Assembly: GCA_951406725.2 (NCBI GenBank)
Contig: OX597819.1
Coordinates: 93,268,001 to 93,392,000 of the forward strand
Length of the DNA: 124,000 bases
DNA from: Octopus vulgaris
Lineage: Eukaryota
Reading direction: 5' to 3'
A program made the translations under genes and the position numbers. Below the pieces are notes generated by a model. That model searched no databases and was not told where the DNA came from. It saw nothing but the letters and a program-made list of their open reading frames with translations. Position 1 is the first letter of the stretch, and each line of letters starts with the position of its first letter. This document shows positions 1 to 124,000 of this stretch, piece after piece.

Positions 1-14274: not shown

Positions 14275-15160
14275 AACATATGTATATATATACATATATA
14301 TATATACGTATACATATATATATATATACTATGTGTGTGTGTATATATGTATTTATGTATGTATTTATGTGTGTATGCATGTATGAGTGGCGTTTCAATA
14401 ACGAATACTATGAATCTAATGCGTGGCTCAGACATAAAAACCTGAACGAAAATACTAAACCTGGTTTTAATACAAATCTTTCATTTTAAGAGACACAGCT
14501 GGAAAGTGGGTACACACTGCTCTATGTACCCGACTTCAATTAAAATGGGTTTGATTTTGAAATTTCCAAGATCAAGATTAAATCCCTAGAATCGGTCCTG
14601 ATTCTTACACTCATACGCACATGTAAGCACGTGCACGTGCACACACTCAGGCATGTACATACTTATATAAATATATATTTGTCTATCTATACATGTTAAT
14701 CATGAGTGTGTGCCAGCGCGCACGCGTTTATAATATCAGCATCGTTTTTTATGTTTTTATGATCTTCATATTTATTGCAGTGTGTTTATACCGGCCATTA
14801 GTTTTGTAATACACTTAGTGTATATGTGTGTGTGTATGTGTATGTATGTATGTATGTATGTATATATGTATGTATGTATGTATGTATGTACACTGCTATT
14901 TAGATGGAACAAATATATATATATGGATGCGTGGTGTTACGCTGAATAAGTTTCAAAAATTAAACAGATGCACGATACAGGAACGAACGGAATAGACACA
15001 CGTCGGTTATCGTTAAAAATTCCTTACAATTTTACGCCTTTAACGATTATATTATTCAATTTTGGTTGCGTCAGCAGTTTTAAAAAGCTGCAGGGAATAG
15101 TGACGCAACGTTGAGGCCAGTGACGAAAACAAACAACATATACATATATATATATGTATC

Positions 15161-15202
<42 letters not shown>

Positions 15203-15262
15203 AAGAGAGGGAGAGAATGGAGAGGCAGATAAATAGACAGACAGATAGAGAGACAGATAGAC

Positions 15263-15358
<96 letters not shown>

Positions 15359-15525
15359 GTGTGAGTGTGTGTGTGTGTACGTGCGTGTGACCTGGTGTGA
15401 CTGACGATTTAATTTTTCCCTTATGCCACTACGTGGAACCTTGGCAAGTGTATTCTACTAGACCCTCGGGCCGAGCAAAGCCTTGTGCGATAATTTGGTG
15501 AACGGAAACTAAAAGAAGCCCGTCG

Positions 15526-15617
<92 letters not shown>

Positions 15618-15621
<4 letters not shown>

Positions 15622-16150
15622 CCCTTTCTGTAGAAGAGTGTAGGCTCGAAACGTAAAAGACTTTTTCTATTCCTGAGCTTTATACTGATACATCTGTTTG
15701 TTTTGTACACCACCTGTCTTTGTCTTTTGTTTTTTGCGTAAACTCTCCCTATATATATCACTCGCTCACGTGGTCACACATGTTGATCCTGTCATTTCTT
15801 ACCATTACGAACTTCTCCACTGGACTCTTTATCTACTCTTTATCTACCCTTTACGGATTCTCGTTTAGATATTTACCCTCCGGTTGCACCTCTCCTACCT
15901 ACGGATCATGGTGGAATCTACTCTTGATGAGAAATCCTTGCAATACACCGCGACGTAAAAAAAACCTTTGAACTTTACGTAAAACTGTTATTATTGTCAT
16001 TACTTTATTTTTATATTTACTTTTGTCCCTTTCTGTAGAAGAGCGTAGGCTCGAAACCTAAAAGACTTTCTCTATTCCTGAACGTTATACTAATACATCT
16101 GTGTTGTGTACACCACCTGACTTCGTCTTCTGTTTCTTTCGTAAACTCTC

Positions 16151-16152
<2 letters not shown>
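15618..16152 (+). mobile_element. Retrozyme-like element: two ~135-bp direct repeats, each with a hammerhead motif (15624-15659, 16029-16064), around a non-coding body
   Basis: Direct repeats ttgtccctttctgtagaagag..aaactctccc|tata. Motif cttt CTGTAGA a gag(c/t)-gtag-gctc GAAA c(g/c) T A aaag. Spacing 405 nt; (TA)n on both sides. Confidence 0.7.
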
Positions 16153-16217
<65 letters not shown>

Positions 16218-19200
16218 ATAAGTATGTATTTGGGTGTCTGTGTTTGTTTCTCCACCATCGCTTGACAACCAATGTTGGTGTATTTACGTCCCCGTAACTT
16301 AGCGTTTCGGCGAAAAAGACCGATAGAATAATTATTTGGCTTACAAACAATAATTCCTGGGGCCGATTCAATCGATAAAATGGGAGTGCTCCAATATAGT
16401 TGCAGTCAAATGACTGAAACGAGTAAAAGAATAAAAGAATACACACACATACACACACATATATTCGCATATACATAAGTGCATATAAACATGTTAATCA
16501 AGTATTTTTGTTAATATTTTTATTCGGATAATAATAATCATATGCATTCATAAGTAATTTGCTTGGTTCTATGTGCGAGACTAAGTATGTATGTGTCTGC
16601 AACGGATACTTTTTCTGTGCCGTGATCTTCAGCACAAAATTTTGTGTGAGCAAAGTTCAACAACTCGTTTTAGTATTCACTATTATCTGCTTTACTGATA
16701 CCACTTAATATCAGTATGAATATCATATAATCTTAACACAATTCTGCAGAAATCCATGTCCTCGTGTCATTATAAAATGAATCTATTGGATAATCCCTTT
16801 GTGGAATACCTCCCTATTCTAGATATTTTTTTAAAATATATACTAGAATAAATTGACGTGTGTTCTTTGTATTAATGTTGAATACGGTGATGGGGATCTC
16901 TCAGTGAAACCAGATTACAAATCCGTTTCAATCCTCAGAGAAGATTATTCTCGTGATTTGTAATACTTCTAGAAAGACTTTTCATCTGCTAGAAACACCA
17001 GTAATTTTTCTTTCAAATCCCATTTTGTCATCTTAAAAAAAAATGTTAGAACGCATTGTATAATAACGTTTCTAAGAGAGTCCTGTAAATAACTCGATGT
17101 TTAATGTTGGAATGTCTCAGGTCATAGATCAGTTGGACTAACGTAGACTTAGAGCTAAACAGCCACAACAGTAAGAAAGAACATCCATGTCACGTGATAG
17201 TCTAAATCAGAGGTTTCTAAGATTTCTGTAATCTTGTCCTCATTATTTCCTTCTGATGAACACACACGAAGCCCTTTATCTTTTTACCTTTTATCTTTTA
17301 CTTGCTTCAGTCATTGGGCTGCAACCATACTGGTGCACCACCTTGGAGGAGTTTAGTCGAACAAATCGACCTCAGTACTGTTTTTAATATTTTTAAGCCT
17401 AGTACCTAATCTCTCGGTCTTTTTACTGAAAAGCTTAGTTACGGGGCGAAAAATCCTAAAACATTTCTCAACTGATGACAGAGGAGAAACATAATACCAA
17501 AGATACACATATAGGTATATACATAAATGCACACACATGGATATATATGTATATATACACGCAACAGGCTTCTTTCAGTTTCCGTCGACCAAATCCAGTC
17601 ACAAGGCTTTGGTCGGCCTGAGGTTTTAATAGAAGACATTTTCGCAAGACCGCATCGCTGGAAAGCAAGCTTTTGGGGGGTTTTTTCGTCTTTTCTTAGT
17701 TGTATTAAGCTGAATTTTCGTAGCATCCGTGACTTCTGTCGATGATGCTCGGAATGGAAGTTCATAGACTACGTTTTTCTGATTATAAAAGTAATATTAT
17801 TTTTTCTCAATATATAGTCTGATTGCAGTAAATTTTAGCCACAAATTATTCTCTTACAGCGTAGAGCACAACTTGTAAATGCATTCATCGCTCTTTAATG
17901 ATTAAAAAATATATATAGCAGCTTTCATAGAATCCATTTCAATAGATCTGTTCGGTATAGTGTGATTACAATCCCAGACACCATTCTTTTCATAAGAAAA
18001 CTAATTTTTACACTATTCACTTAAACAACAAATAAATTACCTCTCTCAAACTTGACAGAACAAGTTTATCAAATTACATTGCGAGTTTGTCTCAAATGAT
18101 GTTATCCTATTGACCCAACAAAACCCACAGCTGGCTGAGTGCTGAACAACCAACATAAAATCAATGGGAACATGACTTTGTCCTAAACAAGTAAACTCAG
18201 TTGCTAATAGTTCAAAATACGCTGCGTAAAATAATATAATGGAGTGTGTACTACTACGTTGTAAGCAATGGAAAAGTTTAATCTATATTTTATGAACTTA
18301 CAGTAATGTTATAGTATTTAACCTGTGGATAAATATTAGTTTCATATCCGGCACAAAGCCAGCAGTTTCGAGAAGGAGTAAGTAGATTACATCGTTCCCA
18401 GTACTCCACTAGGACTTATTTCATGGACCCCGTAAGGCAAAGTCGACCTCGGTGAAATTTGAACTTAGAACCTAAAGATGGACGAAATGCTAACGATTCT
18501 GCCAGCTCACCGCTTTCCAGTGGAAAAATATTAAAACTAACGCTGATTAATTAGGAAAGTAATAAAGAAAGCAAGCGATACATTACTAAATCGCCTTTGC
18601 ACTGTGATCAATGAAATCTGAAACGGTGACTTGCATATTTATTCTCAATAAGTTCCGATAGATTCGAACGTAAATAGGCTTATCGCTGTTAGGTAACAGA
18701 AGAACAGCTTCTCCTTTTTCTGACGACAATGTTTTCATAGCACCACTCGGCTTAAGGGACTTTGGGACACTAGTGTTTCGACATGTAGTGTCTTGTTAGT
18801 CAGAAAATATAAACAAGAGTCATTGGCTTTATTTAATTTTTTTTTTTTGTTTTGACTCAAAGGTTTGGGTATTTCTGACTGGCGAGACATATGTCAAAAC
18901 GTTGATTTCCCAATTTCCCTTGCACTAATGAGTCGAGTGTGTTATGAAGATCTTATTGTAAAAACAATAAGCTGTTCTCATGTGACGAACACAATAGCGA
19001 TTAGCATATTTATTTCGAATCTACCAGAGCGTATTGAGAATAAAATTATGCATCTTTATTCACACTGCCATTATGCTTCTGTGCTGAAGTGTGCGATTGC
19101 AGAATGTTACTGTTGTCGTTATAATAGAATTTCTAGAATTTATTTATCTAAAGATGATTATCTCCGCAAAGTACATTTATTTCATTTTCTAGTGCTACAC

Positions 19201-20327
19201 TTCTCTGACACTGGATCTGAAGTGGAAAATTTCAAATGCATACGTCTAGTTTCTCAGTCACATGATTTACTGTCGTATATCTATATTCAAATATGCTAAC
19301 GTACAGTTACCCACTTGTCTGTGCGTCTTTCTTTTTCTTTCATGAACTTTTCCTATTTTCATTTAGTAGTGGCAAGTTGAAAAGACAGAAGTGACTTTGC
19401 TGTATTTTTTTTTTATTGTATATTAACAATTCTAAGTTTGCAGTACTTTTAGCGACCTATTTCGATATTAATCACTACTTTCTAAGTAGTCTGTTTTATT
19501 TGACTTTCATTTGCTAATATAGTAGAGACATATTTATTATCTTAATGTATGATAATATTTTATTTTGCAATTAAATTTTCTTCGCAAAACCGACCGAAAC
19601 ATCTATAGTCAATATCGTTTCTGTTTTTTTTTTTCTTTTCTTTTTAAACTATTTACCCAAGGAGCCAACATTCAAATTTAAAGTATTAAAGTTCTGTTTA
19701 CACACCAACCATCCGATGTTATATTTCTATAAAATTGGGTCTAGTTTCTGTAATAAATCAATATTGTATTGAAACGTGCTGAGTTTATCTGATAAGAAAT
19801 ACCGAAAGTCGTTACTCTAAACATGCTGTTGGGAGATTTAAAACTTCCTTCGAATTGTCTAAAACAAACAAAACATTACGTCCAAACAAAAAATCAATAG
19901 AATACACAAATTCTTTTCGAAGTAGCGTTTTTCTCATAATGATCTCTTCGTAATCAAGATCTTGATAGCAACAAACAAATTACAAAAACTGTAGTCTTTG
20001 TAACCCGCTGTGAAATAAAATTAAAATCGGTCAATATCATATCAGTAATAAACAAATCTAAACAAAAAGACATAAGCAGTTTATATTGGTCACATGATAT
20101 TTTCTATTTAAGGCAGAAACAGAAGTGTGTGTATAAAATGTCTAGTAGTATTTATTTACTTATGTCGATTTTGCTTAACTGAGATCAAATCCCAACAATT
20201 TTCAGTTGGTGAATTAAGTAAAACACTGAGATCAAATCAATCTATTAAATCGACTTTTCTCTCCGATTAAAGTGCCTTTTGCTTTGTGTCTGTGTAAGAA
20301 ATCCTCATTATTATCATTATTACTGTT

Positions 20328-21590
20328 AAAGGCGGCGAGCTGGCAGAAACGTTAGCACACCGGGCGAAATGCTTAGCGGTATTTCGTCTGCCGTTACGTT
20401 CTGAGTTCAAATTCCGCCGAGGTCGACTTTGCTTTTCATCCTTTCGGGGTCGATTAAATAAGTACCAGTTATGCACTGGGATCGATGTAATCAACTTAAT
20501 CCGTTTGTCTGTCTTTGTTTGTCCTCTCTGTGTTTAGCCCCTTGTGGGTAGTAAAGAAATAGGTATTTCGTCTGCCGCTACGTTCTGTGTTCAAATTCCA
20601 CCAAGGTCGACTTTGCCTTTCATCCTTTCGGGGTCGATAAATTAAGTACCAGTTACGCACTGTGGTTGATGTAATCGACTTAATCCGTTTGTCTGTCCTT
20701 GTTTGTCCTCTCTGTGTATAGCCTCTTGTGGACAGTAAAGAAATAGGTATTTCGTTTGCCGCTGCGTTGTGTTCAAATTCCGCCGAGGTTGACTATACCT
20801 TTCATCCTTTCGGTACTTATTAAATAAGTACCAGGATACGCACTGGGGTCGATGCCATCGAATTAACCCGGCCTCGAAAATTTCGGGCCTTGTGCCTATA
20901 ATAGAAAGGATTATTACTGTTAAAACGGCGATCTGGCAGAATCGTTAGCACGCCACGGCGGAATACTCAGCGGTATTTCGTCCATCGCCACGTTCTGAGT
21001 TCAAACACCGCGGAGTTGACTTTGCTTTTCAATCTTTCAGGTCGATTAAATAAGTAACAATTGAGTACTGGGGTCGATCTAATCGACTTTCCCTCTCCCC
21101 CAAAATTTCGGACCTTGTGCTTATAGAAGAAAAGAATTGAGTACTGGGGTTGTTGTAATCAACTAGCCCCACGCTTACAAACTTTCAGGCTTTGTGCCTA
21201 TAGCAGAAACGATTTTTATCATTATTATTATTAAAGCGGCGAGCTGGCGCACTGGAAAAAAAATACTTAGCGGCATTTCGTCCGTCTTTACGTTCTGAGT
21301 TCAAATTCCACCGAGGTCGATTTTGCCCTTCATCTTTTCAGGGTCAATTAAGTAAGTACCAGTTGATCACTGGGGTTGATGCAACCGACTATCCTCCTCC
21401 CACAAAACTTCATCCCTTGTGCCAATAGTAGAAAGGATCATTATTATTATTTTTTTATGAAAGCCTGTGAGCTGGTAGAATCTTTATCAGGGCGGGCGAA
21501 ATGCTTGACGGTATTTCGTCTGCCGTCACGTTCTGAGTTCAAATTCCGCCGAGGTCGACTTTGCCTTTCATCCTTTTGGGGTCGATAATG
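20328..21590 (+). mobile_element. Tandem array of about six SINE family A copies
   Basis: Repeated AAATTCCGCCGAGGTCGACTTTG..AGTACCAG units at about 200-nt spacing. Confidence 0.85.
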
Positions 21591-21699
21591 TTAGTAGAAA
21601 TGAATTTCTGAAGTTGATTAGCCGACTAATTGCTCAAAAAGTAATCACGCAAACCCGTATGCCTTGCATGATATGTAAATAAAATACTAAATCAAAAAA

Positions 21700-22420
21700 G
21701 TTATAAATACCAATATTACGTGGATTATTCTGGGCGAAGTCTTAAGAAGGATCCCTCTTATTGGATTGGCATATATGACTAAGGATTCCACTATCAAAAT
21801 TCTTCATCTTTTACCAATGTTATAATCCAACATTATGAGATGATAATAATGAAATAATTTTAAGTGAGCCTAATGTGAGTTCGGATAGTCTTTCCCTGAG
21901 AGCTTTATTTGTTACCTGACAGCTAGAAGCACATTGGGAACATGATTAGTCATGGCGGTGCTCAGCAAAATCATGAAAAAGAGAGGTATTATCCATAATT
22001 TCTAGGTGAATACCTATGCTAAATGCATGGTTAAAGATTTGGAGCGATTGGCACCTTTCTCTCAGTAGTAACCTCAGCATCGCACAGAAATTTGTGATTA
22101 GCGACAAGTCTGTTCGAGACAACCTTTACTTCATATGATTGGTTTTTGAAGGAAATGGTTGTATATGGCTTCGGAAGGGTCCCGGTCAATGAAACTGGCT
22201 TCGAACAGCGATATCTATTTGGTGACCAAGGTAAACGAACATCTAAGGGGTCTGTTTTAAACCACACATTCAGTCTCACAAGAGTTTCCTTCTATTTGAT
22301 CTTGCATGTATTTTCTTTTCGGCCACTGCTGCATAGGTTAACTATGGCGAGGGACATTCCGACAATATACCGTAAGTTACTTGACTACATCCCATAAATT
22401 TCTTAGTTCAGTTTTCGAGC
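21700..22420 (-). mobile_element. Possible highly decayed non-LTR retrotransposon fragment
   Basis: Coding-like composition with weak resemblance to REL-LINE C-termini; many stops. Confidence 0.25.
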
Positions 22421-23829
22421 AGTCCCTTTTTGCCTTCCAGGATCGTGAGTATAAGTATTGGATCAGTGTAATAGACTATACTCTAATATGCAGTGCTCCA
22501 GCATAGCCACAGTCTAGTTACTAATGCCAGTAAATTTCTCGCTTCTCCCTCACTCTGTAGTCTTCCACCCAGTTCTGTATTCTCGTCTTGTGATGTCAGA
22601 ATCTATTACACTTCTAGCAAAGAAAGAAATTGTTATTACTACCATTTCGTTACTATTGTTATTATTTTTATCCTTATTATTTTCAATATCTTTAATCTTT
22701 GTTTATTACTCATAAAATATAGAGAGTCTCATTTATATCTGAAATATCATCAATACATGTGTAATTATTTTGTAGAAAACCAAAAAAGAAATCAATTTCA
22801 AAATATACGATGTGAAACATGATAAAGACAACAAAAGAGAAGTAGAAAGTACAAGTTTCTTTATTAAACAAACAATACCAGAGCAATGAAATGCGCAATT
22901 TATATGATACAATTAACCTGAAACGCATACTATAAAAACACATAAATCATTGTTTTAAAACAAATTTCACAAATTCTGGACACGTTGCAGAACATAACAG
23001 CATACTTGAAATTCTGCCAGTCCACAAGATATTTAAATGGGCAATATAAAAAAATGCATGCTCTATATTGTCTGAGTTTCAATAAATTAAGCCTTTGTAT
23101 TCGTCAAAGCACACTAAAATTCCGGATAAACGACTTTGGGAATTCTATTTCCATATATTTATTGCTGAAAATAAACAGTATGGTTCTAGATAAGGATTAA
23201 CAGTAGCAATTTTTTCAACGAAATGTATAAAAAACATACAATCATTTCTTCATATTAGAGCAAGACTATGAATTTGTTATTTATAGTAAATTTCGTGGAC
23301 CTCAGTATGACCGCCACAGAATCAACGGTAAAGATCATCCTGGAAGGGTTTAAAGACACAATATGGCACTACATACCACAGTGTATATTCACCGATGATC
23401 TATCTATTCAACAGCCCAACTCCTTTCGTTCAGATACTGATCACCGCTGGATCCGTAAGTGCCTGTGAGCAATTTCAGTGTGTCAAAGTGGATAATAATC
23501 TTGTCTACTATAGGCACAAGGCCTGGAATTTTGGGGAGGGGTTAAGTCGATTAAATCGACCCTAGAGTTTCACTGGTACTTAATTTATCGACTCCGAAGG
23601 GTAAAAGGCAAAGTCGACCTCGGCAGAATTTGAGCCACGTGCCAAATACCGCTAATCATTTTGCCCTGCGCGGGAATGATTCTGCCAGCTTGCCGCCTTT
23701 CGAAGCGGATAACAATGTTCACATCACTGTTGTGATTCGCGCATAGTTCTAAGTAGCATACAACGATGATTTTCGAGAGTGGCCGATCTGTCATATACTC
23801 CACAAAAATTTACTCTGTCTCATTAACCT

Positions 23830-24330
23830 AAATGTTCGAGGAGGTTAAGTTGTCCTTCGTAGCTTCGTTTGCTAAGAACTATAAAAATCATGGCGGCTGA
23901 TATGGGTCCACTTTGAATGTTCTTCTAGCCTTTCCTTTAGGTACATTTTGCCTTCTTTCTGCGAGTGTATTTTCCTCTCTTTTCGCTGTTCTATGCATTT
24001 GCCACTTCTGATTATTGTTCAAAACTACACTTTGTCAGATAATCGGTTAGGCCCCAACTTTATGATCGGCAGTTTCTTTATCTTTATGACGGTTGATGAG
24101 AAAAGTTTTCAAGCTCTCCTCAGAGATAAGATAGCAACCCCTGCCCCTGCTGTTGTTGCTGTTGAATCTAATGTTTCCTTTTTCGCTGCTTCTCGAGTTC
24201 TTCCGACGAAAAAATAAACATTAAATGGCCTATACTGTCACATGTATTACAGTCAGATTTTAGGACCTGCCATATGTGTCGCAGTTAGGTTTTAAGACCT
24301 GCCACATGTGTAACAGCTTGGTATATGGAT
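23830..24330 (-). mobile_element. Decayed LINE ORF1/gag-like fragment
   Basis: Minus frame CNTCDSIGHLM (partial CCHC knuckle) followed by a charged low-complexity stretch. Confidence 0.35.
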
Positions 24331-24902
24331 CTGCACTACCTGTCGCATAGCATTTCCCCCACACTCCCAGAGGTGCACTGATCCGGTATGATTTAGTTAC
24401 TTTAGGGAGTCATTTGGACTTATTTCTAGATTAAGGTCCCACCTATTACAGTATTTCTGAAGGTGAAGGCATTTGATCCATCAACTTAATTTACTTCTTC
24501 ACACAATCCTCAGTTTCAAAACCAATCGTATGACCCTGTAAACCCCATTTTGACTGCTACGAGAGGGTGAGAGAGAGAGGGCGATTGATCCATAACGGCA
24601 AGAGTTGCTTCTAACTTCTTTTAAGAGGAAAAGGGGAACCTGTTCAGAACTTGGTTATGCAAAGATTATTGGCTCTCCTTCCTTCTTGTCATGGATGAAG
24701 TGCAATAGTAAAGGTGTTACTTTCTGGTAAATAATCGTTTATATCTGACAGGGTTAGTGAACGATAAACTGATATTTTCACTGTTTTCGTAAAGTTTGTT
24801 AGCGTGTGCAGGGTGCATCGAGTTGTTAGCTTTAGGTCTTTTCGAATTACTGTCAGTGCATTCTGTCAGGATGTTAATGTCCTGGTGTTTAATAAACTTT
24901 GT

Positions 24903-25044
<142 letters not shown>

Positions 25045-25288
25045 ATTGCATTTACTTTACCCCTTTGATGAGCGATGGTGTTTTGCTGTGGAGCTACCTT
25101 ATGTTGAATGCAAACGCAAAAGAGTATATTTTTGAAATGTCAAAAATTACAACCGTTATTTCTCCCACAGTGTGGGAGAGACATCCAAAGGTTTCCGAAA
25201 GGGTTCCCTGAAGACAATATTCAAGAAGACGTGTATTTTGTTTGGAAATTATTCAAATGTTCACGAAGCAACTAGACAGTAAAAAGAA

Positions 25289-25289
<1 letters not shown>

Positions 25290-25380
<91 letters not shown>

Positions 25381-25577
25381 GTAATAATAATAATAATAAT
25401 AATAGTAATAATAATAATGATAATAATAATAATAATAATATGCACACATCCTACGCAGAACACTTTCAATACAGTAACCATCAGAGCATCACAACAAATC
25501 ACAGCACATACCCAAGGCACACAGAGCTGCGCTCGGTAGTGAAGTGAAAGCACGTTATAAAAAAAATCTATTGAATG

Positions 25578-25658
<81 letters not shown>

Positions 25659-25661
25659 GTA

Positions 25662-25701
<40 letters not shown>

Positions 25702-25840
25702 GAAGAAGAAGAAGAAGAAGGAGGAGAAGAAGAAGAAGAAGAAGAAGAAGAAGAAGAAGAAGAAGAAGAAGAAGAAGAAGAAGAAGAAGAAGAAGAAGAA
25801 GAAGAAGAAGAAGAAGAAGAAGAAGAAGAAGAAGAAGACT
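25290..25840. repeat. Compound trinucleotide microsatellites (ACT/AAT/GAT/AAG)n
   Basis: Direct reading. Confidence 0.95.
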
Positions 25841-25944
25841 GAGCTTCGAGAATTAAGTACGGAGCTGTTCACAAGGTACAACGCGCATCACCATGAAAGT
25901 AATATATATAGACCCTACTTGCTATGAAATGAAGTAAACAGCGG

Positions 25945-26657
25945 TTTGTTAAACGCAGAAGACACCATATTCAGTATATTTTGCTTTATGAGTTCCATAA
26001 AGGCAACAACGCAACGGAAAGTACAAGGAATATTAATGCAGTATATAGAGATCGGACAATAAGCGTAAGCCAGTGTCAACGGTTGTTCCAGAAATTCCGA
26101 GCCAGAGGAGTATTTTTCGTCCTGGAAGATTTATAGAGCTCAACGATGACGCCCTGCAAACCCAAATAGAACAAAATCCCATCGCGACAGTTGATGAACT
26201 AGCAGAGAAGCTTGGATTTGATCATTCAACCAGTCAGTCAAGTCAGCGCAAGAAGAAAAACGACCATCTTTGGTTTCAAGACGAAAGATGTTCTTCCATC
26301 AGGATAATACTCGGCCACATACAAAAAGCTGGAGCAGTCTGAATGCGAAACGATGCCCCAGCCACCATATTAGCCGGACATTGCCCCATCAGATTATCAT
26401 TTATTCCACAGTCTTCAAAACCATTTGGACGAAAAAGATATGAATTCTATAGACGAGGTCAGAACAATACTGGAGGAGTATTTTTCGTCACGTGCAAGTG
26501 GATTTTCAAAGAGAGGCTTTGCAATTCTACCAGATAGACGGAAAAGCATTGTAGAGAATGAAGGAGAGTATACTTTAGATAAAAAAAGAATTTGTTTATC
26601 TTAATTTTGAAAGATTTTATAAGTATAAAAACCCACATTATTTATGGGATGACCCAA
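25945..26657 (+). mobile_element. Mariner transposon remnant, internally deleted
   Basis: FRHILLYEFHKGNNATESTRNINAVY..ELNDDALQTQIEQNPIATVDELAEKLG..; C-terminal PSDYHLFHSLQNHL. 3' TIR ..GGGATGACCCAA|TA. Confidence 0.85.
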
Positions 26658-26789
26658 TATGTGGTTATATTAAAAATACACAACTATTAGGCAAGTTATA
26701 TATTCGATCATACATCATGAGGGCTCACTAATAGAGTGTATATCAGCACAGGTATCGTTGCTGACGTTTTAACTAAGGGAAGGTCTGCA

Positions 26790-27100
26790 TGGAAACTATT
26801 TGTTCCTTCTCGAGCCATACCTGGCTCATAAGGGCTGTTTTCCCGGTTTCCTTGGCGTATAGGTTCCCCACCTGAACGGGACGCCGGTCCATCGCAGGTG
26901 AGCTGTAAGATGCAGGAAGAAAGAGTGAGAGGAAGTTGTGGCGAAATAGTCAGCAGAAGTTCGCCATTACCTTCTTCCAGAACCGTGTAGAGCTTAGGTG
27001 TTTCGCTCATAAACACACACATCGCCCGGTCTGAGATTCTAACCCGCGATCCCTCGACTGCAAGTCTGCTGCTCTAACCACTAGACCATGTGCCTGCATG
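26790..27100 (-). mobile_element. SINE family B
   Basis: Reverse complement of 30578-30871. Confidence 0.8.
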
Positions 27101-27948
27101 GAAATACTGGGATATATATTTATCTGTGACATTCATTACACTTACGATTCAGCTTCGTTAGCTTAGTTCATACTATAGAAAAATACATAAAAACAATAAA
27201 GCATTTCGTGTATACGGCAGCAAACTCGACGTTGAACTGTTGAAAGAACAACACATACAACTGCCGACAACATTTAATATCCTGAATTGTAGGTACATCC
27301 AGTCTGCTGTACTCTAAACACATCAAAAACCAGATAAACTACCAATTACGCCATTTATGACTTCTAATGCATAGCTCCATCAAGTTGATTCTGCAACATG
27401 CAAATATGCCTTGTTTTTAATTCCATTCTGCGGGGATTGCAGTTCTGCTGATGGAGGCAGGTAATTCGTATGCCACACAGACACGCATGCTCCTTATATG
27501 GATGTCAAGTGACATCTCAACGAAGCTGTTGGCCAAAAATTACCAACGTATAATTTTTATACGTTTCTTATACTATAAAGCTGGTAGTAAACTAGATGTT
27601 TATTTTATTTTTCTAGTATTTCGTGTGATTTTTTTCACATATAATAGTTTTTCAATTCTTCTTGCGCCCTGGTAAATTATTTCCCAATTCGAAACAGGTT
27701 TCATGCACCCCAACGTATATTGCCTACTAAGGTAGTTATCGCTGTGTTGGGTATGGATAGAGGTTTGTATATATCAGCTATATATTGTGCGTCTTCACGC
27801 ACATTTGCAAACAAATATATACATGAATGGATACATATTGATATATATATATGCACTTACATATACGTGTGTATTTATATATATGTACATATACACACAT
27901 ACATTTTTATGTAAACATACATATACATATATATACATACACACACAC

Positions 27949-27995
<47 letters not shown>

Positions 27996-28551
27996 TCTAT
28001 CTAATGTGTATGCATGTGTATATGTAAGCATACATTCATGTACGAATATATGAAAGCGTGTATATATCCACTTTTTGTTCACGATGGGTATATGCATGAA
28101 TATGTAAGTTTTCGATTGAGTAAATGACTAACTGAAAGCTATTATCCCGATACGATATTGTTTTACACAATTTTTACCTCTGATTACATAACCATTCAGA
28201 AAGAACTTTCAATCCTACCCTATTATTTCATATCTATAAACAGGTCTAACCGGAAATCATTTCAATGCGACCTCTCTTATTTAAAAGGCGAATAAAAGAC
28301 CATTTTGAATCAGAAATTCACGTGACAGCATCACCTTCTCATCTGTTTCTATTGTATATGCAAATTGCAGAATTGTTATGAAAACCTGTGTTGTTCAGAC
28401 ATATTGTCTTGTTTATTTTGGACTTCATTGATTAATTAACTTCTAATTAAAATGAGTTAAATAACTATGATGATGTTGCTTTTACTTTCCTTTTTTGTAT
28501 TTTTCTTCTTTCATTTTATTATTATTATTATTATTATTGTAGCTGTTGTTG

Positions 28552-28621
<70 letters not shown>

Positions 28622-28989
28622 CATTATTATTATTAGCGGTGGGACAACGGAGATAATGCTAACAGCAGCAGCAGCAACAACCTCTCCTCCACTACTAGTG
28701 GCAACAGCAAATCCACCACCAGCATCACTATCACCAACACCACCACCAACATAAACATTAATACAAGAAAAACAGCTGCCGATCTTATTTCTAAATAAAA
28801 TGGAGACGGTTTTGCACAAGCTTGTCGTCAAATGGAGAAAGTTGACGTATCAGTAAACCCGTTAAATGATGCCAAAGTGCCCATAAAGGCAGAGTAGTAT
28901 TTCTAAATACACCAGGGGAAATACAAGAAGACACTAGAAAAACTAAATGTTATATATTAATGCATTTAAAACAAAAATCAGGTGACTGC

Positions 28990-44700: not shown

Positions 44701-47700
44701 CGCTCAAGGATTAAACGTTTACTTTTAGTCATATGTTTGAACAAAAAAGGAAGTGTCTTGATAGAACAAGCAACTGAGTCTAGCAAGTGAATTAAAATCA
44801 ATTATCGGTACCGTATAAAGACAGAACTGAGACGATTGTGAAGAAGTTGATATTCACAAGAACAGCACTGCTGTAATATCGTGTCAAGGAATATTTACCA
44901 TTTCGATTAGCAAAAGGAAATTACGAAACCTCTCAATCTAAAACGTTAATGCGCTTGGCTAGTAGAATTTTATTCAGCTGAACAATAACTGGTACCATAG
45001 AGTCTGTTATTGAAGTTAGAAGCATCCGCGTTATTTCCTCTCTTAATGATCCCCTGTGAACCTTAAAAGGTAGAGTTGCAGAATTTAGATAATTGCTTAA
45101 CATGTAAACATTTGAAGAATCCACAAAGATGCTGACTAGAGGTCCTACTAGAAGAACAAGATTTGAATTAATTCTCTTCTATGTGAATGTGGGTTTTTCT
45201 CTGTTCTTTGCCTCTGTCTTTAGCAAACCTCCTCTCAAAATTATATAAACGTATTTAACGTGCATTATAGGCTGTAAAGTGTAATTTCTTTTCCAAATTT
45301 AAAGCAAACCTCTTCAATATCATTATCCAAGTATCTCAATGTGGTGAGCTGGCAGAATAGTTAGCGCGCCGAACGAAATACTTAACGTCATTTAGACCGG
45401 CTTCGCCTTCGTAGTTCAAATTCCGTCTAGGTCGACTTTGCCTTTCATCCTTTCGGGGTCGATAAAATAAATACGTGTTGAACACTGGGATCGTTATGAT
45501 CGACTTACCCACAACCCCAGAATAGCTGGCTTCGGGCCAAAAATTGAAATCAATATTATTATATAAGTTTTATCTTTTAATTGTGTCAGTCATTGGACTG
45601 CGGCCGTGCTGGAGCATCACCTTGTAAGGTTTTAGTCAAATAAATTGACCACGATACTTATTTTAAAATCTGTCACTTATTCTATTGGTGCATTTTGCCG
45701 AACCGCTAAAGACGTGAGCATACCAACACCGGTTGTGAAGCGGTGGGGATAAGCACAAAACAACCATTCATAGATACGCACGCACGGACAAATACACACA
45801 CACACACACATACGACGGTCTTCCGCACACTCTCCCACTACCAAATTCACTCACAAGGCATTGGTCAATCCGAGACTGTAATCTAAAATATGCCAGAAGT
45901 GCCACGCAGAAGAAATGCTTCTGTACCATACCGCCTGTGGCTGCAAAGTGCTTCTGAACTACACAGCTGTACCTGCACTCTATGAGAAATAACAAGTCTT
46001 CTTGGCTATTTTAATAAATCTGCATAGATAATGTTACTCTATATAGGAACTATTATATTGAGGAGAAATAACCATTATTTCATGCATTCTCTTTCTAAGT
46101 TCTTTTGAGTTTTTGCCGTGAATCTCCAGTCGTATACAAATACTTCAAGTTAATTTTTCATGGTTACTACAGTAATCTAAGCAAACATGCACATGAACAA
46201 CCCATAAGCATGCACGCATGCACACATGCACACAACACATATTTATATAAGTATTGGAACACATTCTCTTGAATATTCAATCAGTTAAAAATACATACGA
46301 AGTATCGTAAGCAAGATATTAGTCATCAAGAAAGTTATAGAACGGAATATTGGATAACTAAGAATTAAAAAGGTTAATTATAGTGAAATTAAAACCAAAT
46401 TTTTTAAAAAGACAAGAATTGCACGACTGTCATTGGTTAATTTTAAACTACCTGTCTTAAAATTTAGAGCTGAAGGAATTGAATTATTGTTAAACATGTA
46501 AACGTGGGCGTTTTTAATCATGTGCTATTTGAATGTAAGATTTACTTTACGAAGAATACTTGTAGTCGTATTCAAGTTCTTTAGCTTTTGCTTGTTCATT
46601 GAGTCGAAAAAGCAATATTCTCAATGCTTAAAATTTAATTTAGGAAAACGAACTGTCTTTTCTTGCATAAAGAAGACCAGTAAAGGCATTCAAATTCTAC
46701 GGCCATTTTACTACAACCAAATGACGTACGGAATTCACGCTATGGTTTGAGCTGATAAACGCTTGAGACTTGAACGTGGTGAAATTGGTATTGAGTTTCC
46801 CTAGATGATTTAGGAAGGTAAAATAGGACAATAAAATATTAGGCAATTTTCTTCCATTACTAATGACATATGATAACATACGCTTTTTTCTTTACAGATC
46901 TAAATAACAGCTGCTCTATTTTATCGCTTTTGCTTCTTGCAGTATATTGTAATTCAGCTGCATTCTTTTCTTTAGTTTTTCTATAAATTTTTCATTAATT
47001 TACCAATCTTTAATGATCATAACACTCTTGTGATGTAAATGATCTTGCCATACTGACGTGAGAAATTGTAATATGATGAAGTTTCTAGCCTAACACATTA
47101 AAGTAGACACACTTTTGCGTTAATTGCAGTTAATCAATAGTATCAAATTTGTCTTAAATCAATTCTTTGAGGAACTACAATTGTCGTATGGATTAATTGT
47201 GCTGTTGTTGTTACTGGTATATTTTCTCTTTGCACCCATTCCAAGTACATCCTCAGAACCGAGCAGAAAATATGGTTCCAATCGTGATGCTTCTCTAATA
47301 TTGTCTAGGTCAGCGAGCCTCATATCTTTATTACTTATGTTCCTTCGTATTTAGATCATTCTAATATTATACAATAGCTGGCTTTGTGATAAAAACTTGA
47401 AAGTATTATGAACACAATAGATAAAATGGCCAACTGGCAGAATCGTAAGCATGCTGAGCAAAATGCTTTGCGGGATTTCGTCCGCCCTTACTTACGGAAG
47501 TTGACTTTGCATTTCATCCTTTCGAGGTCGATAAAATAAGCACTTGATGAACACTGGAGATGATGTAATCGACTAATCCCCTCCCCCGAAATTGCTGGCC
47601 TTGTGCAAAAAATTTTAAACCGATATTAATATGATAGATAAGGTGGCACGCTGGTACAATTGTTATGGCACCAGACAAAATGCTTAGCGATATTTTTTTC

Positions 47701-49859
47701 TGATTCTTTACGTTCTGAGTAAAAAATTCAGCCGAGGTTAACTTTGCCTTCTAGCCTTTGGGGGAATTACTAGAATAATTACCCGTTGAGCACTGTGGTT
47801 GATGTAATCCACGTCCTCCTTCCCTCAAAATTACTGGTCTTCTAATACAATTTGAAACAGTTTAAACATGATAGAATCTTCGTAGAAGTCACTTGGCTCA
47901 GTGTTCAGGCTGTCGGATTGGTGAGCGATCAGGCATGGGTTTGATTACTGGGCCCGTAAGCATATTATATCCTTTGCGCAAGACCCTTCGTTTCACGTTC
48001 TTCTAAAAATGAAAATGCTTATCCTGCAAAACGAAGGCTAGCAGAATATTCGCCCTAAATCTTGCAAATGCAAAATGCCATATTAGCTCCACATGTCAAC
48101 GATCTTTGATAGCTTCAAGTATACTAGGTGATGAGTGCCTTTGTATTTAAAGTGTTAACTATGCTTTCGGCTAAAGGAGAGTGGATTGATGCTGAACGAA
48201 GTAGCTGCTGAAAAAAAGATAGACGTGTACTAGTAGAGGGAAGTGGTAACGGTCGAACAGAAAAGATGAAAGGAACATCAGTTAGTAGGCATATAATCAC
48301 ACTGTTACATATGCCAGAGTGCGTACGTGCATGATTGTGAATAGCCATGGTAGTGTTAGTAGGAACTTTGGTTGTTGGTATTGTCGTTGGGGGCGGAGTA
48401 AATGTGGTATTTCTGGAAGCGTCAGGAAGGTGACGCATGCACTTTAGTGCAAGTAAATGTCGTCTGCTAGTCAATGAAAAATGCATCTGGATATTCTCTT
48501 CGTAAATTTCAATATTCAAAAAGTGACTGCTATATTTCTATTAAAACTTTAATAAAGCTATTTTTATTTCATTATGGGTTGTTCTGTCAAGCATCAAATA
48601 TCTTGAAAAGTTACCTAACATTCAATTTGAAAATAATGAGCTGCAATAAGATATGGCAGAATGTTTGCAAATTAACTGGAGTGAGACAGGGAAGATGGAG
48701 AGATCGAATGCAGACGTCAAAATGAAATATGGGGCAAAGAGAAAGTAAGCTCTCAAAAATGCTGAAATATGCGAAGTTAGGAGGTAAAATCGCTACCTTA
48801 ATATGATCGAAAGAGACATAAGAGGATGAAATAAGAAGTCATTTGGAAAAAATAATACTAAAGAAAAATGAAAGCAGGTTATGAATGCTAAGAAAAATAT
48901 CTACTTGGAACAAATATCTACTCGAAACAAAAATTATGAAAGAATAGGAAATGAATTTAATGACAAGGACATATTTAGAACATACACAAAACAGAAACAC
49001 AAGAAGCGAAGTACAGTTGCTAGAACTTTAAAGAATGAGAGAAATGCAATTTATCTACTTAGTCAAGATTTATGGCTTCGCAGTGAATTATTAAACTGCT
49101 GCCTAAACAGCAGAGTTCAATTGCTAAATTTGGTGGACTATCTGCTGCGTTAAAGAACAGAATTATAACAAGCAACCGTCAACATTTTAGACACCATATT
49201 CCAATCTATAACCACGCCTTCTCAATTTTTGAAGCAAATTTCTCGTATAGGTGGGGACTGAACTGTTTCTGCAATCAAGGACAAATATGTTATTACCTAC
49301 TTAATTGTTACCCCAGAGAGAATTATCAGCTTTACATCACGAACGCAGCGATAGTAGTGAGAGTAAGAGCACGAACGCTTCAAAATAATCACTGTCTATA
49401 GTCAGAGATGAATATAATGACTACAAAACTATAAAAATGGTAAGACAAGAAAAACGAATGTCTTCAGAAAACTTTGCTCCACGAAGAATCTCTATACTTT
49501 TCATCAGGTCCAGAGCCTAAATAGTAGAACATTCCTTGAGGTATAGGGTTACTTCAATATGTTCCGTAGGGGCTGGAGCACCACAAGAATACAGAGACAA
49601 AGTTATCTGCCCAAAAGTACATTTCGGTAGCACATTTTCCTCTCCTGCCATCTTAATCCCACTGCATAGCAGCCTGAGCAAGTGTCTGCTACTATAGACC
49701 CAAATCAGTTCATGTTTCGTCAGCGAATCTGAAAGGCGGAAACATATTTGCGTGTCACTTGGAGAAAAAGGGTGGCACGTAAATATGTATCTTATGCAAG
49801 GACATCAGACGTGCTTATCAAAGTTTATAATGTTACAATACTACAGCTATCGATTTGCA

Positions 49860-49913
<54 letters not shown>

Positions 49914-52296
49914 GTAACTATCTATCTGTCTGTCTGTCTATCTATTTATCTATCTATCTATCTAACTATCTTTCTGTCTATCTACACATCTATCAGTATG
50001 TTTGGTTGTCTATCTATCTTTCTGGCTGTCAGTCTATTTTTATTTCTGCCTGTCTCTCTACCTATCTACCTGCTATTTCTTCTTCCGATTCTCAGTTTTC
50101 GCTCTGACATATTGTTTATTGATCTCCCAATCTGAGCGGAAATATTTATGCAAATGTATACATATATCTTTTATCATTCATTTGTGGAAGCCATTGGACT
50201 GCGACTATGCTGGAGTACCGCCATGAAGGTTTTGTCGAACGGATCAACTACAGCACTTATTCTTTAAAGTCTAATACTTATTTCATTGTCTGATAAAGTC
50301 TGATAATATTTTTAAGTATGTCTGATGCTTATTTTTTAAATAAGTCTGATAGAGACTTAAATAAGTCTGATAGAGACTTAAATAAGTCTGAAGTTATCTG
50401 CATTTCGACAGAGATTCGACCTGCTGAAATAACAGTCAAACCTTCCTTAAATCATACCCTACCACTTTTAATTAACGAAACAACGCATTAGAAATTTTTA
50501 AAAAAGACAGTTCGCCGTGAATGGAATATAAGATCTGGTCGATTGGATTTAACCTGTGGCTAAACAACATCAGCAGCAACAGCCACACCGACAACCTCAA
50601 CAACACATTCATGATTTATTAAATGTTAAGTTTACTGTGTGCAAACGTACTGAATGAACGAAAGAGTGAGTAGGTTTGTGCGAGACAGCGTATCTGCAAT
50701 AATATGCATGTATGCACTAACGCATGCTTCTATATGCGAGTAAAGGTTAAATATTCTCTCGCTCTATGATATGATATCGAAAAGAAAGGAATGTAGCAGC
50801 AGATATTATTTTGCTAATGGCTACATTTCCATTGTATTATTTTCTAGAACATTTCTTGTTTTCTTCTGTTACTAAGTTCATTCTAACAAAGTTACAATAT
50901 TGTAGGCAAAATACGAGCATCTGAAACATGCAATATATGGAAAACAAAAGCTTTTGTAAATAGATCAAATTTGGTCTACAAATAATAAACCTGCAAAGAA
51001 AAATGAACTGCAAAAACACAGAAAAGATCTTTCATCTCTTTGATTGTTCTTTTTTAATTTCAGTATAACCTTTGAATTTACGTTTGGGTTCCTGAAAGAT
51101 AACTGTAGATATCTAAATAGCATTGATACAATAAAAAGTTACTAACACTGTTAATCATCAATAGCTGCCATTATAATAAATAAACGAATAAAATAATACA
51201 ACACTCAAAATAAAATATTGAAGCTACATTCTAATTATTGCAATTTTATTCTACGAATTTACATCGTATTTAGTTTGTTCGTTTTTGATTTTTAGATTTT
51301 CCCTCCTTTTGTTTTTTCGCTAGATATTTTAATACATTGTTCTAAAATAAAAACACGTGATTTTCTTCGTCTAATAATATCTGGGGAACAGTCATTAAAT
51401 CGTTAAACTGCAGCAGTGCAAAATTTTAAGATTCATTTCCTGTCGTTGAACCTTTACTGAAATTCACGTCATAGCAATTGATCTAAACACACAGCCATTA
51501 AAAATACTAGACATAATGTTTGAATTTTAATATACGTCTATTAATTACGCACCAATGTCGATAAGTTATCCGCTTATTTCATTTGATATCAAATACAAAA
51601 TATTCAACAGCTGCTTTTGCATTGATATGATGTTTGAAAGTATCATTATTGACTTGGCGTCGACTTCCGGTTTTATTACGAAAGACAGTCAACTGAAATA
51701 TTGCACTTAGAATCAGGTAACTTTCGTGCTGAGAATTCAACAATACAAAACTGCTGAATATTGGAATAGCTACCGAATTTTGTGAATGACAAATGTGGAT
51801 ACATACATCAGACTCCTATTTATAACAGTTATAGCCACGAGATGCTCAAAAGAAATCAATACTGTTATTAACTGAAAGATAAGCATTAATTATTGACTTG
51901 TTGGGATTAGGTATGAGGCCACTTGTTGAAGAGACGGAATGTAGTTGGTTAAATCACTTCCATTACACTACACATCTTTCTTTTATTGATCTTGGTGTAT
52001 GAAATATGATGTCAACCTCAGCATAATCAGAAATCGGAACCCAGTGAGACGACATATATATACTTTAAGACCGTTGTTTTTTACTGCATCAGATACATCA
52101 AAGATTCCAGGGTTGACACTGAGATTTATTTATGACTTGGGAACACGGCCACAAGCCAATAAATGAAAGGCTTTGTCGATTGAATCAATTTCAATATATA
52201 TATATATGTGTGTGTGTGTGGTGCTCATTTTATTGACAGGTACCATATCTAAGGACATTGCCCTTTTATAGTAATAAATACATATGAAAATATATT

Positions 52297-52342
<46 letters not shown>

Positions 52343-52344
52343 AA

Positions 52345-52760
52345 ATATAAATTTATATCTTGAGTGACAACAACGCTCAAGATATACAACGGACTGGAAA
52401 TAGAAGTGCTCTAATGAGCTGTATACAGTTTTTTATCCGAGGGGGGGCAATGCGAGCAACAACCACAGGAACATCAGAAAATCCACAGAATGACAAAGAC
52501 ATACAAATCTTCATATACTCATTTATATCTATAAAGCCCGACATTTAAACATTTTTTAATTTAGTAATATATAAATATATCATATAAAAATATAAATTTT
52601 GCATATATATTACTAAATTTTAAAAATGTTAAATGTCGGGCTTTATAGATATAAATGAGTATATGAAGATTTGTATGTGTTTGGTCATTCTGTGGATTTT
52701 CTGATGTTCCTGTGGTTGTTGCTCGCATTGCCACCCCTCGGATAAAAAAGTATACATATA
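52345..52760. repeat. Foldback element; single-arm relative at 102825-103035
   Basis: 52425-52560 is the reverse complement of 52620-52757. Confidence 0.8.
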
Positions 52761-52870
52761 TAAATACACGAATATGTATCTATATTTGTGTGTGCGTGTG
52801 TGTGAGTATATACATATGTACGTATAAATATATGTGTGTATGCCTGTGTGCACACACACGGATTTATATA

Positions 52871-53959
52871 CAGTGACTGGACAAAATGATGTATACAACA
52901 CTATATATTTAACTTTTTTTCTTTTGGCAATATAACTAATTCTAAACAGCTCTAATCTGTATATGAGAAGATATATTTAAATAAGTCAAAATGCATGGTC
53001 TATCTAAAATGCTGGAGTGCGGATGGTTGGATCCTCAGTCACGGAAACTGCTGTATTGTGTAATGTTTCGAAAACATTCGAAAAGTACATTCTCTAAAAT
53101 CATGTTGGCATTCTAAAGCCTAGAAAAATCCAGCAACATAATTCTGGATGGAAAACAAAGCTCACAGAGACAGTAGTAAAACATATTTTGTCTGAAATCC
53201 ATTGAACTGCGGCAGCCAAAGTAACAGCAGAGCTAAGCCACATTGTGTCAACTAAAATCATTCCTGCTGAGTTCTATAAACTGGGAAACATAAACGTTTC
53301 TTAACCATGATCGACATTGACAAGAGTAAAAAATGGTGTCTCAAAAATCAGAAGTAGTTAGTGGCTGAATGGAACAATATCGTCTCTGATGAATTCATCG
53401 TTCAACTACTTACTCACTTAGGACGAGTTTATGTCTAGAGATTGCTTCTCCCATACCACGATGGACTGAGGTGACACTGTAATGATTTGGACAGCTATTT
53501 CACGGAATTCTTTTGGATTAGTTTTTTTCTACGTGGAAAGGTTAACACCAAGGATTCACTGAGTATTTTGGCTAATCATATTCACCCTTTGGGACAAAGA
53601 TTGTTCCCTTATAGGGCAACTTTCCAAGATAATAATGAACCGATTAACATGGTTAATGTTCTTCAGCTGTACAAAGAGCACAAAAGTATTGTTCACCCAA
53701 TCTCATAGGCCTCCAAAATCACCGGATCTCAAATTAATCGAAAATTTCCTGGGTATTTTCAAGCAGAAAGCGATGAGTCACTCCCTCTACCATTGCTTGG
53801 TTTTACTTGAAGAAAGATGGAAAATTGCGTTTAGAAACATGTACACATTCATTCCTTGACGTATTAATGTTGTAATTGCAACCAATAGTGGACCAACTCT
53901 GTATTAAATAATACAGCTTCCATTTAACAAGGTATTTCCGTAATTTTGTCCCACCCCTG
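52871..53959 (+). mobile_element. Decayed Tc1-like element with imperfect TIRs and TA target duplication
   Basis: TA|CAGTGACTGGACAAAAT..ATTTTGTCCCACCCCTG|TA. Remnant PKSPDLKLIENFLGIF..CIPXRINVVIATNSGPTLY. Confidence 0.75.
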
Positions 53960-53985
53960 TACCTATATGTGTGTGTTTGTACGTG

Positions 53986-54053
<68 letters not shown>

Positions 54054-54378
54054 CAAAATAAGCAGCAGGATATCAAATAGTAATACTGTAGACCGATTCA
54101 AGCAGCTACATTTAATTGAACACTGCATTCATTACATCATTATAAATATAGCGCCATCTTCAGCTGCCCAAAAGAATATTTGGAGCTTCAACAGGTAGGG
54201 TACATTAATGTAATTGTTAAATTAAATGGAGATGCTTGAAACGGTCGTACTGCATTACTACTGGATAGCCTGTTGCTTATTTTGATTTTATTCACCCTAC
54301 TTCGAGCTGTGCGGGTAACACCGACTGACTTGGTGTTTCAACTTAAGTACCTAATTCAACTAATCTTCATTAATTCTC

Positions 54379-54423
<45 letters not shown>

Positions 54424-55009
54424 GTCGTATGTGTATAAGCAGTAAAAATGTTACCGTTACTTTCGCACTGACTATTTTCACGATTTTTGAGACATATTGG
54501 CCGGAAACGCATTGCCACCTTTGTACGGGACACTAGGTTCACTTGTTGGTAGTAAAAACTGAAGAAGCTCTGTAACTATGAGTGCAGAGGTGTATGCGTG
54601 TGATATATGTGTGCGTGTGTGTCGTTCCCTAGTTCAAATTCCAGGAATGTTAAGTTGCATAGATGAATTTATTTGAAATTTTCACCTAAAATGTCTTTGC
54701 ATATTGCTGCATCTTCAAACTTCTTGCACTTCAGGATAAATTTCCTTTCTTTGAGGCTTAGTCCGTCTCTCTTCAATATTTCTAAAAGGTTAAACCAAAA
54801 AAGAAATGAAAACTAAGTGGTCATCTGTAAAAATGTGTAAACATTTTATTGGAACACCCTGTGTGTATATGGACAGATAGATACATACATGCATGCATGC
54901 ATGCATACATACATACATGCATACATACATACATACATACATACATACATAGGGGAGAATTAAAAAAAAAACAAAGACGAAGAGAGGCGGTGTAGACAAC
55001 AAACAGATC

Positions 55010-55125
55010 TATTGGTATAATGCTCGGGAATTGAAAAAGTCTTTAACGTTTCGAGCCTTCGCTCTTCCACAGAAAGGAACACAGAAAGAAACAAGGGGAG
55101 AGAATAAAGAGAGAAAATAAAGATA
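55010..55125 (-). mobile_element. Short hammerhead-bearing element (CUGUNGA family); ribozyme 55041-55076
   Basis: Minus strand: cttt CTGTGGA a gagc-gaag-gctc GAAA cg T T aaag. Confidence 0.65.
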
Positions 55126-55627
55126 CATACATACATACATACATACATACATACATACATACACACATACATACATGCTGCATGCATAGATATATACTGC
55201 ATAAATACGTATATGGATATGTCTCTGTTTATGTGAATGAAAACTGTATAGATGTTAATATATGGGTGGAAAGAATGGTCGTATTATATGCATATAATCG
55301 CGTGTGTGTGTGTTAGAGGGAGAGAGAGTGTGTGTGTGTGTGAGAAGATAATATAAAAGAGAGAGTGAGAAAGAGAGAGAGGTCAATGCTACTTTTTTCA
55401 CACAAATGTCGATAAAAAGAAAAATCTACTAAAGGTGATAAAACGTGGTCACAATTGAGTGACTGAAATATGCGAAGGAATAAATGCGTGTGTGTGTACA
55501 TGTATGTATATGTGTGTGTGTGTATGTATGTATATGTGTAAATATATACATATGTATATGTATGTATATATATGCAAATATACATATATATATACATATA
55601 TATATACATAGATATATATATAGACAT

Positions 55628-55666
<39 letters not shown>

Positions 55667-55685
55667 TAGATATATATATATACAC

Positions 55686-55721
<36 letters not shown>

Positions 55722-55736
55722 GTGCATCTGTATATG

Positions 55737-55787
<51 letters not shown>

Positions 55788-57294
55788 GTGCATCTGTATA
55801 TGTATGTATATGTGTATACGTATATATATATGTGCGCGCGCGAGTGTGTGCATGTGTGTGTGTGTATATATATATGTATACATGTATGTATGCATGCATA
55901 CGTATGTATGTATGTATGCATGCGTATGTATGTATGCATGCATACGTATTTATGTATGTATGCATGCATACGTATTTATGTATGTATGCATGTATGTATG
56001 TATGTATGTATGTATGTATGTATGTATGTATGTATGTATGTATGTATGTATGTGCAAGTATATGGTGCACTGGACTGATCAATGTATAAGTTGATAATAT
56101 GGGTGGATTCACAGATGGATGGAAAAATGAATGGAGGAATTTGCACAAATTCTTCTACAGAAGGATAGCCGAAAAAAAAATGGTAGCTTCCTATATTATA
56201 TTTAACCTTCTGTCAGCCAATATTTTCGCACTGCGTAGCGGCAAAGATTACTAATAATATAACCTAAATCCATCAGCTTAAAGTTTGGGGTTTCCTCAGA
56301 CTACAACGGCTATAAATAGCACAGCATCTGGATCTGCTAAGAAGAGGCTGTTGATGATAACTGAGTTTTTATACTTTTTCCTCTGTTGTTTTATATGTAT
56401 TTATTTTAAGGTGGGTGGGTTTCTCTTGATAATGTATGCGTTACTTGGTGCCCGTCTGTAACTGTGTATGAATATATGTATGTAGGTTTGCGTGTAGCGC
56501 CGACACGTCCTACTTCTCTCTTTTCCTTTCCCTCTCTCTCGACCTACTCTTTCTCACTCTATCTCCATTCATTGCTGTGTATGTTTCTCTATATCTGCCC
56601 ATACATATACACTTACACACACAACATATATATGCACGTATATATTCATCCATACATATTACACATGCACATACGCACGAGTCTACGTTTTTTTTGTTTT
56701 GTTTTTTTTTTAAGGCAAGTTCTCTCAACAAACAAGGGGATTTTCTCTTTCGGCAAAGAATTAACTTTTGAAGTAACAGACCTGCCCTTAGTACAAATAC
56801 ATAGGTTTCAAATTTTGGCACAAGGCCTGTAATTTCGCACGAGGGGTAAGTCGATTCCATCCATCCCAGTTTTCCACACGCACTTATTTTATCGACCTCC
56901 GAAAAGATAAAATTAAAGCAGACTGCTGTGGTATTTGAACTCCGAACGTAAAGACGGACGAAATACAACAAAGTAGTTTTGCCGGAGTCCTTACGATTCT
57001 GCCAGTTCACAACCTCGGAAATGCAGCTATGTTATCATATATATATATATATATTCTCATTAACCATACACATATAACAGGTATTTAGCACTGATTACGA
57101 ACCAATATACTAAAAAAAAAAAGATATGTAATAGGGTCCGTAATTTACATTTGAATAGGTTTGGTCATCAATTGAAATAAGGTTTTGCACAAATGGATGT
57201 ACAAATGGTCTAAGATAGCTTTTAAAAAAATGAAGAAAACTTGGGAGTATGAGTATTCCTGAAATCGATGAGGCATCATACATACATACATACA

Positions 57295-57337
<43 letters not shown>

Positions 57338-57365
57338 GTATATATATATATACGTATATATATAT

Positions 57366-57998
57366 GTGTCTTCAATACAACCATCTGGCTTTAACTTGGT
57401 TTAAAATTCCTTGGTTTGTTTGGGCAAGACAGTTTTTTCACCCCTTGCTGCTTGGTAGGTGTGCAAATGCACATATTTGTGTAGGTGTGTTGATATTATT
57501 GAAAAATGTAGTTCACCATGAAAATATGAGATCCATGAAATTCCTGAACTGTGAAGGCCAAAGTAAATGACTTGCTGTCAGAGACACTTGTGTTGGGTGA
57601 CTTGTTCTGCTTCAGATAGGAATGGTCCAACCAATCTGTTTTAATGTGTTGTTAGAATATCTACTGTAGTTAACATCTTGGATGTTGGGGCAGCCACTGA
57701 AGTTAACAATTGTTAGCTTGGGGCAGAATTTTAGTACAAGTTCTACTGATTTGTTAGATATCTTTTCAATATTCCGAAGGACCATCTCCTCAAGTGTGTT
57801 ATGACAACAACCTGCAACTAGGGAAGCAATCCCAGCGTCAGTGATTGAATTTCTACTGAAGTCTATACTCCTCAAGTAATGGCAATTTTCTCCCAGAGCT
57901 TGCATTGCTACGTCTGTGACTTTGGAACATTGGCTTAAATTTAAACAATGAATATTCCGGCAGGATCTAGACAAAGCTACCACAGTAGCATCATCGCA
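57366..57998 (-). pseudogene. AMN1: 5'-truncated, uninterrupted copy of AMN1 (LRR protein, antagonist of mitotic exit network 1 homolog); CDS about 57998-57612 plus ~245 nt of putative 3' UTR
   Basis: VVALSRSCRNIHCLNLSQCSKVTDVAMQALGENCHYLRSIDFS..LVAGCCHNTLEE..CPKLTIVNFSGCP..LKQIGWTIPI matches, from memory, the vertebrate AMN1 C-terminus (ALGKNCPFLQCVDFS..LKQVTWTVY). No AG acceptor upstream; fused directly to the PLE. Confidence 0.8.
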
Positions 57999-58003
57999 CG
58001 GCG

Positions 58004-59179
58004 ATGGGAACGAGGTTTGCTCCCGTTTACGCCAACTCTGTAATGGGATACTTAGAAGAACAACTCTACCAAGAGGTGGAGGTAAACTATGGCACTGGAT
58101 TTAGAAAGTATATTGAAAAGGCATGGAAGAGATACCTAGACGACTGTTTCATAATCTGGACAGAATCTCTAAATACTCTGGAAGAGTTCAATATCCTCCT
58201 GAACAACCTACACCCATCTCTCAAATTTACAAAGGAGATGAGTAGTACCAAATTACCATTCCTGGATATAATGGTAATTAAAAAAGACACCACCATCACC
58301 ACAGATATATACTATAAACACACAGACACACATCAATACCTAAATTTTAAGTCGTGCCATCCACCACATACAAAACGTAACATCCCATACTGCCTAGCCA
58401 GAAGAATTTGTACTATTGTAGAAGATGCAAATATCAGGAACAAACGCCTAATAGAACTAAGAGAATTTTTGCTCAAACAAAAATACCCATCTCTACTTAT
58501 AGAAAATGGCATACAGCGGGCTATAAAAATACCTATACAACAACTTAGGACAACCCAAGGAAGAGGAAAACAAGAACAAGTCATACCATTCATAGTGACA
58601 CACAACCCATGTCACCAGAATATCTTCAACATTGCCAAAGCAAACCTACCAATCATTGCCCAAAGTAATGAATTAAAAGACATAATCAAGGATCGAGCTA
58701 TGGTGCTTAGTAAAAGACAGCCTAAAAACTTGAAAACATTACTAACAAAGGCTAAATTTGACCTCAGCAACAAAGACCAAACATTCACGGTATCTAAATG
58801 CAATGATAGCCGATGTGGCACATGCCAATTCATACATACCGGTCAATATATAAACACAAAAACCGGGAAAATATTCACAAACGCGAATATGAACTGCAAA
58901 AGCAGAAATTTAATTTACTGCATCAAATGCCCAAATTGTGAAGAAATATATGTAGGTCAGACGGGAAACGCACTATTAGAACGCTCACGTGTACACCGGC
59001 AACAGATTAGAGACCCAGAGGTCCGTCAGATACCTTTGAGTAACCACCTAGCAACATGTGGTCGGAAAATATATATAATATTTCCATTCTACAAATTACA
59101 CAGCCCAAGTGAAATCGAGAGGAAAATCAGAGAAAAGAATTTTATTGATAAATTCGAACCCAAGCTAAATAAGCAATAA
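58004..59179 (+). CDS. PLE RT (C-terminal half) plus GIY-YIG endonuclease, 391 aa, N-terminally truncated
   Basis: MGTRFAPVYANSVMG, WKRYLDDCF, CNDSRCGTC linker, NLIYCIKCPNC..YVGQT..LERSRVH. No stops. Confidence 0.9.
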   Translation: MGTRFAPVYANSVMGYLEEQLYQEVEVNYGTGFRKYIEKAWKRYLDDCFIIWTESLNTLEEFNILLNNLHPSLKFTKEMSSTKLPFLDIMVIKKDTTITTDIYYKHTDTHQYLNFKSCHPPHTKRNIPYCLARRICTIVEDANIRNKRLIELREFLLKQKYPSLLIENGIQRAIKIPIQQLRTTQGRGKQEQVIPFIVTHNPCHQNIFNIAKANLPIIAQSNELKDIIKDRAMVLSKRQPKNLKTLLTKAKFDLSNKDQTFTVSKCNDSRCGTCQFIHTGQYINTKTGKIFTNANMNCKSRNLIYCIKCPNCEEIYVGQTGNALLERSRVHRQQIRDPEVRQIPLSNHLATCGRKIYIIFPFYKLHSPSEIERKIREKNFIDKFEPKLNKQ

Positions 59180-59665
59180 TAATAATACTTAGAGGTATTA
59201 CTTCCACTGCTACGACCATGATCACTAACAACAACAACAATACTAAAGGTGATCAAGACGAAGATAGCAGGAAAATTATCTTATTTAGGGTTAAAAGTTC
59301 TATTGCCACCACCATCACCACTAGCAACAATAATTAAGGTGCTGACAATGATGATGATGACAATTGAAATATAAAAATATAAAAATCTCTGACAAAGGAT
59401 ATTTACAACATTTCTAAAAATAACCCAACAATTGCTGCTTCGGCCAGGGTCAAGATACAGGACTCTTGACCTGTCCAACAAAGCGTGATGCCTAAACCAA
59501 TCAGCTCAACCAACCAATCAGCTTAAGTAATTGAGTGATACTACACACTGATTGGTCAGAATACAGTTTGCAAAACCTAGCACATCTGGAGCCTACCCAG
59601 CTGTATTTATATATCACTCATCTTGCTACAGTCAAAAATAAGCATGACTGTCAACACTACTACAT

Positions 59666-59708
59666 GAACCCGAAGATTGCAGAATTCAATGCATGAAAGT
59701 ACTAGTGT
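59666..59708 (+). ncRNA. Hammerhead-like motif in the 3' end of PLE 2 (degenerate)
   Basis: ac CCGAAGA ttgca-gaattcaa-tgcat GAAA gtac T A gt: palindromic stem III, U4 changed to C, weak stem I. Confidence 0.5.
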
Positions 59709-74584: not shown

Positions 74585-75150
74585 CACTCAGTTGGCTGTC
74601 ATAATAAAACTCTGCTCTGACAACCGATGCTGGTGTGTTTAGGTCCCAATAACTTAGCGGTTCGGCAAAATAGACCGATCGAATAAGTACTAGGCTTACA
74701 AAGAATAAGTCCTGGGGTCGATTTGCTCGACTAAAGGCGGTGCTCCAGCATGGCCACAGTTGCATGACTGATACAAGTAAAAGAGTAAAGAGCAGAGTAG
74801 ACTTGAGCCTTAATCGCTTGAAACACAAGCCCGAGGCCGGGTCCACGGGCTATGTTCATCACCATCAGAGTTAAAATCTTCGAAGCTACCAGAGAAGAGA
74901 AAAAAGAGAAATCAAACGACAAGAGAGAAAGGCTCGACAAAATCAAACTCATCTCCCAAGGAGTAAATGCCATCGTTTCTTCCATGCAACAACTGGTCGG
75001 CATAGTTATCAATACCATCACCATAAAGGAAGCGATTAGAATACGGGAAATAAAAATGTCGGATGCGAGATAAAGCAAACAATACGATATGATACAATAC
75101 ATGTACTTTTACTTGTTTGATTCAGCTTCACGTGACACAGAGTTAAGGAG

Positions 75151-75202
75151 GCATCTGATGAGATGGATGTGACCTAGTTACCCACGAAACTTTAAGCTAT
75201 GC
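75151..75202 (+). ncRNA. Degenerate hammerhead motif
   Basis: gcat CTGATGA gatgg..ccac GAAA ctttaag c t atgc. Stem I is 4 bp; U16.1 apparently mutated. Confidence 0.45.
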
Positions 75203-75379
75203 GAGCCTAGATCAAACTGGTATGAAAGATATATCGATATAGATATGTAGCATTATTGGATTCAGAAGATGTTGCCAAAATCAACAAATGTGAAGATGAT
75301 GAGCTGCGAGCGGCTCTATCAAAATAACTTGGCTGTATACGTGGTTCAATGACTGGATACGCATGTGTATGTATACGTT

Positions 75380-75455
<76 letters not shown>

Positions 75456-75614
75456 TGTATTCATGTATGTATGTGTATTGGTAAATATATATATGTGTGT
75501 GTGTGTGTGTGCGTGTATGTATATATCTTTGTATTTATATATATGTGCGTGTGTGTGAGAGAGATTGTGAATGTGTCTGTGTTTGTATATATACAATATA
75601 CTTTGCCCGTTTAA

Positions 75615-75870
75615 CTGAGACACGTTTTTCACCATTTATTCTTCTTATCTGTAAAAGAGCGTAGGCGCGATAAGTTGAATAAACTCTCTTTGATATTCTT
75701 TCACACCCTTTTGCTTTTCGCATGTTTGAATCTATATATATTTATGCATACATATATGTATATGATCCAACCATGCCAAAAGCAAAATGAATGGTGTGAA
75801 AGAACATCAAAGTAAGGGTGTTAGTTCAACGTTTCGAGCCTACGCGCTTCTACAGAAAAAGAAAAAAACG
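75615..75870. mobile_element. Tail-to-tail pair of CUGUNGA-family hammerhead elements (75649-75680 +, degenerate; 75825-75858 -)
   Basis: Minus strand: ttt CTGTAGA a gcgc-gtag-gctc GAAA cg T T gaa. Arms are reverse-complementary. Confidence 0.65.
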
Positions 75871-75899
75871 TGTCTCAATATATATATGTAGAAAAAGAC

Positions 75900-76535
75900 G
75901 GGATGTATTTCCACGCAGGAAAAAATGTTGGCAAATTTGTTGTTGAAAATGCACCTAAATTTGAAAAACCTGTAATTGTTATAAAATGAATTTATTTACA
76001 TATATACCAAACTAGTTTCAGCAATATTTTTTTTTATCAATGATAAAAGTTTAGAATTATGAATTAGAAAAGCATGTTTAACAGTCTCAATGTCGACAAG
76101 TTTAAATGTTCATAACAGTCAATAATATAAAGACTGCTGATTAACATATTTAAATGTATAAAATTCAAAAGCGTTAGTAGTGGTCGACAAGAAATAAATT
76201 TCATCAAAGTTTCAGTTATATTGAGTGAAGAGGGAGAAAAACGAGGGAGAAAAACAAGGGAGAAAGAGATTTGGTTTACAGTTTCTGTGATTCTCTTTCT
76301 GTTGTGTGCAGGAACTTTCGCTTGTACCGGATTCCGAAAAACACTCTTACAGGCGAAAGTTGTTTTTTCTAATTCATAATTCTAAATTTATACTATTGAT
76401 AAAGAAAAAATATTTTTGAAACTAGTCTAGTATTAATGTAAATAAATTTATTTTAAAACAATTACAAGTTTTTCAAGTTTAGGTGCATTTTCAACAACGA
76501 ATTTCCTTATATTTTTTCCTGCGTGGAAATACACC
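75900..76535. mobile_element. Head-to-head foldback element with ~170-bp arms, each carrying a U3:A8 hammerhead (76006-76044 -, 76390-76433 +)
   Basis: atacta TTGATAA agaaaaaatattttt GAAA ctag T C tagtat. Confidence 0.75.
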
Positions 76536-76573
76536 TCCTCTTTTGTTATATATATATATATATATATATATAA

Positions 76574-76885
76574 GACCAATCCGTCGGTTGCGACGACGAG
76601 GGTCCCAGCTGATACGATCAACGGAACAGCTTGCTCGTGAAATTAACGTGCAAGTGGCTGAGTACTCCACAAACACGTGTACTCTTAACGTAGTTCTCGG
76701 GGAGATTCAGCGTGACACAGAATGTGACAAAGCTGATCCTTTGAAATACATGTACTGCTCATTTTTGCCAGCTGAGTGAACTGGAGCAACGTGAAATAAA
76801 GGACACAACGCGCCGCCGGGGAATTGAACTCACGACCTTACGATCATGAAGAGAATGCCCCTAACTACTAAGCCAAGGGCCCTCA
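76574..76885 (-). mobile_element. SINE family D
   Basis: Reverse complement of 1-220 plus a tRNA-like head. Confidence 0.75.
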
Positions 76886-76901
76886 CACACACACACGTGT
76901 A

Positions 76902-76955
<54 letters not shown>

Positions 76956-76979
76956 TGTATATATATATATATATATATA

Positions 76980-77059
<80 letters not shown>

Positions 77060-77072
<13 letters not shown>

Positions 77073-77450
77073 CAAGTCAAAATAGAAAATGCTAAAATAA
77101 TTTCATAAAGAACATCTCAGTACCAGTTTCGGTCATTTTGAGACCTTTTCAACTGTAACGATTAAATAATTAAATTTAGAAAAATTAGAAGAAAAATTTT
77201 TTTAAAGGAATATTTGTATAGTCTTCAAATATAAGTAGCATTCTGCCTTTCTCTGACTCCCTTGTTTGCACTTGTGTGTTCGAGGTCGTTGTGAATATTC
77301 CTTTAAAAAAACTTTTCTTCTAATTTTTCTAAATTTAATTATTTAATCGTTACAGTTGAAAAGGTCTCGAAATGACCGAAACCGGTACTGAAATGTTCTT
77401 TATAAAATTATTTTAGCATTTTCTATTTTGACTTGTTTTTTCATATATAT
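77060..77450. mobile_element. Near-perfect head-to-head foldback element with hammerheads in both arms (77118-77155 -, 77353-77390 +)
   Basis: cag TTGAAAA ggtc-tcgaaat-gacc GAAA ccgg T A ctg. Arms about 155 bp; (TA)n on both sides. Confidence 0.82.
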
Positions 77451-77476
77451 CAACTCGTGTGTTCCTTTTCACCCTT

Positions 77477-77537
<61 letters not shown>

Positions 77538-78652
77538 TGCATACTTGTGTTTGAAGAGATATGCATGTGTTATACAGTTGGAAAAAACAATATATGTTGG
77601 TCTTTAAGTTTTATAACAGCCTATACGCCCTCCCGCTAAACTCGATTGACATCAAAGGAAACTAACCGAGTAAAAGGCCTAATAAAACTACTTATCAGAG
77701 TTGGGTCTGCTACATCTATGAAAAAGCTGAAGAACATGAAATCTTAAAAGACGTTTAATATAGGTAAAATTCACGTTAGAAGAAATAATACAAGGTAACG
77801 AAATGCAGAGACATTTCTTGTGAAATGTGTGAAATAAATTGAATAGGGCAAAACCAAAATATTCAAGAATATGAAGGAATTGAAGTTTAAGGCTAACATG
77901 AATTGTAAAGCACAAATATTTCATTTACTTTATCACATGCTCAGAATGCAATGAAAATTATTTTGGGCTTATATGATCAAAATTAATACATTGGGTTAGG
78001 GTATATAAGCAACAAATTAATCTTTAACGAGCTAGTTTACTAGTTGCAAAACCACTGGTTGTATGATATTGCTTTTATGTATTATTGCAATCTGGAATGA
78101 GCTAGTGCTATTCTAGCAGAATGAAGATGACCAAAACGAGGTCGAAATCACATGGCGTCCGGGTTAGAATAGTAGGGAGTTCTCTCCATGCTTGCAAATT
78201 ATATCGAGTGCGAAGTGCACTGAATAACCAGCTGGAGGAGGCGTCCATCTGGGGTTAAAATAGCAGTATCATCTGTTCTTATAGAACACCCACGTTTCTT
78301 TAGCAATAAACAAATTAAAGATTCACCTCTTAGAAATTGTCGATGTTGTGAAATTTGAGACAATTATGGAAATTAAAAAATCCAAATTATTCCTTTTCTT
78401 CCAAACAAAAGAAGGAAAATGATCAACTACAGACGCCAAAATAAGGATACTTTAGAAGAATTCTAAATCCGAAACTAAACCGGAAATAGTCAACACTTCT
78501 ACTGAAAGTAACTTCCGTATACATGTGCTTTAAAATCTGTAAAAAGTTAAAGCGCTTATCCATTACGAATGCTTCTTTTCAAAAGATTTGTGTCATTCTG
78601 ACTTTTTAAGATTTTTCTTTTATAATTTATAATTTTTGATTTAAGAAAGTTT

Positions 78653-78695
<43 letters not shown>

Positions 78696-78867
78696 GCATA
78701 CCTATACTTGCTTTATTCGTTTCATACATGTGGCTGCGGTACTGCTGGAGCACCACTGTGATTTTGTACTTTTATATATGTACATATACATGCATATCTA
78801 TATTTATATCTATTTATATCCATATAATATATATTTGTGGGTATGTGTATATAAGTATATATATGTA

Positions 78868-78936
<69 letters not shown>

Positions 78937-78989
78937 CTAGTTTTCTTTTATTTGTCTCATCCATGTGGCTACGGTGCAGCCGCAATGGT

Positions 78990-79760
78990 AGGATTTCATA
79001 TCAGTGTATGTACTTTTCCTATGGCTGTTGGTCCATTTAGTATATGAGACTGTTTAACACTACTGCCCCTCATCTGTACCTCATGCCGGGCCGTTGGTTC
79101 ATCCGGTACTGTGGAGAGGAGTACGTCTAGTTCTGTTTTGAAGCGATTCATGTCTATATTGTGTAGGTTTTTCAACTTTTGGGGTTAGGCATTGAAAAGT
79201 TGTGGGCTTTGAACCCTAAGCTGTTGATGTACATAGGCCTGAATTGAGGGAGTAAAGTCGTAGTTTTTTCAGCCTCACTCTATAGCTCATCTACTGCACA
79301 GTTACAATCTTTTAAATATATTGATGTTTGAAGGCGGTGAGCTGGCAGAAACGTTAGCACGCCGGGCAAAATGCGTAGCCGTATTTCGTCTGGGTAGTAG
79401 AGAAATAGGTATTTCGTCAGTCTTTCCATTCTGAGTTCAAATTCCACCGAGGTCGACTTTGCCTTTCATCCTTTCGAGATCGATAAATTAAGTACCAGTT
79501 GCGTACTAGGGTCGATCTAATTGACTGACCCAAACCCCCAAAATTTCGAGCCTTGTACCTAGAGTAAAAAAGAATATATTCACGTTCAACCGCTTCAAGA
79601 TCTACTGTTTGTTTGATGCTTTGAGGTGACCACAGTTGAGAGCAGGCGGCTGAGAACAAAGTTCCTCCTGAGGGTCAATGAACATTACTTCTTGGTCACT
79701 TGTCTTGAAGAACTTTAGTATCCGTTCTGCCAGTTTCTGGCTACCTTGGCAACATATATA
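78990..79760 (-). mobile_element. CR1/L2-type LINE 3' fragment split by a SINE A copy (79330-79575, TSD aatatatt)
   Basis: Minus frame LRVQSPQLFNA*PQKLKNLHNIDMNRFKTELDVLLSTVPDEPT. Confidence 0.75.
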
Positions 79761-80239
79761 ATTACAAAAAGAGTTTTCTTTTAATTATTAACTTGTTAAA
79801 AAAATATTAATTTACTAAATAGAATGTCATGAACTTTTCTGGAAGTAGTTTGTATATAGTGATTATTTTATGCATTTTGTATGTAAGCGCTTTCATTTTT
79901 CAAATTTTCCAACACAGGTTTTCCGGACAACAACATAAAGAAATGGGTTTCTTTGCTTTTTTTTTTTGTTTTTGTTTTTGCTCTTTTTAACTTTTTGTAA
80001 TGATGTTAAATATTTCCGGTTTAGTTTCGGATTTTGAATTTTCATAAACAACTATTCTATTCCTTGCAGTTCATCATTTTCATAAGTTTTAAAATTGTAA
80101 ATTGTCGACAGTTTTAATTGCTATTTCCTGCTTAGTTTCAGATTTAGAATGTTTATAAAGTATTCTTCTTTTGCCTTTGTTTTATTTCGTAAAAGGGAAT
80201 ATTTTAAATCTTCCTTTGCACATATGTCTAGATGTTTAC

Positions 80240-80625
80240 TACTCCTTTACTCCTTTACTTGTTTCAGTCATTTGACTGCGACTGTGCTGGAGCACCGCCT
80301 TTAGTCGAGCAAATCGACCCCAGGACTTATTCTTTGTAAGCCTAGTACTTATTCTATCGTACTAGAATAAGTACTAAATAACGGGGATGTAAACACACCA
80401 GCATCGGTTGTCAAGCGATGCTGGGAGGAGAAACACAGACACACAAACATATACACGCACACACATACATATGTACGACGGGCTTCTTTCAGTTTTCGTC
80501 TACCAAATCCATTCACAAGGCTTTGGTTAGCCCGAGGCTATAGTAGAAGACACTTGCCCAAGGTGCTACGCAGTGGGACTGAACCCGGAACCATGTGGTT
80601 CGTAAGCAAGCTACTTACCACACAT
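80240..80625 (-). mobile_element. SINE family C
   Basis: Reverse complement of the consensus; inverted relative to 81144-81575. Confidence 0.8.
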
Positions 80626-81143
80626 AGAACATTCCTTAGAGATGAAACTTTAAGTTGTTTATGCTCATGACTGGTTAGTTTTGTCCCTGTTTCTCCACTT
80701 ATTGCATTATGGGCATAAGATGCAGTATAAATCCTTTAAAATGTTTTAGCCCGAAGGCCGCGGCCATGCTGGGGCACCACCGCTGATATTGATATTTTTG
80801 CTGGGGCACCACCTCTGATATATTTTTGCTTTGAAATTCATGCTTGCATTCACTTTCAATTCCTTCTCATTCGTAAATCTTTGGCTGCTCCTTGTTCAAT
80901 TATTTCAAATGCCCTACAAAAGTTTGTTACTTGTATAATTTCTCTCACCGATGTGATTCTCGCCTTTGTTGCAAATCTCTGGAGATTTAATGGTTTTCTT
81001 TGGCTGTTATTGATTTGTGATTTTTAAAATTATTTGTCAAAGATTTGATTATTGATGTAGAATGAGAGTGGGTATCATGCAGCTGGATGAAGGTTGTTGT
81101 TGTCCTTATGAAAACGGGTGACTACAAATGACATATTTATATT

Positions 81144-81315
81144 TGTAGGAGTGGCTGTGTGGTAAGTAGCTTGCTTACGAACCATATGGTTCCGGGTTCA
81201 GTCCCACTGCGTGGCACCTTCGGCAACTGTCTTCTACTAATAGCCTCGGGCCGACCAAAGCCTTGTGAGTGGATTCGGTAGACGGAAACTGAAAGAAGCC
81301 CGTTGTATATATGTG

Positions 81316-81367
<52 letters not shown>

Positions 81368-81575
81368 TGTGTCTGTGTTTGTCACCCCAACATCGCTTGA
81401 CAACCGATGCTGGTGTGTTTACGTCCTCGTAACTTAGTGGTTCGACAAAAGACACCTTTATAATAAGCACTAGGCTTACAAAGAATAAGTCCTGGGGTCG
81501 ATTTGCACGACTAAAGGCAGTGCTCCAGCATGGCCACAGTCAAATGACTGAAACAAGTAAACGAGTAAAAGAGTA
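81144..81575 (+). mobile_element. SINE family C, full length
   Basis: GTAGGAGTGGCTGTGTGGTAAG..AAACAAGTAAACGAGTAAAAGAG. Confidence 0.85.
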
Positions 81576-82199
81576 TTTTCATTTTTTTCACCTTTTGGAT
81601 AAATGTTTCTTCGTAAAGTTCGGGATTATTTCTTTTATTATTTATTTTTTTTTTTTTGTTTTCCGGGAACATATTTAATTCGTGTCATTCTGTTAAACAA
81701 AATAATTTTATTTACATAATTGATAACTTTTTTAAAAACATGTTTCCCTAATTATTGTAACTGATTCAAGTAATTTTTGTAGAAGCTTTTGTGTGTGTGC
81801 GTGTGTACTAATATACTATCTTTAGAAGGAAAACATTGACAGTAACTTCGAGGTTTAGGCTTCGAGCGTTTACCAGTCAGTCTGATGAATAAGTGCTATG
81901 CCAAAACTCAGAAGTAAAAGCTAAAATTTATTCAGTTTAGTATTTGCTTTTTATACAGCTGTACATAACAAAATCGTGCGTCTGCAAACACACCCACCAT
82001 GCGTACGTACATCTATTACATACATATAAACATACATGCGCACGTACATAAATGCACTCTCATAAATGCGCATACATATACCGATTTTAAGTTTATATTA
82101 CATAAATACACACATATATGCACACATACATACACACATACATACATACACACATACATACACACATACATACACACATACATACTTACATACATACTT

Positions 82200-82565
82200 A
82201 CATACATACTTACATACATACACACACACCAGCACATACATACACACACCAGCACATACATACACGCACACACACCAGCACGTACAAAGATACACACACA
82301 CCAGCACGTACATACATACACACACACCAGCACATACATACATACACACACACATACATACACACACACCAGCACATACATACATACACACACACCAGCA
82401 CGTACATACATACACACACACCAGCACATACATACATACACACACACACAGCACATACATACATACACACCACACCAGCACATACATACATACACACACA
82501 CAGCACATACATACATACACACACACCAGCACATACATACATACATACATACACACACACCAGCA
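82200..82565. repeat. Minisatellite (~24-28 bp unit CACACACCAGCAC(A/G)TACATACATA)
   Basis: Direct reading, about 10 units. Confidence 0.85.
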
Positions 82566-82959
82566 ATTAAATACACCCATCGCGCACATACGCTTGTTAG
82601 TAAAGGTGCGTATATTACAGATAGCGCGAACACAGAAAAACTATCAGATTCATTCCAACGAATGAAGTTTACGCATGCAAAGCTGCTCGTTCTGCCCACC
82701 CACCTCTCTCTCTCTCTCTCTCTTCTTCTTCTTCTTCTTCTTCTTCTTCTTCTTCTTCTTCTTCTCTATCTATCTAAAAAATCTCTCTCATTCTCTTTTT
82801 CTCATTCTCACACATGCACGCGAATGAGCGTACGCGTATGTATCAATATACCCGTACTCCCCCTCTCTCTCCCTCCCTCCCTCCCTCCCTCCCTCATTCT
82901 CTCTCGCTCATATATATGTATGTATATATATATATATATATACATACATATATATATAT

Positions 82960-83005
<46 letters not shown>

Positions 83006-83087
83006 TCATTACAGATATAGGGTGAAAAAATTATTAATTTAATAAAACCAACAAATTTCACCTAGTAGTTTTTCGGTATGGAAAAAG

Positions 83088-83215
<128 letters not shown>

Positions 83216-83523
83216 TATATATATATATATATATATATGTATGCATATATGTATGTGTGTGTACGTGTGTGCGTACAAGTGACGTGTGTGTCATGGTTTT
83301 GTGTGTGTGTATGTGTGTATATTTGTGAATGTCCATACACCACCGCCACCACAACCGCCCTCAAGTTACGCACGAGCGCAAGCACGCTTACGCACGCGCG
83401 GCAGATCTTCCCAAGCTCTTTCCACTCACTTCAGCTTCAAATTACAGACTACGCCACTTTCTTTCTTATTTCTTTTCTTTTTTCCCTTCCTTCTTTCTTT
83501 CTTTTTTTTTTAACCGTTTCGTG

Positions 83524-83555
<32 letters not shown>

Positions 83556-84429
83556 CGTCTTTTTTCTTTATCTTCTTACACATTTCTGGACCTTCTCGCG
83601 TGGTTAATGTTTTATCTTTAATCAACAGAATGTGCAGTGTTAGCTGATGTCTGGATGAGAATGATGATTATACGGAAACAAACGAGGAATATTGTATGTA
83701 CGTATGTATGTATGTACGTATTATGCATATATATACATATATATATGTCTGTGTATGTGTGTATATATATATATATGTCTGTGTATGTGTGTATATATAT
83801 ATATGTCTATGTTTGTGTGTATATATATATATATCTGTGTATGTGTGTATATATGTCTTTGTATGTGTGTATATATACATATCTGTGCATGTGTGTATAT
83901 ATATATATATATATGTCTGTGTATGTGTGTGCATATATATATATGTATGTATATATGTATGTATGTATATGGATGTGTATACACACGCACAAACACAAAC
84001 TCACACACACATGTATACTGGTTTCAGTTTTTGGCACACGGTCAGCAACTTCGGGGGTGGAATTAAGTCGACTACATCGTCCCCAGTACTCAGCTGATAT
84101 TTATTTTATCGGTCCCAAATGGATTAAAAGGCAAAATCGACGCCGGCGGCATTTGAACTTAGAACGTAATGACGGAAGAAATGCCGCTAGGCATTTTTTT
84201 CTCCGGAGCCGTAACGAATCTGCCATCTCGCCGTCTTATGTACACATGTTTATTATAAACTTATCGAGTATTTATGCGTGTGTGTGTGTGTGTGTGCGCG
84301 CGTGCGTGTGTGTGTACGTATGTATATATATATATAGTATAAACTTATCTAATATATGTATAAGTATTATAAACTTTAATGTACACATTTATGCATATAT
84401 AAGAATATATAAATATATGTATATCTGTA

Positions 84430-84475
<46 letters not shown>

Positions 84476-84599
84476 AATATATATATATATATATATACAT
84501 ACATAGACATACGTATATACATATATACATATATAGAGAGAGAAAGACAGACATGCTTACATCAATCCATTCATACATATATAAATATGTGCGTATTAG

Positions 84600-84632
<33 letters not shown>

Positions 84633-84748
84633 GAGAGCGAGAAGAGCGTATGAGAAAGTGCGTTGGAAGAGAGATAATAAAAGTAAAAAGTACAGAAAAT
84701 GTGTGCCTGCAAACGAGAAAATGTTATTGTTCGTATGTGGATTTACGT

Positions 84749-84849
<101 letters not shown>

Positions 84850-85499
84850 TGTAGCTATGTCTCTATCTGCGTGTGAGTGTTTTGCGCACGCGTTGTCTGT
84901 GCTTTTTCATGCTGACGAGGGTGTGGAAAAGCAGAAGGAAAAAAAGAGAGAGAGGAGGGGAAAATAAAAAGGAAAATAAGAAAGACAAAAGATAAAGGTG
85001 TATGTAATAAATCAATGAAAATGAACGCATGATTGTCTGCATTTGTATTTGTCTGTGTGTGTTTGAGGAAGGAGGGGAAGAGGCTGAGGTATGTTAGCAG
85101 AAGGTGAATTTATAAAGATTGTTGAACGTGCGAAAGTGAGGGAGTGACAACGAAAGGATCAGCGTTAAAGATGAGAGAGGAGGAAACTGACAGACAGAAC
85201 AGAACAGAACAGATAGATGGAAGAAGATAAACAGAAAAGAAAGAGTGCATGTGTTGTTATAAAGAGAGGAAAGAGGAAAACGAAAGCGTATGAATTTAGA
85301 AGAGAAAGACAGTGATAGAGAGAGAGAGAGAGAGAGACAGTGAGAGAAACATACAGAGAGCTAGACAGAGAGAAGGATAGATAATATAATATACAGAGAG
85401 AGAGAGATAGAGACAGACGGAGAAAAACCGAAGTGCGCGTGTGTTTGTGCTTGTTTGTGAGAAAGTTCAAAGAATCTATCGTAGTCTCGTCTTGAAACT

Positions 85500-86202
85500 T
85501 GCCTGACTGTTTTGCTTTCGCTTTTACCAGCTCCATCTCCATCGCCGGTAACATCCACCGCGACTGACACCTCCACCGCCACCGTAACCATATCAACGTC
85601 TCCGCCATCACCTCCAGTCTACCGCCAACGCCGCCCTCCCCCACTTACTTTCCAGTTTTTACGGCTGCTACTACTGATGTTGGTAGCGGCTGCTCAGCTC
85701 CACCGATGGAGGCTCCAGAACTTCAGTGCTTAGGGGATAGAGAAAGCTTGTTGCAGAGACGGCTACAACAGACATACCCAACCGCTTGTTGCAGGGAAAG
85801 AGTGACTGGTGCTGCGAGAAGGCGGCGGCGCTATGAGAGACTGAGACTTATTAACACATTCAAGCGAACACGCTTCAACCAGCAACTACCTTTACGTTAA
85901 ACGCTACCTAGTTTTAACATGGCGGGATCGCGATGCTCCTGAACATATCGGATCGGTTACAAAAGGGATCACAACGCTGTCTGCCCTTACTGTTTCTCTA
86001 CTGTCTAATTCCTGGATGCCGTGGCGTTCTTTTACCACAGAACGGCCACGATCTTCGCCGTTTCATGTGATTTTTACCTTTAACCACAGACAACTTCACC
86101 GTGGTTATTTCTTTCGCTGTTGCTTTTGTCATGGTCTGCTGAGTCAAAACTCTTCCGTGTCGGTTGTATTGTCGGATAGGATGATTTGCAGATGATAAAG
86201 AC
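85500..86202 (+). promoter_or_regulatory. GC/CpG-enriched putative promoter and 5' UTR of Cav3
   Basis: Repeat-free, GC-elevated 700 bp directly upstream of the ATG, preceded by long (GA)n tracts; contains upstream ATGs. TSS not located. Confidence 0.5.
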
Positions 86203-86717
86203 ATGGCTGAAGAGGTTCCCGCCGCACGAAAGACGTCAACGCCGAGAGCTAGATCTTCTTCTTTGGTCTCCAAGATCAGAGAGGACAGCAATCTGAGCGT
86301 CAACCCCGCTTTACAAGGGGACAGAGAACCTGGAGCGGTGGCGAAAACCGATGAGGATATCAACAGAAATGCTTCTGATGTTGCCGCAGTTGCTCCCTGT
86401 GTCACTCAATCTAACCCTTCCCCCAGTAGTACGTTTAACAATATCAACAATCATAACAACAGCAACAACAACAGCAACAACAACAGCAGCAACAGTAGTA
86501 CAAGCAGCAGCAGCAACAACAATAATAATAACGTTAATAATAATCATAATAATCATAATAATAAATCGGCAAGAATTATTGCCAACACAACCGAAACGGT
86601 GCATGACGAACCAGAAGAGGAGGAATTACCATACCCAGGATTTGTACCGACGGCTTTATATTGCCTCAATCAAACCAACAAATTGCGTTGGGTTTGCTTG
86701 AAAATCATTACTTGGCC
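86203..86717 (+). CDS. Cav3: T-type voltage-gated calcium channel alpha1 subunit, first coding exon (CACNA1G/H/I ortholog)
   Basis: ELPYPGFVPTALYCLNQTNKLRWVCLKIITWP matches the Cav3 signature LPYP..F.YL.Q...PR.WCL....NP(WFE). Good start context gacATGG; exon ends CC|ATATCCTTT. Confidence 0.9.
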
Positions 86718-86726
86718 ATATCCTTT
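86718..86726 (+). promoter_or_regulatory. U12-type (AT-AC) 5' splice site
   Basis: ATATCCTTT, an exact minor-spliceosome donor consensus, phase 2 within the Pro codon before the expected WFE motif. Confidence 0.88.
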
Positions 86727-86961
86727 TAAAAGCCAATAGTTTTTACAGCTGTTTTCACTTTTCTCTCTTAAACTCTTACGTTCTCTATTTCTCCCTCTCT
86801 CTCTCTGCTCTCTTTGTCTTTCTGTTTTCTCATTCCCCTCATGCTGTTTTTATTTGTTTATCCATTTATTGTATTTATCTATGTATTTATCTATCTATCT
86901 AACAAGTTTATCCAGCAAGCTTGTCATAACTCTTTTGCCACTGCAATTCACACTACAATCA

Positions 86962-87064
<103 letters not shown>

Positions 87065-88011
87065 CTTTCCTGTCTGTCTATCTATCTCATCTGACATACA
87101 CTTTCAGACACATGTACATACACATGCACATGCATACACACACAAACACATAACAAACACACGCCTTGACATACACAAACTTCGATTGTTCTACACACAC
87201 ACACACACACACGCATTCACCCAAATACGCACATAACAAGCAAGCATACACACATACGCACACACACACGCACACACGCACACACAAACACACACACACT
87301 AATACAAACAACACACTCACACACACATTTGGTTTGTTTCCCTTTTCTGTTCACCTAAGTTTTTGTTCAAACTTCTAAAGTGTTTATTACTTGAGAAAAT
87401 TGCAAAAGCAGAAACCTCAGCAAAAAAAAAGGGAAATATAGAAAGAAAAAAAAGAATTATAATAATCATTATTTGTCTATATATTCATAATTATTATTAT
87501 TATTATCAATATAATTACCGTTATTGTTGTTGATTGTATATAATATTCTTATTGAAAATTTTAAATTAATTATTTCTTTCTTTATTGATGCGTAAATTTA
87601 TCGTTTAAAATTATTTATTTGGAGAAAAAAAAAGAGTAAAATAGGAATTATACTTGTATTTTATTTCACACCTTCAGAATATAACTAATTATCTTTCTAA
87701 TTCCACGTCATATAATATTTCATTTAACTGTACGTGAAATAAATTCGAATTGAGTTTTTTTTTTCTCCCGTTATATATGTATGTATGCGTGATTATGTGA
87801 TTATATATAAGTATGGTTGCATGCGTGTATCTATGGCTGACTGAATGGATAGAAGGATGGATAGAATGATGGATGGATGGATGCATAGATGGATGTAAGG
87901 ATGTGTGTATAGTTACACACACTCACATGTATACTTATACATATATATATATGCATATTATGCATGTATATATATATATATATATATATATAAAAGTTTA
88001 TGTATGTATAT

Positions 88012-88061
<50 letters not shown>

Positions 88062-88343
88062 CGCGTGTGTGTGTGTGTGTATACATATATATACATGTAT
88101 AAACAGAGAGATGGATGTGTGTATTTATGTATCTATGGACGTATGAATGTAGAGACTGATGATGCGATGTATCCATGTGTACACGTATGTATTATATCGA
88201 TGAATATACAGATGAATGGATGGATGAATGATCAGAGCGGTATACCTGTATAAGTGTGATGCACATGTGCAATCCTGTGTATTTAATGTGTATATATACA
88301 TATATATATATATACATATATACATATATATATATATATATTT

Positions 88344-88439
<96 letters not shown>

Positions 88440-88717
88440 TCAAGCACTCGGCTTTATAACTGTTTTTAGTACCTGCAGATATTCATTAATATACACACGT
88501 ACAATCATATATGCGTGGTATTCATTCTGTACGCCTATAGATCAGTAGTCCATGAATTCAACATACATGCAGCGTGCAAACACAGATACACCGTAATATA
88601 TAAAAGTACTTACATATATGTCTGCATGAGAATATACGCACGTATATAGATTTTATACTAGCATTCATAGGTAGACTCATTCACGCAAACATAAGTGTAT
88701 GTATGTGAGCCCTTATA

Positions 88718-104645: not shown

Positions 104646-105329
104646 GGTTGACCTGCTTTCTCTTCTGGGGGTCTTACGAATAGCAAAAGACCACGTTTTG
104701 GACTTCTACCATTAGGGACGAAGACCGCTTCGCTCAACAAACAAACAAGCAGCAGCAACACATTAATTCCTTTATGCATTGGTTCCCGTTCAAGTTTGAA
104801 CGACGTCGACATTCATCTTTCGTTATGGCAGGGTTTAGATCATTTAAATGCGTGCCAACCAGTAACTAGGCTTTAGTTACACCTTAAACGTTGGAATAGC
104901 TGAGTGGTTAAGAAGCTCATTTTTCAACCATGCGGTTTCAGGTTCAGTCCTGCTGAGTAAATTTTTGGATAAAAGTTTTTGCTGTAGCCCCTGACCGGAC
105001 AGTGTCTTGTGAGTGAATTTGGTTAACGGAAACTGGTTTACGAAGACCATCTTGTGCATATATATTTATATGTATATATGTGTGTGTCTATCTGTCTTTG
105101 TGTTTGTTTGCCAATGCCCCAGCACCACTTGACAACTGCTGTTGGTTTGTTTACGTCCACGCATGAAACCGACTGATGCAATAAGTACCAGGCTCAAAAT
105201 AGGGTAACTCATCCCACCACCCTGCTCCCTCGCACTGTTGTCACTATACCCCCCAATCGCCCCCTCTCCACTGCCGAGCGCTCTCTCCTCAGTAGGGGAC
105301 TCCGCTTCACGCCTCTCACGCGTCACTGC

Positions 105330-105560
105330 GACGAATTTGAAGCTTTCAAAATGTGACCGCGTGTGTACCGTTGGCAATTTTTTTTCCTCCGTCTTCCCTT
105401 CTCTGGATCTTCCCTTTTCCTATGTTTCTGACGAAGAGCTCCGCTCGAAACGTAAAACCCTCCTTCTTCCCTTCCTGAGCGTCCAGTAATACTATATTTG
105501 TTCCACGTCCTCGCGTTGTGTTTTCTCTTGGTGTTTTCATGTTTGGATTAACTTTATATA
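105330..105560 (+). mobile_element. Hammerhead-bearing element family H1; ribozyme 105424-105458
   Basis: gttt CTGACGA a gagc-tcc-gctc GAAA cg T A aaac, intact core. Ends at (TA)n. Confidence 0.8.
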
Positions 105561-105949
105561 TATATATATATATATAAATATATATACGTATATACGTATG
105601 TGTGTGTATATATATATATATAAACATGTATGTATTTGTGTGTGTGTGTGTGGGAAGGCGCATGGCTTAGTGGTTAGGGGGGTTGCACTGACATTTGCGA
105701 GATTGTGGATTTGATTTCCAGACTAGGTGTTGCGTTATATTCTTGCGCAAAGTACTTCCTTTCACGTTGCTCTGCGATCATTTCGTCATCTGACACGTGG
105801 CACACAGTGCACCTGTACAGGTAATGTTGATTTGGTGGAGGGTGTGAGCTTATGTGTACACAAACATTTGATCTTGATAAACAAAAAATCTGTGTGGTTC
105901 TTTAGTAAGACATTCTTCAACCCTCATACATCGTCTAACGACGGGAGAG

Positions 105950-105988
<39 letters not shown>

Positions 105989-106232
105989 ATATGTACGCAT
106001 AACTATATATATATGTATATATGTACGCATAACTATATATATGCATACACATGTATGTATGTACGCATGAATGCATACATGTATAAGTATCAGCGTGTGT
106101 GTATGAATATATATATATGTACGCATAAATAAATATATATATATATATACATGCATATGTATGTATGTACGCATGAATGCATACATGTATATGTATCAGC
106201 GTGTGTGTATGAATATATATATATGTGTACGC

Positions 106233-106269
<37 letters not shown>

Positions 106270-106327
106270 CACATGTATGTATGTACGCATGAATGCATAC
106301 ATGTATATGTATCAGCGTGTGTGTATG

Positions 106328-106391
<64 letters not shown>

Positions 106392-106704
106392 GCATATAGA
106401 TATATACACACACAAATTCACATACATGTGTGTACATCATAATGCACATGCATACTTCTGTATATACATTATGAGCTCCCTATTTTAAAGCCAGTAATGT
106501 ATAATTTCAAATTTCCAGATTTACTTGTTATTCTTTGCAAGTTGAGTGACCGCGTTGAACACTGGTGGGTGGAAAGAGAATCCTCGCCTGCGGCTCAATT
106601 TTGAAACCGTCCTCTGTTGATATCCTTAATTGTAAAATAGATACCGTTTATGCCTTAAGACGAAAACATTCATTTAATATAAACACTGTACAAATTTCAT
106701 CATC

Positions 106705-107600
106705 GTGGCGGTGAGTAGACAGAATCGTTACCACGTCGGATAAATGCTAAACGGCATTTCTCCCTATCTTGCGTTCTAAGTTCTCATTCCACCGAGGTCG
106801 ACTTTGCCTTTTATCTTGTCAGGATCGATAAAATAAGTACCGGTTGAGCGCTGGGGGGTTAATGTAATCGACTTATCCTTCCCCTTTGACATTGCTGGTC
106901 TAGTGCCAAATTTTAAAATCATTAATTAAATAATTGAATTACAAGCACGTAGAGTGATTCGAATTGAATATTGCTAATGGTATTATTTACCAGTCATAAA
107001 GCGGTGAGCTTTCAAAATCGTTAGCGGCATTTCGTCCGTCGTTACGTTCGGAGTTCAAATTCCGCCGAGGTCGACTTTGCCTTTCATTCTTTTGGGGTCG
107101 ATAAATTAAGTACCTATGAAACACTGAGGTTGATGTAGTCGACTAGTCCCCTCCCCGCCTCACCCAAATGTCAGGCCTTTAGTAGAAAGGATTAGTTAGC
107201 AGTCATAAGGCGGTGAGTTGGCAGACTCGTTAGCACTTCGAGCAAAATGCTTAGCGGCATTTCGTCCGCCGTTACGTTTTGAGTTCAAATACTCAGGAGG
107301 TTGACTTTGACTTTTATCCTTTCAGGATCGATAAAATAAGTACACTTTGAACACTGGCGACGATGTAATCGACTAATCCTCTTGTCCAAAATTTCAGGCC
107401 TTTTTACCTAGAGCAGAAAGGATTATTTACCAGTCTTATAAGGAATCAGTTGGCCGAGTTGTCTGAGTGTCGAAAAAAAGAGAATTGTTTTGTAGTATTT
107501 CTTCCGGAACTTTATAATCTGAGGTTCGAATTTCGCCGAGGTTAGCTTTGCTTTTTACCCAACTGGAAGATGAAAATCAGTACCAGTCACGTACTGGACA
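106705..107600 (+). mobile_element. Tandem array of 4-5 SINE family A copies
   Basis: Repeated consensus units separated by ..AGAAAGGATTA..CAGTC. Confidence 0.8.
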
Positions 107601-107653
107601 ATTTTGTGTAAATCAGAACATTATTATTAATCAAGGACTCGGAATCATTTTCC

Positions 107654-107696
<43 letters not shown>

Positions 107697-110600
107697 GAAA
107701 GATAGACAAATAAATGGATATAAACAGAAAAAAATCAAAATCAACTAATTCTCGCCTGATTATTATTCAAATGCTGATGCCAACCGGTTCGAAGCCTAAG
107801 TAAAACAAGAAACAAGTGTGGCATTGAACTCAGTGCTAGCAATCTCTTCTCATTAAAAAACAAAAACAACAGCTTGCTACATAAGCTGCCCAAATAAACC
107901 AAACACCTCTGTATCCTAATGGCAGGAGACGGTCTAAGGGCTATAAGCATTAAAGCCTCTGGCAGTCTCCAGTGTCTCCGAGAATTTGCAAAATGTACAG
108001 TGCGAACAGCATAATAATATAGTCAGTAACGTGATGATAAAAATGAAGATTATATTATGACGGAGACATTAATATCTTCATCAATATTCAAGTGGCTTTC
108101 TTCGTAAGTCGTCTGAATCGGTAACGGCGTAATGAATATAAACAGACACAAACAGAAAGAAGCATCAGTGAGATTAAGACGACGGCTCTTATATAGTTGT
108201 TTCTCAAGCTAGAAATACCAGCCAAAATTCTCCCCCAGTTGTGTCCTCTACAATCTTAATAAGTGAGTGATAGATACTGAATGCTCAAGACAATGATGGC
108301 TCAAGACAATGATGAATGATATAACGCTTTTGAGCAGAGACCTGTTTTCTCAGCAACAAGAGCATGCTTTCCATTTGTTTTCTAACGTAGACAACGAATA
108401 ACAGATTTCCAGACAGAACTGTGTAACTGATTAAATCAAACTCATTGCGTGATTTCTTTGTTTTGTCGAATCTCGGACAACAACAAAAAAAGAATAATAA
108501 GTCAGCCCTGGCAGGATTTGAACTCAAAAAGTAACTTCCATTTTTTCTGCGCTCTCGAGTTACAAAAAGGCTCCTTCTGACTTCCGTGCCAAGCGCCGTG
108601 TGGGTGTCATGAAGTTTTGAGAGAGAACAACATAGCGGTTACTTGTTACCAACCTAAGAGTAATTTTGTGTAAAATACTATCGAACTGATACAATAAGGA
108701 CAAGAATGGTTTTAGAGCTAACGCAATTAGAAAGATGAAAGTAACGCAAAGTCGACCTCGGTGGAATTTGAACTCAAAACGAAAAGCCGAAAGAAAGACA
108801 TGCCGTTAAGTATTTTGTCCGACGTGCTGACGATTCGGCTTATTCAACTAATAATAATGATTTCAAATTTTGGCACAAGGACAGCAATTTTGGGTGAAGA
108901 GATAAGTCGATCAGATCGACCCCACTTCTTGACTGGTACTTATTTTGTCGATTTAATGCTAACGATTTTGCCAGCTCACTGCTTTATTCAATTAATAATG
109001 ATGATATCTAACAAGGATGCATAATCACATTTTGATGGGAAGGACACTGTCAATTACATAGGACTTAGTATTTGATTAGTACTTTAATTTATCGACCCAA
109101 GAAAGATAAAAGGCAAAGATGACGTCGGTAGGTCTCGAACTCAAAGCGTTAATGAAACGATTCTGCCGATCTGCCGCCTCCTCCATCTTTCGAAATGTTG
109201 CTTTCACGCACAGATACAAGATCTCAGATCTGAGAGAAGGGATACAGTCGATTATATCAACCAACTACTGGATGGTTCTTTATTATATCAACCCTGAGAG
109301 GGTAAAATCAAAGCTGACTTCGATGAAACTTGAACTTAAAATGTAAGGAGATTTTTATTTTTATTTTATTTAATTTATTTTTTTTTTTTGTCCTACCCTT
109401 AAACGATTCTGCCAATCCTACCCAACACTCTTCTGAAGTATCAAAACCTTAGCGCTATTATCCCACCTCCGCCACTTAACACTGCCTCTATCACTAAGAT
109501 ATATTTTAAAATAAAATCTTAGCATATCACTGTGGATAAAAGGAAAACCTCATGCATGGTCCATTCATGCTCACCCTGCCTTTTAAGGTAAACAGACCAG
109601 TCATGGAAATGAAGAGATATGCAGGAGTGGAGGTGTTACCTCACTTTTCAGCAAAGGGAGAGGTTCTTATAGCGTCTATACCCCCTTCCTTCCTAACTTC
109701 AGTCTCACAGATCATAATACAAGCCCATTTTATTTTCCAAAACCCATTTCATTTTCATCATAGAATCAGACATAAAGGCTAATACAAAATTCCCTAGATC
109801 CTGAATAAATACTAACAGCTTAAAAATACAGGCAGAGAGCTGTTATGTCGTCGACGTCGTCGTCGTCGTTCAAGCTGCTAGAAATAACTAACAAACGATC
109901 CTCAAATGACAACTGTTTGCACACTCTTCACTTTCTACGGCAGTGGACTATATACTGAAAATACGAATGGCTGCGTAACTTCTAAATTGAATTCAACTAA
110001 TTAAACGGTAACACCTTGAAATCCAAGCAAGGATTACAAATTAAAGGATTGTGCTTCCGATCTTACTCATTATCTATGCAAAAAGAAAACAGAAGGAACT
110101 GGGCCACGTGGTAAGAATGGCATCTCAAAGATTTATTTCAGCAGACACTCCCCACTGAAAGAATATGTACTAATGTAAAGATAAATGTCAAGAAGACACG
110201 GGGTGGCCAGCTCTGGGTGATGTGATCTGATCTCAGTTACACAAGTAGGTAGCAGGGTTAGACTAAGACAACGCCTTGGGGGAAGGTACTCGTAATGAAT
110301 GAGGTGTGTGATATTCAGCGGTGTTTTAACCTGATACACACTGGGTGTTCCAGCGAGACAATATGAATGAATAATATACATGCCAAACGCACTGACAATC
110401 CTCATACACAAATATGTGTATGTGTATGTAGATATGTGTGCGTATATACATATATATGTGTGCGTATATGTATATATATATGTGTCTGTGTGTGTGTGTG
110501 TAAATATGTGTGTGTGTGTGTGTGTAAATATATGTGTGTATATATATATATTTATATGCATATATTTATATGCATATATTCGTATATATATTTATGCATA

Positions 110601-111100
110601 TATGCATACGTATATATATCTGTGTGTATGTATGTATATATGCATATATATATGTATGTATGTATGTATATATGCATATATATATGTATGTATGCATATA
110701 TGCTTATATATATGTATGTATATATGTATGTATGTATGTATATATGCATATATATATGTATGTATGCATATATGCTTATATATATGTATGTATATATGCA
110801 TATATATGTATGTATGCATGTATGCATATATGCTTATGTATATATGTATGTATATATGTATGTATATATGTGTGTATATATATATATGTATATATGTATA
110901 TATTTGTATGTATAAATGCATATATATATATATATATATATGCATACATATAAATATATCTGCATATATATGGAAATATGTGTAGTGTATACATACATAT
111001 CTATATACACATACATACGCATATATGTGTATATACATGTCTATTCGTGTATGTTATATATATATATATATATATATATAATGTACACGCAAACACACAC

Positions 111101-111133
<33 letters not shown>

Positions 111134-111166
111134 ATGTACACGCAAACACACACATATATATATACA

Positions 111167-111534
111167 CTAGCAGTATCGCCCGGCGTTGCTCAAGTTTGTA
111201 AGGGAAATAACTATAAAGCATTTTTAGAGAGTTATAGCCAAAAAATAGCCAAGAAATGGAAAAAAAATTATGGTAAATTTTTTTTGAGAGTTAAAAAAGG
111301 TCGAGTTGCGTCCCCTAGACAGTCTGTGGTTTGTGTTTCTGATTCTCGACCCCATGTCGAATTTATCGATTTTTTTCAGAACTGGTGGAACTTTACAAAA
111401 TTTTCGCTGTGTTTGTTTTGAATTATGACATTGGGCTATGTGTGTGTCAAGTTTCATCAGAATCGGTCGAAAGCAGTGGTCAGGGTGAGGGTACAACCAA
111501 ACAGACACACAGAAACACACACAGACAAACTGCC

Positions 111535-111545
<11 letters not shown>
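111167..111545 (-). mobile_element. Non-autonomous Helitron
   Basis: Minus strand starts ..TATATAAACGGCAGTTTGTC and ends GAGCAACGCCGGGCGATACTG-CTAG|T. Confidence 0.75.
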
Positions 111546-111569
<24 letters not shown>

Positions 111570-111579
111570 GTACACGCAA

Positions 111580-111630
<51 letters not shown>

Positions 111631-111681
111631 GTACACACAAACACACATATATATATATATATAATGTACACGCAAACACAC

Positions 111682-111724
<43 letters not shown>

Positions 111725-112344
111725 GTACACGCAAACACACACACACATATGTATATATATATATATATATTGTGTGCACATACACACACACACACGCATA
111801 TATATTTACTTACATATGCAAACGACTTGCTAGAAACAGCAGCCAAATTTCCTTCAAATCACATCTTACTGCTTTAAGAAAAAAACATGTTGCCTAATGT
111901 GGTCATGAGTTCCTTGCACACGTCGGAAATAGATAGGATGGATGGTCACGGCAGGAATGTATTTGATCATAGAACAGCCAGGATCTGGGATTAAACAACA
112001 GCAACAATCAAAAGTGTAACATATGTGTGTGTGTGTGTGTGTGAAAGTGTATGAGTGTGTGTGTTTGTGAATGTATGTCTGTATAATAGGGTGGTGGTAG
112101 TGGTGGTGGTCGCTGTCACCGTTATGACCATGGTTACGATGATGATGGTGACTGTGTCCATTGCGTCAGTCTTCTTTGAAGTATAATTAATTCCACAGTA
112201 ACAGTTAATTCCTGTAATTTGTCGCTGATGACAGAGAACACCGTAAGGATGAGACCAGACTCTGCATAGTAATAATAATAATAAGAAGAAGAAGAAGAAT
112301 GATAATAGTAAAAATATCAATGATAATAATAATAAGAGCACTCA

Positions 112345-112720
112345 GAGAGGGCAAACCTCCGCCAAGGCAACACCATCGTCCTCTCAACGATTAGCCGAAG
112401 ATGATTTTTTAAAATGAGAATATCTGAAATAAATTCGACTGCTTTCACAAACGAGAATACTAAAAATTAATCCGACCGCTCTCAAAGATTAAGTAGAAAA
112501 ACAGGAAAAATAATCCAAAATCCTTGTCCGGTATCGAATCGATCCCCAAATCTAATCAGTTCGTGCCAGTCACGAGGCTAAACATCTCTGAAAATTTCAT
112601 CCAAATCCATTCAGCGGTTCTTGAGATATCTTGTCCAAGGGCAAACAGACAAACAAACAAACGCGACTGAAAACAATACCCTTGCCTTCGCTAAGTCGGA
112701 GGTATTAAGGAAGATGTCCG
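112345..112720. mobile_element. Helentron/HINE-like non-autonomous element
   Basis: Subterminal motifs CCTCCGCCAAGG and GCCTTCGCTAAGTCGGAGG; internal GAAAATTTCATCCAAATCC and (CAAA)n. Confidence 0.45.
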
Positions 112721-114649
112721 TATTTGGTTGTGCAGCATTAGCCATGCGGTTAGTTAAGAAGTTTTGTTTTCTCACCTACGCGAATCAGGTTTCAAATCCA
112801 CTTTCAAAAGCTCGTTTTTATCATAGTCTCGAGTCAATTAAAGTCTTGCGAATGAAATTTGGATGGCAGAAATTCTGTGTAAGTTCCTCTGAATGATTGT
112901 TCTTGAGTCGTTACCTGAAAGGGGAAGACGAGGAATTTGATGTTCTCGTACGGGGTTCTACCTTCTCCTATAGGGAAAAGAAATATAATTTCTCAGACGA
113001 AGATTCAGCTCCGAAACATAAACTTATTTAAATTCATGAAATTCAGTATACAGTTTGACATCGATAACCCAAACATGACGGGCGGGGAGCATTTTATTCG
113101 ATAATCCATTGCTCGGATAAATGAGATGATCGTAAAGAAAGTGAAGCTATACGGATCAGAATTTACGTAAAAAGAGAAAATGGTAAAATATATTGAGAGA
113201 TTTTGTCTTTTAGACGATAAAATGTTGTGCTCTCGCGCAATCAGTAGTACCTTTCCACCACGATCCGGTCTCTGTAAAATTCTTATTTTTCTTTTCGATT
113301 CTCAATGGTGATCACTTTCTCTCCACAGACATGGTAAGAGCATCAAACTTGATTACTTGTAACGGATACGTAGTGAGATCAAAGTAGTAGTGCGATGAAT
113401 GCACAACTGATTTTGCCTTACATTTACATCCTTCAGCATGACAGCCATTTTTGTGTTAAAATTGCTTTAAGGACCAACTGAGATCAAATTGGTGGCCTGA
113501 TCGATAACTGTAAACAATTGGTGGCGCTTTGATAACTGTAAACAAAGGAATTGATGACACGACCGTCGCAAGAGTGTCAGTTATACATCTTTGAGGTATC
113601 AGATTTACTTAATAAATTCAATTATTCCAAGTTATTTTTTGCTATTGTAAACAAAAAACGAAGTGCTTGCACCGGTATTACACTCAAGTTGGGTTACAGG
113701 CAATATGGCTGATTAAGTATAAACGGGACTTTGAGATTTTAATCTGAAATTCATATAATTAATATTTGGCTTACCATAGTTATACAGACTAAGTCCATAT
113801 AATTATTGCTGACACTAACAAGTACTAGTTCCTTTGTTTTTATGATTTTTTAAAGTGTAACTTATTCATTATTATATACGATTATAAATATGATAGAAGG
113901 TGCCGAGCTGGCAGAATCCTTCGCAACATTTCGTCCGCTTTTACGTTCTGAGTTCGAATTCCGCCAAAGTTAACTTTGCTTTTTATTCTTTCAGAGTCAA
114001 AAGAATAAGTACCAGTTAAGCACCAGGGTCAATGTAATCAACTAACATTCTTCCCAAAATTTTTCAGACTTTGTGCCTATACTAGGAAGGTTTATACTTA
114101 CAATAGGAGTAAAAGTGGTCGGATGGTTAACAAGTTAGTTTCGCAACCAAGAGACTACAAGTTCAATCTCACTGTATAACATTTTGCGCAAGCATCTTCT
114201 AACATATTCTTAAGTCTACTCAAGTTTTGCGAGTGAACATCTTAGGAAACGGGATATGTTTGGAAGCCCGTCGTATGAGAATGGACTATAGCTATATTTC
114301 AATGAACCAGTCTTTTCACATGTCACACAGTCTTTTCGAGAATTCCACTAAGAGTATCTGCATCTGTAAAATATTCAGCCACTAAAATGTTTAATTTGAT
114401 AAGTAGTTGTTCTTTACAGCGAACAATTGGAACACTCGTCGTCGAATACGACGGGGAATTATTCACATAGACAATTATTCACTATACAAAATTAATAAAC
114501 GAACATTGAAATATTAGTCTTATTTTTCTCTATCTTGTGATGCATGTGATTGGTGTACCTTTATCAGGCGAGCAGTCGTGATGGGTATAATGGGCTTCAT
114601 ATATTTGTTCCCTAGTGTCACTTTGATGGCATGCACGACTCCCTTACTC

Positions 114650-114683
<34 letters not shown>

Positions 114684-115853
114684 TCACATTTCTTCTCAAA
114701 TTTGTGGAGAGGGGTCTAGTTGATTGCATCGACTCCGTTGTTTCACTGGTACTTAATTTATTGACCCCGAAAGGATGAAAGGTAAAGTCGATCTCTGCGG
114801 AATTTGAACTCAGAATGTAGCGATGGACGGAATACCGCTAAGCATTTCGTCCACAGTGCTTATGATTCTGCCAGCTCGCCGCCTGAATAATAATAATAAT
114901 GATGACGATGATGATGATGAAGGACTCTATCGGCGATGACGTATGCGTGTTCAGCTTTTGCTGAAGACCTGCACAAATTATTTGTTTATGGTGATCAAAT
115001 GTACAGGTTGCACATTAGCTTACTCCGTCCATCAAATCGACGCTGCTGGAACAGGTACACGGTGCGTCACGGATGGATCAGGTGTCGAAGTGATCGCAGA
115101 GCAACGCGAGATGAAATGTTTTGGTCAAGAACACAACGCACCAGCTGATCCAAGAAACGAAACCACGATCTCGTTATCGTGAGTACAACTCCCTAACCGC
115201 TAAATGGATATAAAGACACAAATTTTTATCGGGAGATGTTAGTCAATTAAAATCAGTCACCAGTACTTAACTGATATTTTATTTTATCGGCTCCAGAGAA
115301 ATGAAAGCAAGGTTGACCTCAACAAAGATTGAATTCGGACGGTAAAAGAGCATCACTAAACACTGAAAGTCATTTAGTCCGACGCTTTACCAATTCAACC
115401 ATCTACTATTTCCTTTGACACATGCACACATACAAGATACTTATAAAGGAATTTGTATGCTTGAGTAAGTTGACTCACAGCGGACACTTATTTTATCGAT
115501 CATAGAAAGCCAAAAGACAACCTCTCTTTAGATTCGAACGTAGACCCTTAAAGTACGTTCTTAAATACCACAAGTCATTTTGTCTAGAGTTCTACTGATT
115601 TTGCCACCCACCGCATCGTTTATGTCAGTGTAGAGTAAATTATATCTTCAATTTTAATATAACCTTGGTTGTTCTTTGAAAAGATAATGACGACGATGAT
115701 GATGACGACTGATAACTTTATTTATTCCTCTCGCCAGTCTCGGGTGTCCTCGAAGATGCTGTAATTGCTACTGTTATTACTCTGACTTAGCTATGAAAAA
115801 AAGATTACGATAAAAGAAAAAATAGTTAAACACACACAAGCATACACATACAC

Positions 115854-115886
<33 letters not shown>

Positions 115887-116099
115887 TACATACGCACACG
115901 TATTCACACTTAAATATAAGAAAATGTTAACATTTTTGTACTATAATTGTCAGGGACAAGTACCTCTGACAAAGAAATTATAGGAAATCGGTGTGTCCTT
116001 TTTTAAGGAAATTTGATGCCCTTTTACCGGCTTGTGATAGAATTTTGGATGAACCTGAAGGTTTATGACAGACACTAAACGTGAATTATTTTTTCCTGT

Positions 116100-116860
116100 C
116101 GTTCCCATTTAGTTCAATAAAAATAATGTCTCATCGGAAACATGACTTTTCTTACTGCTGCTGCGTCTATCATAACTGCTTATTAAAACACATGAGATAA
116201 CTGCTTATTCAAACAATAATGTGACTGAGGTTCTTGGCATTCTCAGCTTGATCAATCGTTAACATTTGGTTGCAAAACAAATGAGAGGGTTACTACAAGA
116301 TACCCTTGTCATTGTGGCGATAGCAGTCAACTTTATCAAATCGAATGCACTTCAAGTTCTTTTTGAGGAAATTTGCGACAAAATTGACGGAAACTTTGAA
116401 AGTCAATTGATGCATACAGCAGTGCGATGATTATCAAAAGATAATTGTCTTTGTTGCTTTGTGGAACTTTTGGACAATATTGTTCCATTTCTAAATAATA
116501 AGTAACTTTATGAACAGCTGATTGCTGCCAGATGTAATATATTTTATCTCCCAGACATATTTCAGAAGCTTAATTTTCTGATCAAACAGTTATAAGGAGA
116601 AAATGATAATCTAATAACTCGCAAAGAGACTATTAATGCTTTCATTGAAAAACTCAAGCTATTCAGAAATAATTATAGGATGTCGAGAGTTGGTGCAGTT
116701 TCTGACTGTGTTCATAGAATCTGAATTGAAAGTTGATAATATTTTCATTTGTTGAGCCTTTTAAGTATTAGTACAAGTGATATGAAAGTTCGGTTCAGCG
116801 ACTTACTCGAGACGAATATTTCAGAATACTATGCTTGTAATAAACCTCTTCTGTCACCTT
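116100..116860 (+). pseudogene. hAT (Buster/Charlie-type) transposase remnant
   Basis: HLVAKQMRGLLQDTLVIVAIAVNFIKSNALQVLFEEICDKIDGNFESQLMHT..KDNCL resembles the hAT HCxxHR..IKxNAL..LLLHTEVRWLSKG region. Confidence 0.75.
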
Positions 116861-118419
116861 CTTCTTGCGACGGACGCAATATCTTTCAGAGTTGATAATA
116901 CCTGGAATCGTTGATGTCTGCTGGGCTGTGAAGGTTTACGCTCTAACCCAACTTAAAAAGTACTAACAGCACCACGATTCATTTGGAATTCTCAGTCGTC
117001 GTCTCTTGCTGGGAGAAGCCTTTGAGCCATCTGTGTCAGTCAACTGAATTCAGTATTTGATGGAGACATATTTTTGTTACATCCAGTAAAATGAAAGATC
117101 CTCGAAAGCATTTGAACTCCAAACGTAAAGAACGTAACTACAGCAGCTCTAACGGTCCTGCCAGTTTACCAGTCATCAGCAAAATGGTGAAACGGAACTA
117201 AAGTTTTACAAATTTTCAAAGGAGAAACTATCTCAAATTTATGAGTTTTTAAAATTTAAAGATCCCTAGTTTGTAAAAGATAACAGGACTTTGAATTATT
117301 CTGCATCTATTGACTTCACGTTCTGAGTTCAAATTACGCCGTGGCCGACTTTGGACTTCATTCACTTGGGGTTCGATAAAATAAGTACTAGTTAAGTATC
117401 GGGGTCGATGTAACTGACCATCCCCCTCCCCATTTCCAGCCTTGTGCTTGCAGTAGAAGCGATTATTTCTAACATAAACAAAGCAGCGAGTCGGACAAAA
117501 TGCCTAGCAGCATTTATTTCGACTCTTTATATAATGAGGACAAATTGCGCCAAGATCGTTTTCGCCTTTCATTCTTTCAGGGTCGATGAAATAAGTACCA
117601 GTCAAGTACTGAAGTCTTGGTTGTCAACTAAACCCCACCCCTAAAAATTGCTGGCCTTGTGCAAAAATTAGGATAAACTCGTTCAGACATAAGCACAAAA
117701 CCTGAAAGTTAGAGAATAGAATTCGTCGATTAAATCAACATCTTACTTTATTTATGCCACACCAAAGTTGGTTCTAGGAAGATTTGAACTCGAAACCAAT
117801 GCGATGATAATTGCTTGTAAAGGCGGTGAGCTGGCAGAAACGTTAGCGCGCCGGGCTAAATGCTTAGCGGTATTTCATCTGTCTTTACGTTCTGAGTTCA
117901 AATTCCGCCAAGATTGACTTTAACTTTTCATCCTTTCGGGATCGATAAATTAAGTACCAGTTGCGCACTGGGGTCGATCTAATCAACTGCTCCCTCCCCC
118001 AAATTTCGGGTTTCGTGCCTAGAGTAGAAAAGGTTAATAATTGCTTATAATATAAGGACGAGGCCAGAAATTGGCGAGTTGATTATATCCATCCCAATGT
118101 TCGACTGGCACTTATTTCATCAACGCCGAAAAGATTTAAGGTCGACCTCAATGGAATTTGAATTCACAGCGCTAAGACTGACAAAATTCTACAAAGCATA
118201 TTGTCTGTATGTAAACGATTCTGATATCAATTGTATGAAAGCAAGAGCGATAACAATTGATAGAAAAGTAGATAGATATACGTACATACGATTGTGTGCG
118301 CGCGCATGCCTGAATGCGTTTTGAACATATATATTAAGAATCTCAGATGAGTAGGAAGAGGACGAGACGTTTAGGCGGTGGAGCAGATGTCAGTTTGATT
118401 TAATGCCAGAGCTCGAATA

Positions 118420-118830
118420 ACTCTCTTTACTCTTTTACTTGTTTCAGTTATTTGACTGCGGCCATGCTGGAGCACCGCCTTTAGTCGAGCAAATCGACCC
118501 CAGGACTTATTCTTTGTAAGCCTAGTTCTTATTCTATCGGCCTCCTTTTCCCGAACCGCTAAGTTACGGGACATAAACACACTAGCATCGGTTGTCAAGC
118601 GATGTTGGGGGGACAAACACATACACACAAACACATACACAACACATTATATATACATATACATATATACGACGGGCTTCTTTCAGTTTCCGTCTACCAA
118701 ATCCACTCACAAGGCTTTGGTCGGCCTGAGGCTATAGCAGAAAACACTTGTCCAAGGTGCCACGCAGTGGGACTGAACCCGGAACCATGTGGTTGGCAAG
118801 CAAGCTACTTACCACACAACCACTCCTGTG
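118420..118830 (-). mobile_element. SINE family C
   Basis: Reverse complement of the consensus. Confidence 0.85.
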
Positions 118831-119428
118831 CGCCTTTCTTTTTTCTCTCTGATCGTTAAAAATAAGGTGCAGCCAAGAGCAAGGTGCGATCCAAGCAACA
118901 GTTCTCTTCCATACTAAAGTAAAATATAATAATAATAATAACATTGTAGCCTTGTGCATGTCATAGAAATTAATATGACCATCGTCATCATTATCATCAT
119001 CATCATTATTATCAACATCTTTTATGATCATCCTTATTCATTCATCATCGTCATTCATCATTTCTGTATCGTTCGCCGCAAATTTCTGTTTCTTTTTTTT
119101 TTTTTTTTTTTTTTTTCCTGAAGTAGGAAATGCAAACCATGAGGTAAAGTGATTAATTTTTTTTTATCAGTTAGTTACTTCCACGTTCCTATGCGACTAT
119201 TTCCATGAGATAACTCACTCATTCCCTAGGCACACACATGCAGACATAGAAACACGTGTGCGCTCCCACTCACACATGTATACTTACGTACGCAAACTCA
119301 CAAAGAGGGAAAGGTGGCGTATTTGGCTTATATATGTGGATGTGGCTGTGCGCCAACTTCATGCAATATCATTTTACTAATGACGTTTAAGAACGTGGTT
119401 AAATATACCAACATACATACATACATAC

Positions 119429-119462
<34 letters not shown>

Positions 119463-119981
119463 GTGTGTATGTATGTATGTATATATATACATGTGTGTAT
119501 GTGTGTATGTATATATATACATGTGTGTATGTATATATATACATGTGTGTATATATGTATGTATATATATATACATGTGTGTATATATGTATGTATATAT
119601 ATATATGCATGTGTGTATTTATGTATGTATATATATATGCATGTGTGTATATATGTATGTATGTATATACATGTATGTATGTATATACATGTATGTATGT
119701 ATGTATGTATGTATGTATGTATGTATGTATGTATGTATATGCATGTGTGTATGTATGTATGTATATATATGCATGTGTGTATGTATATACACACCTACAC
119801 TCAAATACATTCACACGTATACACGTATCCATATTTACATGATGTATGTATGCCTGTACATATGGATATATAAACATACACACACATACATGCATGTAAA
119901 CTCACGCATATCCATTTTACTAATGACTTTTAAAAGCCTGATTATATATCTATATATACGTGAGCCTTTCTATGTGTGCAT

Positions 119982-120039
<58 letters not shown>

Positions 120040-120214
120040 GTATGTATGTAGGTATGTATATATGTATGTATATCCACACACAATATTCATTCATGCATTT
120101 CTTACAAGTGTATGTAGGTGCGTGCTTGTTCCGAACATAAACAGTCAAGACTCCACATATAATGACGTGTATTATTCGTAGAATCGCATACACCTCCGCA
120201 CCTCCACACATACA

Positions 120215-120245
<31 letters not shown>

Positions 120246-120488
120246 GTACAGATACGCACGCATTACACCATATACATACGTCACACAAAACAAGCATAAT
120301 TTTTACACACATACGCAACACACAAAAACTATTTCATTGAGAGGATTCTGTGAATGGTTTTATTTTTTTGTTTGTTTGTTTGTTTGTTTGTATTCTTTAC
120401 TTGTTAGCTTTATCAAGTTCAGCAACATAGAGTTTCCAACGCATAACATCGAACCATACATACATTTATGCATCTTATCCATCAATCC

Positions 120489-120528
<40 letters not shown>

Positions 120529-120762
120529 TCATACGTACATGCATGCATTACGTTACATTAGCATTGCATTACACACATAGGCAGAGATTTTAACAGTTTC
120601 AACCTGTCAGATATGATAGTCTTACTACAGCTTCAATAATACTATATATCCATTTAGCTGGATTTGTTTTTAGATGGGTTTTTTGGCAAAAACTTGTAAA
120701 GCTTTAACGATAGGGAGTTTAGCTGAATTGCTTTACATTGCTTTCATGCAACCGCACGCACA

Positions 120763-120813
<51 letters not shown>

Positions 120814-122796
120814 GCACACATGCACGCACGCACGCACGCTCGCACACATACGTACGCTCGTATAAGCTTCTTGTATATGTTAATAATACCTGTATGTATG
120901 TATGTATGTATGTATGTATGTATGTATGTATGTATGTATGTATGTGTATAGTATAATACATAAATGTATGTAGGTATATACTCTGTGTGTGTGTAAATAT
121001 ATATACACACACTCACATGTCATGAGAAACACGCTATCTTAAAGATAGCGTATTTGTTATTGCCATATCTATGTTGAGTTTTCTAGATTCGTTTCTTTGT
121101 GCGCTGAATCCAGATGTCGCTAAAGTTAACTTTGTCTCCCATTTCATTCTTTAAAAGGCCTTAAATATAATAAAATTTCAGTAGTTCAGACGAGGGTTCG
121201 TCTAACCTCATTTCCCGTTACTCTCGCTGCCTTCCACTCTGAAACAAATCAGCTATGCGCTGACTTCTATACATAAGATGTCCAAGAGATATTGTATGTC
121301 ATATCGGCGTTCTGGCGATTGCAGCAAGGTGTGGAGACCCAAGGAAAAGAGAATGTCTATATAGGAGCAGGCATGACTGGTAGAAATAACAACCGAATCT
121401 TCCTTTAAATATGCCTTATGCAGGCATGAAGTAGTTAAGAAGCTCGCTTTGTATGCCACATGGTTTCAGATTTGGTCTCACTGCGCGGCACCTTAGGCAA
121501 GTTTCCTCTACTATATTCCCGGGCTGACCAATGACCTCTGAGTGAATGTGACAAGCAGAAACTGTGCTGAAGCCCATCTTATCTGTATATATTTATGCGT
121601 CTTTGTGTTTGCCACCCACATACACACACAGCCCCACTGACAACCGGTGTCAGCTTTGTTTACGTCCCTGTAGCTTAGAGATTCGGCAAAAGATACCAAT
121701 TGCATAAGTACCAGACTTTAAAGTATGTACTGAGGTCGATTTCTCCGACTAAATCATTCAAGGTTGTGACCAGCGCTAGATTAACCATTAAGCAAAATAT
121801 AAACGTGCTTAGGGCATCAAAGGAAGTGGGGGTACTACAGAAATGGTACTTACTAAAATAATATTCGAGGTAGCGTAAGTGATCGGAAATATAATTTCTA
121901 AGTGTTCATGGTGTCATAGTGAGGATTTGATTGAAGATTTTACAATTAGAAAAAAGTAGGAGAAAATTTTTGAAATATAAAGTGGAAGCATAAAAAAAAG
122001 ATAAAATAAACATTTCCTCCCATCTTACTCTTGGTTTTGCTTCATTTTGAAAAACAAAAACAAAAAAGAATCATTTTATGGCTTATTATTGTTTAAATTT
122101 TGAATTACACGTATATGGTGGCACTAAAATCTTTTAAGTGCTTAGGACCTCAATGGGTCTTAATCCGGCCCTGGCTGTAACCCTGCATGACCACAGTCCG
122201 TTGACTGAAACCAGTAAAAGATTTTAAAATGTGCATATATGTGTGTATATACACCCATTCATAAGTGTATATACAGCCATATACATACCTGTGTGAATAC
122301 GGGTTTGGACTTTACATTTGATAAGAAGATACGATGATAGATTAATATTCGCAGAATTGCGACTCATTTTAAATTCATTGAAATATTATATACATTCGTG
122401 TACATACACCTATAGAGGCACGTGCACCCCCCACCACAATATTTATAAGCATACACACATTTGTACGTACATACACGTAAGCATACAAACGTACACAAGT
122501 ACTGGCAAGTGTACATAAGCCCATATATGTCTATACGTATATACACACAAACACACACACATCCCTTCTTGGAAAAAGAAAGACGCCGTCGTGGCGTGCA
122601 ACGTGTCTTGGGTATTTAAATCTCTAACGAAGTCCATTCCTCTGCGAGTCTGCAAACAGCTGATTTCTTTCATAAAGGAATGCAATCAGTGAAAGGAAAA
122701 TTGAGAGAAGAATATATTGCACAAATGAATTGCAGCTTTATGCATGCATACATACATATATACATACACACACACACACACACACAAACACACAAA

Positions 122797-122878
<82 letters not shown>

Positions 122879-123645
122879 CCAGAGACATAGTAAATTGGAG
122901 GTAGTCTGTCCCCCGGTAGTCTGAGAGGGCTCAGAAATTTAGCTAGCCAATCATGCCGGCAACTTAAGGTGGTGGGTGCCAAAAGTACTTTTGACTTCAA
123001 GCATTGAAACCCTGTCTATGCCATGCATACATATATGTATATGTGTATGTATGTGTCTGTGTTTGTAATTGTAGTTCTGATGACGCCTGTTGAGGTAGAA
123101 ACACGTGTTCGTGACTGTCCTCTTAACTCGAGACAATGCACCAGTTAAATTCATATCAAATTTGGACAATTCTCGTGTCTTAAGATTATCTTCCCTTTCT
123201 CATACGAATATCAATTGCCATGTGTAATTGGGAGACATCCCCTAGAAGCGGATATAATTTTAATAAATCAAGAATTTATTGTTATTTATATCTATATGTA
123301 CATTCAATTATGCACTCAGACACACAAACAATAATGTATATGTATACATTTATATACTTTTATACACATATACATATATATATATATGTATGTATGTATA
123401 TATGTATGTATATGTATGTATGTATATGTATGTATATATGTATGTATGTATATGTATGTATGTATATGTATGTATGTATATGTATGTATATGTATGTATG
123501 TATATGTATGTATATGTATGTATGTATATGTATGTATATATATGTATGTATGTATATGTATGTATATATATGTATGTATGTATGTGTATGTATGTAATGT
123601 ATGTATATGTATGTATGTAATGTATGTATGTAATGTATGTATATG

Positions 123646-123690
<45 letters not shown>

Positions 123691-123775
123691 GTATATGTAT
123701 ATATATATATGTATATATGTATATATGTATGTATATGTATGTATGTATGTATATATGTATGTATATGTATGTATG

Positions 123776-123810
<35 letters not shown>

Positions 123811-124000
123811 GTATACATATATGTGTGTACATGCGCACGTGAGCATATATGTTTACATACACGTGTAAATATATGCGTGTATATATGTGTTTGTGTGAAT
123901 GCGCATGTGTGTAAATGCGTGTTTGTATTTCTGATTTTCTCTTTTCGTTCTTGGGAATATAGAAAAGCTTTTGTAAACTCAATGGAAAGCCACAATGAAG

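What the first reader, a model, noticed from the sequence alone, without database searches (positions are those of the whole stretch)
15618..16152. Retrozyme-like unit: hammerhead direct repeats 405 nt apart around a non-coding body
Seen: two ~135-bp direct repeats, each with the same hammerhead motif, bracket about 265 bp with no meaningful ORF. The unit sits in (TA)n, and solo repeats occur at 55010, 71740 and 75615-75870. Known: retrozymes are non-autonomous retroelements whose two ribozymes release a monomer that circularises. Inference: a read-through transcript would give a 405-nt linear or circular RNA, a candidate cephalopod retrozyme mobilised by PLE RT.
Basis: partly seen in the sequence, partly recalled or inferred. 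Interest (0 to 1): 0.78.

Follow-up and report, generated by a model that had tools for sequence, protein, structure and literature searches.

The report
Penelope-type repeat pair, hammerhead-like motifs
Two copies of a short interspersed repeat carrying a Penelope-retroelement-style minimal hammerhead-like motif, plus 264 bp of single-copy DNA between them, were inserted into one TA microsatellite; it is a fairly ordinary retroelement layout, and the ribozyme cores are mutated at an essential base, so a self-cleaved RNA circle is unlikely.

Summary
The repeats are real. They span 15618-15758 and 16023-16161, are 89-91% identical, lie 405 nt apart in the same orientation, and have (TA)n on both outer sides. 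Each carries a Penelope-like-element (PLE) "minimal hammerhead" layout. However, the first catalytic box reads CUGUAGA, with U at the invariant A6. All seven members of this subfamily share that U. Copy B also lacks the C15.2-G16.2 pair.

New evidence: the two outer flanks are the two halves of another repeat ("R"). In seven paralogous R copies the halves are separated only by 20-130 nt of TA/TG microsatellite. The whole 544-bp repeat-body-repeat block is therefore inserted DNA in one microsatellite, and the body is not local flanking sequence.

The body has no second copy in the 124-kb window, and no outside genome data could be reached. Repeat A is no closer to B than to a solo copy 56 kb away. 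The predicted 405-nt RNA folds no better than shuffled sequence.

Best reading: a non-autonomous PLE-type insertion in a pseudo-LTR (partial tandem) layout, with degenerate hammerheads. It is a new member of a known kind. A circle-forming retrozyme is not shown and is unlikely at this locus.

The parts
15426..15529 (+). Upstream half of an older host repeat 'R'. It ends ...GAAGCCCGTCGTATG, next to R's internal microsatellite.
   Evidence: blastn finds 9 other copies in the window. In 7 of them this half is followed, after only 20-130 nt of TA/TG repeat, by the sequence found here at 16225-16440.
15530..15617 (.). (TA)n, the left part of the target microsatellite.
15618..15749 (+). Repeat A: a 'headless' copy of the family unit. 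It starts at TTGTCCC and ends at CTCTCCC.
   Evidence: It lacks the ~75-nt 5' head that copies C, D, E, G, H and I have.
15624..15659 (+). Hammerhead-like motif of A: helix I 15624-15627 / 15656-15659; box 1 15628-15634 (CTGTAGA, U6 at 15631); extra A at 15635; helix II 15636-15639 / 15644-15647; GAAA 15648-15651; C15.2-G16.2 at 15652-15653; U16.1 at 15654; A17 at 15655.
   Evidence: Passes the strict minimal-hammerhead descriptor except for A6. The helix II and helix I hairpins appear in the minimum-free-energy fold. Pair counts across 10 family members: 88% of cells paired, against 20-49% when the partners are slid.
15750..15758 (.). TATATATAT between repeat A and the body. It is either a remnant of the target or the 3' tail of A.
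   Evidence: Every family copy abuts a TA-type microsatellite at its 3' end.
15759..16022 (+). Body: 264 nt, non-coding, single copy in the window, joined directly to repeat B.
   Evidence: No other hit by blastn or nhmmer --max at E<=10. The 83-aa ORF has no homologue. The body is absent from the 7 paralogous empty sites.
16023..16152 (+). Repeat B: a second headless copy with the same 5' start (TTGTCCC).
   Evidence: There is no head homology upstream of it.
16029..16064 (+). Hammerhead-like motif of B: box 1 16033-16039 (U6 at 16036), 16.2 = C at 16058 (pair with C15.2 lost), A17 at 16060.
   Evidence: (fails the strict descriptor)
16153..16229 (.). (TA)n, the right part of the target microsatellite.
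16225..16440 (+). Downstream half of host repeat R.
71693..71886 (+). Solo full-length family copy C (92% identical to A). It has (TA)n on both sides. Box 1 is CTGTAAA.
54945..55123 (-). Solo copy D, with (TGTA)n on both sides. Box 1 is CTGTGGA.
61515..61708 (-). Older copy E (71% identical to A). Box 1 is CTGTCGA. The helix II pair 10.3-11.3 has changed from G-C to C-G.
105352..105555 (+). Sister-subfamily copy G with a canonical core (CTGACGA); (TA)n at its 3' end. Its close relative H is at 13150-13350(-).
58004..59179 (+). PLE ORF remnant (C-terminal part with a GIY-YIG endonuclease domain). A second remnant is at 5651-6850(+).
   Evidence: Pfam GIY-YIG, E = 9e-6 and 6e-4. 51-61% identical to molluscan RT+GIY-YIG proteins.

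Best explanation
The 132/130-bp repeats are 5'-shortened copies of a ~200-bp non-coding interspersed repeat family. Its most conserved part is a Penelope-type minimal hammerhead-like module. The family is probably copied in trans by the reverse transcriptase and GIY-YIG endonuclease of Penelope-like elements (PLEs), by target-primed reverse transcription at TA-rich microsatellites.

The block repeat A - TATATATAT - 264-bp body - repeat B is inserted DNA inside the single internal microsatellite of an older repeat. It was most likely laid down in one PLE-style event. In that event the enzyme, after copying a longer template (body + B), jumps to the 3' end of a second template and copies A. That produces the pseudo-LTR (partial tandem) layout typical of PLEs.

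The hammerhead-like motifs in this subfamily carry U at the invariant A6, and B has also lost the 15.2-16.2 pair. Efficient double self-cleavage to a 405-nt linear or circular RNA is therefore not expected from this locus.

Shown: the repeats, the motif anatomy, the empty sites, the microsatellite association, and the PLE remnants.
Inferred: mobilisation by PLE enzymes, origin in a single event, and poor catalysis.
For: - Repeats and family.
- The descriptor gives 0 hits in 100 shuffles.
- Across 10 members, 88% of helix cells pair, against 20-49% when the partners are slid. Three pairs show compensatory change.
- The hammerhead-like segment is more conserved than the rest of the unit between subfamilies: A-E 78% vs 52% (p = 0.004); A-G 72% vs 43% (p = 0.001).
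- Empty sites: the joined flanks align colinearly with paralogous R copies, which have only TA/TG repeat at the insertion point.
- The body is joined to B with no TA remnant between them, whereas a TA remnant follows A.
- A and B share orientation, subfamily and 5' start.
- All ~11 superfamily members abut a TA-type microsatellite at their 3' end.
- PLE ORF remnants with GIY-YIG are in the window.
- An inverted pair of the same motif lies at 75617-75885. Tandem, inverted and solo layouts are the PLE pattern (PMC8557442, PMC4209133).
- Related PLE loci carry CTGAAGA...GAAA motifs with a 6-7-bp helix I, 130-235 nt after the ORF stop (read by eye).
- U6 is expected to be deleterious (PMC9901934, PMC3088659).
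Against: - No sequence homology was found between the unit and the 3' regions of the two PLE remnants in the window, so the autonomous partner is not identified.
- A is no closer to B (91%) than to solo copy C (92%), so the data do not single out a common insertion event.
- A starts exactly where B's homology to the short family starts, which the simple 'truncated upstream copy of a long element' version does not explain.
- The body was seen only once, so a long element (body + B) is hypothetical.
- U6 is shared by lineages as diverged as 71%, while the other core bases and helix II are kept. This could mean the variant motif still has a function.
Confidence: 0.55

Rival explanations
1. One reading: a working retrozyme. 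A read-through transcript is cut by both hammerheads, and the 405-nt monomer is ligated into a circle that serves as the template for PLE-mediated retrotransposition.
For: - Two same-strand hammerhead-like motifs 405 nt apart, within the 170-400-nt size range and low GC (37.5%) reported for animal retrozymes (PMC7229834).
- The block is inserted DNA.
- The motif is under constraint across subfamilies.
- The U6 lineage kept amplifying, which would fit a tolerated variant.
Against: - U at A6 in both copies; B lacks the 15.2-16.2 pair.
- There is no helix III and no loop-loop contacts, and such minimal motifs cleave poorly even with canonical cores (PMC4209133).
- The insertion boundaries (TTGTCCC ... 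CTCTCCC) do not coincide with the cleavage site.
- The 405-nt RNA is not unusually structured.
- There is no second copy of the body and no multimers in the window.
- The second repeat ends exactly at the unit's own 3' end, as in solo copies, rather than at an arbitrary point of a tandem array.
Confidence: 0.1
2. Two separate insertions into the same microsatellite: a 5'-truncated unit (A), and later or earlier a longer relative (body + B) 9 nt downstream. The pair was never mobile as a unit.
For: - A TA remnant separates A from the body, as expected for target sequence left between two hits.
- Solo copies with the same 3' boundary are mobile on their own.
- A is as similar to solo copy C as to B.
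- TA tracts are the preferred targets and are extremely dense: 159 tracts, median gap 272 bp.
Against: - It needs two hits of the same young subfamily in one of ~159 tracts, in the same orientation, 9 nt apart. With three young copies this is roughly 1% by my estimate.
- It also needs A to be truncated at the very nucleotide where B's family homology begins.
Confidence: 0.25
3. A one-off chimera. During one retrotransposition, the reverse transcriptase reached the 5' end of a headless unit RNA (B), switched to an unrelated cellular RNA (the body), then switched to a second unit RNA (A). The body would be a captured sequence, not part of a family.
For: - It explains why A and B have identical 5' ends, why the body is single-copy in the window, and why the TA tail lies between A and the body.
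- The partial-tandem copies typical of PLEs (PMC8557442, PMC4209133) have been explained by more-than-unit-length reverse transcription (PMC4209133).
Against: - There is no evidence that the body is transcribed elsewhere. It has no protein or RNA-family match.
- A headless unit RNA is itself hypothetical.
Confidence: 0.12
4. The unit is an ordinary pol III (tRNA-derived) SINE, and GGCTCGAAAC is a B box. The hammerhead resemblance would be a coincidence.
For: - GGCTCGAAAC resembles the B-box consensus GGTTCGANNCC (my reading).
- The unit is SINE-sized.
Against: - No tRNA was found by ARAGORN, and there is no tRNA, 5S or 7SL Rfam hit anywhere in the window.
- The full descriptor (helix I, box 1, bulge, helix II, GAAA, palindrome, UH) is never met in shuffles.
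- The helices covary.
- The sister subfamily has the exact CUGACGA box.
Confidence: 0.04

Closest known systems
Minimal hammerhead motifs in the pseudo-LTRs of Penelope-like elements and their dispersed truncated copies (Cervera & de la Pena 2014, PMC4209133; Craig et al. 2021, PMC8557442)
   Same: - Type I layout without helix III, an unpaired nucleotide after A9, G10.1-C11.1, palindromic 15.2-16.2, and a short helix I.
- Motifs occur in direct flanking repeats, as inverted pairs 100-700 bp apart, and mostly as solo copies.
- TA-microsatellite targets.
- PLE RT/GIY-YIG genes in the same genome.
   Different: - Box 1 has U instead of A6 in this subfamily.
- The internal region is 264 bp of non-coding DNA rather than an RT-EN ORF.
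- No sequence link to a particular autonomous PLE was found.
Animal non-LTR retrozymes (Cervera & de la Pena 2020, PMC7229834; Li, Clavereau & Pollet 2026, bioRxiv 10.64898/2026.07.22.740005)
   Same: - Non-coding, low GC, two same-strand type I hammerhead-like motifs a few hundred nt apart.
- Proposed dependence on PLE enzymes.
   Different: - Retrozymes are head-to-tail arrays of whole monomers (dimers up to 62-mers) with canonical, usually active, hammerheads and demonstrated circular RNAs.
- Here there are only 1.3 'monomers', and the second repeat stops at the unit's own end.
- The cores are non-canonical, and no RNA evidence exists.
Plant LTR retrozymes (Cervera et al. 2016, PMC4918200)
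   Same: Repeat - non-coding body - repeat, with a hammerhead motif in each repeat.
   Different: Plant elements have type III hammerheads, ~350-bp LTRs, a primer binding site (PBS), a polypurine tract (PPT) and 4-bp target-site duplications. None of these is present here.
Schistosoma Sm-alpha, a SINE-like repeat with a hammerhead (Ferbeyre et al. 1998, as cited in PMC6155905)
   Same: A short, abundant, non-coding interspersed repeat carrying a type I hammerhead.
   Different: Sm-alpha has a canonical, active hammerhead with helix III, and a pol III-type head. Neither was found here.

Membership tests
Hammerhead ribozyme, PLE minimal type | Box 1 = CUGANGA (C3 U4 G5 A6 N7 G8 A9) | tested here: not met
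   A and B read CUGUAGA (U6). All 7 members of the subfamily have U6, and C also has G8->A. The sister subfamily (G, H, I) has CUGACGA.
Hammerhead ribozyme, PLE minimal type | Box 2 = GAAA, followed by the A15.1-U16.1 pair and a non-G base at position 17 | tested here: met
   CGAAAC is invariant in 10 of 10 members. U16.1 is present in 9 of 10. H17 is A in both A and B.
Hammerhead ribozyme, PLE minimal type | [quoted passage not shown] | tested here: met
   A|GAG(U/C)-GUAG-GCUC. G-C at 10.1-11.1 in 9 of 10 members. One compensatory change, G-C to C-G, at 10.3-11.3.
Hammerhead ribozyme, PLE minimal type | Palindromic 15.2-16.2, needed for the dimeric helix III | tested here: inconclusive
   Met in A (C-G). 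Not met in B (C-C, position 16058).
Hammerhead ribozyme, PLE minimal type | Helix I of 4-6 bp flanking the core | tested here: met
   CUUU/AAAG, 4 bp, extendable through a 2-nt bulge by GUC/GAC. 87.5% of cells paired across members.
Hammerhead ribozyme, PLE minimal type | Self-cleavage at the predicted site | not testable with these tools
   Needs an in vitro transcription assay. The literature predicts low activity for changes at A6 (PMC9901934, PMC3088659).
Animal non-LTR retrozyme | Head-to-tail tandem array of whole monomers, each with a type I hammerhead | tested here: not met
   There is only repeat-body-repeat (1.34 units), and the second repeat ends at the unit's own 3' end, as in solo copies. 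There are no multimers in the window.
Animal non-LTR retrozyme | Monomer of ~170-400 nt with low GC | tested here: met
   405 nt from cleavage site to cleavage site; GC 37.5%.
Animal non-LTR retrozyme | Many genomic copies of the whole monomer | tested here: inconclusive
   The body is single-copy in 124 kb. The source genome could not be reached: 0 hits in the three collections, and the protein searches found nothing from the source species, only distant relatives at 61% identity or less.
Animal non-LTR retrozyme | Expression as linear and circular unit-length RNA | not testable with these tools
   No RNA data. The predicted RNA is no more stable than shuffles (z = +0.76).
Plant LTR retrozyme | Type III hammerhead in the LTRs, a PBS after the 5' LTR, and a PPT before the 3' LTR | tested here: not met
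   The motif is type I (open helix I). The sequence after A is CACTCGCTCACG, which is not a tRNA-Met PBS. The sequence before B is T-rich, not a purine tract.
PLE-type non-autonomous insertion (pseudo-LTR layout) | Direct repeats carrying the hammerhead motif, flanking an internal region, inserted as a block | tested here: met
   Repeats. Block insertion shown by 7 paralogous empty sites.
PLE-type non-autonomous insertion (pseudo-LTR layout) | Insertion bias for TA-type microsatellites | tested here: met
   All ~11 members abut (TA)n, (TATG)n or (CATA)n at the 3' end. A-B, C and D have the same microsatellite on both sides.
PLE-type non-autonomous insertion (pseudo-LTR layout) | Autonomous PLE (RT + GIY-YIG) in the same genome, sharing the terminal repeat | tested here: inconclusive
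   PLE ORF remnants are present, but neither has a recognisable unit or hammerhead at its 3' side in the window.

The most novel reading that the evidence does not exclude
The CUGUNGA (U6) motif is not decay but a maintained natural variant of the PLE minimal hammerhead. It is shared by lineages down to 71% identity, while every other core base, helix I and helix II are kept, one helix II pair by a compensatory change. Either it still cleaves in vivo, which would make this block a molluscan pseudo-LTR-type retrozyme yielding a ~405-nt RNA, or the module has a non-catalytic role such as recognition by the PLE reverse transcriptase.
Probability: 0.1. Interest if true: 0.6.

Novelty: new member of a known kind. 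Interest (0 to 1): 0.3.

Why it matters
If the block proves to be a multi-copy element, it would be a very small Penelope-dependent non-autonomous retroelement with pseudo-LTRs. That would bridge dispersed PLE minimal hammerheads and the tandem animal retrozymes recently argued to derive from PLE pseudo-LTRs (bioRxiv 10.64898/2026.07.22.740005).

The persistence of a U6 core through several rounds of amplification also bears on an open question raised in PMC8557442: whether hammerhead catalysis is needed for PLE-type retrotransposition at all.

As it stands, the locus is one more example of a described pattern, and it does not by itself make either question testable without genome-wide and RNA data.

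Tried and rejected
- Rfam at gathering thresholds over the whole window, and at E<=10 over the locus: no hammerhead hit. I rejected this as evidence against a hammerhead, because the canonical-core relative is also missed.
- Exact-pattern scans for the unit's motif in the metagenome, prokaryote-genome and viral collections: 0 hits each.
- Protein search with the 83-aa ORF that runs from the end of repeat A through most of the body: nothing.
- Search with the PLE ORF, to reach more of the same genome: the best hits were 61% identical or less, so the source species is not in the collection and no further loci of this genome could be fetched.
- Two related PLE loci were fetched. The strict descriptor found no hammerhead in them. 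Hammerhead-like motifs downstream of the ORFs were seen only by eye.
- nhmmer with the body, and with a profile of the family's 5' head: the body has no relative, and B has no head.
- Tree-like comparison of A, B and C: star-like, not informative about one event versus two.
- tRNA-SINE idea: no tRNA found.
- An early idea that solo copies are 1.25-mers with a duplicated 3' tail was dropped. The CT-rich 5' region plus the head GTGTAYCGTTGGCRA proved to be a regular part of the full-length unit.
- An 11/12 match between the reverse complement of the body's first bases and the family head was judged post hoc and not significant by nhmmer.

Full report
**1. The observation**

The sequence shows two direct repeats, 15618-15758 and 16023-16161, with start-to-start spacing of 405 nt.
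- blastn gives 89% identity (E 1e-49), and gap-free columns give 91%.
- Each repeat core ends at CTCTCCC (15749 and 16152).
- A is followed by TATATATAT (15750-15758), then by 264 nt (15759-16022) that run straight into B.
- (TA)n lies outside on both sides (15530-15617, and from 16153).
- The longest ORF in the interval is 83 aa with a TTG start, and it has no protein homologue.

- C 71693-71886(+)
- D 54945-55123(-)
- E 61515-61708(-)
- an inverted pair, 75617-75687(+) and 75825-75885(-)
- a sister subfamily: G 105352-105555(+), H 13150-13350(-), I 101121-101260(+)
- two decayed copies near 2750-2915(+) and 67960-68100(-)

So the anatomy is real and far beyond chance.

**2. The "hammerhead"**

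No Rfam hammerhead model matches, either at gathering score over the whole window or at E<=10 over the locus. This says nothing. The relative at 105428 has a perfect CUGACGA...GAAA core and is also missed, because these motifs lack helix III.

The right yardstick is the minimal hammerhead that Cervera & de la Pena found in the flanking repeats of Penelope-like elements (PLEs) (PMC4209133). [quoted passage not shown]

Repeat A reads CUUU|CUGUAGA|A|GAGU-GUAG-GCUC|GAAA|CG|UA^AAAG. Every feature is there except one: position 6 is U, not the invariant A.

- A strict descriptor finds A, D (both U6) and G (canonical) in the window, and nothing in 100 dinucleotide shuffles.
- B fails the descriptor because 16.2 is C. 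C fails because G8 is A.
- Across ten members, 88% of helix cells pair, against 20-49% with slid partners. Three pairs show changes on both sides.
- Between subfamilies, the 40-nt motif is significantly better conserved than the rest of the unit. A-E: 78% vs 52%, p = 0.004. A-G: 72% vs 43%, p = 0.001.

The module is therefore a real, constrained, hammerhead-type structure. But U6 is expected to cripple it:
- All mutants in the CUGA turn except the C3-G8 swap had low activity in a complete single- and double-mutant scan (PMC9901934).
- A natural A6C variant cleaved at <0.1 min^-1 (PMC3088659).
- Even canonical PLE minimal hammerheads cleave poorly, and only as dimers (PMC4209133).
- In a dimer of A and B, one of the two composite helix III pairings would be broken by B's C16.2.

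**3. What the block sits in**

This was the most informative result. The sequence left of the upstream (TA)n (15426-15529) and the sequence right of the downstream (TA)n (16225-16440) are two halves of one other repeat, R.
- In seven other copies in the window, the two halves are adjacent, in the same order and orientation. They are separated only by 20-130 nt of TA/TG microsatellite.
- The joined flanks align colinearly with four of these paralogues.

These are empty sites. The whole 544 bp, A + TA + body + B, was inserted into one microsatellite.

The body is therefore not native DNA lying between two independent solo insertions. It matters because TA tracts are so dense here (159 tracts, median gap 272 bp) that "two tracts 264 bp apart" would otherwise have been the default explanation.

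**4. One event or two?**

The body is joined to B without any TA remnant, while a TA remnant separates A from the body. The minimum is therefore one event (the composite) or two ([A] and [body + B]).

For a single event:
- A and B have the same orientation and belong to the same young subfamily.
- They lie 9 nt apart within one of about 159 tracts.
- Both repeats start at the same nucleotide (TTGTCCC) and lack the ~75-nt head (GTGTAYCGTTGGCRA plus a CT-rich stretch) that C, D, E, G, H and I carry.

This is the partial-tandem, pseudo-LTR layout that PLE integration typically produces. The window also holds the inverted-pair and solo layouts described for PLEs (PMC8557442, PMC4209133).

Against, or neutral:
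- A is as close to solo copy C (92%) as to B (91%), and the three form a star.
- The body has no other copy in the window by blastn or nhmmer.

The second point has little power, because 124 kb is a tiny sample of what is probably a far larger genome. I could not reach more of it. Pattern scans of three collections found nothing. The PLE ORF's best relatives are only 51-61% identical (bivalves; Argonauta 47%), so the source species is not in the protein collection.

**5. Link to PLEs**

- Two ORF remnants (5651-6850 and 58004-59179) end in a GIY-YIG domain. They match molluscan RT+GIY-YIG proteins.
- All family members abut a TA-type microsatellite at the 3' end. Three insertions (A-B, C, D) have the same microsatellite on both sides, and D's is (TGTA)n, so the repeat is target, not element.
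- (TA)n preference is documented for PLE clades (PMC8557442).
- Two related PLE loci from public contigs carry CTGAAGA...GAAA + a 4-nt palindrome + UU, with a 6-7-bp helix I, 130-235 nt after the stop codon. I read these by eye, and they fail my strict descriptor.
- I found no sequence homology between the unit and the 3' sides of the PLE remnants in the window. The autonomous partner is inferred, not shown.

**6. The retrozyme reading**

Animal retrozymes are tandem arrays of whole 170-400-nt monomers with canonical type I hammerheads and demonstrated circular RNAs (PMC7229834). They have recently been argued to derive from PLE pseudo-LTRs (bioRxiv 10.64898/2026.07.22.740005).
- The present block shares the size (405 nt), the low GC (37.5%) and the two same-strand motifs.
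- It is not a tandem array: the second repeat stops at the unit's own end.
- Its cores are non-canonical.
- Its insertion boundaries do not coincide with the cleavage sites.
- The predicted 405-nt RNA folds no better than shuffles (z = +0.76).
- The plant LTR-retrozyme features (type III motif, PBS, PPT) are absent.

So it resembles a retrozyme in layout. Several defining features fail, and others cannot be tested here.

**7. An observation that remains open**

U6 is shared by seven members, including E, which is only 71% identical to A. All other core bases are kept, and in E the helix II pair 10.3-11.3 has changed from G-C to C-G. The U6 lineage therefore went on amplifying through at least three subfamilies.

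Either catalysis is dispensable for this family's spread, or U6 is tolerated in vivo. The first option fits the remark that Naiad PLEs thrive without hammerheads (PMC8557442). I give the second option about 10%.

**8. Verdict**

- Observation: mostly confirmed.
- Interpretation: partly supported. The locus is a PLE-type, hammerhead-motif-bearing, non-coding composite insertion. It is not a demonstrated or likely circle-forming retrozyme.
- Novelty: a new member of a known kind.
- Interest: 0.3.

Noticed in passing
15426-15529 + 16225-16440; also 81204-81572(+), 118426-118770(-), 41651-41991(-), 80243-80576(-), 70183-70595(+), 11902-12317(+), 17288-17641(-): An interspersed repeat 'R' of about 340-400 bp, built as two conserved halves around an internal TA/TG microsatellite of variable length. 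At least 8 copies are in the window. One of them is the host of the finding.
   Followed up: partly
whole window: TA microsatellites are extremely dense: 159 merged (TA)n>=6 tracts in 124 kb, with a median gap of 272 bp. Any argument based on 'sits in (TA)n' needs this background rate.
   Followed up: yes
75617-75885: An inverted pair of hammerhead-like arms. Both start TGAGACACGTTTTT. One arm keeps CGAAAC and the other has decayed to CGATAAG. They surround a ~135-nt spacer with TA-rich DNA on both sides. This matches the 'dual motifs on opposite strands' layout described for PLEs.
   Followed up: partly
5188-5652 and 7369-7821; ORF 5651-6850: A PLE ORF remnant (GIY-YIG) whose upstream 465 bp is repeated in inverted orientation 500 bp downstream of the ORF (79% identity). 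This is a complex PLE insertion or a rearrangement.
   Followed up: no
60018-60160(+), 61740-61877(-), 62474-62780(+), 63194-63433(-): Another short repeat, beginning AAACTTACTTGGAAA.GGATGCGTGGCGTTC and next to microsatellites. One copy lies directly upstream of family copy E.
   Followed up: no
56800-57010 and at least 15 other places (e.g. 21259-21434, 47432-47624, 68319-68527, 107213-107402, 117826-118030): An abundant ~200-bp interspersed repeat family, unrelated to the finding.
   Followed up: no
61586-61629(-) compared with 15620-15663(+): Hammerhead position 6 is U in all seven members of this subfamily, including the 71%-diverged copy E. Helix II pair 10.3-11.3 is G-C in A-D and C-G in E. 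This suggests a maintained non-canonical core rather than random decay.
   Followed up: partly
L001 6078-6127; L002 3636-3690: Related PLE loci from public metagenome contigs have CTGAAGA...GAAA, then a 4-nt palindrome (GCGC or GTAC), then TT, flanked by a perfect 6-7-bp helix I, 130-235 nt after the ORF stop. Their helix II is irregular: a 3' bulged G in one, a U-U closing mismatch in the other.
   Followed up: partly
15759-15786: The reverse complement of the first bases of the body (GTGACCACGTG...) matches the start of the family's 5' head (GTGACCGCGTG) at 11 of 12 positions. I noticed this post hoc, and it is not significant by nhmmer.
   Followed up: partly
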